A stretch of 64,000 bases of DNA from positions 1-64,000 of the forward strand of contig CDROCS010005562.1 of assembly GCA_977020255.1 (NCBI GenBank), written 5' to 3'. Shown here piece after piece: positions 1 through 64,000 of this stretch. The notes beneath the pieces are model-generated. The model ran no database searches, was not told the origin of the DNA, and saw only the letters and a program-made list of their open reading frames with translations. Numbering within the stretch: the first letter of the stretch is position 1; each line of letters opens with the position of its first letter. The stretch comes from Obrimoposthia wandeli. Taxonomy: Eukaryota. A program made the position numbers and the translations under genes.

Positions 1-315
1 CGCGGTACCGAGAATAATCGTTAACGGTAGGCCAATAAACAGTAAACGTGCAGGTATCTGCCATGAACGTCGGAGTAATTTCAGATCGAGTAAGGCTGCA
101 TCACTAAACAAACTAGCATTAGTGCTATTTCACCAGCACAGCATAAATTAGCGCCAACTCAATGGCGGGTATGTTTGAATCAAACGGTGATATCAGCTGT
201 GTTCGTAATACAAATACCATGGAACGGGATAATAGAGTCATAATGGGCGAGCTGGAAATGGCTGCCAAAACAAAACGATTAAGGCAATAATTAAAATAAC
301 GACGTGTTCGTCCAT
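1..315 (-). pseudogene. NhaP/CPA1-type cation:proton antiporter, 5' part, frameshifted; runs off window start
   Basis: The minus strand reads MDEHVVILIIALIVLF from ATG 315, then EIALMLV in one frame and LFSDAALLDLKLLRRSWQIPARLLFIGLPLTIILGTA in another. This resembles the CPA1 E-x-x-L-x-L-V-L-F-x-D-A motif and needs several indels to join. Confidence 0.65.
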
Positions 316-330
316 GACTAAAACTCCGGC

Positions 331-676
331 CTACAGTGAATTGATTTCTTTTACCATCGCAATCAGTTGCGGATGAGTTTTAGCGTTTATCTTTGCAGAG
401 CAGCAATAATTTTCAATGACCGCATGTTTACGCACTAACTCGACAAATTCGGGTACTGATATCTGGGTATCTAAAGCCACAAACGCGGCAGTATTTACAG
501 CTGATACATAGTAGTTGTAGAATCCAAGGCTCCACTCAGGAACACATTAATCGGTCATCTACTCTGAAAAAATGCGATTGGCATAAATCGGGGTCATTCA
601 ACCAATCACTTAACGAGGCAATGTAGATGAGTTCATCTTCACCTTGATATTTAATCACTGCGGGCCATTTTATCAT
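331..676 (-). pseudogene. DUF4144-like small protein, frameshifted
   Basis: N-terminus MIKWPAVIKYQGEDELIYIASLSDWLNDPDL and C-terminus SVPEFVELVRKHAVIENYCCSAKINAKTHPQLIAMVKEINSL* lie in different frames. The 346-nt span is not a multiple of 3. Confidence 0.55.
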
Positions 677-906
677 TGAAGTATCCTATCGAATGTAGTT
701 TATATCGCTCACTGTAACACCTTGTTATTGTTATTTCATTTATCAACTTCAATCACTTAAATTTTACAGTTAGTGATTATTCACTTAGGTCTTATCTTTT
801 ATCATATTTAATAGGACGAACAGCGCAAACGCTGATTTTTTTCAATACCTCATATAATGAAACCATGGGATGACTGTTCCCATATTGATGTTAAAAGCCA
901 ACTTTA

Positions 907-1509
907 TTGCATCATGGATATTTTATTTACCATGAGCATGGTTATGCTGTCATCGAAGATGCCTTTCCAGAAGGTGTTATTGAACGTTTACTGACTGATT
1001 GCCTTGAAAACCAGCCAGACTTTAAAGCCGCAGGCATTGGCCGTCGCCAAGACTCACAACTAAATGAACAAATACGTAAAGATAAGACTCTATGGTTAAC
1101 GGGTGCAAGTACGGCACAAGCTGACTTTATGGCACTAGCAGATGAATTGAGATTAGAAGTTAATCGCAACTTTTTCTTAGGTTTATTCGATTATGAATGT
1201 CATTACGCAAAATATGAAGTGGGTGATTTTTATAAAAAGCACCTTGATGCCTTTAAAGGTAAATCAAACCGTGTATTTACCACTGTCTGTTATCTCAATA
1301 CACCCGATGTCGGTGGTGAACTGCTTGTCTATGCTCAAGACTCAGATGATGTGATCGCACGTGTCGCACCAAAAGCAGGTACCTTGGTAGTATTTGAAAG
1401 TGAGCGCTTCCCCCATGAAGTACTTGCTGCTGGATCTGAACGTTACTCAATTGCAGGCTGGTTTAGAACGAACAACTCGATTGCTGGTACGCTTGACCCA
1501 ACGTTATAA
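907..1509 (+). CDS. 2OG-Fe(II) oxygenase (SM-20/prolyl hydroxylase-like)
   Basis: HLD..., PHEV and RYSIAGW motifs give the HxD...H...R arrangement. The start is uncertain: the track uses a TTG and there is an out-of-frame ATG at 888. Confidence 0.85.
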   Translation: MHHGYFIYHEHGYAVIEDAFPEGVIERLLTDCLENQPDFKAAGIGRRQDSQLNEQIRKDKTLWLTGASTAQADFMALADELRLEVNRNFFLGLFDYECHYAKYEVGDFYKKHLDAFKGKSNRVFTTVCYLNTPDVGGELLVYAQDSDDVIARVAPKAGTLVVFESERFPHEVLAAGSERYSIAGWFRTNNSIAGTLDPTL

Positions 1510-1516
1510 AAACAAC

Positions 1517-1548
1517 AAGGCCGAGTGATATTGTAATCACTCGGCCTT
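1517..1548. terminator. Bidirectional intrinsic terminator
   Basis: Perfect 13-bp stem AAGGCCGAGTGAT-attgta-ATCACTCGGCCTT between convergent genes. Confidence 0.8.
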
Positions 1549-1609
1549 TCAATTTATCTACTTACCTATTGACCTATTTACAAGACTGACAGCCCATAAA
1601 CAAGGTCGC

Positions 1610-1984
1610 TTAGCGTTCGCCTTGCACTTCAAAATCATCTGCTGCTAACAATGCACTGCCATCAGCTTGAATACGCCATTGTTCGTGATGCACTGCGCCG
1701 AAGGCTTTGTTCATTGTCCATTTAGCTGTTAATACATAGCTATCATCATTCATTGCCACCCATTCAACATCAGTGTAATCAACGTCGCTAAAACCTTGAT
1801 CAATGATACCTTGCCAAAATATTTGGATCTCTTCACGACCAGTGAATGTGCCAAACGGACGCGCGTGCATCACAGTGCCTTCTTCATATTGCGCGGCACA
1901 ACCTGCTGCATCTTGGTTATTAAAAGCTGTCTGCCATGCTGCGATTGCTGTTTTACATGCTGATAAGATTTGAGCTTGTGTCAT
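1610..1984 (-). CDS. SnoaL/NTF2-like fold protein
   Basis: WQTAFNNQDAAGCAAQY...GREEIQIFWQ pattern; GGAG RBS before ATG 1984. Confidence 0.7.
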   Translation of the reverse strand: MTQAQILSACKTAIAAWQTAFNNQDAAGCAAQYEEGTVMHARPFGTFTGREEIQIFWQGIIDQGFSDVDYTDVEWVAMNDDSYVLTAKWTMNKAFGAVHHEQWRIQADGSALLAADDFEVQGER

Positions 1985-2215
1985 GTTCTTTCTCCGATGA
2001 AATGTCTGGCTGTTATATGAGTACACGTTTGTTATATGCCTAACTGACTATATAAGTGTATGGCGTTACTTTAGCGTTATAATTAACAAACAAAAACAGA
2101 CTAATTAGAAAACACTGTTAAGATAAACAGAACAATGGCTATAATTAATAATTAATAATTAACAGCCAACAGCCAACAGCCAACAGCGCCAGATGACATT
2201 AGGTAAGCATAAACC

Positions 2216-3145
2216 ATGAGTAAATTGAAACAGATGACGGTATTCATGTATGTCGTCAAACTCGGTTCGATAACCAAAGCAGCAGAAAAACTCGACGTAT
2301 CTAAGTCGGTTGTCAGTCAGCACCTAAAACAGCTAGAATCAGAGCTTGCAGTTACCCTACTGAAACGTACTACCCGTAAACAAAGCCTGACTTCTGCAGG
2401 TGAGCATTTTTATCAACAATGTTGCACCATGCATGAACTGGCAGAGCAAGCTTGGCAAGATGCACTGCAATTACAGCTAGCACCGCAAGGGTTAATCAAG
2501 ATAACCGCACCGCATGCGTTGATGGATCATCTGGTTTTACCCGCATTACACGAGGTATTTCATGCTTACCCAGACGTGGAACTGGAATTGATTAGTCATG
2601 ATGGTCGGTCGGATTTAATGCAAGAAGGCATTGATATAGCGATACGCGTTGGCGAGTCAAAGATAAGTAATCTTAAACAAAAGCGCATTGGTGATTTTAG
2701 AGATGTGCTTTGTGGCTCAGTACAAACAGTTAAAGCCTGCCAGAGTGATATTGAAGCATTAAAAGTAGAAAATATCCGATACGTCGCGAATCACTGGCAA
2801 GAAAAGTCGATTCATCACCGCTTTAGTCCTAAGAACAGTCGCAGTGATAAAAGTGGCTCTAATAAAAACCTGGCTGATAAAAAGGGCACGCCACGCTTTG
2901 AACTTAACTTTAAAACCCATCATAAGGCTAATACCCTGCCCACTTGTCTGAGTATGTTAGAGCAAGGTTTCGGTGTGGGGATTATTCCAGACTTTATCTT
3001 TGCTAAGCATAACCAAACCTTGGCAGAGTTATTACCAGAGCATCAACTCGACAAGGTCAATGTCTATGCATTACATGCTTATCAAGCTGCAGTGCCGATT
3101 GGCGTGACGATGGCGATAGAGGCTATTGCTAAGCGACTTGGCTAG
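2216..3145 (+). CDS. LysR family transcriptional regulator
   Basis: HTH GSITKAAEKLDVSKSVVSQHLKQLE...LLKRTTR; substrate domain with DIAIRVG. Confidence 0.92.
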   Translation: MSKLKQMTVFMYVVKLGSITKAAEKLDVSKSVVSQHLKQLESELAVTLLKRTTRKQSLTSAGEHFYQQCCTMHELAEQAWQDALQLQLAPQGLIKITAPHALMDHLVLPALHEVFHAYPDVELELISHDGRSDLMQEGIDIAIRVGESKISNLKQKRIGDFRDVLCGSVQTVKACQSDIEALKVENIRYVANHWQEKSIHHRFSPKNSRSDKSGSNKNLADKKGTPRFELNFKTHHKANTLPTCLSMLEQGFGVGIIPDFIFAKHNQTLAELLPEHQLDKVNVYALHAYQAAVPIGVTMAIEAIAKRLG

Positions 3146-3182
3146 CTATTCGCAAATGACCCATAGCTCGTTATTACAGGTA

Positions 3183-3392
3183 TTACTTAGATTGGGCTTT
3201 TTGGCGTAGTTCTGTCACGACTTCGCCACCGATACCCCAGTTGTCGGTATTCACTTCATCGATAACAACAACGGTGGTTTTCGGATTCTTCCCTAATACA
3301 TCCACCAGCAATTGCGTTGCCCCTGCGATTAACTGGGCTTTTTGCTCTTTCGTGACTTGTTCATCAGTGATTTTAATATTGATATACGGCAT
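3183..3392 (-). CDS. 4-oxalocrotonate tautomerase family protein
   Basis: Starts M-P-YINIKI (catalytic Pro1) and contains VVVIDEVNTDNWGIGG. Confidence 0.9.
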   Translation of the reverse strand: MPYINIKITDEQVTKEQKAQLIAGATQLLVDVLGKNPKTTVVVIDEVNTDNWGIGGEVVTELRQKAQSK

Positions 3393-3504
3393 AGTTTTAA
3401 CATCCTGCATTCCATTACATAAGATGGTTCTACCTTACCATATCGTTTGGGTTATTGCTGTTAACTAGTTTTTAGGTAGCGCTAAAATTCTAAGCCAGAA
3501 CTGG

Positions 3505-3568
3505 ACATAACCGCGTTAGAGCGATAACTCCAACAATGCTTATTAGCATTAGGAAAAGTATCGCTAAC
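3505..3568 (-). repeat. Degenerate/truncated attC-like hairpin
   Basis: Imperfect inverted repeat GTTAGCGATAC...GTTATCGCTCTAAC followed by GCG-GTTATGT (R'-like), directly abutting attC1. No R'' box. Confidence 0.4.
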
Positions 3569-3572
3569 TTGA

Positions 3573-3669
3573 GATTAACGCCCTGTTAACAGGAAAAATA
3601 GTTGGTTAAAATTAGCGACGAAGGAGCAAAACCAACTGTTTTTTGTCCTTGTTTAACAGCTTGTTAGCT
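3573..3669 (-). repeat. Integron attC site 1 (97 bp)
   Basis: Minus strand: R'' AGCTAAC, 5-nt spacer, L'' GTTAAACA (one extrahelical base versus L'), paired centre AGG..AGTTGGTT/AACCAACT..CCT, L' TGTTAAC, 5-nt spacer, R' GTTAATC. Confidence 0.88.
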
Positions 3670-3964
3670 TAATATTTAATAATCTAGATCACCACGGTAT
3701 CTTTCAATTATTTTATGACCACAGTTTGTACATATTAAATGCAAATCTCTTAGCTCCATAAACCCAGCAGTGCCTCCAGCACCCCAGCCAGCAACAAGTG
3801 CAGATATAAACTCTTTGACCTTTGCCTTTCTTCCCATATTGGAATTATTCTGAGGCTTTACTATAACCCCAATATGATCGACCTCTTCATTACATTCTTT
3901 GCAAAAACGTTTTTCAGGTTCCATGTTATTCTGCTCCAGAATCAATTTTACGGATTTAAGCTAA
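3579..3964 (-). mobile_element. Integron gene cassette (386 bp) carrying a Zn-ribbon ORF
   Basis: Begins G/TTAGCT and its own attC begins with the exact complement AGCTAAC. One ORF with an RBS fills the cassette. Confidence 0.85.
3676..3924 (-). CDS. Cassette-borne small Zn-ribbon hypothetical protein (82 aa)
   Basis: MEPEKRFCKEC...LICTNCGH gives two CxxC pairs flanking a Gly-rich helix. GGAG RBS upstream; stop 6 nt before R''. Confidence 0.75.
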   Translation of the reverse strand: MEPEKRFCKECNEEVDHIGVIVKPQNNSNMGRKAKVKEFISALVAGWGAGGTAGFMELRDLHLICTNCGHKIIERYRGDLDY

Positions 3965-4065
3965 CGCCGCAATAACACGTGCGAACGCCTTAATGACCAA
4001 ACCAATTATACTTTAAACCAAAAACGCTGAGTGTAATAAGCATCGTGTTGATTGCTTTGTTATAC
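3959..4065 (-). repeat. Integron attC site 2 (107 bp)
   Basis: Minus strand: R'' GTATAAC, spacer AAAGC, L'' AATCAACA (extrahelical C), variable centre, L' TGTTATT, spacer GCGGC, R' GTTAGCT. Same TAACAA...GGCGTTAG polarity as Vibrio-type attCs. Confidence 0.85.
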
Positions 4066-4440
4066 CCGAACTAAACTGTCCCTAGAGAAGTAATTACAAC
4101 ATATTCTGTTAATTAACTGTTCCATGAAAGTCAGACTCAAAATCATGACCTGAAACCATTTTATTGGTTTTATCTGCAGCAGGATCTTGTGACCAATTAC
4201 GACTTTGGCTATTACTACCCTCCCAGTTAAGCTTTTAGGCTAACTCCCCATCTCAAGTATATTGGATGAATGATGTAGAAAAATAGGAAAGCGCTCCATC
4301 AAACTTGTTAGCAGTTACAATAAGCTGATTTATAAAACCTATCTGTGTTAGTTGAAAATCGTAACGTATTGAGAAAGAACAAACACAGTTAAAGCTGCTA
4401 ATAGATTAGTAATAACAACCACTTTAAACAGATTTAGCAT
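4060..4440 (-). pseudogene. Decayed cassette ORF (membrane protein remnant)
   Basis: RBS AAGGAAGG and ATG 4440 give hydrophobic MLNLFKVVVITNLLAALTVFVLSQY; later WEGSNSQSRNWSQDPAADKTNKMVSGHDFESDF in another frame. A TAA lies inside the R'' box of attC2. Confidence 0.5.
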
Positions 4441-4928
4441 AGGTTTCCTTCCTTAACAGGCCTCTCGATCTCCCAAATTCATTAACCTCAATAAAAGTAG
4501 ATTAATCAATTGAAAAATAAGATTATACTTCAAATTTATTAATTACATGTTTATGGGAAAACGAGCCGTCCTGTAAATTATTTATTTAGTCTTATAAGTT
4601 ATATACAAGGCTAGCTATGGGACGCGTCGATATACTTTGATTGGACATTAATTAGGCTACAAAATAAACCTGACTCGCCTTTCTTTAAAAGTTGAGACTG
4701 TGTTCACTGAGCAATAAAATAAATAACACAGCTGGGGCAAATCAGCCCATCAACTCTTTTTTTTCTATTATGTTATTCTTATACTTAGTTGGTAAATTTT
4801 GCATGATAAAATGTATGGTAAATTGATATGTACATATTGTGAGTGAGTTAAAGCTCTAACACAGTTTGGGGCTAGAATTTGTCAGAATCGCGGTTAATTG
4901 GCCCCCTACAAAATAGGGTTCCTTTCGA

Positions 4929-5110
4929 CTAACAATCAGTACCTTCTGAAAGTAACAATGCGTCTTCTAATTCAACGCCAAGGTAGCGGATCGTGTTTCT
5001 ACCTTTGTATGTCCCAGTAAAAGCTGCACCGCTCGAATATTTTTCGTTTTTGCATGACTAATGTCGCTTTGGTTCGCCTCATCGAGTGAGTACTGTAGTT
5101 GGAAGGCGAT
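4929..5110 (-). pseudogene. Tyrosine recombinase (phage integrase family) C-terminal remnant
   Basis: Two frameshifts join NYSTHSMRRTKATLV / KNIRAVQLLLGHTKVE / TIRYLGVELEDALLLSEGTDC*. This is catalytic box II (H-x-x-R, LLGH, Y). Confidence 0.82.
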
Positions 5111-5232
5111 GAACAAAGACGTGTTTCAAGTTGACCTAATGAATGTCCGGAAATAACTTTAGCAACTAAATCTCTACTACATTCTCCCCTAATAGTGATA
5201 AAATCTCCGCACCAAAATAACCGAGAAACTCT

Positions 5233-5571
5233 ATGTTAATCCATCATGTTAACGGCATCGACTGGCTGGTGATTACAGCTTTTGAAGAACTGAAAACTAT
5301 ATTTATCGAAGAAGCCGGTGCGATCACCTTTTGCTTCTCTACCGCCAGCGAATTGAACCTGATTGATCAAGCCAAGCGCACTTATGGATATTTGCCTACA
5401 CTCAGGGGCGTAATTACCGATACCGGCACTTTTCAAAGCCAGGATAACGAAGAAGATTTGAACCCACAGCTTGCCTGCCTAGTTGAAGGGCGTGGTCGGG
5501 TATTTATCTATCACGGCGGCTTTGTGGCTTTTGTGGATGACGAGCAAACCTTTATTACCCGAATGGACTGA
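5233..5571 (+). CDS. Hypothetical protein (112 aa)
   Basis: Intact ORF of plausible composition next to the recombinase remnant; no motif recognised. Confidence 0.65.
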   Translation: MLIHHVNGIDWLVITAFEELKTIFIEEAGAITFCFSTASELNLIDQAKRTYGYLPTLRGVITDTGTFQSQDNEEDLNPQLACLVEGRGRVFIYHGGFVAFVDDEQTFITRMD

Positions 5572-5653
5572 AAATTATTCAGTCATTTGAAATCGGCGAA
5601 TTGCAAGGCCTGACCGTATTCGCTGTATTACCTCTATTTAGCACGTATTGATG

Positions 5654-6148
5654 TTAGTTCATTTTTGATACTGCGTGCTGCTCTACCATGAACGCAATCA
5701 CTTCATCACTTAAGCAAGATTTACTGACGTATTGGCGCTGCTTTCCCATATGAAGGATAAGCCCTAAATCGGTTTGTTGAAGTTGGTCGATTTCAGTCCA
5801 TGCGATATTGCGAGTGTTTTTACCGTTTTTATAACTCACACCGTTAGCGTCACCCTGAAATACCACTTTGCTGCCTGAGTTCAAGCTGAACTTTTGTCGG
5901 CATAACCACCAGCTTCTCTTAAAATAAATACTGAACGCCTCAATGATACTCAAAGTAATAAAGAACCAACCAACGTAACCGCTGGGTAATAGCTCAAACT
6001 TCACTAAAACCACACCAAAAATAAGAAAAAGTATTCCTTTTAAATAGGCTTTTGGAAATTTAGCAGGACTGTTAGTTTGACCATAACACTCAGCAAAAAA
6101 GGGCTTGTCGAGGGTGTATTCTGTGGTGAAATCAAAATCTTTAGACAT
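5654..6148 (-). CDS. YcxB-like family membrane protein
   Basis: Two TM helices followed by a small soluble domain (IAWTEIDQLQQTDLGLILH...YVSKSCL). Confidence 0.7.
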   Translation of the reverse strand: MSKDFDFTTEYTLDKPFFAECYGQTNSPAKFPKAYLKGILFLIFGVVLVKFELLPSGYVGWFFITLSIIEAFSIYFKRSWWLCRQKFSLNSGSKVVFQGDANGVSYKNGKNTRNIAWTEIDQLQQTDLGLILHMGKQRQYVSKSCLSDEVIAFMVEQHAVSKMN

Positions 6149-6213
6149 ATGTGACTACTTTGAAGTTTTCTGTGAATGAGTATCCATGCTGCGATCTTGC
6201 AACTCGAGTATTG

Positions 6214-6479
6214 TATACCCATGACCATTCAAAATGCAAAAATCAGCAAGTCGAGAGGTGACCAGATTCAAGGCATGAAGTTGATGATCTAGTTATTCTA
6301 AATCAAGACTTCATAACACCGAAGATGGTTGCCTCTCGCCTTGCCCTGCGGGAGACCAGCTTGAAAACCAGCACTGCGTTGCCATATTTGAAAAGGGAAT
6401 AACCATTCTCTGCATATTGCGCCTTATTCTGGTGTTCAAGCTGGCCTCTGAATTAGCATTTTGAATGGCCATGGGTATA
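6214..6479. mobile_element. MITE (ERIC-like TATACCC termini), 266 bp
   Basis: 24-bp terminal inverted repeats with 1 mismatch (TATACCCATGACCATTCAAAATGC / GCATTTTGAATGGCCATGGGTATA), TA at both ends, two nested internal hairpins, no transposase. Confidence 0.8.
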
Positions 6480-6533
6480 TAACTTTTGGTGCTTTTCTTT
6501 AGCTGTTTTGATCCTCTTTTGTAAATCTAAGAC

Positions 6534-6734
6534 TTAGCTAACTTTATTGCCCATCTTAGAATATCCAAATACTAAATGAAGCGCTTCGGCCTGACTTTTA
6601 CCTTCAGACATTAATCGTGTGATGTCTTCAACGATATTTTCTTGAACAGCTAGCGGAGGTGGTGTTTCTATCTCCATATTCATAATATCGTCGATGCTAA
6701 TTTCCATTTTATTCCTTGTCATTGATTTGTTCAT
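6534..6734 (-). CDS. Small hypothetical protein, weakly YoaH/UPF0181-like
   Basis: VEDITRLMSEGKSQAEALHLV resembles the UPF0181 helix pattern. Start uncertain. Confidence 0.45.
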   Translation of the reverse strand: MNKSMTRNKMEISIDDIMNMEIETPPPLAVQENIVEDITRLMSEGKSQAEALHLVFGYSKMGNKVS

Positions 6735-6792
6735 GTTATTAAATAGCCGACTCAGTTTAACATGTTAGCTATATTAAAATTCAGTCTATCCC

Positions 6793-7683
6793 CTACCCAC
6801 GATTAAAATACTGCGTATTCGCAAACCAAACACCAATACTCACCGCTATCATGGCAATGATAAGACTTAGCTTAACAGGTTCATCAAACACAAATAGCGC
6901 GCTGATACCAGCAATAACGGGCACCATTGCCATCATAGTACCCATGTTCGCGGCACCAATAACCTGTACGGCGCGCACGTACAACAGCATTTGCACTATT
7001 GTCGCCATGAATCCTTGGTAGAAGCTTTGCAGTAAAATATCGCGCCACAACCCTGTATTAATTAATTCAAGGCTAATGTTACTCGGTAGAAACAGTAAGT
7101 AGATAGGCATGTAAATGGTGCAGGTGATGATGGCTAAACTCGCGGTCGCTTGCCACGGCGTGACCTGCCAGCGGCTTAATAACACTGAAAATATACCCCA
7201 ACAAAACGCGGCACCAGTCAGGCTTAAATGGCCAATCGATAACGTCCCTTGGGCGAGGAATTCTTGTAAAAACAGCACAACAATACCCAATGTGATGATG
7301 CCAACGCCCAGCCATTTAGTCCACGGGTGACCTTGTTTATTTATCACCACAGACAAGACAATAATCATCACCGGGATCAAGCCTGGTAGCAAGACTGCAG
7401 ACTGTGAACCAGGGGTCGTTTCAAATCCTTGAAAGGCAAATAACGCATAACCTAAGCCGCCAAATAAGCTGCAGATAATAAACTTCGGTTGCCATAATTT
7501 GAACCGGAATTTAAACAACCAAAAAGGTAACACTAAAGCCGCACACGTGGCATAACGAATAGCAATGACATCATAAGACAACAAAGGGCTGATCCCGCCC
7601 ATGCGTGACACTAATATAAATCCCGACCAGATCAGTACTGCGCCAAATGCAGCTAAATATCCCAGTCGTGTTGAATCGTCCAT
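6793..7683 (-). CDS. DMT/EamA family transporter
   Basis: 10 hydrophobic segments in two EamA repeats. Confidence 0.88.
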   Translation of the reverse strand: MDDSTRLGYLAAFGAVLIWSGFILVSRMGGISPLLSYDVIAIRYATCAALVLPFWLFKFRFKLWQPKFIICSLFGGLGYALFAFQGFETTPGSQSAVLLPGLIPVMIIVLSVVINKQGHPWTKWLGVGIITLGIVVLFLQEFLAQGTLSIGHLSLTGAAFCWGIFSVLLSRWQVTPWQATASLAIITCTIYMPIYLLFLPSNISLELINTGLWRDILLQSFYQGFMATIVQMLLYVRAVQVIGAANMGTMMAMVPVIAGISALFVFDEPVKLSLIIAMIAVSIGVWFANTQYFNRG

Positions 7684-7856
7684 AATTTCTCTCTCGGTAA
7701 GCTTGTGCTCAGCTGTATAAAAGCAACGAGCGTATATTAATATTAAATTTCAGTTGTTTATAGCATCCGACCAGCGGCTTAAACAATGATATATTATTTT
7801 ATTGCTTTATACTCCGGTGAAATACTCTGTTATTCGTACATCAACAAGGACAATCC

Positions 7857-8690
7857 ATGAGCTTGCTGCTTATCTCTTTACTTATTATTATCTACTTATT
7901 ACTCCGCTTGTTTAACTTTCATCGCATCAAATCAATCGTCTTATTCAGCACTGTTTTACTTACGCTGCTTATTAGTACAGGCGTTATTCCGAAATATTTA
8001 CTGGATAAATTACAGCAAGACTATGCGCAAAAACCAACAATACAATGGCAGGACAATAACGCCATTATCGTACTTGGCGCAGGCTTAGAAAAGGTCGGAG
8101 ATAGTGTTGATGCTGGGACTGTCAAAAAGGTTGATAATATCGAACCGCCCTTCCATGCTTTTGGACGTATTTACGAAGCAGCAAGACTTTACAATGAATG
8201 CACTAGTACAGAGCAAAGTAGTGCAGAGAAAAACAGTACAGACAAAAATAGTACAGAGCAACAATGTAAGATCATTGTCAGCGGGGGTGATACGCATAAA
8301 TTGGGGACGACAGAAGCAGCCGTATATAAACAACGTTTAGTGCAAATTGGCATTAACACCGATGATATTATTACCGAAGCTAACAGCCTTAACACTTGGC
8401 AGAATGCCCAATTTACCAGTGAAATACTGCGTAAGGGTGATTACGACAATAGCGTCTTAGTTTCATCTGGATTACACATCAAACGTAGCCAATTGTACTT
8501 TGAACATTTTGGTGTGCGCGCAACGCCAATCAGAGCCGATTATATGTCGACAACGGTGTCATGGCTGCCATTGGGTTATAACTTTGCACTGACTGATTTT
8601 GCCTTGCACGAATGGATTGGCTTTTGGCGATATGATATCTACAACATGCTTGGCGCAAATCAAAAACGTGTTGATGCTGGCGATGCCTAG
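7857..8690 (+). CDS. YdcF/DUF218 (ElyC/SanA) family protein
   Basis: AIIVLGAG, IIVSGGD, EANSLNTWQNA, LVSSGLHIKRS motifs; N-terminal TM helices. Confidence 0.88.
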   Translation: MSLLLISLLIIIYLLLRLFNFHRIKSIVLFSTVLLTLLISTGVIPKYLLDKLQQDYAQKPTIQWQDNNAIIVLGAGLEKVGDSVDAGTVKKVDNIEPPFHAFGRIYEAARLYNECTSTEQSSAEKNSTDKNSTEQQCKIIVSGGDTHKLGTTEAAVYKQRLVQIGINTDDIITEANSLNTWQNAQFTSEILRKGDYDNSVLVSSGLHIKRSQLYFEHFGVRATPIRADYMSTTVSWLPLGYNFALTDFALHEWIGFWRYDIYNMLGANQKRVDAGDA

Positions 8691-8762
8691 TGACGTAAGA
8701 GGCTTAGACAAAAGGCAGGCGTAACGTCAAACGAGCGACATGACGCAGCTAAAAAATACAGC

Positions 8763-8820
8763 GAAGATAATGAGCAACAAATTACTTGAATCCAGCAGTC
8801 ATGCTCGTTATCTTCGTCGA
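8763..8820. terminator. Probable bidirectional terminator
   Basis: Imperfect stem CGAAGATAATGAGC...GCTCGTTATCTTCG between convergent genes. Confidence 0.5.
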
Positions 8821-8826
8821 TTTACA

Positions 8827-10437
8827 TTATGACTTATCGACAACGTGCGCCGTAGAAATGTTTAACTCAGTCCAAACATGGTGAGCGAAACCAGCACCCG
8901 CTTCTTCGTACATGTTATAAACAGGATTAACACCAAGCGCTTTCAATTCGTCTTCATCACCTTTAAAGTGTGCGAGTGCCGCTACTTGGAAACTACAGCG
9001 TTCCATCTTATGTAATTGCTCTGCCGCATAATGGTTACCGTGGTGGTCAGGCATCGCTAATAGCACCAATTTAATGTTATCGGTCATTTCCAACTTATTC
9101 CAAAAATCGGTATCAAGCGCATCGCCCGTAATAACACGGCGACCTAATTCACAATGATCTAAGGTTTTCTGGTTATTGTAATCAAGCCCCAATACTTTAT
9201 CACCGTATTGCGCTTTCAATTCATCATACGCACCAGCGCCAATACGCCCCATACCCATGACTAAGATCTCTGCATCACCCAGTGACACAGGACGATCGTC
9301 AATGTGTAGTTCCGTGGCCTGAAAACGCGCTAACTGATGGGTAAAGCGATTATAGATATCGTCTGCGTACTTATTCAGTAACGAGGCAATGACAAAGCTC
9401 AGTGATACTGCCAGTGCGGTAATAATCAACCAATCCTGTGATAACCAGCCTTTATACGTGGCTAGCGCGGCGACAATCAAACCAAATTCGCTGTAGTTAG
9501 CCAGTGAAAAAGCAGCAAACAATGACGTACGCGCACGTAATTTGAATTGCGCTAACGTCACAAAGTACAGAGCTATTTTACCAAACAATACCACCGCTAA
9601 AATCACAGCGACGAACAAGTGATCAACGGTCGGCAGTCCACCCAAACCAATACTGAGGAAGAAACAGACAAGTAACATCTCTTTCATGTTAAACAAGGAT
9701 TTTGCCATCTGTTTGGCACTGGCATGACCCGCTAATAACATACCCGCAATCAAGGCACCGAGATCAGCTTTCATACCTACCGATTCAAACAGTCCAGCGC
9801 CTAGTACCAGTGCAAGGAAAATACCGTATAACACCAGTAACTCACCTTGACCCACTCGGTCTAACAATTTAAACAACAGCGGTCGAATTAACGGTAAGGC
9901 TAATAATATAACCGCAAACAACGATGGGATCTTACCGACTGATACTGTTAAAAAGACCACGGCAAAGATATCTTGCATGATCAGGATACCAATCGCGATA
10001 CGGCCATATAACGAGTTGGTTTCACTCTTTTCTTCCAGAATTTTTACCGCAAATACCGTACTCGAAAAACTTAATGCAAAGGCAACCAATACCAGCGAGA
10101 AGGTATCGAGGTTAGTAAAGAAGGTCAAACCGATTTGCTTTAAAACAAATAGCACCACGGCATAAAAAGCAATGCTGGCAAAGATATGCACACTTGCCCC
10201 GCCCCATACTTCAGCTTTAAATAAGGTGCGTATGTCTAGCTTTAAGCCAATCGAGAACAGCAGTAAGGTGACACCCAGATCGGCAAATGTTTGCAAACCT
10301 GCTGTCGCTTCAAAACCGTAAAAATTAAGCGCAAAACCCGCTAATAGGAAACCAACCATAGGGGGTAACCCCGTAAGATTAACGAGCATGCCAAAACTGA
10401 ATGCTGTGGCGATAAAGAGTATAAGAGTACTATCCAT
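8827..10437 (-). CDS. CPA2 cation:proton antiporter with C-terminal TrkA-N/KTN domain (Kef-like)
   Basis: LSFSSTVFAVKILEE and GILIMQDI motifs; Rossmann GMGRIG. Confidence 0.9.
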   Translation of the reverse strand: MDSTLILFIATAFSFGMLVNLTGLPPMVGFLLAGFALNFYGFEATAGLQTFADLGVTLLLFSIGLKLDIRTLFKAEVWGGASVHIFASIAFYAVVLFVLKQIGLTFFTNLDTFSLVLVAFALSFSSTVFAVKILEEKSETNSLYGRIAIGILIMQDIFAVVFLTVSVGKIPSLFAVILLALPLIRPLLFKLLDRVGQGELLVLYGIFLALVLGAGLFESVGMKADLGALIAGMLLAGHASAKQMAKSLFNMKEMLLVCFFLSIGLGGLPTVDHLFVAVILAVVLFGKIALYFVTLAQFKLRARTSLFAAFSLANYSEFGLIVAALATYKGWLSQDWLIITALAVSLSFVIASLLNKYADDIYNRFTHQLARFQATELHIDDRPVSLGDAEILVMGMGRIGAGAYDELKAQYGDKVLGLDYNNQKTLDHCELGRRVITGDALDTDFWNKLEMTDNIKLVLLAMPDHHGNHYAAEQLHKMERCSFQVAALAHFKGDEDELKALGVNPVYNMYEEAGAGFAHHVWTELNISTAHVVDKS

Positions 10438-10712
10438 TACGATGGCCTATTTAAGATGAACTAAGTGCTGATACCCTCGACATGAGAACCCTGAGCATGA
10501 TTAGCGATAAACTTTATTTAGAATTTAAGAGATGATTTTAGTTTGCTATTTTTAAACTGGTTTTAATGTGATTTTAAGATAATTTAGGCATTAGAACAAT
10601 CCCTTTATACTACTTAGGTATTAAATTCACATTAAGTATAACCAATAATAATCGGATATTGCTTTACACAGTAAACAGATAAAATAACAAAGTTCAAATA
10701 CCACAACGAGTG

Positions 10713-10768
10713 AATATAACATTTTTCACATATAACATTTGACGCATATAACATTTGACGCATATACT
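10713..10768 (+). promoter_or_regulatory. ars promoter/operator with 16-bp-period repeats
   Basis: Core ATATAACATTT at 10714, 10730 and 10746. TTGACG (10739)-N18-TATACT (10763) fits a sigma70 promoter. Confidence 0.55.
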
Positions 10769-10804
10769 ATACATAACAAAAAACAGATATATAACTGAGG
10801 GTAT

Positions 10805-11152
10805 ATGCAACCAGTACAACTTTTCAAAACCTTATCTGACGACTCTCGACTCAGGATCATCATGCTCATTGATCAAGAAAAAGAGCTGTGTGTATGTGAA
10901 TTAATCTCTGCGCTTACTGCAAGCCAGCCAAGTATCTCGCGCAATTTAGCGCAGCTGCGTAAGTCTGGATTACTCATTATTCGAAAGTATAAGCAATGGG
11001 TATTTTATGCTATCAACCCTGAGTTAGCACCGTGGATCAAATCCATTATCGCACTCAGTGCTAAACAAAATAATAGCTTAATTGGCGCAGATATACAGCG
11101 CTTAAACGACATGGGCAACCGCCCTGAACGCACACAACAACACTGCGAGTAA
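10805..11152 (+). CDS. arsR: ArsR family As(III)-responsive repressor
   Basis: ELCVCEL metal-binding motif, SQPSISRNLAQLR HTH; first gene of the ars operon. Confidence 0.92.
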   Translation: MQPVQLFKTLSDDSRLRIIMLIDQEKELCVCELISALTASQPSISRNLAQLRKSGLLIIRKYKQWVFYAINPELAPWIKSIIALSAKQNNSLIGADIQRLNDMGNRPERTQQHCE

Positions 11153-12235
11153 ATGATCATGGGTATATTTGAACGGTATTTATCGGTATGGGTAGCACTT
11201 GCTATCGCCGCAGGTGTTATTTTAGGGGTTTGGCAGCCTGACGTATTTCAGATCATTGCGGGTTTAGAAATTGCCCACGTTAACTTGGTTGTCGCTGTCT
11301 TTATCTGGATCATGATTTATCCAATGATGGTGCAAATCGATTTCTCGGCCATTAAAGATGTCGGCAAAAATCCCAAAGGTTTATTCCTCACGGTATTCAT
11401 TAACTGGATCATTAAACCTTTTACTATGGCTGCTTTTGCCTGGTTATTTTTCAAAGTATTCTTCGTAGATATGGTTGATCCCAGCTCTGCACAAGAATAT
11501 ATCGCCGGTATGATCTTACTTGGTGTTGCACCTTGTACGGCCATGGTATTTGTATGGTCACAACTAACCAAAGGTGATGCTAACTATACTTTAGTACAAG
11601 TATCGGTGAACGATATCATCATGGTCTTTGCGTTCGCGCCGATTGCAGCATTTTTATTGGAAGTCAGTGATATCAATGTACCTTGGGAAACTTTACTGTA
11701 CTCAGTTGTACTCTATGTAGTATTACCCTTGATTGCCGGTATTCTTACGCGTAGAAATTTAAACAAAGCCAATGACAAAGAAGCCATTCAACATGTACTT
11801 GCGAAGCTAAAACCTTGGTCTATCTTAGGCTTGCTCGCGACCGTGGTGTTATTATTTGGCTTTCAGGCAAACACCTTAATTAACGACCCGACGACTATCG
11901 TGCTTATCGCTATTCCGTTGGCGTTACAAACCTACATGATCTTTGCGATTACGTTTTTTGCCGCTAAAAAGCTAAAACTACCGCATAACATTGCCGGTCC
12001 TGCGTGCTTGATTGGTACGTCAAACTTCTTTGAGCTTGCTGTCGCGGTGGCTATTTCGTTATTTGGCCTGCATTCTGGTGCGGCTCTTGCGACTGTGGTG
12101 GGTGTGCTTGTTGAAGTACCGATTATGTTATCGCTCGTGGCGATTATTAACCGTAGCCATGGCTCATTCAGCGATTCATCTGGCAAGTTACCACGCGATT
12201 CATTAGACAATTCGTTAGACAATTCAAAACCTTAA
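11153..12235 (+). CDS. acr3: ACR3 family arsenite efflux transporter
   Basis: [42 protein letters not shown] motifs. Confidence 0.95.
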
Positions 12236-12323
12236 TTGCTACACTTAGGTTAAGCGCTTAGATTAAAATATTAAATGCATAAATTTAATATAAATCAGAA
12301 TTATCAGTATTTTGGAGAATAAA

Positions 12324-13331
12324 ATGACTATTAAAATCGGTATTAATGGCTTTGGCCGCATGGGTCGTCTGGCAATGCGCGCTGCGTTTAATTGGGATGA
12401 TGTTGAAATTGTGCAAATTAATGATCCAGCCGGTAATGCTGAAACGTTAGCGCATTTACTTAATTTTGATTCAATTCATGGCCGCTGGCAGCACCAAGCT
12501 GATTACCTTGGTGATCAAATGATTATCGCCGATCAGTTTATCCCTTGCACTCGCAATACCGCCGTGGCGGATACCGATTGGTCAGGCTGTGATGTGGTGC
12601 TTGAAGCGTCTGGTAAAATCAAAACAACAGCACTGCTACAAGCTTATTTAGACCAAGGCGTTAAACGTGTTGTCGTTACAGCGCCAGTCAAAGAAGATGG
12701 TGTATTGAACGTGGTCATGGGGGTGAATGATAACCTGTACAACAAAGCCCTACACCCGATTGTGACGGCAGCGTCTTGTACAACCAACTGCCTTGCCCCC
12801 GTGGTTAAAGTATTAAACGAAAAAATAGGCATTAAACACGGTTCAATGACGACAATCCACAACATCACCAATACCCAAACAATTCTTGATGCGCCCCATG
12901 CTGATTTACGTCGTGCCCGCGCTTGCGGTACGTCTTTAATTCCAACCACCACAGGTTCTGCAACGGCAATTACCAATATCTTCCCTGAATTAACCGGTAA
13001 GTTAAACGGCCATGCTATCCGCGTACCACTGGCGAATGCATCGTTAACCGATTGTGTTTTTGAAGTGGCGCGTGAAACCACCGCAGAAGAAGTGAATGGT
13101 TACTTCAAGCAAGCTGCTGAACAAGAACTTAAAGACATTTTGGGTTATGAAGAACGCCCGTTAGTCTCTGTAGATTATAAAACCGACCCACGTTCAAGCA
13201 TCATTGATGCCTTATCCACTATGGTCGTTAATGGTACCCAAGTGAAAATCTATGCTTGGTACGACAATGAGTGGGGTTATGCAAATCGCGCCGCTGAATT
13301 GGCTCGCATGGTAGGTCGCTCAGACAAATGA
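12324..13331 (+). CDS. ArsJ-associated glyceraldehyde-3-phosphate dehydrogenase
   Basis: [28 protein letters not shown]; overlaps the arsJ start. Confidence 0.93.
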
Positions 13332-14554
13332 TAAAAGCGTTAGCGGGTATTTCGCCACAAATAAAACAGTATCTCATCATTACCGGTAATTATTGGGCGT
13401 TCACTTTAACGGATGGCGCGTTACGCATGTTGGTGGTGCTGTATTTCCACCAGCTGGGTTATAGCCCGATTAATATCGCGATGTTGTTTGTGTTTTACGA
13501 AGTGTTCGGTGTCATCACCAATTTGATCGGTGGCTGGTTAGGCGCTCGTTTAGGGCTAAATAAAACCATGAACATTGGCTTGGCGATGCAAATTATTGCC
13601 TTGATGATGTTAACCGTACCCGCTGACATGTTGACTGTCGTTTATGTGATGATCGCCCAAGCCTTGTCTGGTATTGCCAAAGACTTGAATAAAATGAGCG
13701 CCAAAAGTGCCATTAAGCTGCTGGTACCAAAAGGCAATGACACTGACAATGCTAATGACAATAAACTCTACCACTGGGTTGCTGTCTTAACGGGTTCTAA
13801 AAATGCCTTAAAAGGTGTCGGCTTTTTCTTAGGCGGTGTACTCCTCACGACCTTTGGTTTTAAAGACGCTATTCTGCTGATGGCTGTCATCTTATTATTC
13901 GTTTGGCTCTGGAGCCTGTTCAGTTTAAAGGCCGAGCTCGGCAAAGCTAAAAACAAACCTAAGTTTACCGAGATATTTTCTAAAAGTAGTTCGATAAACT
14001 TGCTCTCTGCAGCGCGGTTATTTTTATTCGGTGCGCGTGATGTCTGGTTTGTCGTTGCCCTGCCGGTATTCTTAGCGACGACCTTTAATTGGGACCATTG
14101 GTGGGTTGGTGGCTTTATGGCAAGCTGGGTTATCGGCTATGGCATGGTGCAATCAATCGCGCCTCGTTTTACAGGTAAAAATCCCTCGCCACGTTCAGCA
14201 GCATCTTGGGCCGGTTACCTCGCTGTTATTCCAGTATTGATTGCCATCGCACTGCATTATCAATTCTATGTGCAGTTTTCGATTATCGTTGGTTTACTGA
14301 TTTTCGGTGCTTTGTTTGCCATTAATTCTTCGTTACACAGCTACTTGATTGTCAATTTAGCTGACAGTGATGGCGTGTCGATGGATGTTGGCTTTTACTA
14401 TATGGCTAACGCGATGGGTCGATTAATTGGTACGGTATTATCTGGCTGGGTATTTCAAGTTTATGGTTTAGAAATGTGCTTATGGATCTCCGCACTGTTT
14501 ATCGCCATTTCTGCTTTGATTGCATTGAAGCTAAAAGACGCATCGCCACATTAG
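13328..14554 (+). CDS. arsJ: Organoarsenical efflux MFS transporter ArsJ
   Basis: [49 protein letters not shown]; follows gapdh. Confidence 0.93.
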
Positions 14555-14814
14555 TTGAATGAATGCTGGATTGAATTAATGACTGACGAAATGAACAACT
14601 TGGTAATAGTTGACGCTGTCGCCAAGTTTTCTTACTCCTAACTGGTTAATTCACAACAAAATAACGTCATGTCACAAAATACAGTCCACAAACTTGAAGT
14701 TACCTATAAATAGTTAATAATCCACGCATTGAGACTTGTATACGCGTACTGCACATACACAGTCCTACACCCTACCTACTAAATCTATTAATCCAGGACG
14801 GAGTAATAACAGTC

Positions 14815-16287
14815 ATGATTATCTTTTTTATCTGCATCACACTATTAATATTAGGGTATAAATTTTATAGCCCCTTTGTTGAAAAACAAGCTGGTATCGA
14901 CCCTACCGCTAAAACTCCACAAGTAAGGTTTGAAGAAGGTGTCGATTACGTCGCAATCCACCCTGTTAAAGCTTTTCTTATTCAGTTTTTAAATATTGCC
15001 GGTGTTGGTCCCATTTTCGGCCCTATTCTGGGCGCACTTTATGGTCCAATCGCCCTTGTTTGGATCGTATTAGGTAATATCTTAGGTGGCGCAGTACACG
15101 ATTACTTCTCTGGGGTAATGAGTATTAAAGAAGACGGTAAAAGTTTACCTGAAATTGCCGGACACTATTACAACGTATTCTTTAAAGCCGTCATGCTGGT
15201 ATTTACTGCCATGCTACTGTTTTTTGTCGGTGTGGTATTCATCATGAGCCCTGCCGGTCTATTAAGTAACTTAAGTTATTTTGAAGGCACATTCCTGGCT
15301 GGGAATACATTCTGGGTATTAGTGATTTTGGGTTACTACCTACTCGCAACATTGCTACCAATTGATAAAATCATCACTAAATTTTATCCTATCTTTGGTT
15401 TGTTAATGATTGTGATGACGTCTCTTATCGCCATTTCATTGCTTTTCAATGCACCACATTTACCTGTTGCTGGTGACTTCCTTGGTTATTTTAACGCAGA
15501 TCATTACAGCCATGATTTCTTAGAACCGAATGCTGATGGTCTACCTGTATGGCCATTATTGTTCATGACGATTACCTGTGGCGCGATCAGTGGTTTCCAT
15601 TCGACTCAAGCACCCATTATTGCCCGTTGTCTAACCAATGAAAAATATGTGCGTCCGGTTTATTATGGCGCGATGATGTGTGAAGGTATTGTTGGTTGTG
15701 TATGGGCATTAGCCGGTATTGCAGCATTTCCTGAAGGTTATTCTGAACTTAAAGTATTGCTTGATCAAGGTGGTCCAGGTTTAGTGGTTAACCATGTTGC
15801 GAACAGTTATCTTGGTGCACTTGGTGGCATTATGGCCATTATTGCTGTGGCAGTATTCCCTATTACCTCGGGTGATACCGCTTTCCGTTCATTACGTTTA
15901 ACGTTAGTTGATGCGTTCAATATCCCGCAAAACTTACGTAACCGTCTATTACTTGCAGTGCCAATTTTGACCATTGCTTATTTCATGACGAAGTTAGACT
16001 TCTCATTAATCTGGCGTTATTTCGCGTTTTCAAACATGCTGCTTTCTACCAGTGTTTTGTGGCTAGCGACGAAGTTCTTATTTGATCGCGGCACCTTCCA
16101 TTGGATCGTGAGTTTACCAGCGGTAATTGGTACCAGTGTGACGGCGTCTTATATTATGACGGCTGGTATTGGTTTTAGTCTGCCAAGTGAATATGGCAAG
16201 CCAATTGGGGCTGTGGTTGGTATTATTTCGCTTATATTATTAATCATCTCTCACAACAAACGCCCAGCGGTGCCTGTTTCATCTTGA
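14815..16287 (+). CDS. cstA: Carbon starvation protein A family transporter
   Basis: IAGVGPIFGPI, GAVHDY, CGAISGFHSTQ, PITSGDTAFRS motifs. Confidence 0.9.
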   Translation: MIIFFICITLLILGYKFYSPFVEKQAGIDPTAKTPQVRFEEGVDYVAIHPVKAFLIQFLNIAGVGPIFGPILGALYGPIALVWIVLGNILGGAVHDYFSGVMSIKEDGKSLPEIAGHYYNVFFKAVMLVFTAMLLFFVGVVFIMSPAGLLSNLSYFEGTFLAGNTFWVLVILGYYLLATLLPIDKIITKFYPIFGLLMIVMTSLIAISLLFNAPHLPVAGDFLGYFNADHYSHDFLEPNADGLPVWPLLFMTITCGAISGFHSTQAPIIARCLTNEKYVRPVYYGAMMCEGIVGCVWALAGIAAFPEGYSELKVLLDQGGPGLVVNHVANSYLGALGGIMAIIAVAVFPITSGDTAFRSLRLTLVDAFNIPQNLRNRLLLAVPILTIAYFMTKLDFSLIWRYFAFSNMLLSTSVLWLATKFLFDRGTFHWIVSLPAVIGTSVTASYIMTAGIGFSLPSEYGKPIGAVVGIISLILLIISHNKRPAVPVSS

Positions 16288-16328
16288 TGTTTAGCAAGCA
16301 GTAGCACTTATGAATAAAAACGATTAAT

Positions 16329-16360
16329 AAAAAGCAGTGTTCAATTGAACACTGCTTTTT
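16329..16360. terminator. Bidirectional intrinsic terminator
   Basis: Perfect palindrome AAAAAGCAGTGTTCAATTGAACACTGCTTTTT with A/T tails, between convergent genes. Confidence 0.85.
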
Positions 16361-16379
16361 TTGTTTAAAGGATACGATT

Positions 16380-16805
16380 TTAAGGATACTTTTTTATGTA
16401 ATTAGGCTGGACTACACTTTCAACATATAAGGTTAATGCGGCTAGCGCTTTTGAATCCCAAGCAAAGATATCTGATTGCATTGGTTTTAACATGCAAAAC
16501 TGTACCATCTGTTCTGCTGTTATAGACGTGAGACCGGTCTGATCTTCAACCATCGCGACCTGATGGGGATAAGGTTGTTTAAAGGTCGCGTTTAATGCAG
16601 CGCCGCCAGTATGACAAGTCTCGCACGCAAGGCCACTTTGTCCAATACTAGGGTCTTTCCATAATTGTTCACCATAGCTTAATAGCCCTTCCTGACTACC
16701 GCTATAAACTGGATCACTCGCTTGTCTCACAACACTGTTCAATTGCTCATCGTTACAGGCTGTTAAACTAAACACAGCGACTATCGCTAATATTATTATT
16801 CTCAT
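16380..16805 (-). CDS. Monoheme c-type cytochrome lipoprotein, SoxA/TsdA-like heme domain
   Basis: Lipobox LTAC, CETCH heme motif, then YP...EQMVQFC...M...ALAALTLYV. Confidence 0.75.
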   Translation of the reverse strand: MRIIILAIVAVFSLTACNDEQLNSVVRQASDPVYSGSQEGLLSYGEQLWKDPSIGQSGLACETCHTGGAALNATFKQPYPHQVAMVEDQTGLTSITAEQMVQFCMLKPMQSDIFAWDSKALAALTLYVESVVQPNYIKKYP

Positions 16806-16893
16806 AAAGCATTATTCCCTCAATTAGACTCACCTTTAAAGATAGGTGAAGTTAACCATATCGGGATGATAATGCCATCATAACTAAAAACAA

Positions 16894-17367
16894 TTAGGCA
16901 GCGGCGCCGTGTACAACCTGAAAATGCTCAAGGACTAGCATCATATCTTCGTTAGCGTCGATCTCCGCAGTCTGACACTCCTTGGAAAAAAAGTCCCAAT
17001 GCGCAACGCGCCACCAATCTAGCGTGCGGTCGCCCTCGCCTTCCGAACAGGCAAATTCAGCGGTGACATCGACATACTTACATTCACTCACCGCGGTGAT
17101 CTCAACAATCGATGTCGGTTCACCACTCCAATTCGTGACCACGAGCAAATGTCCTGCTGTTGGCATAGGTTCCGCGCCCGATTCGTACCAATACTTCATA
17201 CTGCAAGTCGCGGTTTTAATCCCTTTACTGATTAAATCAGCACAGCGGTTAGCATTCACTTCATCATTACAAAAATAGTCGGCACTGAATGAGTTGTAAC
17301 GTTGACGGTCACTCTCTGTCAGCGTAGCTAAATATTCATTCAAATATTGTTGAGTTCTCTGTTCCAT
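16894..17367 (-). CDS. ASCH domain protein
   Basis: GIKTATCS, AEFACSEGEGDRTLDWWRVAHWDFF; GGAG RBS before ATG 17367. Confidence 0.9.
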   Translation of the reverse strand: MEQRTQQYLNEYLATLTESDRQRYNSFSADYFCNDEVNANRCADLISKGIKTATCSMKYWYESGAEPMPTAGHLLVVTNWSGEPTSIVEITAVSECKYVDVTAEFACSEGEGDRTLDWWRVAHWDFFSKECQTAEIDANEDMMLVLEHFQVVHGAAA

Positions 17368-17608
17368 TCTCACTCCAAAACACAATATTTCATTTATTAT
17401 CAATATCTTAAATCTTGTGTTTTTAATCTTAACGCTAGTAAACATTAACCTCGAGTATATTAACCTTCATATTCGGGCACAAGTACCGAGATCAAAGTTA
17501 TGGTAATTTATTTTCAATATATTGATGTGATAAATGTATTAAACCTAATTGTATATTCTAAAATATAACTCTATCTTCAATCTATCCCCTAAGATTTGAG
17601 TTAACGAC

Positions 17609-18898
17609 ATGATTATTGATTTTGGATTGAAAAGTTTAGTAGTTGCAAACAGATACCTGCGCCTTGGTAATACCATCCAGCTGCCAAAATCACTTGCAAC
17701 AGTCACCACCGTCAATCGTGACGAAGAAGTTGAACCGACATCAGTAGGTATGACGCAAGAGGGAGTCGATGCTATTTGGGCTACCGTTGAAGAACTCTAT
17801 AAAACCGGAACTCACCCTGCTATTTCGCTGTGTTTTCGTCGTCAAGGTAAAATTATTATTAGCCGTGCTATTGGTTATGCCAACGGCCATAAGCCCAATC
17901 AAAAAGCAGACTCTGACGCCAGGTTGATGCAACCTGAAACGCCTATTTGTTACTTTTCTGGCTCAAAAGCGGTGACAGCATTTTTAGTTCATTTACTCCA
18001 TGAAGACAAATTGATTGATTTACACGATCCTGTCAGCCTGCACCTGCCTGAGTTTGGCCAATGCGGTAAACAAGACATTAGTATTCACCAAGTATTATCG
18101 CATCGTAGCGGTATGCCCAAGATGCCGAGTACATTAGGTATTAATGAGCTGACTAACAATGACGAGATATGGCAGCAACTTTGCGCACAACAAATACCCG
18201 CCACACAAACAGGAAAACTTGCCTATCATGCGCTGAGCAGCGGCTATATTTTAGAACGCCTTATTGAGCAAGTATCGGGCATAAGCATACAAGCCTTCCT
18301 CGACTTAAGAATTCGTCAACCGATGAAGATGAAATACTTTAGTTATGGATTAGGTGATGAGCAACGTACCGACCTTGCGGATAATTACGCCACAGGGTTA
18401 AAAGCCATGTACCCCATTTCGTACTTTATTAAACGTGCACTCGGCGATACATTTGAGCAAGTGGCTGAAATTAGTAATACCCCACTGTTCCAGCAAGCCG
18501 TTATTCCTTCTGCTAATTTAATGGGCACAGCAGAAGAAATTGGCCGTTTTTATCAAATGCTGTCAAATAATGGTGTTTGGGAAGGTAAACAAATATGCCA
18601 ACCACTGACAGTCAGAAAGCTAATACGTGAAGAGGGTTCATTCGAATTTGACCGTACATTAATGGCGCCTATGCGATACAGCGCGGGACTCATGTTAGGT
18701 GCAGATCCCGTAGGTTTGTGGGGACTACATAGCGGCAAAGCATTTGGCCATATCGGCTTAATCAATAAATTATTATGGGCCGATCCAGACCGCGATATTT
18801 CCGTGTCATTAGTCAATACAGGGCTGCCGTTTGTCGCTAATCACGTGCCTTCATTGCTCAATTTCATGCACAGTATTAACAAGCATTGCTCACGTTAA
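17609..18898 (+). CDS. Serine hydrolase (beta-lactamase class C/esterase family)
   Basis: FSGSK (SxxK), LSHRSG, YHA, FGHIG motifs. Confidence 0.88.
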   Translation: MIIDFGLKSLVVANRYLRLGNTIQLPKSLATVTTVNRDEEVEPTSVGMTQEGVDAIWATVEELYKTGTHPAISLCFRRQGKIIISRAIGYANGHKPNQKADSDARLMQPETPICYFSGSKAVTAFLVHLLHEDKLIDLHDPVSLHLPEFGQCGKQDISIHQVLSHRSGMPKMPSTLGINELTNNDEIWQQLCAQQIPATQTGKLAYHALSSGYILERLIEQVSGISIQAFLDLRIRQPMKMKYFSYGLGDEQRTDLADNYATGLKAMYPISYFIKRALGDTFEQVAEISNTPLFQQAVIPSANLMGTAEEIGRFYQMLSNNGVWEGKQICQPLTVRKLIREEGSFEFDRTLMAPMRYSAGLMLGADPVGLWGLHSGKAFGHIGLINKLLWADPDRDISVSLVNTGLPFVANHVPSLLNFMHSINKHCSR

Positions 18899-18952
18899 CG
18901 CTCACGCTATTTATAGCTAAAAGCAAAAAGCCGTCAGATCTCGGCTTGTGAC

Positions 18953-19924
18953 TTATTGCGCTAATTCGGCGATACGTTCACTGGCCCAGCTTTCAAATTT
19001 CCAGTTTTTAATAAACGCACAATGCCCGCCTTGCGCCTGTAAATCAATGCTTAACCATTCAGATTGGTGTAAGTGGTTGAGGTGACGAGCGGGGATCATT
19101 GGATCATCTTCAGAGGTAATGATGGTCGTTGGTATTGCCAATTGGCTTAAGCCATCATCCACCACAGAGTAAGCTTCAAAGTATTCATCACGACTGCTAA
19201 AGTGAGTATAGCGGTCGACAAAAAACAGGTTCATGTCATCGAGCGTTTTTAGGTTTTTCAATGCTTTGCCATAACCTAATTGCGGATGATAGCGCAGTTT
19301 TTTGATTAACGAGCGTTTCCACTTCGCGACAAAATATTGTTCATATAATGGAAAACCCGCACTTAACTCTGCCATTGTGGTTGGCGGGTGTAATACCGGA
19401 CAAACCGCAATTGCTTGATGTAAGTCGATACCTGCAACTTTGGCGATATTCGCCACTCGCAGACAAAAGTTACCACCGAGTGAATAACCACATAACAGAT
19501 TATGCTGACCACCAAATTGGACGCAAAGGTATTTAACCGCTTCGGCGACTTCTTCTAGGCGTGATGAATTAAACAGTTCCGCGTTTAAATGATGGGTATC
19601 ACCATGATCACGAAAGTTAAGGCGAAATACATCATAACCCGCTTCCAGTAATTTTTGGCCACTGGATAATACATACAGCGAATCAGCACAACCTTCCCAA
19701 CCATGGAGGATAACAGCAAGCCCTTTCGATGGCGTTGTGGTGTTATTTCGGCTTAGAAACCCTTCTAACCGAACCCCTTGTGGCGTGGTGATAATATGCT
19801 GTTTCGCTAGGCACAATAATTGGTTAGCACGGCGTTTCTCGAAGTATTTTCGTGGCCCAGAACTAGACAGCATGGATTGCAGGTGGTTATTACTCAGACC
19901 TAACGCCGGTTTAAATTTAGTCAT
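18953..19924 (-). CDS. YheT-like alpha/beta hydrolase
   Basis: LHGWEG, GYSLGGN nucleophile elbow, EDDPMI, GGHCAF. Confidence 0.88.
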   Translation of the reverse strand: MTKFKPALGLSNNHLQSMLSSSGPRKYFEKRRANQLLCLAKQHIITTPQGVRLEGFLSRNNTTTPSKGLAVILHGWEGCADSLYVLSSGQKLLEAGYDVFRLNFRDHGDTHHLNAELFNSSRLEEVAEAVKYLCVQFGGQHNLLCGYSLGGNFCLRVANIAKVAGIDLHQAIAVCPVLHPPTTMAELSAGFPLYEQYFVAKWKRSLIKKLRYHPQLGYGKALKNLKTLDDMNLFFVDRYTHFSSRDEYFEAYSVVDDGLSQLAIPTTIITSEDDPMIPARHLNHLHQSEWLSIDLQAQGGHCAFIKNWKFESWASERIAELAQ

Positions 19925-20107
19925 GTTTTTCGCTTTTACACCCTTAACCCAAAATGAAGCCCTACTGTACAGCATTATTCGCTGTAGGTTATGTGCATAT
20001 ATCCCACGGTGACCAAGATGAGTGTATGAATATAAATACAATCAGTTATAATTAAATTTATAAACATTACAGGTTGTAGTGTGCATTCACTAAGAAAAGG
20101 ATATTTC

Positions 20108-21253
20108 ATGCATAAATTATTCGTCGGTCTTGGCTTATTACTAGTCAGTACCTTCAGTCAAGCCCTAGAACTCGATTGGCAAGCTGTTGAAGCAAAAGCC
20201 AAAGGACAAACGGTCTATTTTTATGCATGGGGTGGTAGTCCTGAAATTAATAACTATTTACGCTGGGCCGATAAACGCCTAAACAGTGAATACGGAGTGC
20301 GCCTAAAACACGTTAAAGTCGGTGACATTGCCGAAGCAATTACCCGTTTAGCAGCAGAAAAAACTGCAAAAAAGAACAGTAACGGCAGTGTTGATATGGT
20401 TTGGGTTAACGGTGAAAACTTCAAATCAATGAAACGTTATGACCTGATCACGGATTCATTCGCAACGCAATTACCAAATTGGCAATATGTGGATAAGACC
20501 TTGCCAGTTGATAACGATTTTTCTGAACCAACGCTAGGCCTAGAGGCACCTTGGGGTGTCGGCCAACTGGTGTTTATTTACGATACCCAAACACTCACCA
20601 ACCCACCAGCAAGCTTCAACGATCTACTCGCTTACGCGGTTAAGCACCCAAATAAACTCAGCTATCCAAAACCACCGTCATTCCATGGCACTAGCTTTCT
20701 TAAAGCAGCCTTATTAGAATTAGCCAGCAACAACGCGCCATTATACCAACCGGTAGATACTCAGACGTTTGCGACTACATCAGCGCCATTATGGGATTAT
20801 CTTGACAAGTTCCATGCAGTCGCTTGGCGTCAAGGCAAGCAATTCCCTGCCAGTGCATCTGAAACAATTCAGCTATTAGATGATGGTGAACTCGATATTG
20901 CTATTTCGTTTAACCCTAACGAAGCGACGACATCACAGCAAAGCGGTAAGCTTAGCGAAACGACGGTGGCTTATGCGATGGAAGCAGGGGCACTCTCAAA
21001 CATTCATTTCCTGTCGATACCTTGGAATGCCAGTGCCAAAGAAGGCGCATTAGTAGCGATTAACTTTTTGTTAAGCCCTGAAGCCCAGTCACGCAAAGGC
21101 GATTTAGCTATTTGGGGTGATCCGACGGTATTATCAGCGTCACACATCACCGGTTCAGCTAAAAACACCAAGCTGTTTAAATCAATTCCAGAACCACATC
21201 CAAGCTGGCAAACTGCGCTTGAAGCGGAATGGCAAAAACGCTACGGGCACTAA
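20108..21253 (+). CDS. ynjB: ABC transporter substrate-binding protein YnjB-like
   Basis: Signal peptide; YFYAWGGS, VDMVWVNGENF, EAPWG; operon order B-C-D-F. Confidence 0.85.
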   Translation: MHKLFVGLGLLLVSTFSQALELDWQAVEAKAKGQTVYFYAWGGSPEINNYLRWADKRLNSEYGVRLKHVKVGDIAEAITRLAAEKTAKKNSNGSVDMVWVNGENFKSMKRYDLITDSFATQLPNWQYVDKTLPVDNDFSEPTLGLEAPWGVGQLVFIYDTQTLTNPPASFNDLLAYAVKHPNKLSYPKPPSFHGTSFLKAALLELASNNAPLYQPVDTQTFATTSAPLWDYLDKFHAVAWRQGKQFPASASETIQLLDDGELDIAISFNPNEATTSQQSGKLSETTVAYAMEAGALSNIHFLSIPWNASAKEGALVAINFLLSPEAQSRKGDLAIWGDPTVLSASHITGSAKNTKLFKSIPEPHPSWQTALEAEWQKRYGH

Positions 21254-23011
21254 TTGAACGCTATATTCACCACATTAAAAAAACAGTCAGCCACCGCATT
21301 CACTTTTAATTTGATCGTGTTACTGACTGTTATTATTAGTTTTTTGCCGCTATTACCAGGGCTAGTTGGCTTGCTACTCGCTGCATTTGGCTATATTCCA
21401 GCTATCGATCAATACGCACTATCCCTTGATGGATTTACGCAATTGCTGGCTTGGCCAGGGTTATCACAATCCGTTGTGCTGACGTTATTTGTCAGTGTCG
21501 CCAGTACCTTACTATCCGCGTTATGCTGCTTTGCAATTCTACAATCCTGCTGGCATAGCCGTTGGTGGAAGCAAATAGAAACCTTACTCGCACCGATTAT
21601 GGCGCTGCCACATGTGGCTTTTGCGGTTGGTTTTGCGTTTTTGTTTACCCCCAGTGGCTTTATCGCGCGGCTATTGGGCGAGCAAATCAATTGGCAACTG
21701 GTACATGACCAATATGGACTCGGCCTTATTGCGGCGCTAACGCTTAAAGAAATACCGTTTTTGTTGTTCATGAGTATCCCACTGCTGAAACAATTAAATA
21801 TAAATACCACGCTTATCACCGCGCAAAGTCTGGGTTACAACAACGCCCAAGCATGGCAAAAAATAATCCTGCCACAATGGTTACCTAAGATCCGTTTCTC
21901 ATTATTCGCCGTCATGGCATACAGCATTTCGGTTGTTGATGTCGCCTTGATCATCGGGCCAACTCAGCCGCCGACGCTCTCGGTATTGGTTTGGCAGTGG
22001 TTGAATGATGCCGACCTTGCCACATTACCCAAAGCCTCGGCAGGTGCGTTATTACTGCTGCTATTATGTTTGTTGGTATTACTGGGGATACGCTTAACTG
22101 AATGGATAATGACGGTAAAATGTCGAACTTGGCAGTCAAGTGGACGCTTTTCGCTGCCGATTGGTGGTAAGAGTATCATTACCATCACTTACCTCATCAC
22201 GCTGACGACATTGCCAATGTTACTGTTATGGTCGGTGGCTCAACGCTGGCGATTTCCTGATATTACGCCGTCGACCTGGTCGCTGCGTTTTTGGCAACAA
22301 GAATGGTATTACTTATTAGACATCATCACCAATAGCATCATAATTGCGTTAGTTAGCGCCACAATCGCCTTGTTTTTTGCCATTGTGATACACGAGCACA
22401 GTATCAAGGCCAGTATAAATAAGGGTAAATTTAAAGTACCCAGATTACTCATTTCAATCCCGATGCTTGCACCGCAGTTATCGTTATTGTTTGGCATGCA
22501 GGTGGCGACCTTGTATATCGCCCATCAACATTATTACCTTTGGGTCACATGGGCGCATACGTTCTTTGTATTCCCCTATGTATTTCTTGCCCTCGATGGC
22601 CCTTGGCGCAGTTATGATCAGCGCTTAGATAAAGTCGGCGCCAGTCTAGGCATGTCTCCTTTCAAAGTATGGTGGCAGATAAAACGCCCGTTATTACTGC
22701 CTGCTATTTGGATCGCATGGGCCGTGGGTATTAGCGTGAGTCTGGCGCAATATTTACCGACACTAATGCTAGGCGCAGGACGGATATCAACACTGACAAC
22801 AGAAGCGGTCGCACTCTCGAGCGGACAAGATCGCCGTATCAGCGCCATCTATGCGTTGCTGCAATCAATAACGCCATTTGTATTTTATATTATCGCCATC
22901 GTTGCCAGCCGTAAAACCGGCTCTCTCGAACAGCAACGCGCTAATGCTAATTCGGCTTCATTAACATCAACCAATAGAGTAACAACACACAATGTCTCTA
23001 TCAGTAAATAA
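21254..23011 (+). CDS. ynjC: ABC transporter permease YnjC-like (double domain)
   Basis: Two permease halves with EAA-like loops (AQSLGY, GASLGMS); TTG start adjacent to the ynjB stop. Confidence 0.85.
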   Translation: MNAIFTTLKKQSATAFTFNLIVLLTVIISFLPLLPGLVGLLLAAFGYIPAIDQYALSLDGFTQLLAWPGLSQSVVLTLFVSVASTLLSALCCFAILQSCWHSRWWKQIETLLAPIMALPHVAFAVGFAFLFTPSGFIARLLGEQINWQLVHDQYGLGLIAALTLKEIPFLLFMSIPLLKQLNINTTLITAQSLGYNNAQAWQKIILPQWLPKIRFSLFAVMAYSISVVDVALIIGPTQPPTLSVLVWQWLNDADLATLPKASAGALLLLLLCLLVLLGIRLTEWIMTVKCRTWQSSGRFSLPIGGKSIITITYLITLTTLPMLLLWSVAQRWRFPDITPSTWSLRFWQQEWYYLLDIITNSIIIALVSATIALFFAIVIHEHSIKASINKGKFKVPRLLISIPMLAPQLSLLFGMQVATLYIAHQHYYLWVTWAHTFFVFPYVFLALDGPWRSYDQRLDKVGASLGMSPFKVWWQIKRPLLLPAIWIAWAVGISVSLAQYLPTLMLGAGRISTLTTEAVALSSGQDRRISAIYALLQSITPFVFYIIAIVASRKTGSLEQQRANANSASLTSTNRVTTHNVSISK

Positions 23012-23645
23012 TCTCAGTATTCTTGATAGTGCTCAACAGCCTTTGTTTGCGCCTATCTCTTTCACTGTTGCACCCGGTGAAATATTAACGTTAATGGGGC
23101 CAAGTGGCTGTGGAAAGTCGAGTTTGTTAAGCGCCGTTGCCGGGCATAAATCGGCTGACTTTAGCTATCAGGGTGAATGCTATTATCAACAACGATTATT
23201 AAATGCCCTGCCTGCAGAAAAACGTAATATCGGCATCTTGTTTCAAGATGATTTATTATTTCCGCATTTAAATATCTGGGAAAACTTAGCTATCGCCCTA
23301 CCCAACCACATTAAAAAAGCGCAACGAAAAATACAGGCATTGAAAACACTGACCGAGCTCAACTTAGTCGAACTTGCAGATAAGTCACCCATGCAAATAT
23401 CGGGCGGTCAACGTGCGCGTATTAGTATGATGCGGTTGTTACTGGCAGAGCCTGCCGTGGTATTGCTGGATGAACCCTTTAGCAAGTTAGATAAATCACT
23501 ACGTAGTGAATTTAGAAACTGGGTATTTGCCCAAACACGCAGCAGACAATTACCAGTATTAATGGTAACGCACGACGCTGACGATGTCCCAGTGGGGAGC
23601 AAATGCCTACACTGGCCATGGAATAAGGAAACTCAAGATGCTTGA
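22992..23645 (+). CDS. ynjD: ABC transporter ATP-binding protein YnjD-like
   Basis: Walker A GPSGCGKS, signature ISGGQ, Walker B VLLDEPF. Confidence 0.88.
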   Translation: MSLSVNNLSILDSAQQPLFAPISFTVAPGEILTLMGPSGCGKSSLLSAVAGHKSADFSYQGECYYQQRLLNALPAEKRNIGILFQDDLLFPHLNIWENLAIALPNHIKKAQRKIQALKTLTELNLVELADKSPMQISGGQRARISMMRLLLAEPAVVLLDEPFSKLDKSLRSEFRNWVFAQTRSRQLPVLMVTHDADDVPVGSKCLHWPWNKETQDA

Positions 23646-24264
23646 CCGTTATGCGATAAAAATTATCCGCTGGCCGATTAATATTACTGCAAAATTAGTG
23701 CATAAGACTGGCATGAAAGCCGACCAAGTGACCCTGTTAGGTTTTGTGCTTGGGTTAATGTGCTTTCCAGCATTGGCATTACAAGAATACAATATCGCGT
23801 TAGGCTTCATCGCTTTAAACCGCATACTTGACGCGGTAGATGGTGCAGTAGCCAGAATACAAGGCATCACTGACAGTGGCGGGTTCTTAGATATTACCTT
23901 AGATTTTTTGTTTTATTCGCTAGTACCGTTTGGCTTTGTAGTGGCAGACCCGAGCGCCAATGCTGTGGCAGGCGCATTCTTGATTTTTGCCTTTATTGGT
24001 ACTGGCACCAGCTTTTTAGCCTTTGCGATCATGGCGAGTAAACAAAACATTGAAAATCCGGTGTATAAGAATAAATCGCTCTACTATATCGGTGGACTAA
24101 CGGAAGGCACTGAAACAATATCCTGCTTTATTTTATTATGCTTGTTTCCACAGTACTTCTCGCAAATCGCTTATGGTTTTGCAGCCTTGTGCTGGATCAC
24201 CACTGCAAACCGTATTTGGGCCGGTTATCACACCTTAAAGACCGTTAACAGTGAACATCCGTAG
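23638..24264 (+). CDS. ynjF: CDP-alcohol phosphatidyltransferase family protein YnjF-like
   Basis: DAVDGAVAR...GGFLDITLD motif; GGLTEGTET. Confidence 0.88.
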   Translation: MLDRYAIKIIRWPINITAKLVHKTGMKADQVTLLGFVLGLMCFPALALQEYNIALGFIALNRILDAVDGAVARIQGITDSGGFLDITLDFLFYSLVPFGFVVADPSANAVAGAFLIFAFIGTGTSFLAFAIMASKQNIENPVYKNKSLYYIGGLTEGTETISCFILLCLFPQYFSQIAYGFAALCWITTANRIWAGYHTLKTVNSEHP

Positions 24265-24283
24265 AAAAAACACTTTACGATAC

Positions 24284-26017
24284 TCATAGGGGATTGCTTA
24301 GCTGCTTTCCCCAATGATTTAACGTTCTTTGTAAGTCTTTTAATTGATATGGTTTATTAACAATATCATCCATGCCACAGGCTAAACATTCATCACGTTC
24401 GGTATTTGTGGTACCCGCGGTCAATGCAATAATGGGTTTATCATAGCCCTGTTGACGTAATACGCGCGTTGCTTCAAACCCGTCCATGATTGGCATCCGG
24501 CAATCCATTAAAATAATATCGACATGATGGTGTTCCAGATAGCTAAGTGCTTCCTTGCCATTATTTTTGATATCACAATTCAGCCCTAACTTTTTTAACA
24601 TCATCTCAATAACGACTTGATTCATTTTAATATCTTCAACGATAAGTAACTTTAATTGATGAATTGGATAATCAATCTCTTCTTGTGTTTGCGTCGTTTT
24701 GATATTTTTAGCGGGTATCGCCAAAGGCAGACAGACTTTGAATTCCGAGCCTTTATCCAACTCACTCGTGAGTATCAATTCGCCCTGCATTTCTTTAATC
24801 AAATGCAAACAAATAGACAGGCCTAACCCCGTACCTTCATGTTTGCGATTACTGGAATTATCAACCTGTACAAAGGGTTCGAAAAGATTACTTTGTTTGT
24901 CCGCTGGAATACCACAACCAGTATCGACGATATTAAATACCAGTTGTTCGTTTTCCCATAAGAAATAGACCGAGACTTTACCGTCACTGGTAAATTTCAA
25001 TGCATTACCAATCAAGTTAACTAAGATTTGTTTTATGCGCTCGGCATCACCGAGTAATTCTGTTGGGATCTGCTCGGAAAATATAAGTTCAAACAGTAAG
25101 CCTTTCTCTTCAGCGCGAATCGAAAAAATATCCTCGATAACACGGCTAACACCAGCAACGTCAAAAGGTTTAATGATGAGTTCAAGCATGCCTGCGCTCA
25201 TTTTACTAAAATCTAACAAATCATTAATAATGACACGTAATAACTCGCCTGATTGATGGATAGTCGTCAACAGCCTAGCTTGCTGCGTATCGATCTGCGT
25301 ATCTGCCATTAAATCTGCAGATCCAAGTAAGCCATTTAACGGCGTCCGTAATTCATGATTAATCATGGTGACAAAGTCACGAGTCGATTTCTCGGAGTTT
25401 TCAGCTCTGTGCATTTCCAAAATAGTACGATCAAGTAGGTATTTTCGTTGGTAGGCAACACTGATCATTTCTGAAAACAAAGACAATTGCTTTTCAATGG
25501 TTTGCTGCCATTGTTTTTTAGTCTCAAGCGACACCGACAACACCCCAAGTTGAGCGTCTTCACCATCAATAATGATGTGTAATTGTAGATGGTCGTCACT
25601 CCAACGGCACGATGAAACTTGTTCGGCAGGCTCATCCCATCGCGTCCATATGCCAGCATTCAATACGGTCATTTCATCCACAACATTGATGGATTGAATT
25701 TTTAACTGCACCGCATTTATCGTATCAACATGGGAGATATTATTTAACAGTCGCTGTAATAAAGTATCTGAAATTGAATTTTTAAGAAATAATTGGTTGA
25801 AATCAAGCAGAATAGAATCAAGATAAGTTTTCAAGGTCAACAAGGCCATATCCTGCTCAGCTTGTTGTTGGACGTGCACTAATGTGTCCTCAACCATTTT
25901 TTTTGCTAAAAACAGTTCATTACTTTTCTCTTCAAGCAATTGTTCGGCTGATTTTCGGCTGGCTTTTTCACGCGCCACTTTCTTCATTAATAAAACAATT
26001 TGCTGTTCTAAATCCAT
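24284..26017 (-). CDS. Hybrid sensor histidine kinase/response regulator, cytoplasmic
   Basis: H-box INHELRTPLNG, N-box NLIGNALKFT, DTGCG/GTGLGLS, receiver DIILMDCRMP; no TM helix. Confidence 0.93.
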   Translation of the reverse strand: MDLEQQIVLLMKKVAREKASRKSAEQLLEEKSNELFLAKKMVEDTLVHVQQQAEQDMALLTLKTYLDSILLDFNQLFLKNSISDTLLQRLLNNISHVDTINAVQLKIQSINVVDEMTVLNAGIWTRWDEPAEQVSSCRWSDDHLQLHIIIDGEDAQLGVLSVSLETKKQWQQTIEKQLSLFSEMISVAYQRKYLLDRTILEMHRAENSEKSTRDFVTMINHELRTPLNGLLGSADLMADTQIDTQQARLLTTIHQSGELLRVIINDLLDFSKMSAGMLELIIKPFDVAGVSRVIEDIFSIRAEEKGLLFELIFSEQIPTELLGDAERIKQILVNLIGNALKFTSDGKVSVYFLWENEQLVFNIVDTGCGIPADKQSNLFEPFVQVDNSSNRKHEGTGLGLSICLHLIKEMQGELILTSELDKGSEFKVCLPLAIPAKNIKTTQTQEEIDYPIHQLKLLIVEDIKMNQVVIEMMLKKLGLNCDIKNNGKEALSYLEHHHVDIILMDCRMPIMDGFEATRVLRQQGYDKPIIALTAGTTNTERDECLACGMDDIVNKPYQLKDLQRTLNHWGKQLSNPL

Positions 26018-26060
26018 TTTAACTCCGTCCATCAACATTCCCATTGATAGGCTATGTGCA

Positions 26061-26594
26061 TTACAGATAGCGTAACGTGAATCGAACTTCTGATTGGTCT
26101 TGTTTCAATGGTTCCATTTTAATGTCTACTTGTTGATTAAAATGGTGACTACAGCCTTTAATTAAACCGAAGCAGACATGCGACATGCAGCGGGCGGAGA
26201 TGTAGTCCATGACCATTTCCATTTCAGTCACGGAAATAAATTTAAATGTCGGAGGGTTAGAATCGGGATACAACTTTTTCACTTCAATGTGGATGTACTC
26301 TTCCACCTTTTCGATAAAATCAAAAGTCGACAACGCTTTACCCTCTAGTCCAGGCATACTGTTATAGAGAGTCTTAAAGACAGACTCGCCATAAACAGCT
26401 TGTAGGTCTTCAGGTGAAATACCCGTCAGCTTACTCAATGTCATGATCAGTTTAATTAACGCTTTGTGGTCATAAGTGCCAACAGTCGTATAAACACCTT
26501 CGTCACTGCTTTCATCTAGCATGTTTTGGCAAACTTCTAGACCAAACTTATCTTCCACTAACTCTAAAAACTCAGAAAAAATTATCCCTTTCAT
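26061..26594 (-). CDS. H-NOX (heme NO-binding) protein
   Basis: MKGIIF start, VYTTVGTYD, proximal His in IHIEVKKLYP, YxSxR motif (YISAR). Confidence 0.9.
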   Translation of the reverse strand: MKGIIFSEFLELVEDKFGLEVCQNMLDESSDEGVYTTVGTYDHKALIKLIMTLSKLTGISPEDLQAVYGESVFKTLYNSMPGLEGKALSTFDFIEKVEEYIHIEVKKLYPDSNPPTFKFISVTEMEMVMDYISARCMSHVCFGLIKGCSHHFNQQVDIKMEPLKQDQSEVRFTLRYL

Positions 26595-26725
26595 TTCTGC
26601 TTCTCACTTATTTATAGGACTATTTTAAATATAGTTTTACATATAGCTTTAAATATAGTGATGATTGTTCTAAACCGCTAATAATGAAAGTAAAGTTGTG
26701 AGCTATAGGTACTAAATATTAGCGA

Positions 26726-27154
26726 CTAAATATCAGCAACTAATTTTTTTAGCAAAAAAATCATCTGTTGTTGCTCTTGTGCATCTAACGCGCTTAATAA
26801 ATCATGGTTAATCGCAAGCGGAATAGGTAATAATTCTTCTTTTAGCGCTCTGCCAGCATCAGTTAGATAAATACGAAAAGAGCGGCGACTGTTCGGATCA
26901 TCCCGGCGCTCTACCAGTTCTAAAGCCACTAATTTATCCAGTGTCCGTGTCGTTGTTGAACTCTCAACTTTAGATTTCAAGGCTATTTCACGTTGAGTAA
27001 CCCCCTCCTCTTCCCATAAGCACATTAGCGTAGGCCATAATGCTAACGACAAGCCGTGTTTTTTTAACTCAGTATCAAAATCTTTAGACGCTTTGTTGGC
27101 AACAACATTGAGTAACCAACCAAAACTATTCTGACGATCAAATTTTGTTTCCAT
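26726..27154 (-). CDS. MarR family transcriptional regulator
   Basis: wHTH TTTRTLDKL...VERRDDPNSRRSFRIYLTDAG. Confidence 0.92.
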   Translation of the reverse strand: METKFDRQNSFGWLLNVVANKASKDFDTELKKHGLSLALWPTLMCLWEEEGVTQREIALKSKVESSTTTRTLDKLVALELVERRDDPNSRRSFRIYLTDAGRALKEELLPIPLAINHDLLSALDAQEQQQMIFLLKKLVADI

Positions 27155-27210
27155 TCTGTACCTAATATGATGATGACAGCGCAGCACTAATTATGACAGT
27201 GCAGCACTAA

Positions 27211-27837
27211 CTATGAATACGCAACTATTGTCATGGTAACTAATACTGCGACAATAAGCACCAACAAGGCTTTTAAATTTGATGAAAAACGCAAAGAAAC
27301 AGCACCACATTTAGCCTTGTAGCCCGTGATCATGGCTAACACTAACGGTTTATGACGTAGTTTATAACCAATAACAGCTGCAACATGGACAAATATAAGC
27401 GCCGGTAATACATAAAAAAGTGCATTATGGATCATATAAAAAACATCATATAACCTATCAGTTAACCAAGTTTCTGCCTGTGGTAAATTATCAGCAAAAC
27501 CAGCAATAAGTAAACCAGAGGTGCATTGCAAAAATAAACAAAGCAACAGAATGACGACCATCCAACCTCCAGCAGGATTGTGACCAGGTGTCTCATCGGT
27601 CTGTCCACGTAAGTACTGCATGATCACTTTTGGCGAGCGAATAAATTGTTTAAATCGACTAGTATCACTGCCAATAAAACCCCATGTTATCCGCCAAGTA
27701 ATCAATGTAAATAACGCTAAACCTAATTGTACATGCGGCCCCACAGCATTATAACCAGTACTCATTAACCCGATAAATAGTCCTGCTTGTAGCCAATGAT
27801 ATAAACGTGTTGGTAAATCCCAAATTTTCATTTTCAT
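27211..27837 (-). CDS. Cytochrome b (Ni/Fe-hydrogenase b-type/b561-like)
   Basis: WDLPTRLYHW, GHNPAGG, conserved His in TM helices. Confidence 0.88.
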   Translation of the reverse strand: MKMKIWDLPTRLYHWLQAGLFIGLMSTGYNAVGPHVQLGLALFTLITWRITWGFIGSDTSRFKQFIRSPKVIMQYLRGQTDETPGHNPAGGWMVVILLLCLFLQCTSGLLIAGFADNLPQAETWLTDRLYDVFYMIHNALFYVLPALIFVHVAAVIGYKLRHKPLVLAMITGYKAKCGAVSLRFSSNLKALLVLIVAVLVTMTIVAYS

Positions 27838-27884
27838 TTTAAAACCGCTCAAAAACTAAAGATGCAACAATTTACAACAAAACA

Positions 27885-27898
27885 GTTGCGAACGCAAC
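27885..27898. promoter_or_regulatory. Palindromic operator candidate
   Basis: GTTGCG-AA-CGCAAC in the divergent cyt b / cyt c' intergenic region. Confidence 0.45.
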
Positions 27899-27964
27899 AG
27901 TTGCAGTGTAAATTAAATCAAAAGTCCTCAAGGGCATACCTAAACATTCAATCAGGAGTAAACG

Positions 27965-28441
27965 ATGTCAGTACCAACACGCGTTAATACAGTAATCACA
28001 GCATTATCACTTACCTTTAGCCTCGCTATCACGTCAGTCGCAGCATCGGAAAGCACTTTAACCACGTCATTAATACAAGATGTAGAACAACGCCAAGCAG
28101 CTTTTTCACAAATTGAAAAGCAACAAAAACAAATTGATAAAACACTGGGGAATTCATCAACAGATTGGTCACAGTTAGAAGTATTAAGTGCTGACCTAGC
28201 CGTTAACTCAGCATCATTACAGCACTTATTCGTACAGGGGAGTCAACTCGACAGTAAAGCTAAAGATAAAGTATGGGATGACAATATGCAGTTTAAAGCG
28301 GCATTAGATAAAATGAATAATAGCTTTATAAAAATGGATTCTGCGATACAGCAACAAGATAAGAACACTGCAAAAGATGCATTAAAACAAGCAAATAATA
28401 CTTGTCGTAACTGCCATCGCCAATATCGTTCTCGCTGGTAA
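27965..28441 (+). CDS. Cytochrome c' / c556 (class II)
   Basis: Signal peptide, helical body, AKDKVWDD, C-terminal CRNCH. Confidence 0.88.
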   Translation: MSVPTRVNTVITALSLTFSLAITSVAASESTLTTSLIQDVEQRQAAFSQIEKQQKQIDKTLGNSSTDWSQLEVLSADLAVNSASLQHLFVQGSQLDSKAKDKVWDDNMQFKAALDKMNNSFIKMDSAIQQQDKNTAKDALKQANNTCRNCHRQYRSRW

Positions 28442-28496
28442 TCTCGTTGCTATTATCATTATCGTAATCACTTTATCACTCAATTCGGATGTAAGC

Positions 28497-28958
28497 ATGA
28501 AGACTAAAACATTAAAAAATATACACAAAGTAGCGGCTATACTCGCATTTTTATTAATAACCTCGTTTCTAACTAGCACCATCATTGCAGATCTTTTAGC
28601 AACCCCAGCACAAATTTCACAAGTGAAAAGTACAATCTTAATGTTCATACCAGGACTTATCTTAGCGATGATGGCCACAGGGCTATCAGCCAAGAAACTA
28701 TACCCTAGTGCGGTGACTGGAAAATTTAAACTAAAGCAGACACGATTGAAAGTAGCCGCTATTAATGGCACGTTAATTTTATTACCTGCCGCGTTAGTGT
28801 TAGCTAAATGGTCTGCACTGGGTCAATTTGATGGGTTATATTGGACAGTACAAATTCTAGAAGTAATTGCAGGAATGACGAATTTAACCATGATTGGTTT
28901 AAATATCAGGGATGGAATACGTTTAGGTGTGAAAGCAAAAAAACGTACTGTTAGTTAA
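28497..28958 (+). CDS. Hypothetical 4-TM membrane protein
   Basis: Four hydrophobic segments; starts 55 bp after cyt c' on the same strand. Confidence 0.7.
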   Translation: MKTKTLKNIHKVAAILAFLLITSFLTSTIIADLLATPAQISQVKSTILMFIPGLILAMMATGLSAKKLYPSAVTGKFKLKQTRLKVAAINGTLILLPAALVLAKWSALGQFDGLYWTVQILEVIAGMTNLTMIGLNIRDGIRLGVKAKKRTVS

Positions 28959-28997
28959 TATGATACTAACGAATTCAGTACGCTTTAAAGTGCGTTG

Positions 28998-29447
28998 TTA
29001 TGACAATAAATACGGGCTGATAAACGTCCCCACTTCGTCATGACAAACGCCAATATCTACATCAATACCGGCATCGGTTAATACCTTAATCCCTTTACCA
29101 CTGTTACGCGGATCAGGATCAAGTATTGCTACAACTACACGTTTTATATTACGACCGACGAGGCTGTGCGCGCAAGATGGTGTGCGTCCCACAAATGAAC
29201 AAGGCTCTAACGTCACATAAGCGGTAATATCATTGAGAGCACCGTCATCGATTAAGTTAACATAGCGTGCAATAGCTTGTGCTTCAGCATGGTGTTGACC
29301 AGGTACTTGCGTATAACCTTCACTGACGATGGTATTATCTTTGACTAAAACACAGCCAACGGGTGGATTTGGTCGACAGTTTGGTAACGCTAATTTAGAA
29401 AGTGCTAATGCACGAAGCATAAACTGTTCATCATTCAATAAATCCAA
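28998..29447 (-). CDS. Stand-alone RibD-type cytidine/deoxycytidylate deaminase domain
   Basis: PNPPVGCVLV, HAE, TLEPCS...TPSC Zn motif, DPDPRNSGKG; no reductase domain. Confidence 0.85.
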   Translation of the reverse strand: MDLLNDEQFMLRALALSKLALPNCRPNPPVGCVLVKDNTIVSEGYTQVPGQHHAEAQAIARYVNLIDDGALNDITAYVTLEPCSFVGRTPSCAHSLVGRNIKRVVVAILDPDPRNSGKGIKVLTDAGIDVDIGVCHDEVGTFISPYLLS

Positions 29448-29516
29448 AACTTATCCTTATCGAGTCCTTAATATTTATGATTAAGGACTCACACTTATTA
29501 TCCGAATTCAGGCTTT

Positions 29517-30455
29517 TTAAATATGTGGGACAATTTTAGATATTTTAGACAAATAATCAAGCCCACTGGTGATCGCAATGACCTGCGCTTGAATACAGTT
29601 TTCGGCATCAACTAACGGGCTATCTGGGTATACTTCCGTTGTAGTACCATAGATGCAGTCACTAAAACCAGAGCATAAACCCAGTGCTTTCGTGGCATAG
29701 TTAATCACGCCAAACTGAGCAAGTTCTTCACCAATAATACGGCCGCTATCATCCGCAGGGGCGATATGAGTCACTTCACGCACGGCATTAATAATATGTG
29801 TTTGGAATTCGGTATTCGGCTTAAGCGTATCGCCGACTAAATAAAATCCATCAGGAATATCCCAGTTATCATGCACAACTGCATCACGAGCTGCTAATGC
29901 AGGTCTGAACTCACTATTATCTGTGTCTGTCGTTTCGTGTAAATCAATATGCGCTGTGATCGTCACATTCAGGTCTGCAATACATTGCATTAATGCTGCC
30001 GATTCTTCTGCGGGGCTGTTTTTAACGAAAGATCTATTTGGATCAATCGCATTTGGGTTCCAGCGATTAATCGTTTCATAACCCCAAGGACTGACACAAG
30101 GCGCAACAATAATATTAAATGCTGAACTGTACTTTAGTGCTTGGGTTTCTATAAACCGAATAGCGCCTTGGACACCACTGGTTTCATAACCGTGTACGCC
30201 GCCCGTCACTAGAATAGTCGGATTAGCATTATTCCAATTTCTTGTTTTAACGACAAATAACGGGAAACGAGCGGGATCATAAGACAAGGCACCATACTGC
30301 TCAATATCAAAATATTGCTGTAGCGGTGTGAACTTAGCCAGTACTTCTTGCTGATAAGTACGTACCACAGTTTGCTTGGCTAACCAGGCGGCTTTATCTT
30401 CCGCTGTCCATTTTTGACCTGAAGTGCCAATTGCATATGCTTGTTGATGTTCCAT
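29517..30455 (-). CDS. M14 family metallocarboxypeptidase (succinylglutamate desuccinylase/aspartoacylase-like)
   Basis: GGVHGYE (HxxE), DPNRSF, IDLHET. Confidence 0.88.
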   Translation of the reverse strand: MEHQQAYAIGTSGQKWTAEDKAAWLAKQTVVRTYQQEVLAKFTPLQQYFDIEQYGALSYDPARFPLFVVKTRNWNNANPTILVTGGVHGYETSGVQGAIRFIETQALKYSSAFNIIVAPCVSPWGYETINRWNPNAIDPNRSFVKNSPAEESAALMQCIADLNVTITAHIDLHETTDTDNSEFRPALAARDAVVHDNWDIPDGFYLVGDTLKPNTEFQTHIINAVREVTHIAPADDSGRIIGEELAQFGVINYATKALGLCSGFSDCIYGTTTEVYPDSPLVDAENCIQAQVIAITSGLDYLSKISKIVPHI

Positions 30456-30541
30456 CTAATAACCGCCCTTGAGATAATAATGTTTATTTTCACATTATGC
30501 GTTATTAGGATACAAATTCAAATAATTGTCTTATTAAAAAA

Positions 30542-30571
30542 AATGCCTACTAGCAGAAGCGAGTAGGCATT
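30542..30571 (-). terminator. Intrinsic terminator of the lipoprotein gene
   Basis: AATGCCTACT-N10-AGTAGGCATT stem with an A-run on the plus side. Confidence 0.7.
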
Positions 30572-30596
30572 ATTGACACATTAATCGTTTACTTAT

Positions 30597-32411
30597 TTAT
30601 TCTTCATCAGGTACTCTCAAGACACTACTCCATATATCACCGAGATCTTCATCATCCAGTCCTTGTAATTCGGTACTCCGAGTAAATACTTTGACACTAA
30701 AATCTATGCCGTTGGTCTCTACAATGGCAAGATAATCATGTGCAGTCTGAGGATCACCATTTTCATCGATGTAATTCAACACAACTTTAATAATACCGTC
30801 TTTAATCATACCGTCTTTATGGATTGTCCAAGTTGTATCGACGCTAATATCACCCGCGCCTTCGCTATATGTGAATGTCCCTGTACCGTCAGAATTCAAT
30901 TGGTATGTATCAACGTCATCAGCTGGGCTTAACGCATCGCCTGTCGTCAATGTAATACCGTCGTCAATAAAACCTGTACTGAAATCAGTAAATAATTTAC
31001 CGCTCTGACAAGAGCCTATAGCAAGTTCAAAATCCTCGTAAGTGCGATAGTTCAACGGTAAGTTATTTACATCATCCCAGCCTGAATCCTGGTCTTCACA
31101 TGCGAGGATAGCCACGGAAGCATCAAAATCAGTGAAATCCCAATCGTACATAGACTGACTGCCATTGGCATATATACCAAATGCTAAATTGCCATCGGTA
31201 TCATCGATAAGACGCATGAGGTATTCAAGTGTCGGGCCACTTCCGTAATAGAGTGCTAAATTTCCGTCATTATCAATTTCCCATGTACGATTATATTGAA
31301 TACCGTTCTGGTAAAAATCTGCGGTACCATCACTATTAAAGACATAAGAACGTGTTTGGCCGGATCCTGCGATGATACGTACAATCGAGTTATCGGATAG
31401 ATCCATTTCAGGTAATCTCTGACAAGCGTCAATCTGGGTATTAAAATCTGCGATAGATACATCCGCCGTATAACTTACGACACACTCATCAAATTCACCT
31501 ACCAGAGGATCAAGTGGATCGGCATCCATACTGTCTTCAACGCCATCTCCATCGTCATCGGTATCTTCATTGTTACCGATAGTGTCTCCGTCAGTGTCTA
31601 ACCACTCATCGGCGTTATTAGGTAATGCATCAAACGCATTTGGTACGCCATCCGCATCGTTATCCGTATCTAAATCACCTTCACTATCAAACACCGCGGT
31701 TGATATATCAAAGGTATCTTCAGCCATTGTTTGTTTGATCATGCCGCTGACTGCTGCGGTCTGCTTATTAAACGTGGCATCATCCGAGCCATCGGCAATA
31801 GCAAGGGCAAATTCACTCTCGCTATCTGGGAGTATTTTCGAAATAACAATATTTTCTGCCACGTAGGCTGTATTTACACTGCTATTTTCGATGAAATCAC
31901 TTAAAACATCCCCTTCAGGAATACCAACGTTATTTGCAACTTTAGCTATCGCAGCTTCTTTCACCATCGCGAGTGCTTCAGGTGTTTCAGTGCCATCGGT
32001 ATTTTGTTCAATCAAAATATGAACCAATGTCGACAGGGGTGTAATTTCAGCCTCTCCAGGAGGTGCAGACATTATATAATCGCTAGCGACAGCACCCCTA
32101 TCTTCATCAATCGTTTGGCCAAAAATGATTTTTGCGTATGTAGAATACTGTTCTGGGTTCGCAATATTAGTGACGTCTAATTCAGCAACACCACCAGCAC
32201 CAGATAATGCCATTGGCTCATTGAGATCAAGTTGCTTATTACCATCAACATCCAGCCAAACTTGAGCATTTTGTAAATACCCATCAATGACTTTTACACT
32301 ATAAGAAACGGGGACGACCGCAGGCGCTGCAGCATCATCACTTCCACCACAACCAATCAGCGTTATTGAACTAGATAGTCCGAGGGCTACGACTAATAGT
32401 TTTTTCTTCAT
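30597..32411 (-). CDS. Large acidic lipoprotein with thrombospondin type-3-like Ca-binding repeats
   Basis: Lipobox LIGC-GGSDD, VKVIDGYLQNAQVWLD, repeated DxDxDG motifs, two similar C-terminal modules. Confidence 0.8.
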   Translation of the reverse strand: MKKKLLVVALGLSSSITLIGCGGSDDAAAPAVVPVSYSVKVIDGYLQNAQVWLDVDGNKQLDLNEPMALSGAGGVAELDVTNIANPEQYSTYAKIIFGQTIDEDRGAVASDYIMSAPPGEAEITPLSTLVHILIEQNTDGTETPEALAMVKEAAIAKVANNVGIPEGDVLSDFIENSSVNTAYVAENIVISKILPDSESEFALAIADGSDDATFNKQTAAVSGMIKQTMAEDTFDISTAVFDSEGDLDTDNDADGVPNAFDALPNNADEWLDTDGDTIGNNEDTDDDGDGVEDSMDADPLDPLVGEFDECVVSYTADVSIADFNTQIDACQRLPEMDLSDNSIVRIIAGSGQTRSYVFNSDGTADFYQNGIQYNRTWEIDNDGNLALYYGSGPTLEYLMRLIDDTDGNLAFGIYANGSQSMYDWDFTDFDASVAILACEDQDSGWDDVNNLPLNYRTYEDFELAIGSCQSGKLFTDFSTGFIDDGITLTTGDALSPADDVDTYQLNSDGTGTFTYSEGAGDISVDTTWTIHKDGMIKDGIIKVVLNYIDENGDPQTAHDYLAIVETNGIDFSVKVFTRSTELQGLDDEDLGDIWSSVLRVPDEE

Positions 32412-32611
32412 GTTTTTATCCTTAACACTTCAATAATAAGAGTCAAATACAAACAAGAAGATGGTAAATACGTACAATATAAAAGCATACCATCAACACA
32501 TCCTAACTATACTAGACATCGAACTAGCTCCTCGCACAATGTATTGACGATGCCTACGGATAATAAGCAGCACTTTGTGTTACATGAAGGTTAATTAAAA
32601 TGTTAATGTAA

Positions 32612-32627
32612 TGTGATCTTTGTCATA
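32612..32627. promoter_or_regulatory. CRP-like box
   Basis: TGTGA-N6-TCATA upstream of the lipoprotein gene. Confidence 0.35.
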
Positions 32628-32703
32628 TTTGTTATATTTAACAACATCAAACTTGGAAGGGATAAAATACAGAAGTCAGTGCTAAATAGGCTAAAAAAAA
32701 CTT

Positions 32704-32731
32704 AAAAAAAACCCGCAATCAAAGCGGGTTT
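32704..32731 (-). terminator. Intrinsic terminator of ackA
   Basis: AAACCCGC-N7-GCGGGTTT followed by a U-run on the minus strand. Confidence 0.8.
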
Positions 32732-32760
32732 CATTATTATTTAAATTTAAAAATGATTTA

Positions 32761-33948
32761 TTACAGTAATTCTACTGACTGCTGAGCAATAACAAATTCT
32801 TCATTGGTTGGGATAACCATCACTGCAGGCGTACCGACTTCAGTGATAAGTCCACCAGTACCAAATCGCGCTTTTTCATTCGCTTTTAGATCTTCTTTGT
32901 AGCCAAAGATCTTCAAATAAGCCAGTACTTCACTACGAATTGGTAATGCATTTTCACCAATACCACCGGTAAAGATAATACCGTCAAGCGATTCGAGCGA
33001 TACCATGTATGAAGCAATGTATTTAGCAACGCGATATGTGAATACTTGGAATGCTAATGTAGCGCCTTTATGGCCCTGCTCCATTGCGTCGATAATACCA
33101 CGGCAGTCACTGGTTAAACCTGATACGCCCATAAAGCCTGAATTAGTATTCAGCTCTTTAAACACTTCATCTTGTGACCAACCTTTTTTAAGCAAGAACT
33201 CAATGATACTTGGATCTAGATCACCACAGCGTGTGCCCATCATCAGCCCTGCTAATGGTGTAAAGCCCATGCTTGTATCAACACTTTGGCCATCACGAAT
33301 CGCGCATACAGACGCACCGTTACCTAAATGCACAGAAATGAAGCTGCTTTCTTCAATCGGTTTATTAATCATCTTAGCGGCTTCACGGCTCACGAAATAA
33401 TGGCTTGTACCATGGAAACCATAACGACGAATACCATAGTCTTTGTAAAGCTTGTGAGAAATTGCACCGGTAAATGCTTTTGCTGGCATCGTTTGGTGGA
33501 ATGCTGTATCAAATACTGCAAATTGAGGTAATGCAGGGAAGGCATGCATTGCCGCTTCAATACCTTTGGCAGCTGCAGGGTTATGCAATGGCGCAAGGTC
33601 TGACAGGTTACGAATTTCGTTTAATACAGATTCATCAATTCTTACTGTACTAGTAAATTTCTCGCCACCGTGCACAACACGATGACCAACAGCCACAATC
33701 TGTGACGTAAAACCGAGGCTTTCAATTAGTACAACGATACGTTTAATCGCCAGCTCATGGTGATTACCTTCCGCTGCGATTGCTTCTTCAGATTTTTGCC
33801 CTTCATATTTCCAGCTAACAGCCGCTTCAGGAAGGCCAAAACACTCTCCTAATCCATTAAGAACAGTATCCCCGGTATTTGAATCGATAAGTGCGAATTT
33901 TAACGATGAGCTACCAGAGTTGATCACGAGTACAAATGAGTTAGACAT
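32761..33948 (-). CDS. ackA: Acetate kinase
   Basis: VINSGSSSLK, GHRVVHGG, FDTAFHQT, RRYGFHGTSH, FTGGIGEN, IPTNEE. Confidence 0.97.
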   Translation of the reverse strand: MSNSFVLVINSGSSSLKFALIDSNTGDTVLNGLGECFGLPEAAVSWKYEGQKSEEAIAAEGNHHELAIKRIVVLIESLGFTSQIVAVGHRVVHGGEKFTSTVRIDESVLNEIRNLSDLAPLHNPAAAKGIEAAMHAFPALPQFAVFDTAFHQTMPAKAFTGAISHKLYKDYGIRRYGFHGTSHYFVSREAAKMINKPIEESSFISVHLGNGASVCAIRDGQSVDTSMGFTPLAGLMMGTRCGDLDPSIIEFLLKKGWSQDEVFKELNTNSGFMGVSGLTSDCRGIIDAMEQGHKGATLAFQVFTYRVAKYIASYMVSLESLDGIIFTGGIGENALPIRSEVLAYLKIFGYKEDLKANEKARFGTGGLITEVGTPAVMVIPTNEEFVIAQQSVELL

Positions 33949-33978
33949 GTGAGTATTGTTCCTGTTTCAGAGTATTGT

Positions 33979-33994
33979 TGTGACTTGAGTCACT
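33979..33994. promoter_or_regulatory. CRP-like box upstream of ackA
   Basis: TGTGA-cttgag-TCACT about 30 bp before the start codon. Confidence 0.35.
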
Positions 33995-34449
33995 TATCAT
34001 GTGCCCCTATTATTCAACATTTTTTGAATAATTCAACTTTATTTTCACTTCAATGCATTAACAACTGCATTTGCGTTGATCTGAAGCAGTTATCAATATG
34101 CTTTTTGACGATATAAAATAAAATTATAACGCAAAAAATATTAAATCACTTTGACATAACACAACCTCCCGATACATTCCCCCTATCCTAACTTGATTCT
34201 AAAGTGACCGTTATGCCAATAAATGCAAAAAGTAACGCAACCATCACTTAAATAGTACCGTTTAATAAATTACAGCCACTTATATGCCAAAAAGTAATAT
34301 CTAATGAATTTTAATTCTTTTGACCAAGACATACACCAGTGTAATCTGCTGAAATATTCATAAATCATTGTTATTAAATAGCTTAAAAACACTGCACAAG
34401 GTCGTGCTATCAAGTTGTTTAGGCTATAACCATCCCACAGGAATTGATC

Positions 34450-35829
34450 ATGTCATTAGTAGTTATCGCTAACTTAGCGGTGTTTGGTATTCTCATTTAT
34501 TTATTAAATACCCAACAACGTAAGGGCCATACCCTTTCACGCCTGGTTTTATTAGGCCTTGTTTCAGGTAGCATATTTGGCTTACTGCTACAACTCGGTT
34601 ACGGCGAAGGCAGTAGCACTATTGCAGAAACCCTTGCTTGGGTAGATATCGTCGGTAAAGGCTACGTGGGCTTATTGAAAATGGTGATCATGCCATTAGT
34701 ATTAGTATCGATGATCTCTGCCGTGGTGAAATTAGAGCGTTCAGGTTCACTTGGTAAAATCAGTGGTTTAACCATTGGTGTATTATTGTTTACCACGATG
34801 ATTTCGGCACTTATTGGTATTGGTATCGCCCAGCTATTTGGCTTATCAGCTGAAGGTCTAACCGAAGGCGCGCGTGAAGTTGCTCGTGTAACCGTTATCG
34901 AATCACGTGCAGGGCAAGTAAGCGATTTAAGTATTCCACAAATGTTAGTGAGCTTCATTCCTACGAACCCGTTTGCTGACTTAACAGGGTCGCGTTCAAC
35001 TTCGATTATTGCGGTTGTTATTTTCGGTATTTTAGTCGGTATTGCAGCACTAAAAGTAAGTGCAGAAAATGCGGAACTAGCAAAACCTATTAATACCTTT
35101 GTGGATGTATCACAAGCCATCGTAATGCGTTTAGTGAAAATGATCATGGCGATCACCCCTTACGGCATCTTAGCGTTAATGATGAAAGTTGTAGCGACAT
35201 CAAGTGCCGGTGATATTCTTAATTTGCTCGGTTTCATCGTGGCATCTTATGTGGCGATCTTACTGATGTTTGTGGTTCACGGTATCTTGGTATCATTTGT
35301 TGGTGTTAAACCAACTGAATTCTTCAAGAAGATCTGGCCAGTACTGACATTTGCATTTAGCTCTCGCAGCAGCGCAGCAAGTATTCCATTGAACGTTGAA
35401 GCACAAATAAACGAGCTGAACGTGCCACCAGCGATTGCTAATCTTTCAGCTTCATTTGGTGCAACGATTGGTCAAAATGGTTGTGCGGGTATTTATCCTG
35501 CGATGTTAGCGGTAATGGTTGCGCCAAGTGTGGGTATTGACCCAATGGAGTTTAGTTTCATCTTATCGCTAGTGGCCATTATTATTGTCAGTTCATTTGG
35601 TATTGCTGGTGTCGGTGGCGGTGCAACATTCGCGGCGCTTATCGTGTTACCAGCAATGGGCTTGCCTATCGCGATTGCAGCCCTGCTTATTTCGATTGAA
35701 CCATTAATTGACATGGCGCGTACCGCACTGAATGTGAGTGGTTCAATGACAGCGGGGACGATCACGAGTCGCTTGTTAAAGTCAAAAGATGAATCAGTAG
35801 ACAGCCAAGCAGAACAAACAACGGCTTAA
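34450..35829 (+). CDS. tcyP: L-cystine transporter (DAACS family)
   Basis: FAFSSRSSAASIPLN, GATIGQNGCAGIYPAM, GIAGVGGGATFAA. Confidence 0.92.
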   Translation: MSLVVIANLAVFGILIYLLNTQQRKGHTLSRLVLLGLVSGSIFGLLLQLGYGEGSSTIAETLAWVDIVGKGYVGLLKMVIMPLVLVSMISAVVKLERSGSLGKISGLTIGVLLFTTMISALIGIGIAQLFGLSAEGLTEGAREVARVTVIESRAGQVSDLSIPQMLVSFIPTNPFADLTGSRSTSIIAVVIFGILVGIAALKVSAENAELAKPINTFVDVSQAIVMRLVKMIMAITPYGILALMMKVVATSSAGDILNLLGFIVASYVAILLMFVVHGILVSFVGVKPTEFFKKIWPVLTFAFSSRSSAASIPLNVEAQINELNVPPAIANLSASFGATIGQNGCAGIYPAMLAVMVAPSVGIDPMEFSFILSLVAIIIVSSFGIAGVGGGATFAALIVLPAMGLPIAIAALLISIEPLIDMARTALNVSGSMTAGTITSRLLKSKDESVDSQAEQTTA

Positions 35830-35844
35830 TCTATACCTTTATAA

Positions 35845-35906
35845 ATACAAAATGCCGATTAATAAGTGATAGCAACTCATCACTGCTAATAGGCATTTTT
35901 GTATTC
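35845..35906. terminator. Bidirectional terminator
   Basis: ATACAAAATGCC...GGCATTTTTGTAT long imperfect stem between convergent genes. Confidence 0.6.
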
Positions 35907-35933
35907 TAAACTTTTATTTATGCATGCATGCAC

Positions 35934-37790
35934 TTATAAAATGTATTGACGCGTAAAGTCATCAACATGTACCGGTCTACCAAAATGATAACCTTGATAA
36001 ATATGCCCACCCGCGTTTTCAATAAAGTTGGCTTGGATTTTATTTTCGATGCCTTCTGCCACCACTTTAAGATCAAACGCATTAGCCATTGATATAATCG
36101 CAGTCACCAAATGCTGATTAACCGACGATGTTTCAAGGTTAGCAATGAAACTACGGTCAATTTTCACTGTACTAAACGGGAAACGATGAATGTAGCTCAA
36201 CGAAGAATAACCCGTACCAAAGTCATCTAAGGCAATTCTGATCCCCAATGCATCAATGCGTCTTAATACTTGTAAGACCCCATCTTGATTACCTAAAAAT
36301 ACATTTTCAGTGATTTCAATTTCCAGCGATGTCGCTTTGACGTTATGGGTTTCTAGTAAGGCTTCAATCGTATCCACTAGCATTGGTTCGGCAAGTTGCA
36401 ATGGTGAGATATTCACCGCGACAAAGAAATCATCGTTACCAGATACCTGCCAACTAGCAAGTTGTTTAACCGCGCTGCGCAACACAAAATAACCAATTTC
36501 AATCATCATCCCCGACTCTTCAGCAACTGGAATGAATTTATCAGGTCCGACAAAGCCTAATAGCGGATTGTGCCAGCGTAATAATGCTTCAGCACCAATT
36601 AACTTTTCATTCGCCACATCAAATAATGGCTGGTAATGCAAGCTTAGTTCCTTGTTAGGCAATGCATGCATTAATTGTGATTCAAGCTGGAATCGATCCA
36701 TCAGTTCGGCTTTTAACGAGGCATCATAGATCTGATAATCACGATTATGCAATTGACATTCAGAGGCCGAAACACTGGTATTGTGCATCAATTCCAAGAA
36801 ATCTGTACCATGTTCCGGGTAAAGAGAGATACCCATACAACGAGTCAACTTAACTCTCTGACCAGAAAACGACACCGTTTCATTAAGCCCTGAAATCAAA
36901 TCATTAATGATAACCATTAATTCATTGCTTAAATCATCATTGCGTTGTTGATAAACAATGGCAAAATCATCATCAGACAACAAAGCCAAATAAGTATCCA
37001 CTGGACATAATTGTCTTAATTTATCAGCAATATAACAGGTTATTTTTTGCGAATACTCTAGCCCTAAATTATTACGAATTTGAGTCAAATTAGTGATGCG
37101 TATATGTATTAACGCGGCATTTTTATCACTGGTAATAATATTTGCATTAAACTGCTTTTCTAATTCATGAATATTTGGAAAACCAGTAAGCTCATGACTG
37201 TATTTTTGATACTCAATAATTTGTTCTGCCGCGGCGTATTTATCTAACGCTTTAGTTAATTGTAAATTAACTTGTTCAAGCTCAGCAGTCCGGTGTTTAA
37301 CTTTCTCTTCTAAAATATATTGTTGATATAAAATAGTCAGGCTATTTTCGACCATATTTTTAAATAATGTTAATAATTGTCGCTCTGAGTCGGTATAGCC
37401 ATTTTCTTTACTGTCTAACATACAAATGGTACCGAACGCTTTACCCGTAGGCCAATTAATCGGTAAACCGCAATAAGAAATCAATCCCAGTTTTGCATCT
37501 GGATTATCACACCAACGTTCAGATTTTAACGCATTATCGACAATAAGCATTTGTTGAGAATCGATCACAGCTTTACACATTAAGTTACCGCTTAACGATT
37601 CGGCATCCCCCACGTGAAAAGGATTTTCTTGATGCTGATTTGTAGCACAAACTTCGATAGTTTCTGGCTGTAATCGCATAATAAGTGATGTTGGTATCTC
37701 GGCAATATCAGCAATATGTTCTATCAATCCTTGCCAATTTTTTAGCATCTCGACCGGTATTTTAAGATTAGTATAACTTTCACTTTCCAT
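35934..37790 (-). CDS. GAF + degenerate GGDEF + EAL c-di-GMP phosphodiesterase
   Basis: GAF (SYCGLPI...FGTICMLD); GGDEF replaced by SDDDF; intact EAL and DDFGTGYSSL. Confidence 0.9.
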   Translation of the reverse strand: MESESYTNLKIPVEMLKNWQGLIEHIADIAEIPTSLIMRLQPETIEVCATNQHQENPFHVGDAESLSGNLMCKAVIDSQQMLIVDNALKSERWCDNPDAKLGLISYCGLPINWPTGKAFGTICMLDSKENGYTDSERQLLTLFKNMVENSLTILYQQYILEEKVKHRTAELEQVNLQLTKALDKYAAAEQIIEYQKYSHELTGFPNIHELEKQFNANIITSDKNAALIHIRITNLTQIRNNLGLEYSQKITCYIADKLRQLCPVDTYLALLSDDDFAIVYQQRNDDLSNELMVIINDLISGLNETVSFSGQRVKLTRCMGISLYPEHGTDFLELMHNTSVSASECQLHNRDYQIYDASLKAELMDRFQLESQLMHALPNKELSLHYQPLFDVANEKLIGAEALLRWHNPLLGFVGPDKFIPVAEESGMMIEIGYFVLRSAVKQLASWQVSGNDDFFVAVNISPLQLAEPMLVDTIEALLETHNVKATSLEIEITENVFLGNQDGVLQVLRRIDALGIRIALDDFGTGYSSLSYIHRFPFSTVKIDRSFIANLETSSVNQHLVTAIISMANAFDLKVVAEGIENKIQANFIENAGGHIYQGYHFGRPVHVDDFTRQYIL

Positions 37791-38100
37791 GTTCCATCGA
37801 CTCTTTCAATATCAACTAAATAATACAGTTCACTGTTAGTCTTAACTTTATAAGCTAATTAACAATAAATTTGAAGTGTTTAACACATAATGCATCAAAT
37901 AAATTCCCGATATAGTGCTTACATCATAGTTAAGCTAACTAACCACATTGTTTTTATACTAACTTAATATTTTATATGACCTTGTTAGCGTATCTTTTTT
38001 TATGTACATAATTAAATCACACTAAAAAATGACAGGCGAATAACGAAAGGAGTATAAATATACCATACTGTAATTAACAACCTAAAAAGGATTAAATACG

Positions 38101-39831
38101 ATGAAACGGACTTTAATTGCAGGCGCTTTAATTACCACCATCGCGACGGCTGGATATCTATTCACACAAAAAAAATCATCAAATGAACACGCCATATTAG
38201 ATTACATTCCAGCAGATACAGCCTTGTTTTCTGGTCAATTGACCCCCTTTCCGATCAGAACTTACATTAATTCGATAAGTTACAATTATAGCCAATCTCC
38301 TGATGAACTTATTACATCGTTATACGAAAGTGAGAGTTATGATCCAGCTGATACCAAGGTCAATTTTTTCATAAAATTAACCCAAATTTACCTAGAAAGC
38401 ATGGAAAATGTAGATACATTCATGACGACATTTGGTCTAGCAGACGAGGTACAGGCTTACTTTTACACCTTAGGTATGATCCCTGTATTCAAAATGGATG
38501 TGATCGACCCTGATGCGATATGGGCATTATTAGATAAGGCGGAAGTCGAAAGTGGATTTAGCCATGAACAAGGTCAAATAAAACAACGTGATTATCGCGC
38601 TTATAAACTCACGGACGACGCCGAGCAAGAACAGCTAACGTTAATTATCAGTCAACACAATAATATCTTAACCGTCACGTTTAATAGCAGTTTAAACGCC
38701 CCCTTATTACTCGAAAATGCACTGGGAATAACGCCGGTAGAAAACGGGTTAGCAAACTCAACCCTTGTCGATGATATTATTAGCAAACACGATTTTACCA
38801 ACGATGCGATCAGCTATATAAATCACCAAGCAATCGTTAAAGCGATTACCTCACCTGACGAAAGTTTACTTGGCCAGCATATTGCGAAGCTAATGGCATT
38901 ACAGGATCAAGATCACCTACAAATATACCAGCAACCAGCATGTAAAAAAGAACTCACGAGTATTGCTAATAACTGGCCACGTACGGTATTTGGGTTTAAT
39001 CAATTTGATATTAACGACGATAATACAACACTCGATATGTCGATGGTGATCGAGAGTGAAAATCAAACCATACTCTCTGCACTCACGCAAATGGTAGGGT
39101 TTATTCCTGAATACGTAAACGATCTAAACAACACCGTTTTAGCCCTGGGTATTGGCATTGATGTCGGTCGTTTATCCCCAGCAATCAGCCGTGTTTGGAA
39201 CGAATTACAACAACCGCCTTATGTCTGCCCACCATTACAGCAGATGCAATCTGCCATTCAACAAAATAATCCTGCGATGCTTGGTGTGATGACGGCAATG
39301 GCCAACGGTATTAAAGGTGTTTCGGCGGCAGTGATTGATTACAGTTTAGATGAAAGTCAAAGTGAAATGGCCATCAAAAGTTTAGATGCCATTATTAGCT
39401 TATCAGCCAGTGATCCAAGAACATTATTTAATATTATTGCGACGTTTAGGCCAGAGCTAGCAGACATCAAATTACCTGCAAACGGTAAAGTAGTGCCACT
39501 ATCAACATTAATGCCATTTCCACCACTACCAGGGATCAATCCCCAAGTCGTGATGCATAAAGAGCATATGGTTATTTTCAATGGCGATAAAGCCGAAAAA
39601 ATCGCCATGGCACTGGGTGATAAACCAATAACAGCCACTGGGATTTACAGCCTATCCATCGATTACAGCAAAGCCTTTACGCCTTTGGTTACCGCAGCAG
39701 AGCTCAGCGGCCAAGAAGTACCACAGGAACTCAAAGATATGCAGGATTATAATTTACGCTTGAACACGGGTTTACAGATAAATGCCAATGGTATTGAGGC
39801 AAGATCTTATATGAATTTGAAATCTAATTGA
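38101..39831 (+). CDS. Hypothetical exported/membrane-anchored protein (576 aa)
   Basis: Long intact ORF, AAAAGGA RBS, N-terminal hydrophobic anchor; no motif recognised. Confidence 0.75.
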   Translation: MKRTLIAGALITTIATAGYLFTQKKSSNEHAILDYIPADTALFSGQLTPFPIRTYINSISYNYSQSPDELITSLYESESYDPADTKVNFFIKLTQIYLESMENVDTFMTTFGLADEVQAYFYTLGMIPVFKMDVIDPDAIWALLDKAEVESGFSHEQGQIKQRDYRAYKLTDDAEQEQLTLIISQHNNILTVTFNSSLNAPLLLENALGITPVENGLANSTLVDDIISKHDFTNDAISYINHQAIVKAITSPDESLLGQHIAKLMALQDQDHLQIYQQPACKKELTSIANNWPRTVFGFNQFDINDDNTTLDMSMVIESENQTILSALTQMVGFIPEYVNDLNNTVLALGIGIDVGRLSPAISRVWNELQQPPYVCPPLQQMQSAIQQNNPAMLGVMTAMANGIKGVSAAVIDYSLDESQSEMAIKSLDAIISLSASDPRTLFNIIATFRPELADIKLPANGKVVPLSTLMPFPPLPGINPQVVMHKEHMVIFNGDKAEKIAMALGDKPITATGIYSLSIDYSKAFTPLVTAAELSGQEVPQELKDMQDYNLRLNTGLQINANGIEARSYMNLKSN

Positions 39832-39978
39832 AGAGGATCACCTCTTTTACCTGCACTCAAAGTGCAACAGAGTTATTGCTGCGATTATTGTTATTAAGGC
39901 TGTTAGATAGCGCCTATCGACAATTATATCTCAAGATCAACATGTAGTGGTCACTAATTTTGACCACTATTTTGTATG

Positions 39979-40611
39979 CTATAAAATATCTACTCTACGA
40001 TTCTGTTTACGTCCTGCAGCATCAGAATTATCTTTCAAGGGTTTATCTTCCCCCTCACTGACAAGGCTTAAATTTTCTGCCGCTATTCCCTGTTCAACTA
40101 AATATTGTTTCGTTGTGGTCGCTCGCTGCATACCTAAGCTTCGATTATAGATACTGTTACCAACACTATCAGTGTGGCCAATAAGTTCAATCATATCCGA
40201 GTTCTGTTTTAGACTGTTTACAATTTCATCTAAAATAAGCGTTGACTCTGACGTTAATGAATGACGGTCGAAATCAAAATATACGCGTGCAATCAGCTCT
40301 TTATCCGTTGACGACTTAATTGATAACAACCTCATTGCATCAAGATATTCCATACATTGATTATCAATGCCGACTTTTTCTGCTCGTTTAGCTAAAGCTA
40401 ATCGAAGTTCTTTATTATCAACATCTTGTTCGATTTGTAAATAACCATTACGGTGATGACCAATTGCAGTAACTTGCTCTATTGTCACCGACTGACTGGT
40501 ATTATGGCTTTTTTGCCCACAATATTTCACTAACAATAGATTAAAGTTACTCTCCGCGTTAGCAGTCGTCGCCATAATACATATTAATAATAGCAATATT
40601 TTTTTTATCAT
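39979..40611 (-). CDS. OmpA/Pal-like peptidoglycan-binding protein (tad-associated)
   Basis: VYFDFDR, IGHTDSVG, NRSLGMQRA, QNRRVDI. Confidence 0.9.
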   Translation of the reverse strand: MIKKILLLLICIMATTANAESNFNLLLVKYCGQKSHNTSQSVTIEQVTAIGHHRNGYLQIEQDVDNKELRLALAKRAEKVGIDNQCMEYLDAMRLLSIKSSTDKELIARVYFDFDRHSLTSESTLILDEIVNSLKQNSDMIELIGHTDSVGNSIYNRSLGMQRATTTKQYLVEQGIAAENLSLVSEGEDKPLKDNSDAAGRKQNRRVDIL

Positions 40612-40637
40612 TTTAATGACCCTACTCTCTAATAACA

Positions 40638-42152
40638 CTAATTTAAATTTCGATAATGTAGCTTAGTTATGCCTTCGGTTTGAGTGCCTTTCTTAATCAT
40701 ATCTTTAATTTTAATAATCAAATCATCAACATTATTCACGTCAACTATATTCTCTGCACCAACGCACTGTTTGAAGGCATCTTGCTGAGTCGCGCTAAAC
40801 TTGATACCTAACACCGCCATGTATAACGGTACATCACCGTCTTTAAATTCATCCTTGATTTTTTGACATAAACCTTTACCAACCCCCCCGTGATTAACCA
40901 GATTTTTAAAGGTATTTTCATAAGGGCTTTCAACACCATCACTCAAAATAAGTAACATCTTTATCCTATTCTTGTAGGCTAATTTTTCTTTTTCTGTGAC
41001 ATACTTACTTCTTTCTTGCTGTAATAATTGTGCACCTTGAATAATGCCTTGATACACAGAGGTACCACCAAATGCCTTCATATTCTTAATACTGACCAAA
41101 TCATTAATATTTTCAGTCATCGCTATGGTATTAAAATCAGTATTGCAAGAATACTTACTCCACAGTTTATTCGTATTATAATAATCAGCTTTTGGGTGTA
41201 AGTTAGGGTAACTAATAAATTTATCACTAAATACATCCGTTACCGTTTTGCCTATATCTACATATCTAGTCGGATCAGGGTGTATATATTTATAAGACCA
41301 AGCGATACTATTAATTGTCCTTAGATCTTTACGCGATAATCCATTGCAGTCATTATCTTCAACACAATCTTTAAATTCATCTTTTTTTAACGTTCTCACA
41401 TATGATTTCCAATCTATCTGTTCATACGGTGTGTGCATTGGTGATGTCCAATTTTTATAACGAAGTTGAGTGACACACCATTTTTCCATACTAGCGCCCC
41501 TAACCTTTTTTACCTTACGTTGCGTACGCATGTTAAAGGGCACAAAACCAATTCTATTGGTACCTTTAGCGTCATTTCCATTTAAAATAGTTTTCGAAAT
41601 CTCAAGTACAGTATCTTTCAGTACTTTAATTTTAGTTTTAGACCCATCCCAGCGGTTATTCATGGAAGCTGAAAAATCTGATACAAAAACAATATCTAGA
41701 TATTTATCACCCGCGATCTCAGGATAGTTTCTTGCCACCGCTCTATTAACGATCGACTCGACGGGCGAAAAACTCGGAATCAATAAACTAGAAAACCAAG
41801 ATTTATGTGTCGTTTTCACATCCACTTTATATTGAAAAAATGTTTTTTTGACTTTTCCGACCGTAATTTCGCCTTTTTTAACCGATAGAGACAACACCGG
41901 AGTATTCTTAATTTCTCGAATGTACGATTGGACATATTTAGTAGAAATATCTTTTTCATAATTAGTTTTGTTTTCACGATTCGCCATCGTAATAGCAAGC
42001 GCTGCGGCTTCAGCTGCATCGGCAAGACGGTTTTGTTTTTGAATATAACGCGTGCCCTCTAACGCCAAAAATACAACACCAAACAAAGGTATCAATAAAA
42101 AAACTAAATAGATGGCAGCAGCACCTCGCTGCTTATGCATCGTTGATATCAT
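40638..42152 (-). CDS. tadG: TadG-like pseudopilin with vWA domain
   Basis: QRGAAAI N-terminus, LADAAEAAALA, MIDAS DFSAS, ILSDG. Confidence 0.85.
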   Translation of the reverse strand: MISTMHKQRGAAAIYLVFLLIPLFGVVFLALEGTRYIQKQNRLADAAEAAALAITMANRENKTNYEKDISTKYVQSYIREIKNTPVLSLSVKKGEITVGKVKKTFFQYKVDVKTTHKSWFSSLLIPSFSPVESIVNRAVARNYPEIAGDKYLDIVFVSDFSASMNNRWDGSKTKIKVLKDTVLEISKTILNGNDAKGTNRIGFVPFNMRTQRKVKKVRGASMEKWCVTQLRYKNWTSPMHTPYEQIDWKSYVRTLKKDEFKDCVEDNDCNGLSRKDLRTINSIAWSYKYIHPDPTRYVDIGKTVTDVFSDKFISYPNLHPKADYYNTNKLWSKYSCNTDFNTIAMTENINDLVSIKNMKAFGGTSVYQGIIQGAQLLQQERSKYVTEKEKLAYKNRIKMLLILSDGVESPYENTFKNLVNHGGVGKGLCQKIKDEFKDGDVPLYMAVLGIKFSATQQDAFKQCVGAENIVDVNNVDDLIIKIKDMIKKGTQTEGITKLHYRNLN

Positions 42153-42153
42153 A

Positions 42154-42672
42154 TTAGCGCCCCACTATCACTGATGTCGATTGTAAACGGCTTTGCGTTG
42201 CATTGCCTGTAAATTTACCAAACCAACTATCCACCTGATAGCAGAGTGTTACTTGATATAACGGAAACGATTTACCCGCCAAATTTTTAGGTACAAGCTT
42301 AGCTCGCTTAGCTTGCTTCAACGAGTCAACATCGCTACAAGTTAGCCCTTGATTAACGTTACCAGCAAACGTCTTCACGTCCCCTTTATCTAAAGATTCA
42401 ATCCTCAATCCATAAGGTCGGTTACCCGCTAACAAACGCGATGCCAGTATTTTCATATCATTAAAGTCATGTTGATTTAACACAAAGCGCTTGTCATAAA
42501 ATCGGGTTCTTTCTTTAAGAACATTAACCAACGAATAACTTGTTCGGTCTAACGCCACGCGATTGAAAAGCTTAAATGCAATATCACTCGTAAATAGCAA
42601 TAACGCAGCAATAAAAAATAATACAAAAGACATTTCGATCGCAAACACACCACGTTGCTTCTTCGCCATCAT
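42154..42672 (-). CDS. tadF: TadF pseudopilin
   Basis: QRGVFAIE prepilin motif; SYSLVNVLKERT. Confidence 0.82.
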   Translation of the reverse strand: MMAKKQRGVFAIEMSFVLFFIAALLLFTSDIAFKLFNRVALDRTSYSLVNVLKERTRFYDKRFVLNQHDFNDMKILASRLLAGNRPYGLRIESLDKGDVKTFAGNVNQGLTCSDVDSLKQAKRAKLVPKNLAGKSFPLYQVTLCYQVDSWFGKFTGNATQSRLQSTSVIVGR

Positions 42673-43139
42673 TGAGTCCAACCTTCATGTTCCTGAACCA
42701 TTAAAATGGAGCGTTGAATGGCGCGTTCACTAAACCAAGGCACCTGTAACATTGGTGTGTATTTATACGTTAGTGAGTATTGTGCCAATGGACAGTCTTG
42801 GCAATTATCCTCGTTTTTGTTCGATATTAAATCATTGTAATTTCGATAATAGTTAATGCGAAGGGTATAACGTTTAGTATCCACGATACTTTGCCATATC
42901 TGTCCTTTTTCACGAAACATCTGCTCAAAACGAGTCTGATAATTAACATTATGCCTGTTGCCTTCATAAAGACGACTATCACGCGCAGATTCACGTATTG
43001 ACGACTCAGTTAAATTTATAATGAAGATAAAACGGCACAATTCAAATACTGCAAAAGTACTTAAAAATAACAGTATCGATCCAAGTGCAAACTCGATGGT
43101 AAAGACGCCTTTTTGAGATTTCATCGTTCGCATCATCAC
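42669..43139 (-). CDS. tadE: TadE pseudopilin
   Basis: QKGVFTIEF prepilin motif. Confidence 0.85.
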   Translation of the reverse strand: MMMRTMKSQKGVFTIEFALGSILLFLSTFAVFELCRFIFIINLTESSIRESARDSRLYEGNRHNVNYQTRFEQMFREKGQIWQSIVDTKRYTLRINYYRNYNDLISNKNEDNCQDCPLAQYSLTYKYTPMLQVPWFSERAIQRSILMVQEHEGWTQ

Positions 43140-43144
43140 CCCGA

Positions 43145-43888
43145 TTACAATGCAGAAATAGTGGTTACAAGTTGCGAGAACTCCGCATCACTGTAATCAT
43201 GATTCAAAATCTGGCGGGCATCGTTATAATTTTTCATTTTGATTAATGCAACAGCAAGGTTCATACGTAATCTGTCATTATCTGGCATTTTTTCATAGAT
43301 AGGGATTAACATTGCAATCGCCTGTTTATATTCTTGGCGGGCAATATAAATCACGGCAATATTATTTTTTATTGCGACATCATCAAAGCCTTTTAAACGC
43401 GCCTGGTTAAACTGAGCTAATGCTTTATCAAACTCTTGTAAACTACCGTAGAGCACACCTAAGCTGATATGAATATCCGCATTATGATAACCTTGCTCTT
43501 GCGCTTGCTGAAAAGCATTAAGGGCTAACGTATATTGCTCTGAAGCCATATAAACATTACCCGCAGAATATAAAAACAAATTATCGTCATAACCCATATC
43601 AACAAGATGTTGAGTATAGAAAGATGCAGATTCAATATCGTGAAGTTTAAAATAAGCATTCACCATTTTTGCCATCAGCACTTTGTTATTTGGACTATCC
43701 TGTAACTGTTTTTGGTAATAGTGGCTTAAGCCTTGATAATTATTCGCTGCAATTAAGTCATGCTCTCGACTATCTACAGGTGCCTGAGATGCATAACCTG
43801 ACAGTAATAACATAGTAATAAGAATGATATTTTTCACTGGAGATAAACCCTTTCGTTGCATTAATGACTGGTCTTCAAATGTATACAT
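43145..43888 (-). CDS. tadD: TadD-like TPR protein
   Basis: TPR helices (AIKNNIAVIYI); position in the tad operon. The putative lipobox reads LSGY rather than Cys. Confidence 0.78.
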   Translation of the reverse strand: MYTFEDQSLMQRKGLSPVKNIILITMLLLSGYASQAPVDSREHDLIAANNYQGLSHYYQKQLQDSPNNKVLMAKMVNAYFKLHDIESASFYTQHLVDMGYDDNLFLYSAGNVYMASEQYTLALNAFQQAQEQGYHNADIHISLGVLYGSLQEFDKALAQFNQARLKGFDDVAIKNNIAVIYIARQEYKQAIAMLIPIYEKMPDNDRLRMNLAVALIKMKNYNDARQILNHDYSDAEFSQLVTTISAL

Positions 43889-44748
43889 TAGCCACCAACA
43901 TCCAATGATAGACGCATCATTCCGGGCGCTAAAATCAAGATAACAATAGGAAACATAATTAATAAAATAAGTGGAATACTCATTTTCGCAGATAACTTAC
44001 CAATTTTTTCTTCCAACCCTAATACGTGCATTTTGCGCATATCTTCCGCCAGATCACTCAAGACATTCGAAATTGACGTTCCGTATTGCAAGTTCTGAAT
44101 CAGTGTAAGGGTGAAACTACGGATCTCGTGTGTCGGTAAGCGTTCACTAAGATCGTGCAAAGCCTTTTCTAAGCTTTGCACTCTTGCGCCATCGGATGTT
44201 TTGCGAATGTGATAACAAAGATCTTTATCAAAATCTTCTAATTCATTACTTAAATAGCTTAACGATGATTCGATCGTCATGCTGGTTTGAATACACACAG
44301 CCATCATATCCAGCATATCCAGCATATAAGGTAACTGACGAGACGTTTTAGCGACCACCTGTTTTTTACGTAATGCGAGTATGCCATCCGGAATGAGTAA
44401 AATAGCAATCAAACTTGATGTTGCTAACAGTATTTTACTTTGAGATTCAATATCCGCGAACAAAATCAACAACAAAGCTACAAACAATGAACCAAACTTC
44501 AACGGTAAATAGTACTTAGCTAATTGCGCATTATAAATACCTGCATCAATTAATTTTTTCTTTAGATCAACATGTTGCCCGTGACCTATGCCTGTAATAT
44601 ATCTATTTATTTTAGCCAGAATACCTTGGTCTCGATCACTCAAAAAATGATTAATACTATTTTTCAATAACTGTTTATTAATAACAACAGTAATAAGTAC
44701 CGCAGCGAGTAAACTCACCATCACTAACAACGCGATAATCCCAATCAT
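43888..44748 (-). CDS. tadC: TadC inner-membrane platform protein
   Basis: T2SS-F-like; EEKIGKLSAKMSIPLILLIMFP. Confidence 0.9.
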   Translation of the reverse strand: MIGIIALLVMVSLLAAVLITVVINKQLLKNSINHFLSDRDQGILAKINRYITGIGHGQHVDLKKKLIDAGIYNAQLAKYYLPLKFGSLFVALLLILFADIESQSKILLATSSLIAILLIPDGILALRKKQVVAKTSRQLPYMLDMLDMMAVCIQTSMTIESSLSYLSNELEDFDKDLCYHIRKTSDGARVQSLEKALHDLSERLPTHEIRSFTLTLIQNLQYGTSISNVLSDLAEDMRKMHVLGLEEKIGKLSAKMSIPLILLIMFPIVILILAPGMMRLSLDVGG

Positions 44749-45656
44749 TAACGCACACCTCGTACTAACAACCACACAATAAACAAACCAATAAACTCAC
44801 TGCCCAACACGTAATACAGCACCATGCGACCTTTGGGATCTGTAAGCACAAACTGCACATCATCTGGATTGATATAATTGAGTAAACACATGAAAAGGAC
44901 TGGAATAACAGCAACAATTTTCGCAGACAAACGGGCTTCCGATGTCATCGCCATTTTTTTCTTTTCCAGTGTTCTAGCATCGACCAACACCCGAATTAAT
45001 CTCGCCATCACATGTTTTAATTGACCACCACGCGCCATATTGGCGCGGATGGTCACAATGAAAAATAAAAAAGCCGGATAAGGTACATTTTTACAGGCAC
45101 GTTTAAACACTTGCTCTGGTGATTCACCTAGTTGTAAATGCTCTCCCATATGAAAAAACACTCGACCAATATCGTTATCCAATGTTTTACCCACGTAAGC
45201 AATAGACTGGGTAATACTCTCACCCGCGGTAATCGCACTCATCATCATATTTAGCGCATCAGGAAACGTCATTTCAAATTCTTGACGACGCTTATTCACC
45301 AACCATTGCCAACCAACAAAAAAACCAACAACAGGCGTCAATACTGGCAACCAATAATGATCTAACTGCAATATTTGTTGATTAACATATGTCATCGCAC
45401 TTATTATCACACTAAAATAAAGTATTAATTTTATCCATGCGCCTTTTCCTAATATCGCAAACGAAGGGCTCAATAGCGTTTTTACTCTAAGGAATAAAGA
45501 CGTACTATCTAGATAACCAAGGTTAATGGCCTCGATATTATCATTGTCGTTTAGCGTCACTTGTTTTGCTAAAAAGTGTGATTTCAAGCTGGTTCTCTGA
45601 GTCCAATACATTACTGCAGCGACACAAAATAGGATAAGAGATAGCGCAAATATCAT
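44748..45656 (-). CDS. tadB: TadB inner-membrane platform protein
   Basis: FPDALNMM, GGQLKHVM, MTSEARLSAKIV. Confidence 0.9.
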   Translation of the reverse strand: MIFALSLILFCVAAVMYWTQRTSLKSHFLAKQVTLNDNDNIEAINLGYLDSTSLFLRVKTLLSPSFAILGKGAWIKLILYFSVIISAMTYVNQQILQLDHYWLPVLTPVVGFFVGWQWLVNKRRQEFEMTFPDALNMMMSAITAGESITQSIAYVGKTLDNDIGRVFFHMGEHLQLGESPEQVFKRACKNVPYPAFLFFIVTIRANMARGGQLKHVMARLIRVLVDARTLEKKKMAMTSEARLSAKIVAVIPVLFMCLLNYINPDDVQFVLTDPKGRMVLYYVLGSEFIGLFIVWLLVRGVR

Positions 45657-46927
45657 TACAAACTCCTGAAGGCCGCTTTCAATTCATCCTGCAACCCAAA
45701 AGAACGTGCACGCTGCATTATTATCGAACGTTGCATAATACCTGGAGTCACAAACGATCCTGTTATCGTGTCACTGAACTGAGAATCGTCAGATTTAAAA
45801 CTAAATAATTCATCCATCACAACATTGTCACCCTCAAGCCCAACCACTTCTGAAATGCTGGTAACTTTTCTAGATCCATCATGCAAGCGGTTAACTTGAA
45901 TAATTAAATGGGTGGCACTCACGATAGTACGGCGAATAGCTTCCAAAGGTAGATTTAGATCCGCCATCATCACCATTGATTCAATACGTGATACCGCATC
46001 CCTTGGCGTATTCGCATGCAAAGTAGACATTGAGCCATCATGACCTGTGTTCATCGCTTGTAGCATCTCAAATGCCTCAGAACCACGACACTCACCTAAG
46101 ATAATCCGGTCAGGACGCATTCGTAACGAGTTAATAACGAGCTCACGCTGGGTCACTGCACCGGTATTTTCAATACTATCCGCACGGGTTTCCATACGCA
46201 CGACATGTGGAATTTGTAATTTTAATTCTGCGGCATCTTCAATGGTAATAACACGCTCATCTTCACCGATATAGTGAGATAACGCATTCAATAAGGTCGT
46301 TTTACCAGAACCAGTACCACCCGATATTAAGATATTCAAGCGACAACGTGATGCGATCATTAATACTCGAGCCATTGGCGCCGACATGGCACCAAAATCG
46401 ACCAAGGCTTCCAAATTAATAGATTTATTTTTAAATTTACGGATCGAGATCGAGGTACCATCGAGGGTTATTGGCGGAATAACAATATTGACACGACTAC
46501 CGTCAGCAAGACGAGCATCAACCATTGGTGAGGACTCATCAACTCGTCGTCCAACACGAAATGCGATCCGTTGAGCGATCTCTAATAATTGTGCTTCGTT
46601 AACAAAACTAACATCTGATTTCTTGACTTTACCGCCACGTTCAAAAAAGACCAGGTTTGGACCGTTAACCATAATATCACTGATGCTGTCATCTTCCATT
46701 AATGACTGTAGAGGGCCTAAACCAACTAATTCATCCACTAGGTTTTTAACTAAACCACTGCGAATGACACTCGGGATCGGTCGTGAATAATTATTCGCCA
46801 AAATCTCAATCGCTTTTTTGATTTGAATTTCAAGCTCCAACTTATCCATATTAGACACAGCTTGTGGGTCAAGTACTTCAAATATTCGATTACGGAACTC
46901 GAGATAAAGAGATTTGTTATTATTCAT
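45656..46927 (-). CDS. tadA: TadA/CpaF pilus assembly ATPase
   Basis: GGTGSGKTT, TIEDAAEL, LRMRPDRIILGECRG, MNTGHDGSMSTLHAN. Confidence 0.96.
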   Translation of the reverse strand: MNNNKSLYLEFRNRIFEVLDPQAVSNMDKLELEIQIKKAIEILANNYSRPIPSVIRSGLVKNLVDELVGLGPLQSLMEDDSISDIMVNGPNLVFFERGGKVKKSDVSFVNEAQLLEIAQRIAFRVGRRVDESSPMVDARLADGSRVNIVIPPITLDGTSISIRKFKNKSINLEALVDFGAMSAPMARVLMIASRCRLNILISGGTGSGKTTLLNALSHYIGEDERVITIEDAAELKLQIPHVVRMETRADSIENTGAVTQRELVINSLRMRPDRIILGECRGSEAFEMLQAMNTGHDGSMSTLHANTPRDAVSRIESMVMMADLNLPLEAIRRTIVSATHLIIQVNRLHDGSRKVTSISEVVGLEGDNVVMDELFSFKSDDSQFSDTITGSFVTPGIMQRSIIMQRARSFGLQDELKAAFRSL

Positions 46928-48170
46928 CGTTTGATCCAGTTAATTAAGTGCGCCAATGAAAACTTATTACTGTTACTGTCCAATAATTTACCGTGCAGTA
47001 ATTGGCTAATATCTGCAAAAGCATTTGATAACTGACCATCATGCTTATACAAACGTTTGCCTTGTAACAACATGGTTGCCGCATTTCGATTATAAGGCAG
47101 CACCACATCACAAGGTCGCTCTAAGTGCACTGCGACTTCTTTTGCCGTCAGCGGAAAATAATTGTCTGGGCGGTGGGCATTAAGCATCACAAACAAGCGA
47201 AGCTCCCGCTGTCCTAACTGCTGCTGTAACGTGATAGAGTCAATCATCTGTTTGGCGTTTCTGACCGAGGCCACCGTCGGTTCGACCACGAGCACGGCCA
47301 TATCAACGCGTTTGACTAATAATGGAATATCTAATTTGAAAGCGATTGAAGCAGAATAATCTTCAACAATAAAATTAGCTTGACGGTGCAATACATCAAT
47401 AATGTTATGCGTATAACCAAGCAGGTCAGTCACCGAATTTTCCCCCTCCAAGGCTAATATACGCAGCTTTGCATCTACCGGTAATAGATAATCAGCCGCA
47501 CTGTCTTCGTCTGCGTCATTAAATTGCAGCCCGAGGTTTTCGATGTTCTGCTTCTCAAAGTCTTTCAGTCCCAAAATAATATCAATATTACTGTCATTGT
47601 ATTGATGATCGACCAAGATCGTATCAGCCCCTAAATTGGATAATTTAGATGCTATTTCAGCACTAATTAATGTCGTTCCAATACCACCTTTAGAACCAAT
47701 ACAGCGACTTTTTTGGCTTTTCTGTTTTGACTTACACCAGAAAAACGAGCGATATTACTGTGCATATGTCGCAAGAAATCACTGGTATCTTGTTTATTAA
47801 TCGGCCAGAACAAATAATACAAACCCATCTCTTTTAAACCACGCAGGGTCGTTATCGCGTCTTCCTGACCAATGACAACAATGCCTTTATGATTAGGTAA
47901 TCGGCTCGCAAATGCCTTTGCATCTTCAACAACATTGGCTGATTGATTAAGTTCAAGAATGATGATTTCTTGCAGGTTGTTCATATTAATATCATCAGAG
48001 CCTACATTGCTACGTAAACAATCCGGTTCGGACCAACCTTCAAAACGAAAAACTTCTTGTAATAAGGATTTACATTCACTTGTTTGATAAAATAAACTAC
48101 AGCCTGAAGGTCCTTTTTGGACTTTTTCTTTTTCGGCTGATTTACTCACTGCTTTAGCAAGATCAAACAT
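46924..48170 (-). pseudogene. tadZ: TadZ/CpaE, split by a single-base deletion near 47700 (or a sequencing error)
   Basis: Adding one base at gct gt^att ggt tct restores KKVAVIGSKGGIGTTLI (deviant Walker A) and a 415-aa ORF; 1247+1 nt = 416 codons. Confidence 0.85.
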
Positions 48171-48172
48171 AA

Positions 48173-48658
48173 TTATTCCTTAACCGCGTTAATCAATCGA
48201 CTTGGTGAAACGACTTGTTGCATACGTAATGTATTAACAAAACAGCTATTGTTGCTATGATGATCAACCGTGTAACGCTGACAAGTGGTGGTGATCAAAT
48301 GATATTGCCTTACCTCGAGGACGATGTCCGCGTTTAACGTCGGTATTAACTGCTGCTTAATTTGAGTCGGGATGACACCCGCAACTTTAAGCTGTATTAC
48401 CGCTTGTTTAGCTATGTTTGAGTCGCGTTGTAAACGATAAGAGATCTGCCATTGGGTATCAGCACCGACAGGCAATAAATCACCTATAATCTCTGAGACC
48501 TCTTGCTGCGCAGCGGCTAAGTCATTATTTTTAAATTCAATATTAAAGCGCTGTAATTCTGGATAAATAACAGCGTCCGCCTCTTTAGTTTGCTCAAATT
48601 GATTGGCACAGCCTGTTAATAATAACAATAAAGTAATGCATAATAATTTTTGTATCAT
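48173..48658 (-). CDS. RcpB/CpaD-like pilus lipoprotein
   Basis: Lipobox LTGC; lies between the secretin and tadZ. Confidence 0.72.
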   Translation of the reverse strand: MIQKLLCITLLLLLTGCANQFEQTKEADAVIYPELQRFNIEFKNNDLAAAQQEVSEIIGDLLPVGADTQWQISYRLQRDSNIAKQAVIQLKVAGVIPTQIKQQLIPTLNADIVLEVRQYHLITTTCQRYTVDHHSNNSCFVNTLRMQQVVSPSRLINAVKE

Positions 48659-50010
48659 TGAATAAATCCTCCACGGTTTAACATCTCAATGGTTAACCTA
48701 TTTTGAGTTGGCATTGAGCGAGTATCATTGTTGTCGTAAAGACCAAACAAACGATTTAACGTCGAGGTTTTATTGATGGTAGGAAAGCGTACATGTTGAC
48801 TGGCAATCGGTTTGACAATATTAACGGTCGCGACAATAATCAGTTCGGTTTTTTTGCGCTTGGTATTTGCCTTACGAAATGCTGCGCCCAATATCGGAAT
48901 ATCACCTAACAAAGGTATTTTACTGACCTCTTCAATATCTTCACTGCTCATCAAACCGCCAATCATGAAACTCTCACCATCAGCTAACGTGATTGTCGTT
49001 AAAGCACGACGGGTACTTAACTGCGGAACTTCGATGCCAGCCGCCTTGATAATGCGTTCAACGGCGCTCACTTCTGGGGCAATATTGAGTTTTATTTTTT
49101 GATCATTTTCAACTTTTGCCGACAAACTTAACTTCACACCAAACTCTTTAAAACTAATGTTAGTGGTATTTTGGTTTGTCACTATCACGGGTATTTCACC
49201 GCCAACCAAGAAGCTGGCACTTTCACCCGACATCACCGTTAAATTAGGCTCTGCGAGCACTTCAGCAATACTGTCGTTACCGATGGCACTCACAATCGTC
49301 GTTAAGCTTGCGGCATCAAACTGCTGAAATGCAAATTGTCCTGCCGATTGACCAAGTGAACTCCAGTCAACGCCCAAGGTTTCATTAAATTCTTTAGACA
49401 CTTGAACGACTGATATTTTGACATTAATCTGTTTAACACTGTCAATTTCTAAGCGTTCAATGATGCCTTCCCAGCTGAAGTTACGTTGAAAACTAACCCA
49501 TTGCGTTTCATCAAATTCACTTTCACCATTTTTAATAGTGAGTTTATCGGCCTCGTTATAACGAGTTACTTTGTCACGACCAAGCAATTCGGCAATATGT
49601 CGATAAATACCATCGCGCTGTGATTCGCTATAAACTTTGCCACTAACAACCACTTTATGGCCAATCGACGTCAGTTTTATTTCCAACTCAGGATAATAAA
49701 TGGAGATCTGACGACGAATATCAGCCAGATTAATATCAACATGTATAAGCTGCGATAACAATTGTTGCTGCTCGCGCCCATACACGACGATTTGACTTTG
49801 TCCGACGTTATTACTGAATAAGACCAAGGTGCGTTTATTAATAATTTTATAATCAGCAATATTCGGTTGACTGATAAATACTGTGCTAATGTCTTGTTCA
49901 AAGTCGATATTAACAGCGCTATTTAATGGAATATAACGCTCTGAAGCGATACTTATGCTGGTATATAATGAAAGCACCATCACAAACACATAAACTAATC
50001 GGTGGATCAT
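48655..50010 (-). CDS. rcpA: RcpA/CpaC secretin
   Basis: LAEPNLTVMSGESASFLVGGEIP, FKEFGVKL, IPLLGDIPILGAAF. Confidence 0.93.
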   Translation of the reverse strand: MIHRLVYVFVMVLSLYTSISIASERYIPLNSAVNIDFEQDISTVFISQPNIADYKIINKRTLVLFSNNVGQSQIVVYGREQQQLLSQLIHVDINLADIRRQISIYYPELEIKLTSIGHKVVVSGKVYSESQRDGIYRHIAELLGRDKVTRYNEADKLTIKNGESEFDETQWVSFQRNFSWEGIIERLEIDSVKQINVKISVVQVSKEFNETLGVDWSSLGQSAGQFAFQQFDAASLTTIVSAIGNDSIAEVLAEPNLTVMSGESASFLVGGEIPVIVTNQNTTNISFKEFGVKLSLSAKVENDQKIKLNIAPEVSAVERIIKAAGIEVPQLSTRRALTTITLADGESFMIGGLMSSEDIEEVSKIPLLGDIPILGAAFRKANTKRKKTELIIVATVNIVKPIASQHVRFPTINKTSTLNRLFGLYDNNDTRSMPTQNRLTIEMLNRGGFIQ

Positions 50011-50834
50011 TCTATTGCCCCTGAAAAACTTGAGTTGCCCGCACCACGTAATTCAACAATACCGTTATAATTAGGGACGATATCGCTTACATCTGCATAA
50101 GGTGGTTGATGGTATGTTTGACTACGTACAATTTCTAAATACATTGTCCGCTGTGCCAATGCTAATCTGCCCAAGTCATCTGGTTTCACTTCAATGACAA
50201 TCGTTAATTCACTATTAACGTCGCTGCTCATTTGTGGATTAATGACATCGGTATCATTTACTGACATAACACGAACCTTTGTCAGCAAGAGACTCGCCGT
50301 TACCCCTGCAAATGTTTCAAGTTCATTTGTCGAGTTTGACAAATTAGTTTTTGGTGAGCTAATGGCCATAATATCGATATTATCGCCCGGTTTAATATAA
50401 CCAGAAATGAGATTTTTAGACGAAATTGTCAAAGGATACAAGGTCATGCCATCGATAATCAACAGGTCTAAATAACCAGCTTGATCTTGACGGGTTTGTT
50501 GTTCAATAAAGACCAGTTCACCTGCATTCACTTGAGTGTTCATTAATGTCGAAGGTTCGAAATCGAGGGTGACATCTTGCTTTATTCCAAAGTTTAACGC
50601 ATCGCTCAACAGCACTTGTTCACGCTGGAGCATAGACACGGTTAAATTTTCACCTTTCATTATCGGCTGTTTAGCACGCCAAAAGGTAACATAGACGGCT
50701 TCTTTCTCAGGGCCTGTTGGCTCTGCTGTTTGTGTTTCCACTTTATCCGTGGCTAAAAAAAATATATCAACAACACCATAAATACCGCTTGCGATAGCTA
50801 AAAACGCAACAATAAATATTATTTTTGAATTCAT
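50007..50834 (-). CDS. cpaB: RcpC/CpaB pilus assembly protein
   Basis: SAF-like region, GYIKPGDNIDI, LLLTKVRVMSV, LALAQR. Confidence 0.88.
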   Translation of the reverse strand: MNSKIIFIVAFLAIASGIYGVVDIFFLATDKVETQTAEPTGPEKEAVYVTFWRAKQPIMKGENLTVSMLQREQVLLSDALNFGIKQDVTLDFEPSTLMNTQVNAGELVFIEQQTRQDQAGYLDLLIIDGMTLYPLTISSKNLISGYIKPGDNIDIMAISSPKTNLSNSTNELETFAGVTASLLLTKVRVMSVNDTDVINPQMSSDVNSELTIVIEVKPDDLGRLALAQRTMYLEIVRSQTYHQPPYADVSDIVPNYNGIVELRGAGNSSFSGAIE

Positions 50835-50850
50835 TTATCTGTCTACCACG

Positions 50851-51284
50851 CTAAATTGAGTTGTTAATAATGGTGATATAAAATCCCAATGAAATAGCCA
50901 CACCATAAGGTAAACCACATTCATCTGCTCTTTTTTTCTTTAAAATAAGTCGGTCTTTAATTAAATAAAATGCCGCTAACAGCCCGCCAAAAAATAACGT
51001 CAGTATCAGTGCATCGATTAATTGAGTTGGTAATAATGCTAGGGAAAACGCCGAGGCCAGTTTGCTATCGCCTGCGCCAAATACATGTAATTTAAATAAC
51101 AGTGCAGTAATAAAAAAGACTAAGGCGCAGCTGTAAATCCCCATTGAAATATGATTTTCATTGAACGATATATACAGGGATATAAAAAAATGATGGCACA
51201 AATTTTATTTGATATAGTTCGATAACGACAATCAGAGTAGATAACCAAAATCAACATAAATCCCATTAAAAATAATTCCATCAT
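50851..51284 (-). pseudogene. tadV: TadV/CpaA prepilin peptidase (A24), frameshifted in an A7 tract at 51184-51190 (or a sequencing error)
   Basis: ATG 51284 gives YSDCRYRTISN (first Asp motif); GAGDSKL lies in the other frame. One added T gives 144 aa (434+1 nt). Confidence 0.85.
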
Positions 51285-51298
51285 TTAATATCGCGTTG

Positions 51299-51508
51299 CT
51301 ATTTACCTATTGCTGTAAGTTTCGTTGATATAGTAGTAAATGCACCTTTAATTGCAGTAATCATGTCACCTTGTCCAGAGAATGCAGCACCTAACAACGT
51401 TGCCATAGCAACACCAATTAGACCATATTCAATTGCAGTTACACCGCGCTCGTCATTTTTATACGTTTCTAGAAATGTTGTTACGTTTACATACATTTTA
51501 GTGATCAT
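51299..51508 (-). CDS. flp: Flp type IVb pilin
   Basis: DERG/VTAIEYGLI prepilin cleavage and Flp motif. Confidence 0.95.
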   Translation of the reverse strand: MITKMYVNVTTFLETYKNDERGVTAIEYGLIGVAMATLLGAAFSGQGDMITAIKGAFTTISTKLTAIGK

Positions 51509-51824
51509 GTGTATTTACCTTTTTAAGTGTGATTAGAATGTTCAATTAGAATATGTGGCGTAAATTACTACAAATAAAAAAAACAAATAAATATACAACC
51601 TATTAGATTTACATATAGATGGTCAAAAATAAAACAGTCAATTTAAAATTACAATCGCTTACAATTTAAATGCAAATAGATTGTGAGCAAATAGGAATAA
51701 ATAGTAGAACAACCGTAAACCACTTGCGGACATAGTGTTAGTTTTTTGTTAATTAACTTTACTAAGTATTAAATAACGTTAGTTAGCTGTATTTAAAAGT
51801 AGAATCGAAGTGCAAACAATGATA

Positions 51825-52712
51825 TTAGATAAATTCAATATCAATTATTTTTCGATATATCCAATTCAATGGAGGGCTTAGGCTTTCATTTTTAGGCCAT
51901 ATTATAGAAGCCACCCAATATTCATTGCTTAACTGGTTCGATACAAAAGAAACCTTCGTTAACAGCCCGTCACTTAAATCACGTTTAGTGACAAAATTAG
52001 GTAAATTACAAATCCCAACGCCACTCCGACAAAACGATAAAATAGTATGTATATCCTCAACATACCACACCTGAGAAGCAACACTCAGCTCACTCATAGC
52101 AGGGCACTTTAAGTCAATCGGTGTTAACAGTCGGGTATTATCCATATCTATCAAACGTAAGTTAGTAGTGTGACCACCTTTATAATCAGGCGCCGCAACC
52201 CAAGAACTCTGCATGTGAAACGCACTCGCAAACTCACAATTTAACTTTTCCAATCCAGAGAACAACCCAATCGCAAAATCTATTTTATTTTCTACGATTT
52301 CATTATAAAGAAACTTGCTATTTTGCTGGATAATAAAAAGATCAACTAACGGATACAGTTCAGAAAATTCACACAATATTTTGGTTATTTGCTCTGAACA
52401 CACTAAAGGGTCTATACCAATGCGTATTTTAACATCGTTAATTTCTTCTATCGCTCGAGACTGAGATATGAATGCATGATATTGCGACATCATTAGCTTG
52501 GTATTTTTAAGTAACTTCTCACCTTTGTCTGTCAATACTGGGTATTTTTTATTTCGATTGAATAATTCAAAACCAAAATCTATTTCTAAATTCTGTATTG
52601 CGATGCTTATTGATGCCTGACTTTTTTTTAATTTTTTTGCAGCGGCACTAAAAGAACCAGCTTCAGCCGCAGAAATAAATATAATCAAATTATCCGTTTG
52701 TGGTTTCATCAT
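51825..52712 (-). CDS. LysR family transcriptional regulator
   Basis: GSFSAAAKKLKKSQASISIAIQNLE...LFNR. Confidence 0.92.
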   Translation of the reverse strand: MMKPQTDNLIIFISAAEAGSFSAAAKKLKKSQASISIAIQNLEIDFGFELFNRNKKYPVLTDKGEKLLKNTKLMMSQYHAFISQSRAIEEINDVKIRIGIDPLVCSEQITKILCEFSELYPLVDLFIIQQNSKFLYNEIVENKIDFAIGLFSGLEKLNCEFASAFHMQSSWVAAPDYKGGHTTNLRLIDMDNTRLLTPIDLKCPAMSELSVASQVWYVEDIHTILSFCRSGVGICNLPNFVTKRDLSDGLLTKVSFVSNQLSNEYWVASIIWPKNESLSPPLNWIYRKIIDIEFI

Positions 52713-52765
52713 TCGTTCCTATTGATTAATTAAACAAGCAACAATTCTAAAGTTTAAATTACGCA

Positions 52766-52810
52766 TACATAAATACATAAATACATAAATACATAAATAC
52801 ATAAATACAT
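52766..52810. repeat. 8-bp tandem repeat (TACATAAA) x5.6
   Basis: Perfect array 54-98 bp upstream of the LysR start codon. Confidence 0.95.
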
Positions 52811-53329
52811 GATATAAATTTATTGAAGTAAGGGTATATCACATTGGTGATTTAATTGGTTAGCTAATTGACTAGGATGTGGAATGTGGAATGTGGAATA
52901 AATATACGATTAATTATTTTAAACATCATCAATAAGTTGTGTATTATCGCTAAAAATGTTAATGAATAATTAATTTTTGAAATAAACGCACCCGTTATAA
53001 TCACTAAGTCATACGTTATTCTATTAATTTTCAGCTTAAACAACATTTTCATACTATCCGTTTTTCACAACGTGATCGCACCGAATATATTAACGGTGAG
53101 TAGGTAAGATATAATTCTGATAAATAAAACTATCGTTATCGTCAATAAATAATAATTTAAAAGCCACTATCAGTAAATATACATAATTTGCGCGCATTAC
53201 AACGATAAGTATACACAATAAGGTATATCATATAACTAAATATTATATCGGGATTGTTTAAGACTTACTGTAAGCAAATGTCAATAATAATAAAAGCTCG
53301 CATTACAAGTGATTTCGATAAACAAAATA

Positions 53330-54169
53330 TTAACTCATGCAAGCAACAATGGTTTGAGTTGATGAAAATACCGCATAGTATTCGCCACCAATCACAAGCT
53401 TTAGCTCATTTGCTAATTGCGTATCAATAGACGCATATATAAGTTGTGGGGCACTGTTATTATCTTGTAAGCTGTTATCGATAAGCCTCATGCTGTCCCC
53501 TGTTGTTTGGCTATTACTGTGAATTTCATGCACAACACCACGCAGTTGATTTGCAAGACTATCCGATTTTTTATCTCGCGTAATACTCACAGCAGGCGCT
53601 TTAAATAACACTAATATCGGTTTGCCTACAGCGAATGATAGACGCGCACAACTGCTCTGGGTTATGCACGCACTCAATCTAAGTCCACTTTGCAATTCAA
53701 CTTCAAGATGTACATTTAAATCATCATAATTAGCACTCGTATCCGCCTGGCCATTATCTAATGATAAAATAGTGCCTGATAATTGATTGCGGGCACTGGT
53801 TTTCAATGACAAATGCCCCATTACATCCAGTAAACTGTTCATCGGGATAGCTTGATCTTGCAAGGCTGCTAAGACCATATCCTGCATTTGTCCCGTCAGT
53901 GCATACATTTGCAATAAACGTTCGCCAAAGGCCGTCAACGTAGCGCCCCCGCCGCCTTTACCGCCTTTTTCACTGTGTACCACGGGTTCAGGCAAACGGG
54001 TATTCATATCTTTAACTGAATCCCACGCGGTCTTGTAACTCATACCTGCAAGTTTAGCCCCCTGACTAATCGAACCACAGGCTTGTATTTGTTGTAACAA
54101 TGCAATCCGCTTGGGGTTAGCAAACACTTTATCTGCAACGGAAATAGTCAATAAGGCTTTTAAATCCAT
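53330..54169 (-). CDS. modE: Molybdate-responsive regulator ModE
   Basis: GSISQGAKLAGMSYKTAWD HTH, KTSARNQLSG and TOBE/Mop domains. Confidence 0.92.
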   Translation of the reverse strand: MDLKALLTISVADKVFANPKRIALLQQIQACGSISQGAKLAGMSYKTAWDSVKDMNTRLPEPVVHSEKGGKGGGGATLTAFGERLLQMYALTGQMQDMVLAALQDQAIPMNSLLDVMGHLSLKTSARNQLSGTILSLDNGQADTSANYDDLNVHLEVELQSGLRLSACITQSSCARLSFAVGKPILVLFKAPAVSITRDKKSDSLANQLRGVVHEIHSNSQTTGDSMRLIDNSLQDNNSAPQLIYASIDTQLANELKLVIGGEYYAVFSSTQTIVACMS

Positions 54170-54562
54170 GGTATATCATCAGCTTAAAAATGAAGTACAT
54201 ATTGTGCGCCATCAGTAAAACAATAACAACATCGTCGGTTGTATGCCTGCTAACAATCACAGATAACCGGATAAAACATGCACAATAAATTTATCTCCAT
54301 TAATTAAATCTAAGACAATTTATTCGATAAAAGATGTGATCAACACCACAAAGCATAGGCAGCTAATTAATATAGGAGAATATTATTCTCTTTAACCGTG
54401 AATATCCCTCCATATAAGAAAAAATATTCTCCACACATAGGCGTACAGTTAACTATCAATGTAAGGAAGTGCAAGTCAATGCAAGTTAATGTAAGACTGC
54501 GCCAACAAACGTCATATTATGTGTTGCCGAGGTTATTTGTCAGCACCAATGAGGGATAGCGA

Positions 54563-55837
54563 ATGAATAACCAATGGCAACAATACAAACAACTGCTTAA
54601 TACTTTTGTAAAACCTGCTTTAGGGTGTACTGAACCTATCTCGGCCGCGTATGCCTCGGCGGTTGCGGCAAGTATGCTACCTGCAGCACCAGAACAAATA
54701 ACCGTTCACGTTTCAGATAATCTGTATAAAAATTCTATGGGTGTATTTGTACCCGGTACGGGTAAAATTGGCTTAGCCATTGCGGCGGCAGTCGGTGCGA
54801 TTGCCGGTGATCCAGAGGCTGGATTAGAAGTATTAGCACAAATCACCCCACCGCAAGTAACGCAAGCACAAGCCTTGATCGACACGGGTAAGGTTGTTGT
54901 TAAACGTACCGATTCAACAGAATTTATTTACTGCCATGTCGAAGCAAGATGTCGAGATTATGTAGCGGTTGTCGAGATCAGTGGTGGTCATACTCAAATA
55001 ACCAAGACAACGCTAAACGGTAAATTAGTCTTCAGTAACAATAGCTGTTCAGCCCAAAGCACCAGTAATATCACGGATGATCTCGATATCACCATTCAAG
55101 GAATTTATGATTATGCAATGGGGACCGAATTTACCGATATCGCCTTTATTCTAGAAGCCGCGACGTTAAACTCAACGTTAGCAGATGAAGGGTTAGCGCA
55201 TGCTTATGGTCTACAAGTAGGTCGAACCATAGATAAAAATATCAAAAGTGGTTTTATGGCTGCCGATCTAAATAACTCAATTATCATGCGTACTGCCGCT
55301 GCATCCGATGCCCGTATGGGTGGTGCAACATTACCCGCAATGAGTAATTACGGCAGTGGTAACCAAGGTATTGCGGCAACGATCCCTGTCGAAATGATTG
55401 CCAAGCATTATAACGCCAGTGACGAACAGCTCGCGCGAGCGCTTATTTTGAGTCATCTCGGTGCCATTTATATTAAGCAACATTATCCACCGCTATCAGC
55501 ATTCTGTGGTAACACAGTCACCAGTGCGTCTGCAGCAATGGCGATGGTTTACCTTGCTGGCGGTAGCTATGAGCAATCATGCTATGCCATCCAAAATGTA
55601 TTGAGCGATTGTTCGGGCATGGTCTGTGACGGTGCAAAATCAACCTGTGCGATGAAAGTCAAAACCTCGACAAGCAGCGCTGTCACCGCCTTTATGTTAG
55701 CCATGAATGATACCCAAGCATTCGACCAAGGTATTATTGCGCAAGATATTGAAACCAGCATTCGAAATATCGGTATGTTAGTCACCAATGGTATGGCTAA
55801 CACCGATGTGACCATCATTAATATTATGTCTGCATAG
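54563..55837 (+). CDS. L-cysteine desulfidase-like protein (YhaM/CdsB, UPF0597)
   Basis: [41 protein letters not shown]. Confidence 0.88.
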
Positions 55838-56046
55838 CACTGACTGCACACATAAATAAGTAATGCAGTAGACAAATGGTACTGCTGTACTACCATTACC
55901 AACGTTACCGCTAACTGAAATGGTAAAATAAGTGATTTATTTAAAAATAAGCGCGCCAGTGAAGATATTAACGTATATAATCCGCCACGTATTTTTACCT
56001 GACACCTTGTATCAAAACCGCTTATTTTTTCTTTATTGGGACTAAC

Positions 56047-57210
56047 ATGCACAATCTATCGCCAAAATCGTACCGACTCCCCCTCCAAAATAAATTGGTT
56101 GGCCTGTCAGTCATGATTATCATCGGGATTGTTGCCTTTGTATTGTTTTTCTATCATTCTTTTTCAACCAGTTTAGAAGAAGAAAAAAAAGCCCAATCTA
56201 AAAATTTCATTGAATCAGCGTTGGGAATTATCCAACATTTTCATCAATTAGAATTATCAGAGAAATTAACCACAGCCGATGCCCAAAAAATGGCAAGGCA
56301 GACACTTGAGTCAGCAACGTATGGCGACGATGGTTATTTTTGGATCAACGATAATGAAGGTAAGATCCTGATACAGCCATACATGCCTAATTTGGTCGGC
56401 CTCAATATGACGGATTGGGCAGACAGTAACGGTAAATATATTTTTAAAGAGTTTGACCGAGAGGCAAGAAATGGCGGCGGTTGGGTTTCTTATACTTGGC
56501 CTAAGCTAAACACCACTGAAGAGTTTCCCAAAATATCTTATGTGGCACACTATCCCGCTTGGGATTGGTTGGTTGGTACGGGGCTTTATCTTGATGATAT
56601 GAAGTCGAATATTTTTTGGGCAGTATTAAGAACCTCAGGTATTTTACTGTTTGGTTTCCTCATTTTTATCTTCACGATTATTCTTATTATTAACTATTTT
56701 GTGCATCAGTTAAGTGAATTATCAGTCCGAGATTCACTCACAGACCTCTACACAAAGCGTTTCTTAAAAGAGATTTCACCGGCGCTATTGAATCACAATA
56801 AGCTCACAGACTATCACCTTACCGCGATATTCATCGACCTTGACCATTTCAAATCCGTCAATGATGTACATGGCCATGACAATGGTGACAAAGTACTAAA
56901 AAAAGTCGCTAAGATCATGCGTCAAAACGCCAAACAAAATCATTACTGTATGCGTTACGGCGGGGAAGAGTTTGTGCTCATTGGTTTCTTTGAAAATGAA
57001 ATGGCTGCCGTTGATATGGCTGAAATGATCCGTCATCAAGTGTCTGAAGTAAGCTTTGTAAATGACGATAATGAGTATAGAGTCACATTAAGTGCCGGTA
57101 TTGCATTGCATAATAGTCATACCGACGATAGTTTTGACAAAACATTAAAGCGAGCAGATGTAAAACTGTATGAGGCTAAAATTGCAGGTCGAAATCGCGT
57201 GGCAGTGTAA
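56047..57210 (+). CDS. Cache-GGDEF diguanylate cyclase 1
   Basis: TM-sCache_2 (YGDDGYFWI, WDWLVGTGLYLDD)-TM, DLDHFKSVND, RYGGEEF; no RxxD. Confidence 0.92.
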   Translation: MHNLSPKSYRLPLQNKLVGLSVMIIIGIVAFVLFFYHSFSTSLEEEKKAQSKNFIESALGIIQHFHQLELSEKLTTADAQKMARQTLESATYGDDGYFWINDNEGKILIQPYMPNLVGLNMTDWADSNGKYIFKEFDREARNGGGWVSYTWPKLNTTEEFPKISYVAHYPAWDWLVGTGLYLDDMKSNIFWAVLRTSGILLFGFLIFIFTIILIINYFVHQLSELSVRDSLTDLYTKRFLKEISPALLNHNKLTDYHLTAIFIDLDHFKSVNDVHGHDNGDKVLKKVAKIMRQNAKQNHYCMRYGGEEFVLIGFFENEMAAVDMAEMIRHQVSEVSFVNDDNEYRVTLSAGIALHNSHTDDSFDKTLKRADVKLYEAKIAGRNRVAV

Positions 57211-57335
57211 CTCAATAATATATTAAATTTGTCACCTAAATATTTCATTTTCAGACACTTTTCTCTAAACGATATATTCATAACCTGCTAACGCTATAAG
57301 ATGTCTCTCATTTAATACGACGACATGGTGTCCCA

Positions 57336-58556
57336 ATGGATAATATTGCAGCTCAATCATACCGCTTGCCGATTCAAAAAAAGTTGATTGGTTTATCTGC
57401 TGTGATCTTTACAGGGCTCATTGCTTTTCTATTATTCTTTTATACTTCCTTTTCCAGTAGTTTAGAAAATGAAAAAAAAGCACAATCAAAACATCTCACC
57501 CAGTCAGCATCTGGCATGGTTAGCTATTTTTATAACCTCAGCTTAACCGAACAACTCTCTGATGACGATGCTAAGAAATATGCGATGGATGCACTGAAAA
57601 ACTCAACCTACGGTGACAGTGGCTACTTTTGGATAAGTGCACTCGATGGTGAGATCCTATTGCAACCCTATAAACAAGAATTGGTTGGGTTGAGCTTATT
57701 AGATTGGCAATACTCGGACGGCAGCTACCCTTTTCGCAACAGCACAGAAGAAAGGCGTAAAAATGGCGGTTGGTTTAATTATTATTGGTCTAAATATGAT
57801 TCATTAGAGCAATACCCTAAGATCGGCTACGTACTCTATTTTGAACCCTGGGATTGGCTAGTTGGTACAGGGATCTATATTGATGATATGGAAAAAAATG
57901 TCTTTTGGACTGTCGCCAAAGCATCCGGAATATTACTATTAGCCTTTGTATTCTTCATTGGCGGTGCCATCGCGATTATCAATTACTTTGTTAATCAACT
58001 GTCGGAACAATCCGTACGCGACCCGTTAACAAAACTTTATACTAAGCGTTTTTTGGAAGAAGTGATCCCCGGTATGTTACAAAATGAAAAACGTAACAAC
58101 CGCATCCTTGCCGCTGTATTTCTGGATATTGATCACTTTAAAAATATTAACGACACGTATGGTCATCACTGTGGCGACAAAGTACTACAAAAAATAGCGA
58201 ATGTTATGTTGGAATCCACACGTACTGGCGATTATTGTATCCGTTATGGTGGCGAAGAATTCGTGATCATTGGACCTTGTGATAGTGATAGTGATAGTGA
58301 TAGTGATAGTAATAGTGATAGTGATAGTGATAGTAATAGTAATAGTAATATCAATGTTATCGCTGTTGCGGAACGCATAAGACAGCAGGTTTCTGATTTA
58401 GTTTTTACGCATGAAGGGACTGACTTTTCGGTGACATTAAGTGCTGGTATAGCCTTGCATGATAATCACAAAGCATCATTTGATGACACACTTATCGAGG
58501 CCGATATGAAGTTATATACTGCAAAAGAAAATGGCCGAAATAGAGTCGTTATCTAA
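57336..58556 (+). CDS. Cache-GGDEF diguanylate cyclase 2 (paralog) with DS/NS insertion
   Basis: Same architecture; RTGD I-site, RYGGEEF, then a Asp/Asn-Ser repeat. Confidence 0.92.
   Translation: MDNIAAQSYRLPIQKKLIGLSAVIFTGLIAFLLFFYTSFSSSLENEKKAQSKHLTQSASGMVSYFYNLSLTEQLSDDDAKKYAMDALKNSTYGDSGYFWISALDGEILLQPYKQELVGLSLLDWQYSDGSYPFRNSTEERRKNGGWFNYYWSKYDSLEQYPKIGYVLYFEPWDWLVGTGIYIDDMEKNVFWTVAKASGILLLAFVFFIGGAIAIINYFVNQLSEQSVRDPLTKLYTKRFLEEVIPGMLQNEKRNNRILAAVFLDIDHFKNINDTYGHHCGDKVLQKIANVMLESTRTGDYCIRYGGEEFVIIGPCDSDSDSDSDSNSDSDSDSNSNSNINVIAVAERIRQQVSDLVFTHEGTDFSVTLSAGIALHDNHKASFDDTLIEADMKLYTAKENGRNRVVI
58281..58346. repeat. Hexamer microsatellite (G/A)ATAGT x11
   Basis: GATAGTx5, AATAGT, GATAGTx3, AATAGTx2; in frame within DGC2. 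Confidence 0.95.
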
Positions 58557-58621
58557 CGCTTCATCAAGAAAATAACATTTAGCCTTGTTAATCCACCTTA
58601 ACAGGGCTAAAATTTACCAAG

Positions 58622-58645
58622 CGTTATATAACAAACTACATATCG
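58622..58645. promoter_or_regulatory. ModE operator
   Basis: CGTTATAT-N7-TACATATCG fits the ModE dyad consensus, 87 bp upstream of modA. Confidence 0.75.
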
Positions 58646-58731
58646 AAATATATAACGAAAACAGTATCGCGGCATAATATCAAAATTATAATTAATCATA
58701 TGTCGAACAAAATATAAATGAGAGATAGTAA

Positions 58732-59529
58732 ATGCCACCAAGATATCGTCATAGATTCAAACAATTCGCGACCTTTATTTTACTGATACTCAGCTGTAAC
58801 GTCATCGCTGAAGAACGCGTACTTATCTTTGCTGCATCCTCATTAAGCAATGCCCTTTCCGAAGTCGGTGATACCTTTAAAGCTGATCGCATTGCCAATC
58901 CAACAAAAATAAATCCGGTGTTTTCGTTTGCATCATCGTCAACACTCGCAAGACAAATTGCCCAGGGTGCTCCGGCACAGATTTATTTGTCTGCGAACCA
59001 AAAATGGATGGATTACTTAGTCTCACAACATGCTATCGCAGCCGAATCGAGAGTGACCTTGTTACGTAATTCGCTGGTGCTCGTCGCGCCAAACAGCAGC
59101 CCGGTAGATAAAGTCGCCTTAACCAAACATTGGAATATTACCCAAGCTGTTGGTGATAGCCGCCTAGCCGTAGGCGATCCTGACCATGTACCCGCAGGAC
59201 GTTATGCCAAGCAAGCCTTAGAAAGTCTCGGTTTATGGTCGCAAGCAATGCCGTTATTAGCACGAGCCAATAATGTCCGTGGCGCATTAGCGCTTGTTGA
59301 ACGCGGTGAATCCCCGTTGGGTATTGTCTATGCGACTGATGCACTGATAGCTAAAAAGGTAAAAACGGTGGCAACCTTCCCGGCAACGAGTCATAAGGCC
59401 ATTGAGTATCCACTGGTGATGGTCAAGGGTAATGCTAATGCGGCGACCACTGCATTTTATCAATACTTGCAAACCGACACCGCACAAACAATATTTATTA
59501 AACACGGTTTTTTGGTAACCCTGTTTTAA
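58732..59529 (+). CDS. modA: Molybdate ABC transporter substrate-binding protein
   Basis: FAASSL, FASSSTLARQIAQGAPA, GDPDHVPAGRYA, GIVYATDA. Confidence 0.96.
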   Translation: MPPRYRHRFKQFATFILLILSCNVIAEERVLIFAASSLSNALSEVGDTFKADRIANPTKINPVFSFASSSTLARQIAQGAPAQIYLSANQKWMDYLVSQHAIAAESRVTLLRNSLVLVAPNSSPVDKVALTKHWNITQAVGDSRLAVGDPDHVPAGRYAKQALESLGLWSQAMPLLARANNVRGALALVERGESPLGIVYATDALIAKKVKTVATFPATSHKAIEYPLVMVKGNANAATTAFYQYLQTDTAQTIFIKHGFLVTLF

Positions 59530-59584
59530 GGCACTCTTTTGAAGTTAATGGTTTTTAAGTTAATAGTTCTGAGGTTAATGACAT

Positions 59585-60271
59585 TTGTTAAGTGATTATG
59601 AAATTGCAGCCCTGCTGCTGAGTTTAAAAGTATCCAGTGTTGCAGTGTTATTCAGCCTGCCCTTCGGCATCATTTGTGCGTGGATATTAGCCCGTTGTGA
59701 ATTCCCCGGAAAGTCACTATTTGATAGCCTAATTCATTTACCTTTAGTGTTACCACCGGTAGTCATTGGCTACATTTTGTTAATCTCGATGGGTCGCCAA
59801 GGCAGTATTGGCGCGGTGCTTTATGATTGGTTTGGCTGGAGTTTCAGCTTTAGTTGGCGTGGCGCAGCATTAGCCGCTGCGATCGTGTCATTTCCGCTGA
59901 TGGTACGCGCCATCCGTTTGTCTTTTGAAAGTGTCGACATTCGCTTAGAACAAGCAGCGCGTACCCTTGGTAGTAATCGCTTACGGGTATTTTTTACCAT
60001 CACCCTGCCATTGACCTTACCCGGTATTGTCTCGGGCATGGTATTAGCCTTTGCTCGCAGCTTAGGTGAGTTTGGTTCAACCATTACCTTTGTCTCTAAT
60101 ATTCCCGGCGAGACCCGCACCATCCCACTAGCGATGTATTCGTTTATCCAAACCCCGGGTGCCGAGCATGAAGCCGCCCGCCTGTGTGTGATTGCGATTG
60201 TCATTGCGGTATTGTCATTAACTGCATCACAGTGGTTAGCCAAAAAAGCCCAACAGCGAGTAGCCTCATAA
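59585..60271 (+). CDS. modB: Molybdate ABC transporter permease
   Basis: LPLVLPPVVIGY, EQAARTLG, FARSLGEFG. Confidence 0.96.
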   Translation: MLSDYEIAALLLSLKVSSVAVLFSLPFGIICAWILARCEFPGKSLFDSLIHLPLVLPPVVIGYILLISMGRQGSIGAVLYDWFGWSFSFSWRGAALAAAIVSFPLMVRAIRLSFESVDIRLEQAARTLGSNRLRVFFTITLPLTLPGIVSGMVLAFARSLGEFGSTITFVSNIPGETRTIPLAMYSFIQTPGAEHEAARLCVIAIVIAVLSLTASQWLAKKAQQRVAS

Positions 60272-61359
60272 TGTTAATTATTGATATAAACAAGCAACTT
60301 GGCGACTTGGACTTGCAAGTGAATGCGCAAATTCCGATGCAAGGTATCTGCGCTATTTTCGGTCGCTCTGGTGCCGGTAAAACCTCGCTGGTCAATATCC
60401 TTGGCGGTCTATCAACGCCGGACAATGGCCAACTGACCTTAGGTGATACCCATCTGTACCACCAGCAACAAAAGGTCAACCTGCCGCCAGAACGTCGTCG
60501 TATTGGTTACGTGTTTCAAGAAGCCCGGTTATTCCCCCACTATAGCGTGCGCGGCAATCTAAATTACGGTAATAAAGATAAAGACCAAGTACACTTCGAT
60601 ACGGTGGTGAGGCTGCTTGGTTTAACGGAGTTGCTCAACCGTTATCCAGCAACGCTCTCTGGTGGTGAGAAACAACGCGTAGCAATTGGCCGCGCCTTGT
60701 TAACCCGTCCACAAATGTTATTAATGGATGAGCCACTAGCAGCGTTGGATCTACCGCGTAAACGCGAGCTTATCCCGTACTTATTACAACTGGCTAAGAC
60801 GCTCAACTTACCGATTATCTATGTTAGCCACAGCTTGGATGAAATCTTGCAACTCGCTGACTCTATGCTGGTATTAGATAAAGGCAAAGTGTTGGTGAAT
60901 GGTCCTTTGCATGCCGTTTGGGACAGTGCTGAAATGCGCCCTTGGTTACCGGTCAAAGAGCAAAGTTCATTATTAATGGCAACCATTACGGAGCTAAACC
61001 AAAAGTACCGCATGAGTAAATTATCACTCGCTGACGGCACGTATCTGTGGATCAATGGCATGCCTTTACCCACAGACAGTAAACTGCGGGTACGTATTCA
61101 TGCTAACCATGTTTCGGTGTGTATAAACCGCCCAACAGACAGCAGTATTCGTAATATTTTATCGTCGACGATATCAGAGATCATCCACTCAGAATCAAGT
61201 GATAATGTGCAGGTAAAATTAGCGTTTGGTGATGACCATATATGGGCGAACATCACCCCTTGGGCATGCGATGATTTAGCGCTAGCAGTGGGACAAGCAG
61301 TGTATGCTCAGATTAAAGGCGTGAGCATGACAGAGAGTGAATTAGCACAGTCGTTTTGA
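60271..61359 (+). CDS. modC: Molybdate ABC transporter ATP-binding protein
   Basis: GRSGAGKT, LSGGEKQR, LMDEPL, C-terminal TOBE; TAATG coupling to modB. Confidence 0.96.
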   Translation: MLIIDINKQLGDLDLQVNAQIPMQGICAIFGRSGAGKTSLVNILGGLSTPDNGQLTLGDTHLYHQQQKVNLPPERRRIGYVFQEARLFPHYSVRGNLNYGNKDKDQVHFDTVVRLLGLTELLNRYPATLSGGEKQRVAIGRALLTRPQMLLMDEPLAALDLPRKRELIPYLLQLAKTLNLPIIYVSHSLDEILQLADSMLVLDKGKVLVNGPLHAVWDSAEMRPWLPVKEQSSLLMATITELNQKYRMSKLSLADGTYLWINGMPLPTDSKLRVRIHANHVSVCINRPTDSSIRNILSSTISEIIHSESSDNVQVKLAFGDDHIWANITPWACDDLALAVGQAVYAQIKGVSMTESELAQSF

Positions 61360-61437
61360 TTGTTGAGTGTCAGTCAGTCCCAGTATAATGGTATTATACC
61401 CTTCTATATTTTGGTATGTGTTAACAACATAACCAAG

Positions 61438-62112
61438 CTAAAACTTTCCACCATTACTCATTTCAATGATGCTATGGTGGAAAATTTCCTTTTTCAACTC
61501 AAGTTGATTTTGATTAAATTTAATACCAATCTTAAATTGACCAGAGTCTGCCTGAACACTTGTAACATGCCCTTCAAATTCAGCTTTAATGCCTGAAGAC
61601 GTTGAGAGGTTAATAGATATGTAGTTACCTTTGAGTATATATATATCTTGATTTTCAATTACTAAACCACAGCCTGAAATTGAAAAATCGAGCATTTTTG
61701 CTGGGCATAGTTTTCCATTACACTTAATATCGACTGTATATACTGCTTCAATCCGAGGCTCTTCACGGATCTTATGGGTTGCTATATTTGTCGGCATATC
61801 AAGCGAAAGCATTTTAACAGGGCGATAAATAATGGTATTAATCTTCGTTTTAAACGCAACAATATCTCGAAAGCTTGTATCTGTAATAGCCCGAACAATA
61901 ATGCTAGCATTTTCTAGAAAAACTTGATCAAACCCAGAGTCTCGTCCCATCGGATATTCCAGCAGAATGAAATCATCTTTTTTATAACCGATTAAGCGAG
62001 ACGTAGCTTGTGATTTAATCCCATTAGGGAGAATAACTTCAATTAGCAAGCGCATACCAATATGCATTAATTTAAGTGCACCAATATCCGCCTCAGGTTT
62101 GGTAATTTTCAT
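61438..62112 (-). CDS. YcgR-like PilZ domain c-di-GMP receptor
   Basis: PilZN domain plus REEPR (RxxxR) and DFSISG (DxSxxG). Confidence 0.88.
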   Translation of the reverse strand: MKITKPEADIGALKLMHIGMRLLIEVILPNGIKSQATSRLIGYKKDDFILLEYPMGRDSGFDQVFLENASIIVRAITDTSFRDIVAFKTKINTIIYRPVKMLSLDMPTNIATHKIREEPRIEAVYTVDIKCNGKLCPAKMLDFSISGCGLVIENQDIYILKGNYISINLSTSSGIKAEFEGHVTSVQADSGQFKIGIKFNQNQLELKKEIFHHSIIEMSNGGKF

Positions 62113-62332
62113 ATTTATCAGCTTTTTACAGTGTATAATTCAAGACTAGGATAATAACTTTTATGTCTGTACTTTTCAAAATAATTAGCACAAATAATAC
62201 AATAACTAATTATAACTTATCGTTTTATGTTGAAAATCATGAAAATCAGAGTGATTAACCCACTTTAAACATTCTAGTGGCTGTAATAAGTTAATAACAC
62301 AATCGTTTAGCAGGTTTAAGCGGTACATTATT

Positions 62333-62527
62333 ATGGCTAGGTATTATATTGATTGTCGCGATTATCCCGGTGATGTGAAATGCTCAGTGGCACAGGCTGC
62401 TGATTCTAAAGAAGAGCTACTGAAAGCTGTTGTCGAGCATGGCACCAAAGTACACGGTTATGAAGATACGCCGGAATTCAGAGACAATATAACCAAAGAA
62501 TTTAAGCTAGGCACGCCACCCATCTAA
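62333..62527 (+). CDS. DUF1059-like small protein
   Basis: IDCRDYP...C...ADSKEELLKAVVEHG..VHG pattern. Confidence 0.75.
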   Translation: MARYYIDCRDYPGDVKCSVAQAADSKEELLKAVVEHGTKVHGYEDTPEFRDNITKEFKLGTPPI

Positions 62528-62573
62528 GTGCAGGGCTTTCAGTTGGGAATAAAATGGGAAGATTATATAAACT

Positions 62574-62605
62574 AAAGTGACTCAGGTTTAATATTGAGTC
62601 ACTTT
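62574..62605. terminator. Bidirectional terminator
   Basis: AAAGTGACTCA-N10-TGAGTCACTTT between convergent genes. Confidence 0.75.
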
Positions 62606-62634
62606 GCTAGCCCGCGTCTTACATTAACTCTACA

Positions 62635-63585
62635 CTACAATGTTATTTCAATTGTACTTGCCGATTCATTTAATAGTGAATTGAGCAGTCCGGTATTAGC
62701 AATAAAGTAATTGGAAAAGTTATCAGCAGCATCCATCATTGCTGATTTATATGAACCTGAACTTTGTCCTTTAAATTTAATCACCTTACTGACAAGTGCA
62801 GGTTGACCAATATCGATTTGCATAACCACATTGGCAATGGTCTTTCCTGTGCGCTCGGTCTTAGATCTAAATCGAATAGGCGTACAGGCTTTATCATCTT
62901 TCAATACAAATTGACTCGACTGAATCGCACTTTCAATTGACGGTAAGTAAATTTTATCAGCCATGCGATCATGGCTTTTTTTGATATTAAAACAAGTAGA
63001 ACCAATGAATGCATTTTGCTTAGTTAAGAGTGTTTCAATATCGCGATGATAATTGCTGGCTTTAGTCGATGAAGACGCAACGGAGCGCGCTCGTTTGGCT
63101 GATAAATCTAACTTGTTTTTATTGCTCAGTAAGAATAAATAATCATTCAAATCAATTTTTTGCTTACTTAATATATGACCAAACGGTTTAAGGGCAATAT
63201 TAAGGTTATCCTCATACAAAGCAATAACCTCACTTTTTGATACTTTGCCGATTGCGTAAGAGCTCCCTTCTTGCGTTACCATCTCTGCCCAAGTGATATG
63301 AGGTAATAATACGTCCTCACTCGAAATAGCATTTGTTGACAGTGTTGTGTGTGCCCCCTCTGTACCAGACGTCATGGCACGAGAAGATACAGAGCTAGTG
63401 ACATTCGAATTAAGCGTACGGGCAATCGATGAAATGGCATCCTGCTTGGCTTTTGTTATATCTTCACCTAACCCAACACCGATGATATAGCCGTCCTGAC
63501 TCGGCGGATTTTCAGCCCAGTCAGGCGCTGCAAAAGCAGGTTTGTAAATGAAGGTTAAAACCATGAGTAATAAATACGGTTTCAT
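62635..63585 (-). CDS. LPP20-like domain exported protein
   Basis: Sec signal (AFA/A), APDW, GVGLG...AKQDAISSIAR; no lipobox Cys. Confidence 0.65.
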   Translation of the reverse strand: MKPYLLLMVLTFIYKPAFAAPDWAENPPSQDGYIIGVGLGEDITKAKQDAISSIARTLNSNVTSSVSSRAMTSGTEGAHTTLSTNAISSEDVLLPHITWAEMVTQEGSSYAIGKVSKSEVIALYEDNLNIALKPFGHILSKQKIDLNDYLFLLSNKNKLDLSAKRARSVASSSTKASNYHRDIETLLTKQNAFIGSTCFNIKKSHDRMADKIYLPSIESAIQSSQFVLKDDKACTPIRFRSKTERTGKTIANVVMQIDIGQPALVSKVIKFKGQSSGSYKSAMMDAADNFSNYFIANTGLLNSLLNESASTIEITL

Positions 63586-64000
63586 CTATATATTACTCAC
63601 AGCTAGCATTTTTTTATAAAACTCTTGTTTCGCATGCACTTTCTTTAAATAATTACGTGTTTCTACTGCAGGAAAATCATTAACTAATGAAAAATATACA
63701 GCGGCAGGTTCTAATGTATTGGCTTTCTTTGCCAAGGCTGATAATGATTTTTTACCTGTGAAGTGTCTTGCTACCGCCCCAATACCACCGTTATAAGCTG
63801 AAATAGCTAAATAAGTACGGATTTCAGGATTTTTTACCTTACGCAAATAATGCGCCTGTAAAATATTAAGGTAACCAGTCCCAATATCGATATTGAATTC
63901 TGGATTGAACAATACTTCAGCCGGTAACAATTGTTCTTTGCCTAAATAACGTTTAGTCACGTCTCTACCCGCTGAAGTAGGAACGACCTGCATTAAGCCA
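63586..64000 (-). CDS. MltC-like lytic transglycosylase, 3' part; continues past the window end
   Basis: GLMQVVPTSAG, FNIDIGTGYL, AYNGGIG, ETRNYLKKV SLT motifs. Confidence 0.88.
   Translation of the reverse strand, partial: GLMQVVPTSAGRDVTKRYLGKEQLLPAEVLFNPEFNIDIGTGYLNILQAHYLRKVKNPEIRTYLAISAYNGGIGAVARHFTGKKSLSALAKKANTLEPAAVYFSLVNDFPAVETRNYLKKVHAKQEFYKKMLAVSNI

What the first reader, a model, noticed from the sequence alone, without database searches (positions are those of the whole stretch)
3505..4460. Hidden integron cassette array with no integrase (CALIN-like)
Seen: two complete attC sites (3573-3669, 3959-4065) on the minus strand with canonical R''-5nt-L''...L'-5nt-R' layout and an extrahelical base. 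The cassette between them starts GTTAGCT and its attC starts with the exact complement AGCTAAC. Established: this geometry is the IntI substrate. The two attCs differ in length and central sequence, which suggests different donor integrons (inference). No intI or attI is visible in the 64 kb, so the cassettes could be mobilised in trans by a superintegron integrase elsewhere.
Basis: partly seen in the sequence, partly recalled or inferred. Interest (0 to 1): 0.8.

Follow-up and report, generated by a model that had tools for sequence, protein, structure and literature searches.

The report
Integrase-less integron remnant in Moritella
Two genuine integron gene cassettes sit on a Moritella chromosome fragment behind a leftover integron attachment-site region but with no integrase gene. 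This is a common kind of orphan cassette cluster; the unusual part is that the same integrase-less unit is copied many times across Moritella genomes.

Summary
A covariance model built only from attC sites lying next to real integron integrase genes on other contigs hits the whole 92-kb contig at exactly two places. These are 3573-3669 and 3959-4065, both on the minus strand and matched end to end.

Cassette 1 (3579-3964, 386 bp, 82-aa zinc-ribbon ORF) is 99-99.7% identical in two other Moritella species whose backbone is only about 80% identical. In one of them it follows a different attC. Its homologues are attC-flanked cassettes beside a true IntI in Thalassotalea. Cassette 2 (3965-4456) carries a broken gene.

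No intI lies on the contig, so this is formally a CALIN. However, an attI-type head is present (4457-4890). It is homologous to the region that abuts an intact intI in one Moritella genome and a truncated intI on a sister contig. A conserved terminus (about 3478-3578) closes the array.

The two attC types do not imply two donor integrons. The same pair, in the same order, occurs as one unit in another Moritella genome.

The head region occurs in 11 of 13 Moritella species, in up to 14 copies, and its cognate integrase is nearly always absent. The scan noted another integrase-less array elsewhere in this assembly.

Verdict: a known kind, with moderate interest.

The parts
3478..3578 (-). 'X': a conserved sequence of about 90-100 bp that starts right after the G|TT crossover of attC1 (top strand TTAATCTCAA...). 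It is the array terminus.
   Evidence: The same sequence follows the G|TT of three unrelated attCs, in the window, in JT01 contig 6 and in contig NORP17. It is degenerate at the syntenic C410 locus. It is 92% identical in the equivalent unit of genome G012. In most copies it is contiguous with module 3b.
3573..3669 (-). attC1 (97 nt), the recombination site of cassette 1. R'' is AGCTAAC and R' is GTTAATC.
   Evidence: CM R1 gives 66.7 bits, E 7e-13, full length. It is 94% identical to an attC near the intI of C2866 and 97% identical to an attC in the C410 array. The hairpin forms with all bulges on the L'' arm.
3579..3964 (-). Cassette 1, 386 bp, running from the TT of attC2's R' box to the G of attC1's R' box.
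   Evidence: It starts TTAGCT, the complement of its own R'' box AGCTAA. The body is 99.65% identical in JT01, where it follows a different attC, and 98.96% identical in G012. Near-identical pieces occur in seawater and sediment metagenome contigs.
3676..3924 (-). Cassette 1 ORF, 82 aa from the ATG at 3924. It is a small zinc-ribbon protein (CxxC...CxxC) with a central Gly-rich hydrophobic helix. Function is unknown.
   Evidence: Pfam gives only weak zinc-ribbon hits. Eleven homologues of 78-85 aa show 78% mean column identity and four invariant Cys. The Thalassotalea aquiviva homologues are flanked by attCs, one copy in an array beside an IntI scoring 466 bits. The AlphaFold model is weak, at pLDDT 61.
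3959..4065 (-). attC2 (107 nt), the recombination site of cassette 2. R'' is GTATAAC and R' is GTTAGCT.
   Evidence: CM R1 gives 32.1 bits, E 1e-4, full length. It is 87% identical to an attC in the C666 array, 86% identical to one in the C410 array and 95% identical in G012. The extrahelical G and T have canonical spacing on the + (bottom) strand.
3965..4456 (-). Cassette 2, 492 bp, carrying a broken gene for a small membrane protein. Only a 30-aa ORF remains (4348-4440), followed by frameshifted remains.
   Evidence: Homologous ORFs of 116 aa are intact in C1101 (L024) and in G012 (L074 11730-12080). The window copy has a premature stop and frame changes. Homology with C1101 ends exactly at CTG|TTAAGG.
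4457..4737 (-). Module 3a, an attI-type head of the array. It is non-coding and ends ...CCTG|TT at the cassette side.
   Evidence: It is 77-87% identical to regions that head cassette arrays on C410, on C1101 and in Moritella JT01, DT_65 and G012. In DT_65 the homologous region lies between an intact intI (387 bits) and the first cassette. On C410 it lies next to a 26-codon intI stump that is 96% identical to that IntI. In more than 12 copies the sequence is conserved up to a GTT and unrelated beyond it.
4738..4890 (-). Module 3b, the segment that replaces the intI start and LexA-box region in the integrase-less variant of the head. It contains half of a hairpin that elsewhere links it to X.
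   Evidence: It is shared with C1101, DT_65, JT01 and G012 copies but not with the intI-linked variant. Solo copies also exist, for example at C5562:86862-86919.
4932..5113 (-). C-terminal remnant of a non-IntI tyrosine recombinase. It has two frameshifts and is cut off at its 5' end, where the sequence shared with C410 begins.
   Evidence: Three-frame translation shows ...HSMRRTKATL / NIRAVQLLLGHTKVE / TIRYLGVELEDAL. NCBIfam gives only a weak XerC-like hit for one piece. The same remnant lies beside module 3b in G002:C14 and G001:C19. It does not match the IntI proteins by tblastn.

Best explanation
Window ~3478-4890 is one integrase-less integron unit on the chromosome of a Moritella species. 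Read on the minus strand, it consists of:
- an attI-type head (module 3);
- cassette 2, whose gene is decayed, with attC2;
- cassette 1, whose 82-aa zinc-ribbon ORF is intact, with attC1;
- a conserved terminus X.

It has no intI and therefore counts formally as a CALIN.

**Inferred mechanism**
- The two attC sites fold on the + (bottom) strand into the hairpins that integron integrases cut.
- An IntI supplied in trans would excise cassette 1 as a 386-bp circle by attC2 x attC1 recombination, and could reinsert it at an attI elsewhere.
- The unit itself arose from an integron of the DT_65 type. Its integrase gene was replaced by module 3b, and this integrase-less version was then copied or moved around Moritella genomes.
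- The window copy lies in a 3.4-kb accessory islet between a tautomerase gene and an EamA transporter gene.

**Shown**
- The identity of the attC sites.
- The cassette boundaries.
- Recent horizontal exchange of cassette 1.
- Decay of the cassette 2 gene.
- Homology of the head to an intI-adjacent region.
- Absence of intI on the contig.

**Inferred**
- That module 3 works as an attI.
- That excision still happens.
- The route by which the unit reached this locus.
For: **attC sites**
- The CM from intI-linked arrays hits only these two sites in 92 kb.
- As a positive control, it gives 33 hits in independent arrays of Thalassotalea, JT01, DT_65 and C410.

**Cassette 1**
- It is 99.65% identical in JT01 after a different attC, and 98.96% identical in G012. 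The backbone is 75-83% identical.
- Cassette 1 homologues are cassettes beside a 466-bit IntI in Thalassotalea.

**Cassette 2**
- Its gene is broken here and intact elsewhere.

**Head region**
- It is homologous to the intI-proximal region of DT_65, directly at 76.5% and through the C410 copy at 94.7%.
- The C410 intI stump is 96% identical to the DT_65 IntI.
- The junction behaves as a recombination site at GTT in more than 12 copies.

**Whole unit**
- The same unit X-attC1-c1-attC2-c2-module 3 occurs in G012.

**Integrase**
- No TIGR02249 hit falls on C5562.
- No DT_65-type intact intI exists in the assembly.

**Insertion site**
- The JT01 syntenic site is empty.
Against: - attI function is inferred from position and homology only.
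- Module 3 abuts an intact intI in just one genome. Four other Moritella intI genes, of a lineage only 46-48% identical, have unrelated upstream regions.
- In the window and in G012 the cassette junction lies 11 nt upstream of the GTT used by most copies. It may therefore not be a canonical attI x attC product.
- No convincing Pc promoter was found: promoter-like hits do not exceed shuffled controls.
- No read-level evidence of excision exists, because only contigs were available.
- Whether the cell holds an integrase on another contig is unknown.
Confidence: 0.8

Rival explanations
1. The unit is moved as a whole by a recombinase other than IntI. A circle carrying X, the cassettes and module 3, closed through the module 3b-X hairpin, would integrate by site-specific recombination within that hairpin. 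The recombinase would be the tyrosine recombinase family whose remnant lies at 4932-5113. This would make it a mobile, integrase-less integron platform.
For: - Module 3b and X are contiguous in most copies, joined by a hairpin with 10-bp arms. The window unit is cut in that linker, so it is a circular permutation of the usual order.
- Copies are dispersed over a complete chromosome (G012).
- A recombinase or recombinase remnant of the same family lies beside module 3b in the window, in G002:C14 and in G001:C19.
Against: - No intact recombinase was seen next to any unit.
- No target-site or core duplication could be shown at the window junctions.
- The distance from X to module 3b varies among copies, at about 40, 90 and 400 bp.
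- Tandem duplication followed by ordinary homologous recombination explains the same pattern.
Confidence: 0.12
2. The two cassettes were inserted one after another at a secondary, non-att genomic site (attG-type insertion) by an integrase acting in trans. On this reading the cluster never had an attI or an integrase of its own.
For: - IntI-catalysed insertion outside att sites is documented (bioRxiv 10.1101/2022.09.11.507474; Cury 2016).
- The islet is absent from the syntenic JT01 site.
Against: - The cassettes lie between an attI-type head and the terminus X.
- The same head, cassettes and terminus travel together in G012.
- The sister contig C410 has X at the same junction. The unit therefore arrived or was inherited as a block, not cassette by cassette.
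Confidence: 0.05
3. The repeats are not attC sites. They would be ordinary palindromic intergenic repeats (REP-like elements or terminators) that happen to flank a small ORF.
For: - Folding energy of attC2 is no better than that of shuffled sequence.
- The attC1 core is highly repeated in marine metagenomes.
Against: - The sites are close copies of sites in arrays next to four bona fide intI genes.
- They match the CM end to end.
- They delimit a unit that moves as a unit between arrays.
- No other copy lies anywhere else on the 92-kb contig.
Confidence: 0.01

Closest known systems
CALIN (cluster of attC sites lacking an integron integrase; Cury et al. 2016, PMC4889954)
   Same: - There are two attC sites less than 4 kb apart on one strand, with no intI nearby.
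- The cassettes are of unknown function.
- Loss of intI is among the origins that paper proposes.
   Different: - Most CALINs have no recognisable trace of the platform.
- This one keeps an attI-type head and a defined terminus.
- It belongs to a family of such units repeated within Moritella genomes.
Sedentary chromosomal integrons of marine Gammaproteobacteria (for example the Vibrio superintegron)
   Same: - The location is chromosomal.
- The cassettes are small and of unknown function.
- The attC families are shared within a clade.
- A LexA-box-like sequence lies before intI in the intact relative. This was read from the sequence and rests on my own knowledge of SOS control of intI.
   Different: - It holds only two cassettes, with two attC types rather than one homogeneous repeat.
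- It has no integrase.
- The head region is multi-copy, whereas a classical integron has a single attI.
Decayed integrons with intI pseudogenes (Cury 2016 found these near 15 of 279 CALINs; the case of Xanthomonas is named from my own knowledge)
   Same: - The integrase has been lost while the cassettes remain.
- One cassette gene is also decaying.
   Different: - No intI pseudogene is left here. The intI start is replaced by another sequence, module 3b.
- The truncated intI is seen only on sister contigs C410 and C3203.
Secondary-site (attG) cassette insertions (Loot et al., bioRxiv 10.1101/2022.09.11.507474)
   Same: The cassettes lie away from any integrase, at a chromosomal site that is empty in a relative.
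   Different: Here the cassettes sit between a platform head and a conserved terminus, and they travel with both.

Membership tests
attC site / integron gene cassette | Outer boxes R'' (RYYYAAC) and R' (GTTRRRY), with the AAC and GTT cores conserved | tested here: met
   attC1 has AGCTAAC...GTTAATC and attC2 has GTATAAC...GTTAGCT. The cores are exact. Each site departs from the degenerate consensus at one or two positions.
attC site / integron gene cassette | Inner imperfect inverted repeats L''/L' separated from the R boxes by 5-nt spacers, with extrahelical bases on the L'' arm of the bottom strand | tested here: met
   Both spacers are 5 nt in both sites, and all bulges lie on the L'' arm. 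attC2 has G and T at the classical spacing. attC1 has T bulges.
attC site / integron gene cassette | Score above threshold with an attC covariance model | tested here: met
   A custom CM built from 19 intI-linked attCs gives 66.7 and 32.1 bits (E 7e-13 and 1e-4), with no other hit in 92 kb. IntegronFinder's own model was not available.
attC site / integron gene cassette | Promoterless ORF just upstream on the same strand, and a cassette start complementary to its own R'' box | tested here: met
   The ORF at 3676-3924(-) ends 7 nt before attC1. Cassette 1 starts TTAGCT against R'' AGCTAA. The start of cassette 2 (TTAAGG) does not complement its R'' box (GTATAA).
attC site / integron gene cassette | The unit occurs as a discrete module in other arrays | tested here: met
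   It is 99.65% identical in JT01 after a different attC. Homologues are flanked by attCs beside IntI in Thalassotalea.
attC site / integron gene cassette | Recombination by IntI (excision of a circle, bottom-strand dependence) | not testable with these tools
   Only assembled contigs of public runs could be laid, and no junction reads were available.
CALIN (Cury et al. 2016) | At least two attC sites clustered, with no intI nearby | tested here: met
   The two sites are 290 bp apart. No TIGR02249 hit falls on contig C5562, and tblastn with IntI proteins finds nothing in 4300-5400.
Complete integron | An intI gene with the IntI-specific domain adjacent to the array | tested here: not met
   None is found on the 92-kb contig. 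The neighbouring recombinase remnant is not IntI-like.
attI site | It lies between intI and the first cassette, with a conserved left side and a variable right side joined at a GTT | tested here: inconclusive
   - The position is met by homology with DT_65 and C410.
- The junction behaves this way in more than 12 copies.
- In the window the junction lies 11 nt upstream of the usual GTT.

The most novel reading that the evidence does not exclude
Moritella genomes carry a family of integrase-less integron platforms, each with an attI-type head, cassettes and terminus X. These platforms have multiplied to as many as 14 copies per genome and outnumber their cognate integrase. They either serve as many dispersed capture and expression sites for a single integrase acting in trans, or they are themselves mobile as circles that recombine through the module 3b-X hairpin using a non-IntI tyrosine recombinase.
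Probability: 0.2. Interest if true: 0.7.

Novelty: new member of a known kind. Interest (0 to 1): 0.4.

Why it matters
Orphan cassette clusters are common, but their origin is usually unreadable. Cury et al. 2016 found that 95% of them have no trace of an integrase.

Here the history can be read from what remains:
- a head region that still matches the attI side of a living integron;
- a conserved array terminus;
- one cassette that was exchanged between species very recently;
- one cassette that is rotting.

This supports 'loss of the integrase from a former integron' as a route to such clusters.

The wider pattern is not a feature described for classical integrons. The same head is present in 11 of 13 Moritella species, in up to 14 copies. 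Its own integrase is intact in only one of those genomes. If those heads are functional, one integrase could feed many loci.

No resistance gene or other function of practical concern is present.

Tried and rejected
- **Rfam.** The gathering-threshold scan of the window found nothing, so no attC family matched.
- **First Python scanner.** It required R''/R' complementarity of 5 of 7 and missed both sites, because the 3' part of R' belongs to the next cassette. The relaxed scanner found them, and found dense arrays beside the intI genes.
- **RNAalifold.** Run on the MAFFT alignment of 19 attCs, it gave no consensus structure. I supplied the R and L pairs by hand for the model. They fit the commonest attC type best.
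- **Simple end-motif pattern.** It finds only the two sites, but on its own it is no better than chance, with 0.6 matches expected.
- **NCBIfam on short pieces.** The 26-aa intI stump and the three recombinase pieces gave nothing significant. The stump was identified by BLASTP against the DT_65 IntI instead.
- **tblastn with IntI proteins.** Searches against window 4300-5400 and against the C1101 and C410 loci gave no hit.
- **Other Moritella integrase lineage.** Module 3 was not found upstream of the intI genes of that lineage.
- **Promoter scan.** Promoter-like hits did not exceed shuffled controls.
- **AlphaFold.** The model of the 82-aa protein was weak at pLDDT 61, so I made no fold search.
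- **Read laying.** It gave contigs only, so it offers no evidence for or against circles or excision variants.
- **Colwellia homologue.** The context look-up timed out.
- **Rejected idea: the tautomerase gene as a third cassette.** X is not followed by a tautomerase gene in other genomes, and no attC follows that gene.
- **Rejected idea: orf112 and the YcxB-like gene as cassettes.** No attC is present and the strands differ.

Full report
**Where the window comes from.** The window is the first 64 kb of a 92,425-bp contig (C5562) in a 1.35-Gb assembly of 6,912 contigs, which clearly mixes a host with many bacteria. The backbone genes around the finding are syntenic with Moritella sp. JT01 and with Moritella MAG DT_65, at 75-83% DNA identity. 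The contig is therefore a piece of a Moritella chromosome. A sister contig, C410, carries the same locus at about 85% identity.

**The observation.** Read on the minus strand, each has R'', a 5-nt spacer, L'', then L', a 5-nt spacer and R'. All unpaired bases lie on the L'' arm. On the + (bottom) strand of attC2 these are a G three bases from the spacer and a T six bases further in.

- Cassette 1 starts G|TTAGCT and its own attC starts AGCTAAC.
- Folding energy alone is weak evidence, with attC1 at z about -2.5 and attC2 no better than shuffles.
- Rfam has nothing to offer.

**Formal test with a covariance model.** TIGR02249 finds four complete integron integrase genes elsewhere in the assembly, on C253, C5466, C2866 and C666, and none on C5562.

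- I fetched the cassette side of each of the four and located their attC sites with a simple scanner.
- I aligned 19 of these sites and built covariance model R1 from them. The window's own sites were left out.
- Over the whole contig, both strands, R1 gives exactly two matches at E <= 10. These are 3573-3669(-) at 66.7 bits and 3959-4065(-) at 32.1 bits, both full length.
- In independent arrays from Thalassotalea, JT01, DT_65 and C410 the model finds 33 sites.
- attC1 is 94% identical to an attC 3.2 kb from the C2866 intI. attC2 is 87% identical to one in the C666 array.

**The cassettes.**

- *Cassette 1.* It encodes an 82-aa protein with two CxxC pairs and a Gly-rich hydrophobic centre. 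Its function is unknown. The cassette body is 99.65% identical in Moritella sp. JT01, where it is preceded by a different attC. It is 98.96% identical in Moritella genome G012, against about 80% for the backbone.
- *Cassette 1 in other samples.* Near-identical pieces occur in seawater and sediment metagenome contigs. Homologues exist in Colwellia and Thalassotalea. In Thalassotalea aquiviva both copies are flanked by attC sites, and one lies four cassettes from an IntI scoring 466 bits. This is direct evidence that the 386-bp unit moves as a cassette.
- *Cassette 2 (3965-4456).* It holds only a 30-aa ORF followed by frameshifted remains. The homologous 116-aa membrane-protein gene is intact in C1101 and in G012.

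**The head of the array.** Beyond cassette 2 lies a 430-bp non-coding stretch at 4457-4890, which I call module 3. It recurs at the head of cassette arrays on C410 and C1101 and in Moritella genomes.

- On C410 it is followed, on the opposite strand, by a LexA-box-like sequence and the first 26 codons of an integrase gene. That gene is cut off by a duplicated piece of the gyrA 3' end.
- The 26-codon stump is 96% identical to the N-terminus of the intact IntI of Moritella MAG DT_65, which scores 387 bits.
- In DT_65 the C410-type module 3 (94.7% identical) lies exactly between intI and the first cassette.
- Across more than a dozen copies the sequence is conserved up to a GTT and unrelated beyond it, which is how a recombination site behaves. 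Most copies break after ...TATACAAATG|TT. The window and its G012 counterpart break 11 nt earlier, at CCTG|TT.

I conclude that module 3 is an attI-type region, so 'no attI' does not hold. Function remains untested.

**The other end of the array.** A sequence of about 90 bp, X (about 3478-3578), begins right after the G|TT of attC1. The same sequence follows three unrelated attCs in other Moritella DNA.

**The unit as a whole.** Genome G012 carries the same series X, attC1, cassette 1, attC2, cassette 2, module 3 in the same order. It sits directly after the module 3 of a preceding unit. The two attC types therefore travel together and do not point to two donor integrons. Both types also co-occur in the C666 and C410 arrays.

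- In most copies module 3b runs straight into X through a hairpin. The window unit is thus one repeat unit opened in that linker.
- At the syntenic site JT01 has only about 130 bp between the tautomerase and EamA genes.
- C410 has X at the same junction but different content behind it.

The whole stretch 3411-6792 is therefore an accessory islet.

**Integrases.**

- Module 3 occurs in 11 of 13 Moritella species genomes, in 1 to 14 copies, and is dispersed over the complete G012 chromosome.
- An intI above the TIGR02249 cut-off occurs in 6 of the 13 genomes.
- There are two integrase lineages, 46-48% identical to each other. Only the DT_65 lineage, present in one genome, abuts module 3.
- The mixed assembly has no intact integrase of the DT_65 lineage. 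Its four complete intI genes are 44-47% identical to it and belong to other bacteria whose arrays share the same attC families.

Mobilisation in trans is plausible for attC x attC excision, but it has not been shown. The available public runs are assembled contigs and cannot show circles.

**What it is called.** By the definition of Cury et al. 2016 this is a CALIN, a class they found 279 times in 2,484 genomes. Loss of intI is one of the origins they propose. Insertion at a secondary site, as shown by Loot et al., fits poorly because the head, cassettes and terminus travel as a block.

**A more unusual possibility.** The unit might move as a circle through the module 3b-X hairpin, using the non-IntI recombinase family whose remnant lies at 4932-5113. 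That remnant is also found beside module 3b in two other genomes. The evidence does not exclude this reading, but it is only circumstantial.

**Verdict.** This is a new member of a known kind. The multi-copy, integrase-less head region in Moritella is worth a separate look.

Noticed in passing
window 6207-6481: A MITE-like element of about 270 bp with 24-bp terminal inverted repeats. It is absent from the orthologous sites on C410 and C2105. Two copies in Moritella MAG DT_65 are 98-99% identical, and dozens of copies at 77-80% identity occur in Moritella genomes and other contigs of the assembly.
   Followed up: partly
window 4932-5113 (minus strand): A twice-frameshifted C-terminal remnant of a non-IntI tyrosine recombinase, cut off where the sequence shared with C410 begins. 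A copy of the same family lies beside module 3b in G002:C14 (a remnant) and in G001:C19 (short ORFs).
   Followed up: partly
L026 8377-8454 (G000:C410:280376-280453), also C3203:16994-17071: A 26-codon stump of a DT_65-type intI preceded by a LexA-box-like CTGTATATAACATCAG. It is truncated by a duplicated copy of the terminator and 3' end of gyrA. Behind it lies an integrase-less array in which the model and BLAST find six attC sites.
   Followed up: partly
L051 (G002:C19:4296-5069), G012:C1:2013396-2013932, G005:C124:43263-43793: A tyrosine recombinase gene (297-aa open frame in G002 and G005, 212 aa in G012), 26-30% identical to IntI and lacking the IntI-specific insert. In the two loci read (G002, G012) it sits in the first cassette position, directly after the GTT of module 3; in G005 it lies just beside a module-3 copy.
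   Followed up: no
window 5118-6217: This stretch holds a 112-aa ORF of unknown function and a YcxB-like ORF. It is 98% identical between C5562 and C410, although the flanking core is about 85% identical. Its two halves occur separately on C3840 (93%) and C2105 (90%). The window also has a 76-bp insertion at 5572-5646 relative to C410.
   Followed up: partly
L016 3474-4222 (G000:C410, syntenic locus): At the position of the window's cassettes, C410 has a different insert of about 750 bp with a higher-GC 201-aa ORF. The insert is joined to X at the same nucleotide. The model recognises no attC there.
   Followed up: partly
L033 (G000:C2866:25140-25591) and C3765:51027-51299: Further decayed, frameshifted or truncated intI genes with cassettes beside them occur in the same assembly. 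Integron decay is common in this community.
   Followed up: no
window 3556-3683 in public runs X1-X4: The central part of the attC1 family is very highly repeated in seawater, sediment and ice metagenome contigs, with many different flanks. This attC family is therefore abundant in cold marine communities.
   Followed up: no
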